A DNA stretch of 64,000 nucleotides from Klebsormidium nitens (GCA_000708835.1 DF237176.1:1-64000); one strand, 5' to 3'. Positions 1 through 64,000 are shown, counted from the stretch's first letter. The notes: generated by a model not told the origin, from the letters alone. Program-made: numbers and translations.

Positions 1-3000
1 TTCAATGGATTCAAATGCATTACATCAGAAGGGACTCAGCCATACAATCCCCCAGTCTGCTGCGGCCCAGGCACGACCAACTGTGGGGGCGAGTGCTGCG
101 ACTCCGTGTTACCAGAGAGTTCCCAGATCTGTGTATTTGACCCAGCCCAGCCAGCAAATGAACCCCCAAGATGCTGTCAATATGGACAGAGCAATTGTGG
201 TGGCCAATGCTGTGACGCAGGCACTACTTGTACCATTGACAATTCCCAGGGATACCCACTCCCGTATTCTGTCCTCAAGGGGCAAGCATTTGTGGGGGCG
301 AGTGTTGTGACGTGGCCAACGGGTACCACTGTTTAAGCACTGGCACACCTGGGGACGCCTCAGTGTGTTGTTTTGGACAGCTAGGGGATCCACCTCCACC
401 TCCGATTCTATGTGGGGGGAAATGCTGCTATCCCGCATTTGGTTATACGTGTTCTGGTGATGCCATCTCAGGAACCTGCTGTGAGCCGGATACTTCTCTT
501 ACAAACGAAGGCGTGTGCTGCCCAAGTGGGGCTACAGCTTGTGGGCAGAGAGCGTGCTGCAGTGCCGAGTATGGGGAGGTTCGCAATGAGGCCGGCGGTT
601 TTTGCTGTCCGTCATTTGCTATAGTGTGTGGGAAAACTTGCTGCGACTTAGCATTTGGTACAAGTCAAGAAAGGACCTGCTTAGGGGACCCCTTGTCGCC
701 TTCGGCACAATGCTGCAAAAGCGGCGTGAGTCTGTGTGGGGGCCGCTGCTGTGATGCCGCTCTTGGCTTCAGCTGCTTGGCGGTTGGGTCCACCGAGCTT
801 TGTTGTTATGGGGACACTGCGCCCATCTGTGGAGGCATGTGCTGCACCGGAACCTGTATGGGGGATGCTGAGGAAGGGAGGTGCTGCTACGGGGCCACTG
901 GCAGTAATCAGCTCTGTTTGAGTAAGTGCTACTTCCTTCTCCCTTTCGGTCGGTGTTTTGAGTTACCATATCCGGAGCCTCGACTTTGAGCTTAACTTGA
1001 CTAGACATCTTGGTGCTTTTGATAAGATTGACATGTTGGGATGCAGCTCTTGCCTATTCGTCGTCCTTGGCTAGCTGAATCATAGAGTCAGCGTTTTGGC
1101 GTTCTTTGATTTACAGTGACACGATCTCATTTCGTCATGAGCCAGTAGTATGTGGATACAGAAGGGAATGCTCGTGCCTCCTCGCAGCGGGAGCTGATAT
1201 CGATGCATGCCGTATTCTTGGCAGACCTGAGTGCTGGACATAACTTTCAGCTCTTGCCCTGAAGAGTAAAGATTAAAGGCAAGACTCGAGCAGAAAGCAT
1301 GTCTGGCGTGCATCGAGGAGCTGACTTCGGCTTCTGGATGGAGTACTGTACGTGGATGCAATCAAGGTGCTAGTCGTGTATGTCCAGTACAAATAAGCCC
1401 AAACTGAACCTTCGAGAATGATGAGACACCTTGGCGCGCTCTTGCAATGTCTCCTAGAGCACGCTGGCACTCCTCTAGGTCAAAGACACTTATGATCATG
1501 GGTCTTGCGTTGCAGACTGCTTGGGAACTTGAGCTGACGCCGTTTTTGAGTACCTCTGCAGGTGGCTCTGGCCATGGAGACCCACATTTTGAGCTAAGAG
1601 GATTCCCAGATGGCAAAGTCCTGGAGTGGGACTTCCATGGTAGACATAATCTATGCTACTGCATGCTCTCCGATACAAGACTGGCGGTGAGCAGCTATCA
1701 TATGAATCTTCCCATTACTCCTTGTTCAAGCTTTTGAAGACGAGTATCTTCCGAGCAAGTGTCTAACCCTACACAACTTCAGCGATCTGTTGGCACATTT
1801 GTCCTGTTACGGTATACGTAACCCCGTCTTGTATTCGCCGCATGCAATTATGTCTTAGGTGACCTTATCAAGTACAAAAGGCACTGGCTGCATTTTGACG
1901 AGTTCATGTGTCTGCCACAAAAGCCATCTGTTGGGAACCTTAAGGTCCGTTAGCTTGACTTAGATTACTGGTAGTCTGGCTGGAAAAGATCTTAGCGTCA
2001 GCTAAAAAAATCAGCGTCAGCTGGCCTAAAAAGATCATGAGCTGCGCACCAGCTTGTAAGTTCTTGCCCTCTTCTTGAAGGCTTCCGACCAGTCTTGCCG
2101 TCTCTTTCGAAGAGGCCTGGAGGGCTCGGTCTTTTCTGATGTAACCAAGCTCGATGCGTCTCGAAGTCGTTTGTTATCCTGGATGGTCGCTTGAAAATTT
2201 CCTCTGCCTTTGTTAGCGAGGAGTCTTCCAATGAACGCTATCTCAACCAGGACCGCGGCAACGGATCGAACCACGTAGGTAAATGCCTTTCTGAAGCTGG
2301 CACAATCCCACTCTAGCGACGATCAATCTTGTGATGACCATCGACTCTTTTTCCGCAGCTGACGGTCCACATGTTCTCCTTGGCACCGGACGCCCGCATC
2401 TTGGAGCGTCCGGAAGACGACGGGCTCAACTTCTTCGAACGCACGTGGATGGACAGACTAGGGATAATGTACATCAACGAGAGGGGAGAGGAAAAGAGCA
2501 TTGCTGTCGTCCTCAACACCGATCTGGACCGCGCTGGAAAGCCGCCCTTTGACGTCACCTTCCAGGGGGAGAACATCACTGCCGCTATCAACGTGAGTAA
2601 AGTGGCGACATAATGCTCTAGATCAGCGCGGCATAATGCGCAGCTTGGAGGCATAACTTAATGCGACGGCGTTGTGTAGTTGGACCGTTTTCGGAGCGGA
2701 GAAACTTGTGGATTCACATCCTCGTGGATTGACTACAAACACCTATTGTTTTTTAAATCTTCGAACGAGCTAGTGCAGTGGTTCCAGTGGCACTAGATTC
2801 CACCAAACGGCTCTGGAAGCTGCAATTTGGATAATCAAACTGCCATGAAGCAGTTAATGACGTTATCTGTGAGTCTCTTCTAATAGGCCTCTATCCCAAA
2901 AGTCGAGCGAGCTTTCCCTCCCGCTTCTTTTATAATATTCGTTCCTATATCCGTCTTCGACTTGGTCCAGCTTAATTCCGCCATGATCATCTGCTCACCG

Positions 3001-4494
3001 TCCACCCGCGAATGACGTTAGCAAGCGCACAGCCAAGCAAATTAAAAGAAATAGTACTCTTCCAATCCGGACAGCCTTTGAGAACAGAGCGGATTTCCAA
3101 CTAAAGCAAACCTCCTGCAGGGCCTCGGTTCTAACTGGACAAGCCCCGACGGAACTTCCTGGATCCGCTGTTCCGCTGACCGCGTCAACGCCTTGTCCGT
3201 TTCCGTGGCCGGACTCTTGGAGATGGAGATCGTGAGCGACGTGGAGAAGGACCTGATCGCGGATCCGCCCGTCCACTTCCTCAACTTCGAAATCAAGGCC
3301 ATCGCCAATACTGCAAACGTGCACGGGGTAATTTGAACTCCGCTCTATATCCTGAGAAAAAGATGCTCCCTGCTTACAATCTGCTTACTTCGCCTCTAGC
3401 TAAGAATGATCGGCATGCCTCGAGGAGCGCGACTGACGGCAGAGCATTCCGTCAAGCTTTTTCTATGCTCATCAGTGGTTGACTCAGCAGACTGTGTGAG
3501 GCCGGACGGCTCAGAGGCAGCTGATCCTTCTTGTTAAACACGCGGCTTTGACGCACCTCCCTCGAAGTCTACCAGGCAGCGTGCAGGTCCCTTTGACGTT
3601 TATTGGGCAGCGCGCCACGTGACTAAGCTCTTCAGTCAGCCGCAATCAATTGGCCATTCGAAACTGTACCGGGAGCTGATCAAAGCCGCCTAATTTGCCA
3701 CCGCGCAGAAACATTAGTAACCAGAAAGTTGCGTCCCACATGATCAGGTCGACTAAGGGACGACCACACGTGGCGGAGGTGAACCGTGGTGGAATTGCTC
3801 ACTCGTACATTTATCCCCCTCCCTAGTTTTTGAGCCAGATGTACGCCCCCGGCCCGGTCGAGGAGCGGCTAGCGATGGGCACGCTTGAGGGGCTCCGCCA
3901 CCGCGAGTACGTTGAGGGCACCGATGACGACTACCTCACCTCGGGCCTGACGTCAGCGGACTGCGGCTTCAGCCGCTTTGGCCAGGTGCGGACACGTGTC
4001 GCCATGCGCTCCGTTCCGGAACGGAGGACAGGCCTGCAGACGGAGAGGCCTCGCTTTGCTTCTGAGCGAAGCACTTTGCTTGTCGCTCTGTTGAGCCCGT
4101 TATATGCAGGGTCGAATTTTGCGCCAGTCAGCAATACTTTTCAACGATACACTAGACGCACTGCCTGCCTTTTTGGGACGCGTAAAAATTAAACACCGTC
4201 CCGTCAAACAGCTTTTCGTCCCTGAGTCTAAGGCCCCAAGCTGCACTACCAGGTCGTTTCCTTCTCGCTCCCACAGGCGTTCCATACTGACGTCATTTTC
4301 CGACGTAATGGTTGATTCTGTGATTCTGCGACTGATTCTGTACATCTCTCATGCAGATGCTGGAGAACTTGGTGGTCGATGCTCTTGGTTCCAGCCGCCG
4401 TCTCTTCTCTGCGAGCGGACAAGAGCTTACGGTCACAGAGTCGACGGTTTGCCGCCTCGTTGGAAAAGGTAGAAACTCGTTTGTGTGTATGTAA
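1..4494 (+). pseudogene. Cys-rich repeat / DPHF-root-cap domain secreted protein, copy A; 5' end outside the window, one frameshift at ~240-268
   Basis: Exons <1-921, 1562-1686, 2359-2592, 3121-3327, 3827-3985, 4357-4494. All introns are GT-AG and phases are consistent (1,0,0,0,0). Internal exon lengths (125/234/207/159) and the last exon (138) match copy B exactly. Frame +1 reads Cys modules from base 1 (FNGFKCITSEG...CGGQCCDAGTTCTIDNSQG), then the modules continue in frame +3 (TPVFCPQGASICGGECC...). Motifs: GDPHF, TWMDRLGI, VHGFLSQ, EGTDDDYLTSGL..DCGFSRF. The frameshift could be an assembly error. Confidence 0.75.
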
Positions 4495-5660
4495 AGCTTG
4501 GCCGTAAGGAAGTTTTAACCAGGCAGCAGGAGTCTTGACCAGCTTTCTAGATTCTATTTCTCTGCGTTGATTTGTGTGTTTCTAGTAATAATTGCATCTC
4601 TTCAGCGAGGCCGTTGGCGGTGAACGAGAGGGTTTCAAGCAGATTAGGCTTCACTCAACAACGGCCAGGACCGCGGACACATTAGAATTTGAAAACGAAT
4701 CCTCGCTTAGATTTGAACGGGCCAGGTCTAGTCGATATTTGTACAGAAGAGGCAGCTTCCACTTCCGAAGTTCAGGCACTTGGTGTGAAGTCAAGGACAA
4801 CTAAAGGAGTCGTTTTATTTTGAGAGGGTTATATGCGTTCTGCTGCCAGCTCCACTAGAATGTAGCAAGATTACTGTGATCTTCTACTTAGTTTACACAG
4901 TTCTATCAAAGTCGTCGCCTCCAAGAGCCCTCATAATGCTAAAACGTCGTGCCTGCTTTACTGGTGCATGTTCAGGCACGACCGTTGAGGAGCCTGGATG
5001 TTTGTCGAATTGAATGAGCAATGAGAAGGACGCCGTGATTGCGCCACTATGCCAGTGCTTGCAGCTCGCATGATGAGATCATGTGGCTGATGGAATTCCG
5101 AGGGATTCCAACTTTTCAAACGTGCTGTCAGATGATATGTCATCAAACGCCCGTTAATTTTTGGTTTAAGACAAGCTTTGCCATCCTGTATATGGTAACC
5201 CCAGATGGACTCTGCCAGTGCGGATATCGTCAAAGACCTTCGCTAGGACTTTAGTTCAAGTTTACTACGGAATCATTGAATCAAGTCCACTGTACGGAAC
5301 AATCTCGAATTCACCAACTTGAAAGGCCTTGAAGGACTCTATTTCATCATACAAAGATCTACAGCGGATCGTTCTATGTGTCACTAGCTGTCGGAGCGTG
5401 ACGTGGACTCGAGTCTAGGACCACTCTTCTCATCCATGCAATTGGGCACAGCCGCAGGTCAGTAAGATTGGACCCTTTTAATTACGTGTCGCGCTGCCAT
5501 TCCCTGTCCGGTCAGACTGGGCTCATCATGGCATTCAGCGGCCGGGCGCAGTTCTAGCCGCGTTCCCACTTGGCTGCATGGCGCAACTGTTGCGATCAAC
5601 TGTATGAAGTTGTACGTAAGTCTGTCGGAGGCGCGTAGTGAGATTCGAGCTCATTGGGCG
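4495..5660 (+). repeat. 3' flank of copy A, homologous to the 3' flank of copy B (20212-~21430)
   Basis: Collinear shared blocks, e.g. 'ttattttgag.ggg...tatgcgtt.tgctgccagctccactagaa.gtagcaag' (~4815 vs ~20520), 'agcggatcgtt' (~5362 vs ~21062) and 'ctgtcggagg' (~5621 vs ~21393). Ends are approximate. Confidence 0.75.
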
Positions 5661-7066
5661 GCGCGGCTGGAACTCTGGAATAAGCAGCCACGAATCAGCG
5701 AGAGCGTTACGGCCCCGATATGTGCGTCAACCAGTCATTTCTCAAGCTAGTATTTTGCCCGCAACTCAGTGACTCGCATCAGCTATGGGCAACTCGGCGC
5801 GCGGCGGCCGCGCCAATTTTCGTGACACGTACTAACAACTTGAACGCTGAGTTTGCTTCAAGATGCTGCGCCAGGCCGCCGCCGGCCCGCTCTTTGCATG
5901 CCATGCTGAGAAAACATATTGACACAGAACGGCGCACAGTAGCTAGCGCCTGATGCACTGGTGTGCGCGCGGGTCCATGCCAGCACGCACACTCAGCCGG
6001 TGCAGTAGTACTTTGACTTCGAGTCTGATTATGATAGGACAAAAATGCTGCGACTTATATCGTATGCAAACCGTAGACGTAAAGGGACTCCGGGACGACA
6101 GCTCTAGTGACTCCTCCGAGTCAGGCTAGCTTATTTGATGACTCCGAATCGTCCCCGACATTCCGCATGATCAGTGCGCATGCATGATGCATTTTGGAGA
6201 CTGCCAGAGATGCCATGATGCGTCGCCCAGTACATTAGTATATACCATTTTCCAGTGCCTCCGCTTTTGGCTACAGCCGCGAATGATCATCCGATTTCTG
6301 GGAAATTAGGGTCCGCGGGATCCCTTCCCCGCAGCCGGCTCGGCTATATAACCGAGACTGAGAATCTAATTCAGTCACGGTGACCTGTAACAATATGATG
6401 CACCTTAATTAATGCACGGCCCAAACGAACATTTAAATAGAGATGTATGTGTGGCAACCGGTGAACCACTAGAGTACTTCACAATCTATCTAGTGACAGG
6501 AGATACGAACGTCCATCACGGAGGGCCGCCTGAATCACAATCGCTGCCAAAAACGCGAGTCCCTAACAACAGCTGTACGTAAAAATTCCTCCAGATTGCC
6601 TGTTTGTGCTCGAAAAGCAACACCAGCGTATGGTAACGTGTGGTGTTGATTATACAGAGAATGCCAACAAAACTATCTCGAACCGACCAAGAGATGCTCA
6701 GAAGAGGCTACAGCCGCGGAGACACGGTCCAATTGTTTGCAGCCCCGTTCGTAGAGCAGCTTTGCTAGACGCCGAACGTATGGCGAACTCGATGAGCCCA
6801 GCGCCCACAACTAATCAGAAGAGCAGACCTAGCAGGCGACGACAATAAGGGGTCAGTGTTCCGTTCGTCAGCCAACGCGCTACGAACCGGTTCAATTTAA
6901 AAATATACTTGGGTTATGTTGCAGGAGACACTCTCAAGTCATCCAGTGACCTGGTTCTCGACCATCTTCTGCACCCGATATGGCCGCCGTTGTGGCGCAC
7001 AATTTTGAGCCAGCCAGGTAGCGAAGACAGAAACACGGAAAAGTCGCTAGATCACATGACCGTGCG

Positions 7067-7651
7067 GTGAGGCCCGGCCCAGATATAAGTACAAAAACAG
7101 TTTCATCTTTCTTGGAGGTTAGGAATGAGCGCATGGCTGCAGCGCCGGAAGAAGCAAGTGCAAAAAATGGCAGGATCGAAAGAGAGCTATGCTACGATGC
7201 ATCCACGGGGAGGGAAGCGGAAGAAAAACCAGAAGTCAGAAGCGTGGCGACTTGCCTGCAAGACGAACGATCGAGCGGCTGGCGACCTGAAGTTCCCCTA
7301 CAGGTACCGCTAAAGGTACCCCTCCCGGACAGCGACTCGGACAGCTGGGACAACCCGGACCGCTCGAAACAGGCCCAGCTGATAGCGGACGCTTTCCGTG
7401 TTGCTGCCAAGTACCTTCAAATTGGCATAGCCGTCAAAACCTGGACTGACCGAGGATTTATTGATACGGTCGTCTCGAGTTTCACTTGCATGATACGACT
7501 CGCTTTTGACATCCGATCCGAAGTCATTCGTAATTGGTTAGAAGTCTATCTTGGGCTCCCCTTTCAATGGTATCCCGCGGAATTTTCGAACCCATCTCTC
7601 GTTTCGCTCTGGCGGCGACAAACCAACCGACATAAAAATCCACCAGGTTAA
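7067..7651 (+). other. Possible coding remnant of unknown product (core 7300-7420, PLPDSDSDSWDNPDRSKQAQLIADAFRVAAKYLQ)
   Basis: 194-aa ORF; only the ~120-nt core has high-GC3, protein-like codons. No family recognised and no consistent splice model. Confidence 0.2.
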
Positions 7652-8280
7652 GGGGTTCGAACCGGTCTCGATCCGACAATCACATCACGGCTGACAAAGC
7701 AGCCCACTGCCCTCAGAGCTACGGCTTTGCTAGCGCACTCTGAAGGGATCACGCTGCTTCGTTCCGCTCCGATAGAGTGTGTGATTGATCCAGAGCCCGA
7801 TTCGATTTATGGAAGATGTGATTCTTGGGCTTCCAGACTCAAATGGGCACTTCAGCAAATGTAGAAAAGGGTCAAAAACACCACAGCTTGTCTGCCTGCT
7901 TCATCACCCTTAAAAAAGAGTCTTAATCTGGTGCTTGAGTGCTTTGAACCAAATACTATCTGGAAACAGATATCGAGCCCAGCTTGAGGGCCAAGCAAGC
8001 CAGATAGCGAACGTAAAGAAAAAATGGCGTAAAAGGCTCTCCTCCAAGAACTCTCGCTTCACCAAAGTGCGTCCGTGCCTGGTGTACAGGGAAACGAGCA
8101 AAGCAGAGGGTCTCCTTCAAAAGCATTACAAGCGAAGAAACCTCCAGCATCCGAACTACAGTGGCAGAGGAAGGTCCTCACAGTAGGGAAAGCGTATTTG
8201 AACCTTGAGCAAAACAGACCCGTCAGACAAACCTCTCGACGGGCGACTCGTGACGTCAGCGTGACGTCGGGGGCGCTTAC

Positions 8281-10216
8281 CCGCACGAGCTCGGCCTTCG
8301 CTCCATAAAGGCCTGCGCAGCGTGCGCGCGCGCTGGGCCGCTTGGAGCTTTGGGAAGGTGGCGAAGGGTTCGGACGGCCGGACGTCCTTGCACAACGCGC
8401 GAAGACACGTGGCGAGCAGCGTAAACTCCTCGATCAACCGGTTCAGAACCTTTTGCACTCGGGGCACCTGCACATCGAGGGCCTCAAGATGTCCAACTCG
8501 CTCAACATCTTCATCGCCGCTTACAGCGACTCGTAGACCGCCACGTCGTCCGGATTTCCGGCCGCGTCTAGTCTGAACACCACTTTCGTGCTGTCCAGCC
8601 GGAGCGCGCCCGGTACATGTCGCGCGTGCGTGCGTGCGAGGTAGTTCAGCAGGATGACGTCGATATTGATATTGACGTCATCCCACGCATGGTTCCCGTG
8701 TAGCGCAGACGGTTTGGAAACACGGGACAGGCGGGGCGGTTGGCTCCACCTGGCCGGACAGGCTTCCAAGAAACCGGGTTAAGAATCTCAGTTGCCCTCC
8801 TAAAAGCCTTACGACTTGGTTCTAGATTCCTAAGTTTGAATCCAAATTTCTAAAGTCGTTTACCAGCCCTCCTGGAAGGAGACCGACTCCTTTAAGACCT
8901 ATAAGAGCATTTAAAACAATAACGTTCACCAAAACAAACAAGCTTCGATAACGACTGCAAGAAGCGGAACCTGAAGACGCCCGAGCTTTCTGCGGGGTAG
9001 GCCTTCGGCAGGTCGAAGTGACAGATATCTAGACCAGGGTTAGAAAGTGAAGACAACACGAAGACGGGATTCGAGATAATGTAGAATCGACTTCAGCGGC
9101 CAGACCGACACTTTAATTTTGACAGTTAGACAAAACACCAGCTAGAGTTGGCGAGTCCCTATTACATAAGCTTCAACCCAGACCAAAGGGTTTGGTTATC
9201 ATGTGGTCCCCAAAATTTGCACAATTAATTTAGCCCAGCTCAAGCAGAGCCCGGGCTTGCCCCTTTTGATCGCTTAGCCGTCATGCAGATTCACTCGCTC
9301 TAAGCAAGCACTTCACCGTATCAGAGAATCAGGTCTACTTCAGAAGAGTCTGACCGCGCCCGCAATTCGATATTGACCGCACGCAACCCAGATCCAAAAT
9401 CGGGAAGTAGCCACCATCCCCTACCTGCTCCAAAGCCGTCGTCCGCACGAGCGCCGCCTCTGCGAAGTCCACGCGCGACATGACGTCAGGGCGACGCCAG
9501 CGGCTAATGCGGCGAGAAGCTCGCGCACCCCTGTGAAGGCTCCGTTTCGTGCGGGCGCGAGCGAGGGGTTTCAAAGGTTTCGCCAAGACCTCAAGGATGC
9601 AGTAGGGGGCGAGACACGTGTCGATGCGTTTGAGGAGTTCAACGGCGAAGCCCTTGCCGCCTTCCTCCTGAAGGAGGGTAAGTGAAAGAAGTTAAGGACG
9701 GGTTTGAGGTGAAATTGGCAGAGAGGAGATTAAGCACGTATTCGCATCCTGCACCTCAACGGCGAAGGGAGGGATGCAAGTGAGCGAGGAGTTGCTGATG
9801 GATGTGCAGAAAAGTAATCTCTGTAATTGAAGGATAAGAAGACAAAACAAGAAAATAGTGCTGAGAGGGTGGGTCAGCTCGAGTTGGGTTGGGTCACGCA
9901 AGTGCGGGGCGTAATCAGTGGTCGAAGGCCTTGGGTCTGTCGAGGGAGAGGGGTATTGTCACTCAGCGTTTCGTTCAACGGAATGGAGGAGAAATGATGA
10001 AGGCGGCTGAAACGGGGTTGAGAATTCTAGTTTCGCCACGACGAGATGAGAATAGTACTTTTGGTCGTTAAGATGGTGTCAAGGCTTTTCTGAAGGACGG
10101 CGCTCGCTGCCCCTGCTGGTCCGTCCGCTACCTTGTCCGGTGACCCACACAGCAGAAAGCGGAAGCCAATTCGCAAGAGCAGACTCCTTGAACGAGCAGA
10201 CCTCCAATATCGAGGC
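8281..10216 (-). pseudogene. Decayed multi-exon gene of unknown product
   Basis: Minus-strand exon-like blocks. 9667-9425 is open over 81 codons (EEGGKGFAVELLKRID...TTALEQ), bounded by ccttcAG and GTaggg. ~8749-8281 (DVILLNYLARTHARHVPGALRLDSTKVVF...YESL*AAMKMLSELDI / VPRVQKVLNRLIEEFTLL...) has an in-frame TAA and frame changes and ends at cgg|GTaagc. A possible further exon lies at ~10216-10131. Flanks are pyrimidine-rich on the minus strand, like introns. Confidence 0.35.
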
Positions 10217-13200
10217 CTTTCGAGAAGAAGCGAGAGTTGGATTTTTGAGGAGGATGAAGACTCGATGGCGGAAACCTTGACGCTCGGGCGAGAGAAGACT
10301 AAAGTATCCGGGTCAGAAAAGCCAACGGATGCGCTGGACTTCCGGAGTGACCCTCGAGAAAGTTGGGCGCGGAAACGGATACGGGTATGTCCGGGAAAGT
10401 AACGGCACGCAAGAACGTTTTACTAGAGCGGGTGAATCTTTGATCAAGCCAAAGGAAACCTAGGCGGCTGCCAGTCCGCGCTTCATCTGTTTGAATCTGC
10501 CATGGGGAAACGTAGAGAGGCAGACTGGCTGCTCCGAAAGGTGCAGACACTGGTAGCGGAAAACGAAGTGAACTCGGCAAAGCGACAGGAGGCCCTTCTC
10601 TTGCGGCATCGCTTTGCATAGGTTTCCCTCTGCTGACATGCCGTTTGAATTCGCTCCGGACAAGGGTAGGGACGTTCTCGCAGAAGCGAGCGGAGACAGA
10701 GCGGAAAACGGAACGATCAAGTGAGGAAAGCGGGAGGGAAATATACATTCCGCAACTGTGACCTTTGGTGGGAGTTCAACGGCGGAGCCGGAACGAGTCA
10801 GGGAGCTTGTTAGTGACCCAGACGGAAAGACAACCGGATTCAGCCATGGAAGAAAATGAGCGGAAGGTCGTCACAGAAGCACAGAGCGGAACCGAAACAC
10901 CAGCAATGGTGCACGATGAGCCGAAGCGCAGATAGACAGCGAGCAGAAGACACCCCGACCCAAAGGCAGCTAACAGGACCGAAGAGAGTCTCACGGCTCG
11001 CTGTAGAATACAATATTTTGTTGGTATTGAGGACCCGTATGTTTTACACTTTGAGGGGAGACCCAATTAAGCAAATCTTTACCCCGAAACTCATGAGCGG
11101 TAACAGGGTTTCTCTTGATGTTATTCAGTAAGTATTCTAGGTGCATGGGATTCTTAAGACAGCCTTGACAGACGGTAATCTAAAGCTTCAACGCTCAAGC
11201 AGTAATAAGTAAGAAATGAATGTCGGCGAAAGTGATTGAGGGCGCAGAGTCCGGCTGTACACTATTGCGTACATCAATCCAATAAATAGTGGTCGAGTCA
11301 CAGGCTAGAAGGTCTTCTTTCACCTTTGCAGGTTCTGCAGATCTCAAATCTTATGCCTCAAAGCAGGAGGCCCCGCAGACGTTCATTTCCTCCCATGGCA
11401 ACGGCGCAAGAATGGTCGACAAAACTCGAATGTGAAAGCGAAAAACTTATTTCAATCTGGACTTCATGGTCAATACTCCAACGTCGTATCCTGACATAGA
11501 CTTACCTCTGTGCGCCTCTGCAGTCTGTGGTCTGCCCCTTCCGATCCTTTCCGCTGCGCTGCTTTTGCCTCCATGCATATTAGCATACTGAGTGAATGTC
11601 TCCAATTGAGAAGCCAGATGTGTGTAATAGAATGGGAACTAGAATGGGACGCACCTCTGCGTGCTTTCTGCCAGCTGCCCCCCCGCTCCTTCCAGCGACG
11701 CGACAGGCAGCTCAGGTTACCCTTCTTGCCACTGGAGCTTGTCAACACACCAACACCCAATACTCTCATTACCTCAAACCCATGAGAACCTGGACTCGAT
11801 GCAACTAGAACGGGCCCAACCTGCGTGTGCCTTCACGCGCCGCCGCTTGCACTCCCCTTAACGGTCCAGCAAACGCTGCTTTCCACTCCGTGCGCGCCTT
11901 GTGAATCCAATGCCAAATCCCTCAAGATACGAAACCTCAAACAGCTCAAACATGAGAAGAACGAGGATGGACCCAACCTTCCGACGCTCTTAGCAGGTGG
12001 CGCAGCTCCCCTTCTCCGCGTGCCGGAACTGCCGGCTGCTGCTTCAATGAACGGTGCACCCCATACAGCTGGCGCTCTAGCGAGCGGCAGCTGCAGCTGG
12101 TTGTGGGTATGGGCGCCCTGGCAATGAAACAAAGGGCGATAATCAGAGACGGATCTCCAGTGGGAAACTTCGACCCTGATTGACCAGGTAGGCACGTAAG
12201 CTCACGTTTTTGCGGAAAAACCGCACAGATTGCACGGCAGACCTCCAAAATGCTGATGCCTCATGATGTGAATGAATAGGGAGTGGGCAGTCCTGGTCAA
12301 TATGCGCACACATAGGGTATATATAACTTGCACAGAAGTTGCAAATAGCGCAGATGCTCTTCTCCGCCGAAGAATTTCACACAAGAAGATTGCAGGCAGC
12401 CAGCTAGTATGTGCCCACAAGACTTGAAAGGGTCCAGGCGCAAGATCACCTCTCATTGAATCTTATGGACTTGAGGGTAATGAGAACGTCCAACATCCTG
12501 TGACAGCTCGCTTTTCTCCACCAGAGAGACCACATAACTTTTGGGGCCGACCTTTACGGCACAGGACACACCGAGCCCCGAGCAGGCTCCATGAAGGACC
12601 GGGCGTTCCACGGCGAATCTTGAGATCAGAATGAGCTTCAAGATGTGAAGCTGGATTAATCAAGGCTAATTCTTGGAGCAAGAACCTTTCCCAGAAGTCT
12701 GCAATTAAACCAGGCAGAAAAGTTGAATATCGAACACATGGATGCCCGGGAGAGTCTCCATGAACAAGAAGGCAGAAGAGGGAAGAAATAGATAGAGAAG
12801 AGTCTGTAGGATCGAGCAGAAAACGGATTTTTTCCAAACCCAGGGCGGCGTGCAAGTTCCAGTCAATCACCACTTAGCTTGCAGTGCTGCAGAGCATAAG
12901 AGGGCTGGCGCATGATACAGAGTGCAAGAAGAAGAACGCAGACTCAGTCTTGCACGTAGTACAGCATTCCAAGCTAATTGAGTGATTTTTGACTACAAAA
13001 GATTCCATTCAAATGTGGATCAAGCTAGGATGAACCTTCTGACAATGAAAGCCTTCAAAGAAGTAACGCAAACTGCGATCAGACGCTCACTCCGACAAGC
13101 ATTTGCTCATTTCCACAGCGTGCAGCCTGGGGTGCATTTTACAGCGCCCATTCTCCCACTTTCGTTATTGGAAGATTCTGGCACTAGAACTCTGGGGGGG

Positions 13201-13820
13201 GCAGCTGGATAACTGGAGCTGAAATCTATGTCAACCCTTGACATTGTGCCGTGACCGGCAGATCAGTCCGTGAAAACAAACATCCAGCGTGCTTTTGACA
13301 GCCTGCTGCCTGCTGTCGCTGCATGCGCCCTCCTCGCATGCATTCCCATCTGTCTACCTAGAAGAGCGCGATCTTGATGTCTGGACAGCGCTTGCGCTGC
13401 CTTGCCATCATTCTGTGATCCGATCATTCTCTGGCAGCCGTCGCCGTGCGTGAGATGCGCGGCAGGCGCCGGCGGCCGCCCCCACCGTGACACTGTTAAA
13501 CTTACAGGCCTGGCAGCCGGCCGGGCCCGGCCGGGCTGCTGAGGCAACAAGCCTGCCACTTCAAGCGGCCGCCGGGTTCCGCGCCGCGGGCATCACGGCG
13601 CCGCGACATCACCAGACAGCTTGCCACGCGGCAAAAGCCATTAATGCTGCATAATACACATGCACCCTTGGGCCTTACCTACTACCTAGCTGCATTTAAT
13701 CCAGTTCTTCCCCGAGTTCTTCTCTTCTTCGAACACATCCATGATCCAGCTGCATATGCATTATGCAGTTTTTCGAGTCTTGAGTCCTCCAACTCCCGAG
13801 GCTCCGAGTCGTCGCAGACA

Positions 13821-13859
13821 GACTCCTGATCGACTCCTGACTCCTGACTCCTGAGTCCT
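13821..13859. repeat. Heptamer tandem repeat GACTCCT (5 copies, one GAGTCCT, one 4-nt spacer) inside a GC-rich, palindrome-dense island (~13400-14300)
   Basis: gactcct-gatc-gactcct-gactcct-gactcct-gagtcct read directly; 14-bp palindrome ggccgggcccggcc at ~13518. Confidence 0.85.
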
Positions 13860-14863
13860 GGCCCCTGGGGCCCCGGCCTGGGGCCCGGATAGGCGGGTGT
13901 GGCCTGATATGGCCGGGCGCTCTGGCTGAGGACCGGGGTGCCTCGGGGTATCAAGACGACTCACGAGTCTCCGCCCTGGCCCGGGCGCCCCGGCCCGGTG
14001 CTCGGCGGGAGCAATTGAAATTTGTTAGTTGGCCAACTTGGCCCTACTATAGGGTAGGCATCATGCAGGCAGCAGGATTTCCAGACTTGGGTTGTTTGGT
14101 GCCCGGGGCCCCGATCGGAGTGGATCGGCGTCAGAAGCAGCCTAACTCCCGAGGAGTCGAGGACCGTCGACGGTACCGAGAGGCCCTTGTCAACTACCTA
14201 GTATGGCAAGTACCGGTACTGCAAATTTGTGTGGCGTGCGCCTGTCACGGGCCCCGGGGAAAGTTGGAACCTCCCGGGCCTCTAGGGGTCGTAAATATGG
14301 CGCGGCGTGGATTATGGTTCATCCAAACGCCTCACTGAGGATAGTAAATGCAAGCAAGGAAGCGGTAGATCGATCCGGAGCTCGGGCGCTGCCAGCCCCC
14401 TCCACTCTGGTCGAGCATTCCAGTCTTCCAGACCGGTTCTGGGTTGCACCGAGCAGTACCTACCAAGCATGTTATAGTCCTCTGGCGACACCTATTATCA
14501 GCTAACAACTCAACGAGGGAAGTTTGATCCTGCCACATGCATCATTGAGTCAGCAAGCTTCAACGGTGTACGTGGTCTAGAGAACTTGAAAAGATGTATA
14601 ATTAAAGGAACAGCAGCTTCCTGGATTTTCACGCTGTCTAGAGTTTCACCAGCTAGTCATGTCCGATCAGCGCCCAGCTTGATTCTCTTCTTCTCTTGCA
14701 TTCTCTTGCATAATTGATCACTCAACCTCGCACTCACCTTTTCCTCCTGACCGGGTTGATCGAGTCCTTCATAGCTCCCCATGTTTTGGGAGTGACTCTC
14801 ATAACATCCAAGACGTACCAGGGAACTCGATCGGGGCTGCCGCTGTAGTATTGCTGCAGCGAA

Positions 14864-17800
14864 ATGGCGCCCTCGAGACTGCAGAGCACATCAGCTGGCA
14901 AGTATGCCGTCACGGGTATCAACGCCGTTTTTGGCGTGTGCCTCTTCTTCAGCCTCATGCGCAGCTGCGCGGGCGAATCAGCGGGCCTTCCTAAAGTGGT
15001 GAATATCCAATGCGCTGCAAGCGAATGTGCCGCAGGTGTATGCTCGTTTGAGGGTGCTTGCTGCGATTCTGGTGAAAATCCAACTCTGTGCGGGGGGGAG
15101 TGCTGCTATCTTGGCAATTCTGCCAATCAGCATTATGGTTATGGCAAAAAGTGCTTTGGGGATGCTGAGGCAGGATTGTGCTGCGATGTCAATTCCAATT
15201 CAGTGGATTACCCAACTGTCATCTGCGGAGGACAATGTTGTAGCTCTGGCAAGTGTTTTGGCGATGCATCTGTAGGCGTCTGCTGCTTTGATGGTGCCAC
15301 GGAGATTTGTGGAAATGGGAATTGCTGTGGTTTTCCCTATTTTGAAGTGACTGCCAGCTGTGTTGACGACGCCGCCCAGCCAAATAAGCCCTCAGTATGT
15401 TGTCTACCGGGCGGGACCATGTGTGGCAGCGGGTGCTGTAACACTTCTGATGGAGACGGTTGCGAATCAGACGGAATGCAGCCAAATGATCCCCCAATCT
15501 GCTGTTCGCAATACCAGACCAACTGTGGGGGCCAGTGCTGTGACAGGACGTACTCTTGTGTCATTGACACTGCCCATCCAAATCAAACCCCGGTTTGCTG
15601 TCCTCAAGCTGGCGCGAGCATATGTGGCGGCGAGTGTTGTGACACAGCCAATGGGTTCTCCTGTGTAAGCACACCTGGGGACGCCTCAGCTGCTTCTGGT
15701 GTATGTTGTTATGGAGAGCTGGGCGATTCCACACCTCCGATTCTTTGTGGGGGTCGATGCTGCTCCCCTGCATATGGTCAAGTGTGTTTTGGTGATGCTA
15801 TCACAGGAACCTGCTGTCCGCAAGATTCTTATCTTACAATCGAAGGCGAGTGCTGCCCAATTGGGACGGTTCTGTGTGGAGGTCGTTGCTGCGATGAGAG
15901 CACTGACTCACAATTCCAATGCCTTGGCAATGCAACCTTTGGGAGCTGCTGCTATAAGTCTCCCGCAGAAGAGTCATCTCAAATCCTATGCGGGGGGCAA
16001 TGTTGCCACACTGGTCCATATGAAGGTGGATATGCAGCCGACCTCTGCATTGGAGATGCACTTGAGGGGGTATGCTGCCGAAGCGCAGCCGGGAGAACTG
16101 ATATAGTCAATTGTGGGGGTACCTGCTGCGGAAAAGATGCTTGCGCTGGCAATGCAACAGTGGGACTCTGCTGCTACTGGGACCCATCCAGCGTATGTGG
16201 GGCAGACTGCTGTGACACCGTGAATGGCTACAATTGCGTGCAAGGTTCATCCAGCGTTGAACTGTGCTGTTACGGGAGCCAGAGCACCGTGTGCAGTGGC
16301 AGGTGCTGTGATGCTGCTCTTGGCTTCAACTGCTTGACGGACGGGTCTGCAGAGCTTTGCTGTTATGGGGACACTGCGACCATCTGTGGAGGCCTGTGCT
16401 GCACCGGAATCTGTATGGGAGATGCTGAGAAAGGAAAGTGCTGCTACGGGGCCTCTGACATCAACCAGCACTGTTTGAGTAAGTGCTTCTTTCTGCCTTT
16501 CAGTTGCTGCTTTGAGTCAATGTATCCGGCATGTCCACTTTAAGCTGAACTTGACTAGACACTTTTGTCTCCTTCAATAAGATTCAATCTAGTGAGATTC
16601 ATGATCAGCTCTTGCCTGCTTAGAACATGCTTCTTTCGCTGAATAATAGAGTCACCTTTTCATGACTTTCTTTGAGAAACAATGATACAATCTCATTCGT
16701 CATGAGCCAAAAGTCTGTGGAAAGAGGAGGGGATGCTCGAGCCCCCTCGCTGTGGGAGCTGATGCATGCCGTATCCTTGGCAAACACAAGGGTTGCACAT
16801 GTTCGTTCAGCTCTTGCCCTTTTCAAATTAATGACAAGACTTGAGAAGAAATCCTGTCTGCTTTGCTTTAAGGAGCTCAGGTTTTGGATCGATTACTATA
16901 CATAGATGCAATCAAAGTGCTAGTCCTGTTTGTCGGGCACAATGAAGCCCATGCTGAAGCTTTGAGGATAATGATACACCTTGGCGCACTCTTGCAAAGC
17001 AGGAGAACTCCTTTTCAAAGACCTTTTCAAAGACACAAACAGACATGGCTCGCGTGTGGGGACTGCTTGGGAAGTTGAGCTGACGTCGTTTCTGACAACC
17101 TCTGCAGGTGCTTCTGGACGTGAAGACCCACACTTTCAGCTCAAGGGATTCCCGGATGGCAAAGTCCTGGAGTGGGACTTCCACGGTAGACATGATCTGT
17201 GCTACTGCATGCTCTCCGATACAAAACTTGCGGTGAGCAGCTATCATAATTAGTCAGAAGGTTTCCAGTTCAGCTTGTTCAAGCTTTTTGGCCGAGCAAG
17301 TGTCTAGCCGTACACAACGTCAGCAAGCCGTCGGCAGGTCTGTCCAATACTGTAACTCTGTCTGGTATTCACCGACAGCGAAGATTAACGCATCAGTGAC
17401 CCTAATAAATCAAAGAAGGCACTAGCTAGGCTACTGCCAATGGAACGTGGAGGAAAGCGTCGTCAACTGGAAGAAGATGAAGTGCGCTTTAGTATGTAAG
17501 TTCCTGCCCTTTCCTCGAGGGCTTTGTATATCATTGGAGTGCATCCCTTAAGTTCTACGCTTCTTATACTTGAAGCAAGCCTGGAGCCCGCCTGGAGGGC
17601 TCTTGTCTGACGTCATCAATCTCGATGCTTGTCGAAGTCTTCTGTTGCTCTAGATGGTCGCTTCGAAAATTCCTCTGAAGCTTTTGTAGCGACGAGTGTT
17701 CAACTATTTAACATCACATCAGTCAGGACTGCGGAAAATGGATCGAACCTTGTAGGTGAATGCCTTTTTGAAGCTGGCAGAAACGCACGTTAGCGACGAT

Positions 17801-20211
17801 CGATCTTGCGCTGAACATCGACTTTTTCTCCGCAGCTAACGGTCCACATGTTTTCCCTGGCACCGGACGCCCGCATCCTGGAGCGTCCGGAAGACGACGG
17901 GCTCAACTTCTTCGAGGGCACGTGGATGGACAGACTAGGGATTATGTACATCGACGAAAGGGGAGAGGAAAAGAGCATTGCTGTCGTTCTCAACTCCGAT
18001 CTGGACCGCGCTGGAAAGCCGCCCTTTGACGTCACCTTCCAGGGGGATGACATCACTGCTGCTGTCAGCGTAAGTGAAGTGGCGACATAAGCGGCCAAAG
18101 TGGCAGTATCAAGGCTAGAAAAAGGAACCTTAGCCGGTCTTGCGTTCAGATATCCGGCCATCCCACTGGCATGACTTCGTGCATATGCGATTCTGAAACT
18201 GGGAACTGACGTCGGTTCAATCAACTTTAAACGTTTGGAATGCCTTTGCCTGTGATGGCAGCTCAACTTGTCGGTTGCTCTTGAAGCTTTTCGGGGAGCC
18301 CGGTGAGTTTCTTTTCTATCACACGCGTTTTGCTCAGGGTTTCCTTTTGCTTTTTACGTTCCATTCCGTACATCCATTATTCTGGTTCCGTTCGGATTTG
18401 TCTCAACTAGACCTGACTTCCTTCAGCAACTGGCAGAACGACGTCAGCAAAATAAGAGATTATTCAATTCAAAGAGCAAAAGTCACTCCAAAACTTGAGC
18501 CTCAAAACGGCCTTCTGAATCTGCAAACCTCTGATTTTGCAGGCCCTCGGATCTGATTGGACAAGCCCCGACGGCACGTCCCGGATCCGCTGTTCCGCCG
18601 ACCGCGTCAACGCCCTTTCCGTTTCCGTTGCCGGACTCCTGGAGATGGAGATCGTGAGCGACGTGGAGAAGGAACTGATCGCGAATCCGCCCGTCCACTT
18701 CCTCAACTTTGAAATCAAGGCCATCGCCAACACGGCAAATGTGCACGGGGTAAGGGACTAAATGACCGCTTCAGTTCCTCATTTTGATGACGACGTCTCT
18801 GCACGCATGATGACGCGGATCCCACTTTTGGTTGTTTGAGCTGAATCAACTGGTTACTACCTGAGTATGTCCTTCCTTCTTGCTTGACGCTCATGCCGTT
18901 AGTCACTTCCCTTGAGTAGCTTGACCGACAGCTGACGATGAAGCAGCGCCGTCAGGTCTCGAACGACGCAATATGTTGAGTTGCTTTACTTTACTCTTGA
19001 ATTTGCTGCGCTCTCAAGATAGCGGTTCGTGTGCACTTCGACGGCCCCGCCTTAGCTGAATCTTCCCAAAGAAACTCGGTGGCCTTCGGCCCACGTCTTT
19101 GATTGCAGCCAACATGACAGTCAGCCTATTTGCGATCATCTTGACGTGATCGCCGCGGCTGAGCCGACGACCCGAGTCTGCTAGAAATTCTGATGGCCAC
19201 AGATGCTAATCACTTTACTTTTAGCAAAATCGATCTCCCGTGGCAAAGGGTGAATCTCTGCCGGCAGGATCCCCTTGTAACCCCTCTAAACTCGGATGTT
19301 TCTCTCCCTCTCCTAGTTCCTGCCTAGGCTGGGCCAGATGTACGCCTTATGACCCCGGAGAGAAATCTCTCTCTTTGTAGTTTCTTGATGGCGACGACAA
19401 AGTCTTTTCTCCCTTTCCTCGTTCCTGGGCCAGATGTACGCCCCCGGAGACAAACTTCTCGAGTCTCGTAATCCCTTGTTCACTAAAATAACTTCTTTTC
19501 CTCCCCTAGTTCCTGGGCCAAATGTACGCCCCTGGAGCGCTCGAGGAGCGGCTGGCGATGGGCACCCTGGAGGGGCTCCGCCACCGCGAGTACGTTGAGG
19601 GCACCGATGACGACTACCTCACCTCGGGCCTGACGTCAGCGGACTGCGGCTTCAGCCGCTTCGGCCAGGTGCGGACACATGTCGCCATGCGCTCCCCTAT
19701 ATCTCGGACGGAGCTCTACAGAAATATTGCACACGCGGGCTCGCCTTGCTTGTCCCGGCTTCATGAGCGAACCCCTTTTGCTTGACGCTGCCTCATTCTT
19801 GCACGACCGTACTCCCGTTAATATAACGTGGGACGTTTTTCCCCGTGCCCGAGAACCGGGGGTCAAAACCGCGGCACCCATCGTACGTGAGGAATGTGCC
19901 TCCCCAAAAGAGCATGCAGTAGGACTTTGCTTCTCGCAGCTCCCCCTCTCCCCAACCAGAGCGTTCTCCATACCGTCCTCGACTCCGTTTAGTATAATGT
20001 TAGTCGTGTCTCATTCGCGCTCAAAAGAGAAGTCTTCTCTCGACTAAACAGCACTTTTCTTTTCATCTTTCAGGTGCCGGAAAACCTGGTGGTCGATACA
20101 GTTGGATCCCCCCGCCGTCTCTTCTCGATGGGCGACCACGACATTCCCGCCACAAAGTCGACGCTTTGCCGCCTCGTTGGAAAGGGTAGAAACTCGTTCG
20201 TGTGTATGTAG
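14864..20211 (+). CDS. Secreted Cys-rich repeat / DPHF-root-cap (PF06830-like, LEA-related/root cap family) protein, copy B, 825 aa
   Basis: Exons 14864-16478, 17108-17232, 17836-18069, 18543-18749, 19510-19668, 20074-20211 sum to 2478 nt; GT-AG introns, open frame. N-terminal hydrophobic signal-like segment (AVFGVCLFFSLMRSCAG). 88 Cys in the 538 aa of exon 1, arranged as 13 CC-C-CC-C modules. Then EDPHF...DFHG...CYCMLSD...TWMDRLGI...VHGFLGQMY...EGTDDDYLTSGLTSADCGFSRF and a two-Cys tail, matching plant root-cap family motifs (GDPRF / HGVLGQ / TSGLF..DC..SRF) as recalled. Confidence 0.88.
19290..19460 (+). repeat. Two decayed tandem copies of the intron-4 acceptor plus the start of exon 5 of copy B
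   Basis: cctAG|ttcctgcctaggctgggccagatgtacgcc (starts 19317) and cctcg|ttcctgggccagatgtacgcccccggag (starts 19422, AG lost), versus the functional cctAG|ttcctgggccaaatgtacgcccctggag (19510). Confidence 0.9.
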
Positions 20212-21430
20212 ATTTCGGCGGAATTTCCAGGCAGAAGGGACCAGCTTTCTGTAGATTTACTTGTATTCCGTGGTTTTTGTTTATTCTGTTCTAATTGCGT
20301 CCTGCAAAGGTAGCCAGGCCTTTAATGCCAGTGAAACGGAGGCTTTCTAGCAACTAATTAAATCGACGACTAGCCCGGACAGATCAGATTTCAGTCACGA
20401 TTCTTGCTTGGATTTGAACGGGCCAGCAGATTTAGCCGGTCTTTGTACCGAACAGGCTTCCGCTTCATGGATTAATTCGGGGTCACTAGGTTCAAAGACA
20501 ACTAGCTGGACAGTCGTCTTTATTTTGAGCGGGTATGCGTTATGCTGCCAGCTCCACTAGAAAGTAGCAAGTCTACTGCGATCTTCTACTTCATTCATAC
20601 TGTCCTTTCATTGTCGCGTCCAGATCCCCTCAAATAATGATCATTAGAACGTCGTGCCTGCTTTTCCGGTACTATTCGGGCACGTTGGGGAGCCTGAATG
20701 TTTGACGAATCCACTAAGGCGGCCGTCGTGATTGTGCTCCATTTCTTGCTCGCATTATGAGCGTCATGTGGCTGATCGTGTTCTGAAAAATCCTCGCAAG
20801 ATCCTTGCACGCTCATACGTGTAACGTGCGATCAAATCGGATAACATTACGCGCGCCGCAAAAATATAACCGGGGCCCGGTTACATTTTGATTAAGAAGC
20901 TCTGCAAGCTTGTATATGGTAACCTCAGATGGGCCTGCGAGTACGGATCAATTCAAAGTTCCTCGGACTCTATTTCGATCTACGATATCTATTCCACTGT
21001 ACGGATCGATCCTCGAATTAGGTTTGAACGTAGGACTCTGTTCCGGTCTACAGAGATAAAGAGCGGATCGTTTTATAAGTAGCCTAGTGATCTACTTGAC
21101 GTGGCACGTCAGCATTTCAGATCACTTTCTGTCAATACTGCAAGTCGAATCTGGTCAGGTACGTGGCCTGGTTTGACAGGTTGAGCACATACCGAGGCTG
21201 CATATGAAGTCTTTGCTCTATAGCAAGCTGTTTGGTCTTATGTATAGCGGCGGCCATTTTCGAAGTTCTAGCTCTGTCTGGTCGGACTGAGTTCAAAGCT
21301 AGCGGCCTGGCACCTGGCTGGCGCAGCTTTAGCTATGACGATTCCGTCTCAGCACCATACTAATAAAGTTATAAATACATAAGCGGCCCGGCCTGTCGGA
21401 GGCCCGTTGCGCGAGACACGAGCTCGTTGG
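20212..21430 (+). repeat. 3' flank of copy B, homologous to 4495-~5660
   Basis: Same collinear blocks as in the copy A flank. Confidence 0.75.
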
Positions 21431-21490
21431 CTCGAAGTAATTAAAGCTTCATGCCTATTCGAGCCCGTGTGCGTGCAATTAGACAACTTG

Positions 21491-22970
21491 AAACCCCTCG
21501 ACGGAACCTTTCAAATCCGCTGTTCCGCTGATCGCGTCAACGCCCCGTCCGTTTCCATTGCCGGACTCCTGGAGGTGGAGGTCGTGAGCGACGTGGAAAA
21601 GGCCGGAGCTGATCGCGGATCCGCCCGTCCATTTCCTCAACTTCGAGATTAAGGCCATCGCTACCACAGCGAACTTGCACGGGGTATTTAATTAGGTTTA
21701 AGTTAGGGACTCTGCTCAGGAACCAACAAAGGAAGTTTTCGCAGCTAACCAGGCTGGAATCCATACTTAAGTCTCAGCTTGCTTATTGGACAAATAGCCG
21801 GTAATTAAACTTGGCTCCAAGGCTGGTTACCGGCCAAGCCTGCCTAGTGGGAGGATGAATATACACTTTTCAAACAGCCCATAGCATCCAAGGTAAACGG
21901 CGCCGAGGATTTCTATGCAAAGGGGCCATCCCTACTCGAAAGCTCAGAACCCTTCCAAACCCTCCCGGTTTTGGCTTGGCGACCGATTCGTGCGCGATCC
22001 GAAGCTGCTGCCGGAGATCCTTGCGGGCAAAACCGTCTCTGCATAACTCCATGATGCTACTCGTCACGTGGATACAACTCGTGCGTGTTCGAACCGCAAA
22101 CCGGTTGCGACGTTATACCCGTAATCTGCTCCGCTCGTTTTCTTGCCGCGATCGACCTCCCTCCCACTTCTTCGGCGGAGCGTGAGAAGTGGTGAAGCAT
22201 TTCCTTCAGGATTTTGTCGTGTTCTAGCCTACAGCAGATGGGGCACCCCGCGGCCAGCCGTGGCGCCTGTTCATTTCTAAGAAATCCAAGCCTAAAACCT
22301 TCATGAATGTGGGACGTAGCTGAGCTTAGACCGTTTGATAAGCAGCGGACCAGATCTGGCAGTCTAAAGAAAGATTAGCCTCAGGTTGATTGCAATCAAT
22401 TTGGCGGGCCAGACTCTAATCTTTGAGTTGATCCAAACTGCCACGGTTCTCGCTGCTCAAACTGGTCAATCAACCGTTTGTATGTTAGATCAAACCACGA
22501 AAGGCCGAGGGAAAACCACCGACGAGGCGGTTGACAGTGGACTCACCCAAAAACCCGCTCTACACTCCAATGCTTTTGAGTTCCTGTTCAATCAAACAAA
22601 TTCCTTACCGAACAGGTTCCGTTCTCTTCTAGTTCCTGGGCCAGATGTACGCCCCCGGAGCGATTGAGAGCGGCTGGCGATGGGCACATGGAGGGTCTCC
22701 GCCACCGCGAGTACGTACGGCGAAGGCACCGATGACTACTACCTTACCCCGGCCTGACGCCCTCCTGACGTCAGCGGATTGCGGCTTCAACCCCTTCCGA
22801 GGCCAGGTGCGGCCGAACGACTGTCACCAAACACCGAGCTTTACTGTCATCAGATTTTGGTTTCATAAAGCACAAAGATGCGAACGGATCAGGGGCCTTA
22901 CTTGTCCGGGCTTTATGAGAAAACCCTTTCGTTTGACGCGCTGCCTCATTCTAGCACGGCCGTGAAAGGA
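21491..22970 (+). pseudogene. Fragment of a third root-cap-domain gene copy (C): decayed exon 4 (~21491-21683), exon 5 (22633-22806) and part of intron 5
   Basis: Exon 4 remnant IRCSADRVNAPSVSIAGLLEVEVVSDVEK has a 4-nt insertion (gccg) before ELIADPPVHFLNFEIK. Exon 5 remnant FLGQMYAPGAIE... has several indels. ~22890-22960 matches copy B intron 5 (~19740-19810). Exons 1-3 and 6 not found. Confidence 0.85.
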
Positions 22971-23099
22971 AAAGTGAACGGCTTGCATGTCAAGACCGTA
23001 AACGCATTGAACGTTGAACGGCCCGGTCCTTTTTTGATTCGGACTCGTTCAATGTCCGGTATCATCCGACCGTCTTTACGCATGTCAAATTACGAATCT

Positions 23100-24100
23100 A
23101 AGTTTTTGATATAGCTCCACGCTCTACGCGAGCACCGTGCTAGCAATCCTTAGCTTGACAGAGCACGATCCCAGCACGATCAACAAGCTTAAATACCAGT
23201 CGATCGATCTGGGCAATTTACCGCATGCTATATATACGTTATACGGTTCACATATAATCGCGATCCTCTGCATTCAATTCATGCAATTAAAGCTACAGCC
23301 TGCAAACCCGTGGCTGTTCAATCGATCCGATGATCTAAAATGTCCGGAAGGTCGATCAGCAGACTCAGCCCGGCCTATACGGTTGCATGAGTGCCTCAAA
23401 AAATGGCATAGCCGCGGCCCGGCCCGGCCATGCAGGCTTCACTGAGGTTCATGCATGAAATTCCACCTTCTAGCAATGACTAGCTATAGCTATCTAAGTC
23501 TGTAACTCTCGATCAAGGCCGGCGCGGCTGGCATGCAAGTCGTGTTGGTATGACTAGGTGCCGGTGCAGTGATATTGGTCACACTTCCAGGGCGGCTCCG
23601 GGCCCTTTTGAGTGTCCGTATACTATTGTAATGGTGTTTTGAGGGGCTACTTGCCATGCGGCCGGGGGCCCGCTCATCGCGGAAGCCATAATGATGCAAT
23701 AACTGACCATGCGGTTCAAAAGAATTGCAGAACGCCGCCCGACCTGCATGTAGCTTCCACGTGACCAGATAAGTGCCTATAGCCTAGTGGCTGCACGTAC
23801 TGACTACACGGTGTGCGTGGCTTGTTAACAAAATATCTGGAAGCTACACCAATCTCGTCCGACTGCAGTACGGTCGACAAGCCTGCAATTGGTGTCAGCT
23901 TCTGAGCTATTTGTCGGGCACGGCTGCTGACGCATGATGCACCAGGCCATGCCACACGTGCCCGGCCTCGGATGGTCGCCCGGCCAGGCGTGGCCGGGCC
24001 ATACGCCAGGGCCAAAGTTGAAACACAAGACTTCGCAACCGTCGAGCCTAGCGGTGCACATGCATAATAGTATGTGTAAACAAGAGAAACCATTTCGTTT
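23100..24100. repeat. Palindrome-dense intergenic island between convergent units
   Basis: Dense short palindromes (tcgatcga, atcgcgat, catgcatg, the 12-bp tagctatagcta at 23481-23492, gggccc, gtgcac); no credible ORF. Boundaries approximate. Confidence 0.55.
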
Positions 24101-24261
24101 TGCCTGCTCGACCTCGAGTCACAAATCCCTCAGCTTGATCTAGAATGCTGCCAAGCATTCCGCCCCTTGTTTTAGACAAAACCTAACTTGCAGAATTTTT
24201 CGATTGAATCGGCCAAACACAACACGAGGACAAAATTGAGGCCGCAACGTGGCTTACGTTC

Positions 24262-27200
24262 CTAGTCCTTGTCCCGCACCTCGGCTTCAATATCTACTAT
24301 TGGACCACTGCTCTTCCCTGCAAGAAGTCGTCCGGAATTTAGTTAGCTGCTCTGAAAACATCAGTTGGGAATGATCGGTCAAAGAACGCTCAACGAGTGA
24401 CCAACCTGCATAAATAGCTTCAATCTGATAGTAAGGCAAATTCCAACCTCCCAGATGACCAGAGTGATGTGAAGACGGGCGCAAGCTCTTGAAACGTACG
24501 ACGACCGAGGGCAGAGAATGAAGATCTTCTTGGAGCCTTGATAGGAAGTGCAGTTCATGTAAAATGATTTTGTCGTTGCCTCGGCGTCCGTTTCCTGGTC
24601 TCAACGGACACACACTGGCAATCAGAGGTAGATACGACCCCTTTTCTGTTTGTCTGATCTGGTAGCTTGAACTTCAGGAGGGGGACACCGCAACGTGTCT
24701 TCGCAAGCACTCTTCCAATGACGAGCGAACGGCGCTCACCACTGGCTTGCGTATTTTGGCGGCCGAACATTTGGGAGAACACGCTTGTGTCAACCCCGGA
24801 CTCGAAAGAGGGGCGGCCTCGGACGATCTTCTTGTTCTCAACTGCAGGCAGCAACCGACGAAAGAATAACCGTCAAACTTACGACACCCCTTCCTTGCTT
24901 CGGCTCGTCACCTATAACTTGGAGAATGGAACCTCAAATTGCGGGCTTTCTCCAACTAACCGATTTTGGCTAGCCTGGTTACGAACACTGACCTACGATC
25001 TAGGTAGCATAGGGCAAGGTAGGATAATTGAGGGGAACGGGTGGGGTTAAGTTCGGGGTTTCAGGCGGGTCGAAGTTCGGAGTGCATGAATCTGCCGGTT
25101 CTGAATTTTCGTGTCGTTTCACCCCCGGGAACGATGCTATCCTACCTAGACGTTATCTTACTTTCATTCTAGAAGTAGGTTCAGAAGTGAAGTTCACATT
25201 GCTTCAACGAGCTGAGGTTCCGGCGCAGCTATGGCAGGAACCGAGCTGTCGAAGAGAGTAAACAGGCAATGTAGGATAGAGCGCCAAACAAAGTTCGACG
25301 GATAGGAGACAAGTACTTGTCAAATGGAGGCAAAAAGAATTCGGAGTCAGAGAGAGCGAGCGAGAGAGGGTCTCCATTTGCTTGTCATTCAGAAGATTGA
25401 AAGAAGAAGCAAACGGGGCTGCGACGCTTCTGGGGCACGCTTGGGAGAAGATTCGTCTCGAAGACTTTGAGTCGCGTCCCTTTTGTCACCAGGTGGGGAG
25501 AAGCGTTATAACTTCGACCGCCTTATCTTTGCGGGTAAATCTGCCTTGGCTTTCGGCTCTCAAATCCGTTACTTTAGGTGGCACCGCTTTTGCCGACGCG
25601 CCACAAGCCATGCTGTCTCTTCCGAACTTACTCTGCACGTGTCTGTGAACACAATCAGTCACGAGGATTGATCAAGCGACTGAAAATAGTCTTGTACAAG
25701 CTCGAAAGAAGTTACTGGGAGCATAAGGCTATTGGCGGAGAGTATGAGCAAGGAGCGTGTCAGGTGTTCGTGAAACAACTTCTGACTTAGCCCGATTGTC
25801 TAGCAGGAACGGTAAGCTATCGCGACATGGGCATGCCTCACCTTTCAAGGAAGCTCTGCAGGTAGGGCAGTCGAAGGACAGGTCGTCGTTCTTTGGAATC
25901 TGAATGCTGCATTAAAATCGTTACTAGATTTAGTTTGTAAAACTGCATAAGATGCGCGTTCGTAACATTCTTCGCAGAGCCCCGTTTCTTGTGGGAGTCA
26001 GAGGACTGGGCCTGCGCAACAACGGACTCCAATTGCTTCAAAGATAGAGGCCTGAGGCGGTCAACTAATTCGACAATCACAGTGGCCAGTGTCGCCACAC
26101 TGCTAAATTGTGTAATTACTCTCTTCCAGCAAAGTTCAAGACGGAAAGTGAGACTACGTTCGTTCCTGGTGCTGCGGACCGCATAGCAATGCCTTGATCC
26201 GCACTCTACACTTGACAGCGGAACCGGGGGTGACAAATAAACACTACAAATCGTTTCGCTGTAATCAAGTTGCCCCCCCAGCTGCTGCCAATCCCAGAAA
26301 GGAGTCCAAATGGCAAAATCCTCACGGCATCGGATTGGCTGAGTCCACAATCACCATGTTGTCAGCCATCTGCACAAAAGACAGGTCCGCTCCGCAAGTA
26401 GGGCACTGCAATGCAGAATATGCTCGGGCTTGGTCAGTGTCAATGGATTGAACGCGCGTTTCAACCTGTGGCTACATGCGAACAGGTTCACCCTTGACTG
26501 CATCTCTGAGCGTTGCTACAGAATGCGCCGGCGAAGATGGTATTTCACTGGCATCGGGCCAACAGTTTCAACTACTCACAGTTGTGCTTTCTTTCGTTCT
26601 AGTGCCGTTCTGGAAGACACCAAGCTGTGCAGTGTTGCTGTCCTCAGGCTGAAGAACAGCAGTCACAGAATTCACGAGGTTATCACTAGAAATAGATTGA
26701 CCTCGAACTGATCATGGCAAATCAGGGTGGTTTACTGGTTCCTTTTCCTCAAGCGACCGGCTTGCCACATTGCACCCGACAACCAATACACTGCGGCTTC
26801 ACTAGACGTTCTTCAATGTTGAGTACTGAGGTTTCAAACGCCGACAAACCACATGCGAAGCCTGGTAGTACAAAGGGCCGCGTGTTATTAGTCTCATACT
26901 GACAATGGCTGTCCGAAAACCTTCTGGACCTGCTTAGAATTCTTGTATTGAGAAGCAAGAGGCCGGTTAACAATGAGGTTGACCGAGAAACTGGCTCCAC
27001 ACTTTCGAAGACAACGTAAAATCACCTCAAAGCGCCCTCTTTGATGCAGGGCGATCGATGTTGCAATGAGAACACAGGTTTCTAGAAACTTTTGATAACC
27101 CAACCATCTATCTTGCTTCCAAGGTTCAAGGTTGAGGGAGAAGGGCAGACAAGTTAAGTGGGATTAGGTGCTTACCGGGCCTTGTATCTGCCTAGAATTT

Positions 27201-28018
27201 GCGTATGCCAGGAAGGCCAAGAACGCCAGGAAAAGAAAGACCGGAATCGCGAAGATGGCCAACTGCAGATGAAAAGTGGCAAGGTTTTGGTGAAAGTAAA
27301 AGTGAGGGCTGAAAGCTGTAGTTAATTTGTAAGAGGGATGTATGCTTGAGCGCCTTGTTCAACGAGCAAAAGGACGGCTTCTCTGCACCCTTTGCTTCAG
27401 CATTTCCCCTCAGAAAGGCCAAACCTGCTACGAGTGCCATTCCAACCGACTCTACGAGCACACACAGAGAGTTTTTTGTGCTATAAGTAGCGTGCTCACC
27501 GTGATTGCGGTCAGCCCCTCAAAGAACCAGTTAAGCTGCCCGGTCAGCGCTGACCAGATAACCAGACCCCACGTAGCCCACCCCAGAACCTTCCCCAGTT
27601 GCTTCCCTGAATCATTGTCAGACCCCCCACCTCCTAGGACACTTACAGCTACAGAGCCTCGTTGTCTCCTTCTCGAGTTTCCACCTGGCCGTGTTTCAAG
27701 GGTTTTCCGGGGGGACAGGGAAAGGCGTTGTCTGAGGAAAGTGTTTGAGGGGCTATCAGCATTGGCAAAGGCCATCAGAGCGTTTTTGCGGCCAGCTTTG
27801 CTTTGCCTTTGACATACTGCAGCTTCGCTGCCAGACGAGAGACTTTCTGAGCTGTGCTTTGGAGAGAGAGAGGAGCGACGCAGGGTGCTTCTGTCAGTAA
27901 GGTTCAACCTACTTACGCAGGGATTTGAAACTGTGTTCTGTATCAATGGCCCCTTCTGCACTAGCTGGCGTCCAGTGAGGTGGGGTGCGCAAGTTGCTTG
28001 GGACGTGACTGCAGCCAT
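24262..28018 (-). CDS. Plastid-targeted membrane protein with two CxxC (Zn-ribbon-like) motifs and a C-terminal VDIEAEV motif, 302 aa; resembles Arabidopsis At2g44870-type uncharacterised proteins
   Basis: Exons 28018-27500, 27262-27176, 26405-26326, 25906-25842, 24841-24740, 24317-24262 sum to 909 nt; GT-AG introns, phases 0,0,2,1,1. Ser/Arg-rich transit-like N-terminus, two hydrophobic helices (..LTGQLNWFFEG.. LAIFAIPVFLFLAFLAFLAY), CPTC..CPTC and GPIVDIEAEVRDKD*. The family match is from recall. Confidence 0.8.
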
Positions 28019-29356
28019 CTTGCAAGCCCAAGCAACTCCAAATCAGCACCTCTTTCTAAAATGTCAACAGCTCTAATTTCGTGAGGTGACTCCCTCAATC
28101 GCTGCGCCTCTTGAAATGCTTGACCACAGGCAACTCAAGCAGTGTTAAAATGGCCAAAGGCGCCAGCGCGGAACGCAATGCAGACGTAGAGGAAGTTCCG
28201 CAACTTTGCTCGCTTTCACTTAATTGAAAATAGTCCACCAATGGCCAGACATTCTGGGGCTATGCCTTTATCTTGCAAAGGAAGCCACTTAGAACTCGGA
28301 GCCCTTCCAAAGACCAGCAGTACCTGTACTTGGTACTTTGTTATGCCCGGTTCACATGCGTCCAGTTTTGCTCAGTTTTGCTTGGTTTTGCCAAATATGT
28401 CCGACGTGGCAGCTCCGGAATCAGCGGGACGCATATGAACACCACTTTCGAAAACCGAGCAAAACCGAGCTCGGTATTTGCCGAGTATCCGGAAAACTGG
28501 CCAAAACTCGCTGAAACTCGACCGCATTTCAAAGCTGCGTATTTGTCAAAACCGAACGCGGTCGACGGAGGCCGCGTTTTGAAAGATGAAAACGCGGCCC
28601 ATGTTGCCGAGTTTTCGCCGGTTTCGGCAAACTTTGAAAACGCATGTGAACCGGGCATTAGAGATGCGAACTTTGCACAGAGTTCGTGAGGAGGATACTG
28701 CAGCAGAGTGAGACAGCAGTGCAGGGACGATGGGCACGTACTGAACCTGCTTGCTGCAACTTGCAAGCTTGCAAGCTAGGAAAAGTGGAGATCTTGCTCC
28801 AAAGGTAGACCATAAATTGGGGCTAATCCATGAGATAAGGCGTGAGGAATGCTTGCATATGATTCCAGCCGGCCTTTCATACTTAGGCGCATGAAGCAGT
28901 ATACGATACTGTTAATACCATTCCTATTCCTTGAGCCATGGGCAAAATTGAAAATAGGTAGTGTGTGACTGTTTGTCAGAACGCAGGACCCAGGGATTTT
29001 GTTCTTGCCGATTCATGTTGGCAGATTGCCTAGATATTAAAATCCTGCGACACCTGGTTATACGCGGCTCTTGAGCTCTGAGCATACGCTCATGCATGTC
29101 CAAAAAACGCACACGGCTACACGTCAAACTTTGTGATATCAGGCACACATTCAATAATTCATAGAGGCACAATGAAAAGCAGTCTCCCTTCTAAGTTTGA
29201 GACAATGAGAGGGCAGATTGATCATTGAAGCAATGAAGGGCCAAGGCAATGCGCACACACGAGAGAGGACCAACCCTCTGATGCCAATGGTGTGAGGAGC
29301 GAAGTAGAGCGGTCGGTAGCTGCAAAATCCAGGTTGCGTGACTCTTGTCAGCCAGT
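28019..29356. promoter_or_regulatory. Divergent (head-to-head) intergenic region between the plastid protein gene and the BEACH gene
   Basis: ATG at 28018 (-) and ATG at 29357 (+) face away from each other; the region contains the MITE. Confidence 0.5.
28344..28657. mobile_element. 314-bp non-autonomous DNA transposon (Tourist/PIF-Harbinger-like MITE)
   Basis: Perfect 18-bp terminal inverted repeats TGCCCGGTTCACATGCGT (28344-28361) and ACGCATGTGAACCGGGCA (28640-28657). TTA target-site duplication at 28341-28343 and 28658-28660. Subterminal GTTTTGC repeats; no transposase. Confidence 0.88.
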
Positions 29357-50675
<21,319 letters not shown>

Positions 50676-51279
50676 CCATAGTTAACCTGCTTGATCACTC
50701 TATTTACCATGCCATTGGTTGTTACAAAGTCACATGTTCTTCACTTTCTGTGCTTGCGGGGTCGAGTCAAGAAGGTTCTGGTGTTGGTTGAAGGTAAACA
50801 GGGGGATGTTAAGACTGTTTCGATTTCGGAAGTCGCCAGCTTCAAGCCAATGCAGTGCAAAGGAACTTTCTGATGTAATACCGCCTTTCGTGGTGACTTT
50901 GTCAAGATGGCTCTGTGGACTTTGAATTGGTCCTTCGTAACTGTCTGGTGCGCATTTCTATGTTTCTTTCGTAGTCTGTTAATCCAGATCAAAGGGATGA
51001 TGTTATTGTACTCTGGTCCACTATCTGCTGTCAGGTCATGGTGGCACACTCGTTGGCCCCTTCAGTTGCAACAAAACACCAGTCAGCGACAAACGTGACA
51101 AAACGTTTGGCGGCCAGAACGTGAGCATCCGCTCCGGTTCAACACGTTGTCGCTCTCTTAAATCAGTATGCATGCGAAATGAGTCTGCTATACACAGCTT
51201 TGCCGCCCTCACGAGCTCGTGTTGTTGTGTTGTTGGACAGGGATCTGAATTTGAACCGATCATGCATAGGCTGAACCGG

Positions 51280-51900
51280 ATAAAAGAAAGATATATATAT
51301 CAGAGTGCCGGCTTGCCAACTCATCTCATAATATGGTATTGTACGACCATATGCATGTCGATCTGTGTATCATTGTCTAGGTGTATATGTCTGTGCTTAC
51401 TCAATTTGTTTATGCATACATATATTGCACCAGCTAGTGATCGAAACTTGTCAATCGGACCGAGTATACATGGTACGTGTTTCCTTCCATGTCACGGCCC
51501 CTAGCTCAGCTTGCTAGGCTTAGGTACGTACGTAGGTGCCTGGCATCATGCAGGCTACATGATTTGCAGACCATCACGTTAATTAATTTATACAGGCGCG
51601 CATATATGTACATGTACGCATGGGGCATATCACTGTCATGTGAACGGTGTGCCGAGTCCGTGATGCAGAAGCTGACCCTTGCTAACCAGTGCCACAGCGC
51701 GGGTACGGTCTGTCTCAATGCCAGGATGTCTCATGCTAGCTTGGGTTCAACGGTTGTATATACCTAATGATATTGCTCAACTCAAAGAAGATGTTAACAG
51801 CAATCTGGAGCTACACTTAGTACAGCTATATACTTCAAGCATGCAACTTGGCAAGCATTGCACCCGCAGCTGAGTGCATGTATCAATCAGCTTAACTAAG
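51280..51900. repeat. Palindrome-dense intergenic island between the convergent BEACH and F-box genes
   Basis: gtacgtac, ttaattaa, catatatg, gtacatgtac, gcgcgc, gctagc, gttaac, cagctg and gcatgc in close succession. Boundaries approximate. Confidence 0.55.
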
Positions 51901-51958
51901 TCAATACACTCGACAGTGGTCTTTCAACCATATTGGAAAATTCTCAAACACCTTTTGG

Positions 51959-53287
51959 TTAGATTATGCAGCGCCTCGGCCACTTGACAATCAGGATCAG
52001 CCTAGGGTGTGACTTTTGCAGCCTCAAGACAAGGCCGACGAGACCGTATATCTCTACCTCTCCTCGCACCACTTTTGTCAAATCAATTACAAACCTTTTC
52101 AGCTGTTGGGAAAGCCGGATAACCGTTGAACACATGTCGCTTATCCTTCCTAGCGTCTTGAATTCTATCTCCAAGCTTTTCAGATGTGCTAGAGAGAGAT
52201 CTGGTTCCTGCTCTTCCAGAAGGTACTCGGGGACTACGTGGGAGAGTTTCAGATGTTCAAGCCGGTTAAAAGGACGGAGAAGCGACGACAATGTTGCTCT
52301 GTCTACGTGCAATTGTGGCACTGGTGGCAAACACTTTCGCACCGTCACCTCTTTGGCATCACTACAGAGGTTGAGCACCCCCATGAGTCTTTGGAATGAA
52401 TGCAGTCCGTCCTCAATCTTTACCGTACATACTTTCCAAGATGACAAGACTTCGACTTCAGTTGTGCGCACTAGCTCAAGCGATAGGAGGTTCGGGGCAT
52501 TGATCACTACACGATCAACAGAGATAATTGTAAGGTGCAACAGCTGTGGTGCTTGAACCTCAAGAGAGGCCGCCATGTCCGCAACGGTATCACCACTCAT
52601 GTCAAACTCCAACGACGTCAAACTCCCTGACGAAATAGCTGTGTTGTCGAGGCCCTCAGCTTGTCGTATAACCAGTGCTGTCAAGCCCGAGCATGCTTTT
52701 AAGATGCTTGTGAGACAAATGCCTTCCACCCCTACGCTATCTAGAGTTAGGGACTTGAGGTTTGAAAGCAGGTGCCTGCTTGAGACGGCTCCGTGGAGAG
52801 GCACCATTGAATACTTCAATTCAAGCTCCTTCAGCTGGTGGCACATTGACAAGGATCTGAACAGATCCTGTAACTTCTGATCCTGATCGCCTGGGACTTG
52901 AGCAAATCCATCAACAATTACAAAACTTTGTATTTGAGGAGCTGCCGCCAGCAGCGCTTGCAAAAACAGCTGGGGCACTGGGCCGGCGTTTACGCAGATA
53001 GCCTTCACCGCCTGTGTTTCTTGCAGAAAAAGTACTATTTGCGCTGCCTGGTTTGCATCAATGCAGAGTAGCCGTTCAGTGCAGGGAATCAGCCTGTCAA
53101 ATCGGGAACACACCGTCCGAAGTTGACAGAGCCTATGTACCTGTGCAAACCCTTGATTTGGAGGGTGGCCGTTAATTTCGGCCGCTTGTGCTAGTATGCG
53201 CTGAACAATGTCGTCCGGCAATCTCTCAAACGGTCTGCGTGGTCCTACCCCTGCTGACCGTTTTTTCCCCATAGATCCTGGGGGCAT
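51959..53287 (-). CDS. F-box protein with a C-terminal LRR/RNI-like region, 442 aa, intronless
   Basis: Single ORF. F-box motif FERLPDDIVQRIL...LRTVCSRF, followed by LxxLxL repeats (LKELELK, LKSLTLD, LTALVI, LTSLEF, LEHLKLS, LKSLEIE). Confidence 0.85.
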   Translation of the reverse strand: MPPGSMGKKRSAGVGPRRPFERLPDDIVQRILAQAAEINGHPPNQGFAQVHRLCQLRTVCSRFDRLIPCTERLLCIDANQAAQIVLFLQETQAVKAICVNAGPVPQLFLQALLAAAPQIQSFVIVDGFAQVPGDQDQKLQDLFRSLSMCHQLKELELKYSMVPLHGAVSSRHLLSNLKSLTLDSVGVEGICLTSILKACSGLTALVIRQAEGLDNTAISSGSLTSLEFDMSGDTVADMAASLEVQAPQLLHLTIISVDRVVINAPNLLSLELVRTTEVEVLSSWKVCTVKIEDGLHSFQRLMGVLNLCSDAKEVTVRKCLPPVPQLHVDRATLSSLLRPFNRLEHLKLSHVVPEYLLEEQEPDLSLAHLKSLEIEFKTLGRISDMCSTVIRLSQQLKRFVIDLTKVVRGEVEIYGLVGLVLRLQKSHPRLILIVKWPRRCII

Positions 53288-53890
53288 TCCTCTTGCTATT
53301 GCTGATTACCAATACAAATGAGGCCAATAATGCAGGCCACGGGGGAAGCAGCAACGGGTCAGCAACGCCGTCACTGTTGACAGCCCAACGTCGTGAAGCT
53401 CATGCCAATGGCGCCCCTTCCCTGCCGAAGCTTCCTTGGCGCCCCTTCCTTCCGCATTGTAATTTGTATGCCAAAACTCAGCCGAGTGTCACGAGTAAAT
53501 CATTGGTGATGCATGATCATGATGCTTGATGCGATGGTCAGGCAGCAGCACTCTCAGAGTCATGGCAAAATGCAGATTGCTGAGTGGACCCACAGGTTGA
53601 ATTTCCCCCCCTGGGATGTGATACGTGGGGCTGATTGCAACTTCCGTTACATGTCGGCCCAGCCAAAATTCCCCCCCCAAGTGAAGAGGGGGGTTGAAAT
53701 TGGTGTTAGGTTGCTACCAGTGCTTCCCACACAAGTCTCCACGTGTTCTGCAGCTTCTGCTTCTGCTTTGAACTTCGTAGTTCTCCGGCCATGCACTGAT
53801 GCAGAGTTGGAGAAATTCACCTGGTCCTGAGGCCGTAGAGATTTCGAAGCGCCTGAAGGTCGAGGCTGAAGAGAGCTGGTCTTCCTCACG
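53288..53890. promoter_or_regulatory. Short (~600 bp) divergent intergenic region between the F-box gene and CGLD27
   Basis: Start codons at 53287 (-) and 53891 (+) are head-to-head; the CGLD27 start is uncertain. Confidence 0.4.
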
Positions 53891-56800
53891 ATGACACATG
53901 CCGTGCTGCTGCCAAAGGGGGGAAGTGCTCTGCACCAAAGTGCTCAGTCACAAAGGGGTGCCCTTGTCAAGACTTGTTTTGAAGCGAGCAGATCCACAGA
54001 AGCTCTTATTGGGTATCAGCATAGACGACAGGCTTGGCCAAATCAGGTTCTGGAGTCGAGTCGCCGAGTCAAGGGAAGTTCTACGCACGTCCCTTCTAAA
54101 AGCGTGACAATGCAGTCTGCAAGATTGTTCAGAAGCAGTCAGCTCTCATCGTTCGGTATTTGCTCGTCCTGCCAGCGGGTAAGGGCAGACCATACGCGGG
54201 CGCCTGATTATAGCAGATTGGCCAGCCATAGCAGATCTCAGCATTCTGGCCCCCTAAAGAACCAGTCAAACAACCAGCCAGCACATTCACACCGGCCGCT
54301 TCACTCTTTAAGAAACTCAGACCATGGAGGGCTTATCTCGAGACATATTTTTGGAAAGTCTTTTGGTAGAGTCGGGGCCGTTTCTAGGGGCGAGAGGGTG
54401 GTGATGATGTCAGCCGGGGGGAAGTGGAACAGCGACAACCTCAGCTTTGAGCGGCTAGAGATGGAAGTGCCCACTGAACAGAGGCCGGTAAGCGGTTTCA
54501 ATCATCAGTATCAAGGCTCAGCTGGGGTATCAGGAGGCTCGTGACTCAACACCCGGACAGTGACCAGCATTAGGGTTTAGGTTTGTTTGCTTTGGGGGAT
54601 CTGTTCAGGGAGGAGTGCTAAGCTGTCAGGAAGTCAGACATGTAAAAGGAAAGAATAGAAGTTCAGCAGTTAAGGAATGAACTTGATGGCCAAGAAAGTG
54701 GCACGGATGAGGTAAATGTAGTGGTGCTGTTTCCTACTCGCGCTAGGAAAGAGTAGGAACCTCGTGGGCCCTGTTGCCCCCACTCTGAAACTTGGCGGTT
54801 TAGATAACAGGAGAGTCGTTGAAAAGGCGCCGGAAGTAAGTTTCATGGAGATAAAAGGGATTACAAGGTTGTTTAGCAGTTCCTTGAAGGACGGTATGTT
54901 CGATTCAATCGTTTGATGGTACGTGAAAGAATGGTCGCTGTGATACCTTGCTGCAGCCCTTTTTCGTGGTCGAGGACAATGCTTTTGAGACATTTCTGGA
55001 AAACTTTGTTAAAGACGCTCATAAAGACTTGGCCCCCGGCCATTCCAGTAAGAGCTTGAGAGCAAGACCAGAAGGCCAAGAAAAAGGTCATGGCAGCTGG
55101 CAAGCCTCTGCTGTTTGCACACTAAGTCTCTGCAAGAACACCATGTCTCTTGAGGGCAGTCTCCTTGGCGTGTCCTCACCTCGACCAATCTCTTTCACTT
55201 TACTGATCAAGCATAGTTTGGCCATCAGTTCAATACGGTACACTCCTTGCGCCCCCGCGTCTTAATCTGATTCATGTGAAGAGGCGGCCCAGTTGTGGAT
55301 GCGCAGTTACATTCTTTTGGATGTGAACTTTCTTCGGTATCTGGCCAACACTTTCTAAAATGAGGCCCTCTCTTATCCAGGTCCTTGAATTAACGGCGTC
55401 GAACGAAAGATGCGCTTCAGAGTAGGCCGTAGGATTATCAGTCGAGACAAACCGTTCCAAGATCTCCTGTTGAGCACTGTCGTTAACGAGCTTTTTTCCT
55501 ATTCCAGGTTAACGAATTCAAGGCGTTGAAGGACGCAACATTATACAATTGGGCTCAGCTAGATTTGAAGGACTACAGCCTGCGGTTGCTCTTGGTCTGG
55601 AGCGGCTTCTTCGTTTTCCTTGGGGCGCCGATTGCGGCGGCGAGTTTCGAACCCATGAAGGTGAGGGCAACGGCAGACGCACCGGTATTCTTTCCCTCTC
55701 TCCAATCATGAAGCAAAACAGGTATTGTAATGTTTAAGAGAGCGGAAGGTCTCTGAGAAGTCTGGTCGGAAAGGCAAGGCATAAACCGCTAGCATCAGAC
55801 ACTGCCAGTTCAAGGGGGTTGGGACGGTGGCCTTTATTGTTGGCTTGAGTTGGCAAATGTTCGGTGAGCAACTCTTACAATTGTTCAAGTCGAAGTGCCC
55901 GGGAAGATTCTCAAGACACGGATCATATTTTTACTCAACTACTAATGAAAAGCAAACTTTGACGAATCGGCAGCATTGCGCCCATCGTTCCAGGATTATA
56001 TTACTTAATATAATAGGTAGATAGCACATATTGCAAGATTGCTTGGCCTCCAGTTGATGCGTTGTGGTTGGAAGTTTGATCGGGCTATGTTGTGCACAGT
56101 CGATTGCGATCATGAATGCTGTGGGTCTGTTTCTTTTCTGAGCGTGCACCTTTGGCGATACATTCCAGGACAACGTGCCTTTCGGGTGGATTTATACTTG
56201 GTGTTTCTCGAAGAATGCTACGATCTGACAAGTTATTCCCAATTTTGAGAAGAATCTCGGTAATATCTTGACCGATTGCGCGTGAGTGCATGGCCAAGTA
56301 TTGAAAAGATTGTCCCCATCTCTCATAAGGCAGCGATTCTACTGTTACCACTCGAACCCCCTCGGTCGGTGGAGAAACTGAGGCGTGTCCTTCTCTTTTC
56401 AGGAGCCTCTAGAGTTCTTTTTGGCAGGCGGGGCGGGCGCGCTGTTCGCCTCGGCAATCCTAGTCCTTCGAATGTATTTGGTGAGCTTTCGTCAATTCCA
56501 TTGGAAGTTTTCTTTTAGATTGACAAATTTTCATTTCATCCTTGGGCTCCTTTCTGAAGTGGTTTTGCTTGCCTTTGAATCGGTTCCCAACATATCTCGT
56601 CTCGTTACGGCATATGGTACTATCCTTTGAAAATCAAAAGACCTTTCTTATAGGATGACCTTCACTTCCGAACGGTACTCTAGCCGACCATCTAGACAGT
56701 TTCATTGCGACGCCTTGCCATGGTTGAATCGACGTCCGAATCGGGGCAAAAATCACTCACTAATTGCGTTTCACCCTAAAAGAATGAGAAAATTGCTCAC

Positions 56801-58374
56801 CAATCGGAAGGGCAGAAAAGATGGACCCCTCGCGCAACCCATACGGAACAGCTTGGGCATACTCTTACTGGATCAACTGTCAACATTGACACCCTAGGAC
56901 TGTTTTTCCTGAACCGTTGTTGGAGAGCTCTAGCCAGGGGGAACCCTTTGAATCCTGGCTGGGAATCTGCGTTCTTCTCCATCTCGACAAGATTTGAGCT
57001 TAATATTGACAACCGTCTTCCAATGTATGAACAGGGTTGGAGCTATGTCGGCGATCGGTTGCTGTCCGCTGTTGTCGCGTATGAGGAGTCGGGTTGGTAC
57101 GACGGCCAGCTGTGGGTAAAGCCCCCGGAGGTAAGGCTTATTGCATACATCCACTTTGCGCTCTACATACGTTCCGCAAATCTGAAATGAAGGCAACCAT
57201 TTGTCTCACTTGCCGCTAAGTTTGTGAACACTGGCTCGATTTTGACGTTGCGATCCGAACGCGCAAGAGATATCTGCTGCAAAGCTCTGTCCTAAGGTCA
57301 GGACAGCCGACAGCACTAAGTGTACGTAATCTGGCCCGTCTGCAGCAAGTTACCTGCAAAGTCGGGCTTCCTAGCCTCGATTTCCCCTCAAGGTTCTAGC
57401 TTGTCAAAAGATTCAGCGCAGCCAAGAGCAGACTCTCTGCGATAAACTTTTCGTTATCCATGGGAGTCAATTATTGTCCAAATGTTCGGACTCAAAAATG
57501 TCCAATTAATCATTCGGTCTCGCTTCTATTCAAATCTTGGTTCGCAAGGCTTGATCAAAATTTCGTCATCCCTGCAGATTTTGGCCCGCGACCGGTTGCT
57601 GGGTTCTTACCAAGTCAAGCCCATCTTGAACCGGTTGAAGCAGACGCTATTGGGCGCTGGGGGGGCGCTTATGGCGTCTGCAGTGTCTCTCGCGCTGCTT
57701 CTGCAAGCGGGGGAGCCCACAGACTTCATGGCGCGGAACAGAGAAATCGCGGCCGCATTGGCTGCTAAGGGGCTTCCTAGGTGGGTTGAAGTTTTTGCAG
57801 CCTTAGACCGGGTCGCGCGTCAAGAATAAACTCGTTCATGGAGTAACCACAAGCTATCTGATCGAACTGTGTGAAGTGATACTTGATATTGAGAACAAAC
57901 CGAATACTTCACATGCTGCGGTTTTGATAGGACGAAATGGGCTAGTCTCCGCTTTGGTACCTTCGCTCCTCTTAGTTCTCAGTCTGTTGCTTGCAGAGGG
58001 TGCAGGCTGTGCGCTCTGGTACCCCGTGCAAGCCCTAAGCCTGTCATATCGTGACGTCACCTTTGACGTTCTTTCTTTGCATGTGAGCTCCGCTTTTAGT
58101 GCAAAAAGATGCCCCACGACACTGCTCTTCTGTTCGACTTAGGCGTCGCTACCTGCACACCGATCCTTTTCGACCAAAACCTTCTAATAGCACGTCTTTC
58201 CTGTCATGCAGCATCGATGACGTCACGAATCCTCCGGATCTAGTTGCGTCAGACGACGACTTGGCAGCGGCGGCGGCGGCGGCCGCTGACGGGCGACCGG
58301 CATATTGCCGGGATCGCTATTATCGGGCATTGGCTGGGGGCCAGTACTGCAAGTGGGAGGATTTGCAACGGTAG
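53891..58374 (+). CDS. CGLD27: CGLD27 / Ycf36 (DUF1230) chloroplast protein, ~429 aa
   Basis: Exons 53891-54487, 55508-55660, 56403-56480, 57035-57130, 57578-57780, 58212-58374 sum to 1290 nt; GT-AG introns. Motifs VPTEQRPVNE, GWSYVGDRLLSAVVAYEESGWYDGQLWVKPPE, LARDRLLGSYQVKP, ADGRPAYCRDRYYRALAGGQYCKWEDL. The start codon is uncertain (alternative ATG at 54110). Confidence 0.93.
55371..55401 (+). repeat. Decayed duplicate of the CGLD27 intron-1 acceptor/exon-2 start
   Basis: tatccAG|gtccttgaattaacggcgtcgaa vs attccAG|gttaacgaattcaaggcgttgaa; gap-free, 127 nt apart. Confidence 0.6.
58040..58060 (+). repeat. Decayed duplicate of the CGLD27 intron-5 acceptor/exon-6 start with the AG deleted
   Basis: cctgtcat-----atcg-tgacgtcac vs functional cctgtcatgcAG|catcgatgacgtcac, 160 nt downstream. 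Confidence 0.6.
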
Positions 58375-58669
58375 CGCCAAGAGAGGAACGAAGGCTTGCA
58401 TATTTGTTTCTCGTGACCAATGTTGTCAAAATTTTCATGTTGGGTTGAAGACTGCCATTGTGTGCCACTACCATACGGTGATAACCAGCAATGCAATGTA
58501 CCTCGGGGTATCCAGATCTGTTGCACGTTTCGAAGTTGACGGTTGAATGTATGTGATTTGACATGTTGCATCTTTAGTAGGCAAGTTCATCAGCATTGAT
58601 TAGTTGGGTGAAATGCAACCTCGGATCGATATGCGTTTGTACTTATCAAAGTTGTTTTCATTGAATTGG

Positions 58670-59340
58670 GCGCTAGCCTCAAGGCTTCAAGTCGCTGGCA
58701 TCATGCATCATGCATGTCATGCCACATGGCAATTATGCTAGCTTCAATTGAAGCTTACTGCCTTACTGGATGCCGGGCTCATGCAGCCCGGCATCCAGTA
58801 ACAAGTGAAGGCTCATCAGTAAGGCCTTGATGATCCGGATCATCAGGCCGGATGATCAGCTGATGATCATCATTGATTGCTGATCGAGCGGCTCAGCATG
58901 CATGGACTCTGCACTGAGCGCCACTCAGCTAGGGCTCAGCGCGGCTGAGATATAGCTATAGCTAGATTGGTTATATACGGTGCACTAGTGACTCCATGGT
59001 AGCCTGGCCCATGCGCAGGCGCATTCCGACAGCATGCCTCGCATGCATGCCATGCATCATTGTGGCCGCCAGCCTGCATGATCGGATAGGTCGCACATAG
59101 CCGATGCATGCGCTGGCACTGCATGCCAATATAAAATTGAGTCTAGCTTGCATACGGCAGTCAACCACACATGTGCACGCCTACATTCGAGGTCGCTAGC
59201 TAGAGCTGCCCGATGCTGTGCCTGCCATGCAAGCGATCCAACTATAGAAAGTTGCGCGGCCATCCTGGACTGCAAACTTATACGGTATATGCAACATGTT
59301 TTGGATGCGAGTATTCGATGTTCGTTCAATATTTTGCACT
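58670..59340. repeat. Palindrome/hairpin-dense intergenic island between the convergent CGLD27 and LACS genes
   Basis: 16-bp palindrome 58740-58755; perfect 17-bp stem with 5-nt loop 58763-58801; 18-bp palindrome 58828-58845; 10-bp palindromes at 58855, 58862 and 58951; many gcatgc/atgcat. Confidence 0.7.
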
Positions 59341-59795
59341 GTCTTCGAGAGTCTAAAGGTCGTCTTCAACACCGCTAAGTCTGTCTCGTAACGAACACTG
59401 CTTGTACTGGAGTCTTATGGTGCCCGGCCTTTCACGCCCGCTAGGGTTACTATTCCACAAAACTCTTAGCAACCGTGAGCAAAGTAGTGTATCCGGTGTA
59501 TCCAGTAACCAACGCCAGAGAGAGCACCCACCAAGAGAGAGCACCCACGGTCCACCATGCCAGTAAGACACAATCTTCGGAGTCACTACGATCCTAAACA
59601 TATTCAGGGGTTGACCTGTTGATTTCCTGAAAGCTATCAAAAGACATGAGCTGACATGCATGAACAAATATCTGCTTCTATGCTGCTCAATGTGCCCGCC
59701 TTTACGCATCTAGCACTCGTCCTTTGTACACGTTGTTGCAAAGCCTCAATCGCAACAGGACAACGCTGCTGCTACGACCCTCAACCGAGCAGTTC

Positions 59796-62700
59796 TTAGG
59801 AGGTCTGAGTCTTCTTCAGCTCCTCATACAGCGCGTCGATATACGTCTGCAGAAAAAGAGCTTCTCAAATCAGCGCCGGTAGAAGAGCAAGATTCCAACC
59901 CGTTGCTTGCGAAGTTACGTTCAAAAGTAAGGTCCGGCCGGCAAACACACATCGTGCAACAATCAGCCAGCATTCAAAAATGCAAAGAAAAGTCTCACGG
60001 AGTACTATTTGAGCAAGTTTTGCGAAAAGTCCAATGAATTAGTAGTGTCACGTGAATCGTGACCGTAATTTGGAAGGTCACGAACAACCCAGCTTTGAGC
60101 TGAAACTTTGAGAGAAGATAACGAGAAAGAACGAGTTTCCTACCTTGTAGTGCTTCAACAGCTGGGGACGCTTCTTCTTGAAGCTGGGGGTGATGAGATC
60201 CTTGTCCACTGAGAACTCCTCGCCCTCCAAGTGCACTCCCTTCACGATCTCAAAGCCCTTCAGCTGCACACGTCAGATGTGCCGCGTCAGCAAAGCATTT
60301 TGACGGGCTGAACTCTTAGTCGAAGATTCCTTGCAGAGTGCTTCAGACGTCGGTTTTGGAGCGTCAACAAAGCAACAGGATCAGGCGAACTTTTAGCGAG
60401 CAGAGCGGGGAAGGGATCAAAGTATTCGGTTGGCCATTTGATTAATCTTGTGCATTCTGAAGTGCAATTCCACCGGATGCCTGCGAAGTCTGCACGGTGA
60501 GAACGATGCGAACAAGCAGAACTTGAAATTGACGATAAGTTGCGTCAATTTTTCCTCGAGTGTGCAATCCTGCTCGACGCCTGGAAATGATATAGGCTCA
60601 GCCGCCAGCAAACATTGTGGTAATATTATAAGCAGAGCTTTTCGACGCGCAAGGGGCATTGGGTTGCCGTGTTATCCCAGAGCCCATGCGAGCTGCAAAA
60701 GCGGGGAACCGTTCTGATGGAATGTAACTCCTTCTGGCCATGCAATCTCTTGACTTCAAAACTCAACCCGCCCGCAAGTCACGAAGTAGCATTGTGGAAG
60801 TATTAGCCGCCTGACTGCTGACTGCTGACGTTGGTTCGCACTGCCGAAATGACTCAATGAGACACCCGGCTTGCGGGATTTGCCGGCGACTTCCGAGTAT
60901 CCCGCATACCAGTTTCCAGCCATGTCTCACTTCGTTCAACCCCTATGCCTCAGATGAACGTGACAGCGGCGGATCCGACAAGATCGACGTGGAAGCGCGA
61001 GATTTGGAATCATGCGGAAAAACAAGCTCTGCGACTTGCCCAGCTTTCGTGAATTATAGAGTTAGCGCACGTCTTGAGTTTGTAAGCGACAACAGATAGG
61101 GAAGTGGGAAATCAATAAGCTTACCTTGGCTGCCTTGCCGGTCTTCGTAAGCTCTCCCAGGACGTACTTCGTCGCCTTGGGGTCCTTCACGATCGTTGCG
61201 AAGTCGCCGTCGACGCCATTGGCCTTGGCCCACGTGATCAGGTTCACCTCGTTGGGCACCACCACGGCAATCAGGTACGGCTCGAAGCTGTTGCCGTAAA
61301 CCCAGATCTGCACAAAACGGGTCAACGAGGGTCAGGATTGATGACAAATACCCTAAAACCCTAAAACCCAAAAACCTTACCACTTTCCAAGACTCTTTGC
61401 TGACGGCTGAAACCATGTAAGAGGTGACGGAAGGCTTGGACGCGGACACATTGCTTTTGAGTTACCGAGCGGTGCAAAGGCGGTGAAGGGTGACGTTGAG
61501 GAACAAACAAACTCGATCATGTATGGAGCCCGTCATGCGATGGTTAATGCAATTCGACGTGATACAATGTGTCTGCATTGTCACCATATGATTGCTTGAT
61601 CTGAGACTCGCAAAAAACAAAGCACGCTTATGTTCGGTTCTTCATTACAGATCAGGATTCCAACGTCGTCTGCGGTGCTACCTCTCCTTACCTGGTTGAT
61701 AAGGGTGTTCTGTCCGTACACGTTCTCCAGATTCTCCACAGCGACGTACTCTCCCTGCGACAGCTTGAAGATGTTCTTCTTCCGGTCGATCAGCTTCAGC
61801 GCGCCATTCGGCTGCCACTCCCCAATGTCACCTGAAGGGATTTAAGGTCGAATCAGACAAATGCCATTATCCTGAACACTTTGGCGAACAGACAAGGAAA
61901 CGTTGTTTCCACTTCCGATTCCTGATTGAAGGCTGACGAAGCAGTTTGTGGATACAGAAGGTGGGAGAGAGCTCGCCAGTTGCCACTTTCTAAAGTCATC
62001 TTCGGAACTCAGGGCACGCGAAGTTTCCTTGGGCTTAACCAGCGAGAGAACGGATCGAAGCATTCAGTGTCTCGACATGTCTCTTCATGTCGCAATATGT
62101 GTGGAGCTGGAGCAGGCTCCTAGGTCAAAAAGTCACAGAAGAGGGGGACTTGAAATTGCGGCACGTGCAACAGGAAGTGAAACAACGGCACGTCTGCAGG
62201 AAAAGATTGACCAGGACCCGGAAGGAAAAGAAAGCGAAAGAGCACAGACCCATATGCAGAGGTCTTAGACCGAGGGCAACCGTAAGACACACAGAAGCGA
62301 AAAGGTGGACACGACAAGACAATAAGTAGGAAAGAACAAGCAAAACGTGGAAGCATTGCAGCGCTCCTTACCCGTGTGGAACCACCCGTCAACGACCACC
62401 TCGCTGTACAGCTCCGGCTGCTTGTAGTACCCGCTGAACAGCGCCGGCCCGCGGAAGCAGACCTCGCCCCGCGCGGGCGTGCCGTTCGGGTCGTAGTTCA
62501 TCTCCGGGACGGCGGCCAGCCGGACCTCCTGCTGCGGCTGGGGGGGCCCGACGGTGCTGGCCATGGACGCAACGTTGGGGATGGCGATGCACCCGCCCGC
62601 GCAGTTCTCGGTCAGGCCTGCACGTCGTGGAGAAAGTTTAGAGCTCGAGTATCGGGAGTGTTTGACTAAAGACTCTGCTTTCGAGAGTCTGGGTGTCGGG

Positions 62701-63397
62701 GTTGGTGGAGCTTTGGATCTATACTCGTCCGTTGAGAAACGTCAGAGATCCAATGTCGGCAATCTTGGGTCGAACGGCTCTGTTTCTGAGGATCTGGGCA
62801 TTGAGGTTGGTGGAGTTCTGGATCTTTACCAACCTCACAGAAATGTAAACCCAAGAAGGCAAGAAAAAGGATGCCACGGACCGCAGCCTTGGACAGGCCT
62901 GCCGGTGGAGCTTCGCGGCTTATGCTGGATCGACATTGTAGAAATCTACTTTATCAGAGAAGATTTTGGGCACGAGATCTTCATGTGGAAGGATCGGAAC
63001 TGGGCGCATTGGCGCACAGCTTCCTCTACCTAACAGTTCTTTGCTGTGCCGCTTCCTCTGTAGTTGCAGGTCTGAACGTTGGCAGGGGATGTGTATCGAG
63101 CGTCCTCAGGAAGAGCGTATTCAGAGGAACAGGATATTCCGTTTAGACCAGTCCTGATGAACCAGAGCGACAAAGATGGGCATCTCAACTTGGAATTCAC
63201 AATCCAATCTTATAGAGCGTGGAACAAAGCAACGTGGCTGCGAAGTGAATTGGCCCCCCGTTGTGAGAAGACAGCTTACCATATCCCTGAACCACTGGCG
63301 CGCACATTGTGACCTTGAGGAAGTCCTCGACGTGGGGGGCAAGAGGGGCAGCCCCTGACAGGATGAGCCGCACGTTGCCACCGAGGCGCTGCTTGAC
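59796..63397 (-). CDS. LACS: Long-chain acyl-CoA synthetase (AMP-binding family), 3' six exons; 5' part lies beyond the window
   Basis: Exons 63397-63280, 62617-62372, 61831-61692, 61307-61125, 60263-60144, 59846-59796; GT-AG introns, phases consistent. Motifs LGGNVRLILSGAAPL, VQGYGLTE, RGEVCFRG, DGWFHTGDIGEW, IDRKKNIFKLSQGEYVAVENLE, LITPSFKKKRPQL. Confidence 0.95.
61351..61376. repeat. Short telomere-like tract (CCCTAAAA)2 CCCAAAAA CC in a LACS intron
   Basis: Read directly; it is the reverse complement of TTTTAGGG. Confidence 0.5.
62673..62829. repeat. Intronic imperfect direct repeat, ~52-nt core, 105-nt period
   Basis: ctctgctttcgagagtctgggtgtcggggttggtggagctttggatctatac vs ctctgtttctgaggatctgggcattgaggttggtggagttctggatctttac. 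Confidence 0.75.
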
Positions 63398-64000
63398 CTG
63401 TCGTCGAAAAAGGTTTGGACGTGGTCAGATGAGGTGGGTCTACCGGACTTTGGAGTTCCAAGCTTTTTTTGCGCACAGAAAGTTTCTGATTTCGAATCCC
63501 TGTGCCTTTCGAGTGGTTTCTGCCAGACGTTCCTTGCTCTTTGAAGACGGCACTGCCGGCACGGCCTTGGTCACACTAAACGTTCATTTGAGAAACTTTA
63601 CCAGCTCGCTTTACCGGTTCAGATGCTGGGAAGAAAGAGTCTCTTTGAATCACATTTGTAATCTTCTTAACACAGACTATCAGCCTTCAATATTGTAAAG
63701 GAGGCTCAAAAGGTGTCTCCGAACGAGGCTAAAACTGCAGAGGAGCCTCAAGAAAGAGGAGAGGTCAGAGGAACGAAACTTCTATGCCCAGCCTGTTTGA
63801 CGTCTATGAGCTGGGAGATGTCCCACAAAAACAGTCGGAAACAGGGATTTGTCAAAGACGTTGATGAAGTTGGTTACGAGCTTCGAACGAAGAAGAACGG
63901 GTGAGCGAGGAACAGCGAGCAAGAATCGTACCCGGAATAGAAAGGGTGCTGCAATGATGGCAGCCGAAAGCCAGGCAGTCCTGAAAACCCACTCTGTCTG

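What the first reader, a model, noticed from the sequence alone, without database searches (positions are those of the whole stretch)
14864..20211. Candidate self-cleaving, glycan-anchoring system: a 13-module Cys array fused through DPHF to an ITIH-like root-cap domain
Seen: a signal-like N-terminus and 538 aa containing 88 Cys, then immediately xDPHF (EDPHF here, GDPHF in copy A) opening a ~245-aa domain with TWMDRLGI, NALSVSV, HFLNFEI, NVHGFLGQ and VEGTDDDYLT. Known: Asp-Pro bonds in GDPH motifs of VWD proteins (MUC2, FCGBP) cleave autocatalytically. In inter-alpha-trypsin inhibitor heavy chains (ITI_HC_C) cleavage at D|PHFII leaves the Asp esterified to a glycosaminoglycan. From recall, the ITIH C-domain has the same ordered landmarks (DPHF, TYFGRLGI, NLVVSV, DFLGFYV, THGLLGQ, IDGAYTDY). 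Inference: the plant root-cap domain is an ITIH-like autoprocessing module, and this alga may use it to cut off a large disulfide-rich array and possibly link it covalently to wall or mucilage polysaccharide (adhesion or protective coat). The Cys-array plus root-cap architecture is not one I recognise from land plants.
Basis: partly seen in the sequence, partly recalled or inferred. Interest (0 to 1): 0.88.

Follow-up and report, generated by a model that had tools for sequence, protein, structure and literature searches.

The report
Algal cysteine array with self-cleaving-type domain
This Klebsormidium gene encodes a secreted protein with 13 cysteine-rich modules joined to a plant "root-cap" domain, which turns out to be a relative of the animal mucin/VWF D domain and carries that domain's self-cleavage motif at the same structural spot, giving a large plant protein family of unknown function a testable mechanism.

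Summary
Window 14864-20211 (+) is a six-exon gene with GT-AG introns. It encodes 825 aa: a signal-like N-terminus, 13 six-Cys modules (538 aa, 88 Cys), then EDPHF opening a ~280-aa C-terminal domain. The window is Klebsormidium nitens scaffold DF237176.1. The public model (KFL_002270040) starts at an internal Met and omits the array.

The C-domain belongs to the streptophyte "DPH/root-cap" family (PF06830), described in 2024 as a beta-sandwich of unknown function. An AlphaFold model (pLDDT 84) matches only VWD domains (Z 9.6-14.6; next fold 5.2). Its Pro29 aligns with the first residue of the cleaved chains of FCGBP D10 and RGMB. Across 108 family members DPH is intact in 88. Twenty members give collinear Pfam hits to VWD and 21 to ITI_HC_C, nearly all below threshold.

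So homology to GDPH-type autoprocessing domains is well supported. Cleavage at D545|P546 is inferred, not shown. Native AnIBP ran at full-length size, which counts against it. ITIH-like transfer to a glycan is speculation. The family fuses many different extracellular heads to this C-terminal domain. Two other first-stage notes in this genome report similar genes.

The parts
14864..16478 (+). Exon 1. It encodes the start codon, a signal-like N-terminus (about residues 1-37), a 5-Cys cap and 13 six-Cys modules (residues about 70-538). The donor is A|GTAAGT, phase 1.
15071..16477 (+). The 13 modules, with consensus x6-C-G-G-x-C-C-x(3-12)-C-x-G-D/N-A-x-x-G-x-C-C. They match no Pfam family or PDB sequence.
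17108..17232 (+). Exon 2. It encodes predicted strand beta-1 (SASGR), the E-D-P-H-F motif (D 17125-17127, P 17128-17130, H 17131-17133) and strand beta-2 through WDFHG and CYCMLSD.
17836..18069 (+). Exon 3: sandwich strands, including TWMDRLGI.
18543..18749 (+). Exon 4: sandwich strands (NALSVSV, HFLNFEI), ending in NVHG.
19510..19668 (+). Exon 5: FLGQ...VEGTDDDYLT...DCGFSRFGQ. This is the part that the 57-position Pfam Root_cap model matches (23.6 bits, below the cut-off of 27).
20074..20211 (+). Exon 6: a low-confidence C-terminal tail with RRL and two Cys, followed by the stop codon.
1..4494 (+). Copy A, a tandem paralog cut by the start of the scaffold. It has Cys modules, GDPHF at 1579 and the same exon set. 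The annotated model KFL_002270010 covers only its last 241 aa.
21500..22818 (+). Copy C, a decayed remnant. It retains exon-4-like and exon-5-like pieces with frame changes and a stop, and no DPH exon was found.

Best explanation
The locus encodes an 825-aa secreted protein. Its N-terminal part is a signal peptide followed by 13 disulfide-rich six-Cys modules found so far only in Klebsormidium. Its C-terminal 280 aa form a DPH/root-cap domain, which is a divergent VWD-fold beta-sandwich.

The Asp-Pro-His motif sits in the hairpin between the first two strands. This is the position where FCGBP, mucin and RGM VWD domains, and by published prediction the ITIH C-domains, cut themselves.

The most likely mechanism runs as follows. 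In the late secretory pathway or the acidic apoplast, the Asp545 side chain attacks its own backbone carbonyl and breaks the D545-P546 bond. This leaves the Cys array ending in ...GRED and a C-fragment starting PHFQLK. The two fragments would initially be held together by strand beta-1. The domain would thus act as a C-terminal processing or deposition module for a variable extracellular head.

Shown here: the gene model, family membership, the VWD fold, the register of the motif and its conservation. Inferred: the cleavage itself and what happens to the fragments afterwards.
For: Gene model: the last 308 aa equal KFL_002270040, and the paralog KFL_001820080 (892 aa) carries the array and the GDPHY domain in one annotated protein.

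Family: a profile of the K. nitens domains finds 303 representatives, including Mesostigma, Closterium, fern and lycophyte proteins. Root_cap hits occur in 106 of 108 members.

Fold: the AF2 model has pLDDT 84 and pTM 0.81, with D28-P29-H30 between strands 22-26 and 30-34. Foldseek top hits are all VWD proteins, E 1.7e-5. An unbiased VIA-align search of 48,161 chains gives ranks 1-19 all VWD-type (VWF D2 at Z 14.6, rmsd 2.6 over 160 residues), and the next fold scores Z 5.2.

Register: the cleaved chains FCGBP D10 8qci_B (starting at 4081), FCGBP 8r0t_B (1259) and RGMB (169) all align from model residue 29, which is the Pro.

Sequence: the family profile hits only FCGBP in the PDB (E 4.4e-11), pairing sDPhfvgadGtkFdFnGe with GDPHYVTFDGRRFDFMGT. 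Pfam gives VWD in 20 of 108 members, one at 24.7 bits above the 22.9 cut-off, and ITI_HC_C in 21 of 108.

Conservation: D in 96, P in 101 and H in 90 of 108 members, against a mean column identity of 18%. The triplet is either intact (DPH 88, DPR 7) or fully decayed.

Published chemistry: in FCGBP D10, D-to-A/N and H-to-N mutations abolish cleavage (PMC10880436). ITIH3/5/6 have GDPH between the first two strands of a VWD-like sandwich (same paper).

Architecture: the domain lies within 60 aa of the C-terminus in 102 of 115 proteins. The heads in front of it include LRR, subtilase, multicopper oxidase, RTX repeats and C-type lectin.
Against: No cleavage has been shown for any member of this family.

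The ice-affinity-purified Ancylonema protein (DUF3494 plus this domain) gave a 2D-gel spot of about 55 kDa, the uncleaved size. The spot was identified only by mass and pI (PMC10796529).

Gene B has Glu, not Gly, before the Asp, whereas the cis Gly-Asp bond is thought to favour attack in FCGBP (PMC10880436). Across the family this position is S, G, D or N in 79 of 108 members.

Some land-plant members have DPR or have lost D-P, so the family's core function may not need cleavage.

The window protein itself gives no Pfam VWD or ITI_HC_C hit.

Confidence: 0.55

Rival explanations
1. The VWD-like domain does not cleave. It acts as a wall-binding, adhesive or oligomerising beta-sandwich that simply tethers variable heads, and DPH is kept for structural reasons in the beta-1/beta-2 turn.
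For: Native AnIBP ran at full-length size (PMC10796529). Many animal VWD domains function without cleavage. Angiosperm members have DPR, and some lineages have lost D-P. Gene B has E instead of G before the Asp.
Against: D-P-H is among the most conserved columns of a family with 18% mean identity. It occupies exactly the site that is cleaved in FCGBP and RGMB. According to the papers read (PMC8267560, PMC10880436), GDPH motifs examined in VWD domains are cleaved.
Confidence: 0.3
2. ITIH-like cleave-and-transfer. The anhydride formed on Asp545 is captured by a sugar hydroxyl, esterifying the Cys array to a wall or mucilage polysaccharide, and the C-domain is discarded as a propeptide.
For: The layout matches ITIH: a large head, D|PHF, and the domain at the extreme C-terminus. 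ITI_HC_C profile hits occur in 21 of 108 members. Most members have only two Cys after the cut site (columns 55 and 256, present in 99 and 97 of 108), so no disulfide would hold the fragments together. There is a published precedent of ITIH Asp esterified to chondroitin sulfate (PMC8267560). The heads are wall-type proteins, including chimeric extensins in poplar and Arabidopsis (PMC5073881).
Against: There is no evidence of any protein-glycan ester in this family. In FCGBP the anhydride is simply hydrolysed (PMC8267560). No acceptor glycan or helper factor is known in algae. This model also requires cleavage, which is itself unproven.
Confidence: 0.1
3. The public annotation is right. Translation starts at the Met at 16415, and the upstream Cys-array ORF is not part of the product.
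For: The deposited CDS starts at 16415, and no gene is annotated over 14864-16414.
Against: The annotated start lies in-frame inside an ORF that is open for 517 further codons and begins with a signal-like sequence. The short model would lack a signal peptide for a disulfide-bonded extracellular fold. The paralog KFL_001820080 is annotated with the array and the domain in one protein. Copy A has the same layout.
Confidence: 0.05

Closest known systems
DPH domain / root cap proteins (Pfam PF06830 Root_cap; Prochazkova, Remias, Nedbalova and Raymond 2024, PMC10796529; Raymond 2024 bioRxiv 10.1101/2024.01.29.577848)
   Same: A ~280-aa C-terminal domain that starts with DPH and consists of a beta-sandwich followed by the root-cap motif. 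It is restricted to streptophytes and preceded by a signal peptide and a variable N-terminal region. The window protein is a member.
   Different: Those papers report no known function and do not link the domain to VWD, ITIH or Asp-Pro cleavage. Typical heads are about 100 aa, whereas here the head is a 500-aa array of 13 six-Cys modules.
VWD domains with a GDPH autocleavage site (FCGBP, MUC2, MUC5AC, RGMa/b/c; PF00094)
   Same: The same fold (Z up to 14.6). The motif pattern DPH[FY]-x3-DG-x2-F-D-F-x-G is shared. The D-P sits in the beta-1/beta-2 hairpin, in exact register with the cleaved FCGBP D10 and RGMB chains.
   Different: There are no C8, TIL or E modules after the domain. A root-cap helical segment follows instead. 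Gly before the Asp is not conserved. Most members lack the Cys pair that would bridge the two fragments. The window protein does not reach any Pfam VWD score.
[quoted passage not shown]
   Same: A large head, then D|PHF, then a domain at the extreme C-terminus. Collinear profile matches below threshold cover positions 20-160 of 189. The ITIH domain is reported to have VWD-like topology with GDPH between its first two strands (PMC10880436).
   Different: The head has no VIT or VWA domains. No glycosaminoglycan acceptor is known. A direct profile-profile or structural comparison with ITIH could not be run here.

Membership tests
DPH / root-cap family (PF06830) | Match to the Pfam Root_cap model at or above its gathering score (27 bits) | tested here: not met
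   P0003 scores 23.6 bits, E 5.8e-5. Of the 16 K. nitens paralogs scanned on their own, all match the model at E 10 or better but the best reaches only E 1e-5, and only one of the 17 listed carries a precomputed PF06830 annotation. The 57-position model covers only the tail of the domain.
DPH / root-cap family (PF06830) | Full-length (~245 aa) similarity to family members from other streptophyte lineages | tested here: met
   A profile of the K. nitens domains finds Mesostigma, Closterium, fern and lycophyte proteins over profile positions about 3-245, with E 1e-10 to 1e-33. 106 of 108 aligned members hit Root_cap.
DPH / root-cap family (PF06830) | The domain begins with DPH, lies at the C-terminus, and follows a signal peptide and a variable head | tested here: met
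   EDPHF at residue 545 of 825. The tail after the domain is 60 aa or less in 102 of 115 proteins. The signal peptide was judged by eye only.
VWD domain (PF00094) | Pfam VWD profile match | tested here: not met
   The window protein gives no hit at E up to 10. Twenty of 108 family members hit the profile below threshold, and one (P0086) scores 24.7 bits against a cut-off of 22.9.
VWD domain (PF00094) | VWD beta-sandwich fold | tested here: met
   Z 14.6, rmsd 2.6 A over 160 residues against VWF D2. Ranks 1-19 of 48,161 chains are all VWD-type, and the next fold scores Z 5.2. This uses a predicted model, not a solved structure.
VWD domain (PF00094) | G-D-P-H in the hairpin between strands 1 and 2 | tested here: met
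   D28-P29-H30 lie between strands 22-26 and 30-34. Pro29 aligns with the first residue of the cleaved FCGBP and RGMB chains. Gly is replaced by Glu in gene B and kept in copy A.
VWD domain (PF00094) | Disulfide linking the fragment before GDPH to the rest of the domain | tested here: inconclusive
   Most members have only Cys 55 and Cys 256 after the cut site. Four of the seven DPR members have a Cys within three residues upstream of the Asp plus an extra Cys at column 191. Gene B has 6 Cys after the site and 86 before it in the mature chain.
VWD domain (PF00094) | Followed by C8-TIL-E modules, as in mucins and VWF | tested here: not met
   No such Pfam domains were found, and only about 45 aa follow the domain.
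ITI_HC_C (PF06668) | Pfam ITI_HC_C profile match | tested here: not met
   The window protein gives no hit. Twenty-one of 108 family members hit the profile, the best at 24.4 bits against a cut-off of 27, covering profile positions 20-160 of 189.
ITI_HC_C (PF06668) | D|PHF at the start of a propeptide-like domain at the extreme C-terminus of a secreted precursor | tested here: met
ITI_HC_C (PF06668) | Cleavage with transfer of the new C-terminal Asp to a glycan hydroxyl | not testable with these tools
   This needs protein chemistry.
ITI_HC_C (PF06668) | VIT and VWA domains in the head | tested here: not met
   No Pfam family matches the 538-aa head.

The most novel reading that the evidence does not exclude
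The streptophyte DPH/root-cap domain is a general C-terminal autoprocessing and ligation module. It would cut at Asp-Pro and esterify whatever extracellular head precedes it to a cell-wall or mucilage polysaccharide. Heads seen so far are Cys arrays, extensin repeats, LRRs, laccase-like oxidases, lectins and an ice-binding domain. This would be a plant counterpart of ITIH-chondroitin coupling.
Probability: 0.1. Interest if true: 0.95.

Novelty: new variant of a known kind. Interest (0 to 1): 0.68.

Why it matters
Root-cap/DPH proteins number about 2,000 in streptophytes, with dozens per genome in grasses and Closterium. [quoted passage not shown]

Placing the domain in the VWD / ITIH-C fold group gives the family a concrete hypothesis that can be tested by mutation: Asp-Pro autoprocessing of a variable extracellular head. 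The self-cleavage motif is conserved at the exact cleaved position. The full-text searches run here found no paper linking root-cap proteins to GDPH or VWD.

The result also extends a domain type best known from animal proteins (mucins, VWF, RGM, vitellogenin) to the green lineage. In addition, it corrects two truncated gene models in the K. nitens reference annotation.

Tried and rejected
1. A single-sequence PDB search with the domain gave only designed "Pizza" propeller proteins. These hits are built from repeated 3-bit fragments and are spurious.

2. The Cys array has no Pfam hit at E up to 10. PDB sequence searches gave only a weak FANCL RING match (E 0.024, composition-driven) and nothing for the module profile. 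An AF2 model of one module, built with 39 stacked modules, reached only pLDDT 54.6, so no fold search was run on it. A granulin-like hairpin stack remains an untested guess.

3. An alignment of three-module windows was aligned by MAFFT by position along the array rather than in register, so I dropped it.

4. Tandem Repeats Finder found no DNA repeat in exon 1.

5. I could not obtain any ITIH sequence. The representative search lists only its best 150 hits, all of which looked like DPH-family proteins and not ITIH. The word-indexed search would need several shared 5-mers and a matching length. I left the third homologous-protein search unused rather than spend it on a low-odds query. The ITIH link therefore rests on Pfam HMM hits and on the literature.

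6. Searches for papers naming the gene ids, or combining GDPH or VWD with "root cap", found nothing.

7. No model coordinates are returned, so the Asp geometry and the disulfide partners were not examined.
Full report
**What is there.** The window is positions 1-64000 of Klebsormidium nitens scaffold DF237176.1 (GCA_000708835.1). The deposited protein KFL_002270040 (P0003, 308 aa) maps to it at identical coordinates starting at 16415. The ORF listing shows a 559-codon ORF from 14864.

Reading the splice sites and checking against P0003 gives six exons: 14864-16478, 17108-17232, 17836-18069, 18543-18749, 19510-19668 and 20074-20211. All introns are GT-AG. The product is 825 aa, and its last 308 aa are identical to P0003.

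The public model starts at an internal Met inside exon 1 and omits 517 upstream in-frame codons, including the signal-like N-terminus. No other gene is annotated there. The long model is supported by the paralog KFL_001820080 (P0001, 892 aa), which is annotated with the same array, GDPHY and the same domain in one chain.

**The array.** The first 538 aa hold 88 Cys. The gaps between successive Cys repeat as (x, 3, 0, n, m, 0), and there are 13 C-x3/4-CC anchors. Stacking 39 modules from gene B, copy A, P0001 and a JGI relative gives the consensus C-G-G-x-C-C ... C-x-G-D/N-A-x-x-G-x-C-C, with four invariant Cys columns.

There is no DNA tandem repeat, no Pfam family at E up to 10 and no meaningful PDB sequence match. 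The only relatives found are Klebsormidium proteins. The array is 40% identical between paralogs, whereas the C-domain is about 83% identical. An AF2 model of a single module was unusable (pLDDT 54.6), so the module's fold is unknown.

**The C-terminal domain is a DPH/root-cap family member.** K. nitens has at least 16 paralogs. A profile of them finds 303 representatives at E 0.001 or better. Those I looked up come from Mesostigma, Closterium, a fern and a lycophyte. Pfam's Root_cap model covers only the last 57 positions. It hits 106 of 108 aligned members, but the window protein scores only 23.6 bits, below the cut-off of 27.

The literature already names this ~280-aa unit the "DPH domain". 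It is described as a beta-sandwich plus root-cap motif, restricted to streptophytes, with more than 2,000 proteins. It starts with DPH in algae and DPR in grasses, follows a variable N-terminal region, and has no known function (PMC10796529; bioRxiv 10.1101/2024.01.29.577848).

**It has a VWD fold.** With a 108-sequence alignment, AlphaFold2 gives pLDDT 84 and pTM 0.81 for P0003. D28-P29-H30 lie between strands 22-26 and 30-34.

- Foldseek against the PDB returns only VWD-containing proteins at the top: MUC2, VWF, MUC5B, MUC5AC and RGMB, with E from 1.7e-5.
- VIA-align re-scoring gives VWF D2 at Z 14.6 (rmsd 2.6 A, 160 residues), MUC5AC and MUC2 D2 at Z 14.4-14.5, and RGMB at Z 10.9.
- A Foldseek-independent search of 48,161 representative chains puts VWD-type proteins at ranks 1-19 (Z 9.6-14.6), including vitellogenin and Cypridina luciferase. 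The next fold scores Z 5.2.

**The motif is in register with experimentally cleaved sites.** Three deposited chains begin at the Pro left by GD|PH cleavage: FCGBP D10 8qci_B (residue 4081), FCGBP 8r0t_B (1259) and RGMB (169). All three align from model residue 29, the Pro of D28-P29.

At sequence level, the family profile hits only FCGBP in the whole PDB (E 4.4e-11). It repeatedly pairs sDPhfvgadGtkFdFnGe with GDPHYVTFDGRRFDFMGT.

I scanned all 108 members against Pfam at E up to 10. The only recurring families besides Root_cap are ITI_HC_C (21 members, best E 2.5e-5) and VWD (20 members, best E 3.2e-5).

The matches are long and collinear. VWD covers profile positions 2-128 of 156, starting at the DPH. 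ITI_HC_C covers positions 20-160 of 189 and runs into the VHG-x-LGQ region. One Mesostigma member passes Pfam's own VWD cut-off (24.7 against 22.9 bits). The best ITI_HC_C score is 24.4 against 27. The window protein itself hits neither profile.

Independently, Yeshaya et al. report that ITIH3/5/6 have GDPH between the first two strands of a predicted sandwich with VWD topology (PMC10880436). I could not obtain ITIH sequences for a direct profile-profile test.

**Conservation argues for function.** In an alignment with 18% mean column identity, D is present in 96, P in 101 and H in 90 of 108 members. The triplet is DPH in 88 and DPR in 7. In the rest it is mostly fully decayed. This intact-or-decayed pattern is what one would expect of a functional motif lost in some subfamilies.

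The residue equivalent to FCGBP Q4094, which hydrogen-bonds the Asp, is N, H, Q, S or T in 90 of 108 members. In FCGBP D10, D-to-A/N and H-to-N mutations abolish cleavage (PMC10880436).

**Architecture.** The domain ends within 60 aa of the C-terminus in 102 of 115 proteins. The region before it has a median length of 171 aa and reaches 1,809 aa. In Mesostigma the heads are LRRs, subtilase plus LRR, multicopper oxidase, RTX repeats and a C-type lectin. In Ancylonema the head is a DUF3494 ice-binding domain. In poplar and Arabidopsis there are chimeric extensins. Other K. nitens paralogs carry different CC-rich heads.

Most members have just two Cys after the cut site, at columns 55 and 256, so no disulfide would hold the fragments together. 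Four of the seven DPR members have a Cys just upstream of the Asp plus an extra Cys at column 191, which could form a VWD-style bridge.

**Evidence against cleavage.** Cleavage has not been shown for any family member. Ice-affinity-purified native AnIBP gave a spot of about 55 kDa, equal to the uncleaved mass, although it was identified only by mass and pI. Gene B has Glu where VWD domains have Gly. Some land-plant members have DPR or have lost D-P altogether.

Nothing supports glycan esterification beyond the analogy with ITIH. In FCGBP the anhydride is simply hydrolysed (PMC8267560).

**Verdict.**
- Homology of the root-cap/DPH domain to the GDPH-type VWD / ITIH-C group is well supported. 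As far as the searched literature shows, it is unreported.
- Self-cleavage at D545|P546 is the best-supported mechanism, at roughly even odds.
- Covalent glycan anchoring is a low-probability, high-value extension.
- Two other unchecked first-stage notes in this genome describe similar Root_cap/VWD-like genes with GDPH.

Noticed in passing
window 14864-16414: The reference annotation of KFL_002270040 starts at an internal Met (16415). It omits 517 in-frame upstream codons that encode the signal-like N-terminus and most of the Cys array. No gene is annotated over this stretch.
   Followed up: yes
window 1-971 (copy A array), frame change near 264-290: Copy A is cut by the start of the scaffold. 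Its Cys-array reading frame shifts once (frame 0 to frame 2), and one CC doublet reads FC. This is either a real frameshift or an assembly error. The annotated model KFL_002270010 covers only the last 241 aa.
   Followed up: partly
window 21500-22818: A third, unannotated tandem copy has been reduced to exon-4-like and exon-5-like pieces with frame changes and a stop. It is a pseudogene remnant.
   Followed up: partly
P0025 (KFL_004230010), P0006/P0007, P0010, P0020 (other K. nitens scaffolds): Other paralogs join the same DPH domain to different Cys-rich heads. One example is a 590-aa array of CCPG-type modules in P0025. Cys-rich heads therefore seem to have been swapped or invented repeatedly in this alga.
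   Followed up: partly
P0044, P0081, P0130, P0073, P0066 (Mesostigma viride): Proteins of 850-2,016 aa carry the DPH domain at the extreme C-terminus. The heads are plant-type LRRs, subtilase plus LRR, three-domain multicopper oxidase, RTX calcium-binding repeats or a C-type lectin.
   Followed up: partly
alignment A3, columns for P0003 residues 26-30 and 191: Members with DPR, or with a decayed motif ending in R, tend to have an extra Cys at column 191. The DPR members often also have a Cys within three residues before the Asp. This may be a VWD-like bridge between fragments that the DPH-type members lack.
   Followed up: partly
window 15071-16477: Two modules of gene B carry an N-A-T sequon at the G-D/N-A-x position, and two further sequons (NTS, NQT) lie elsewhere in the array. 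The array may therefore be N-glycosylated.
   Followed up: no
window about 29357 onward (+): The record annotates a 3,145-aa BEACH/PH-BEACH/WD40 protein gene starting here. It is unrelated to the finding.
   Followed up: no
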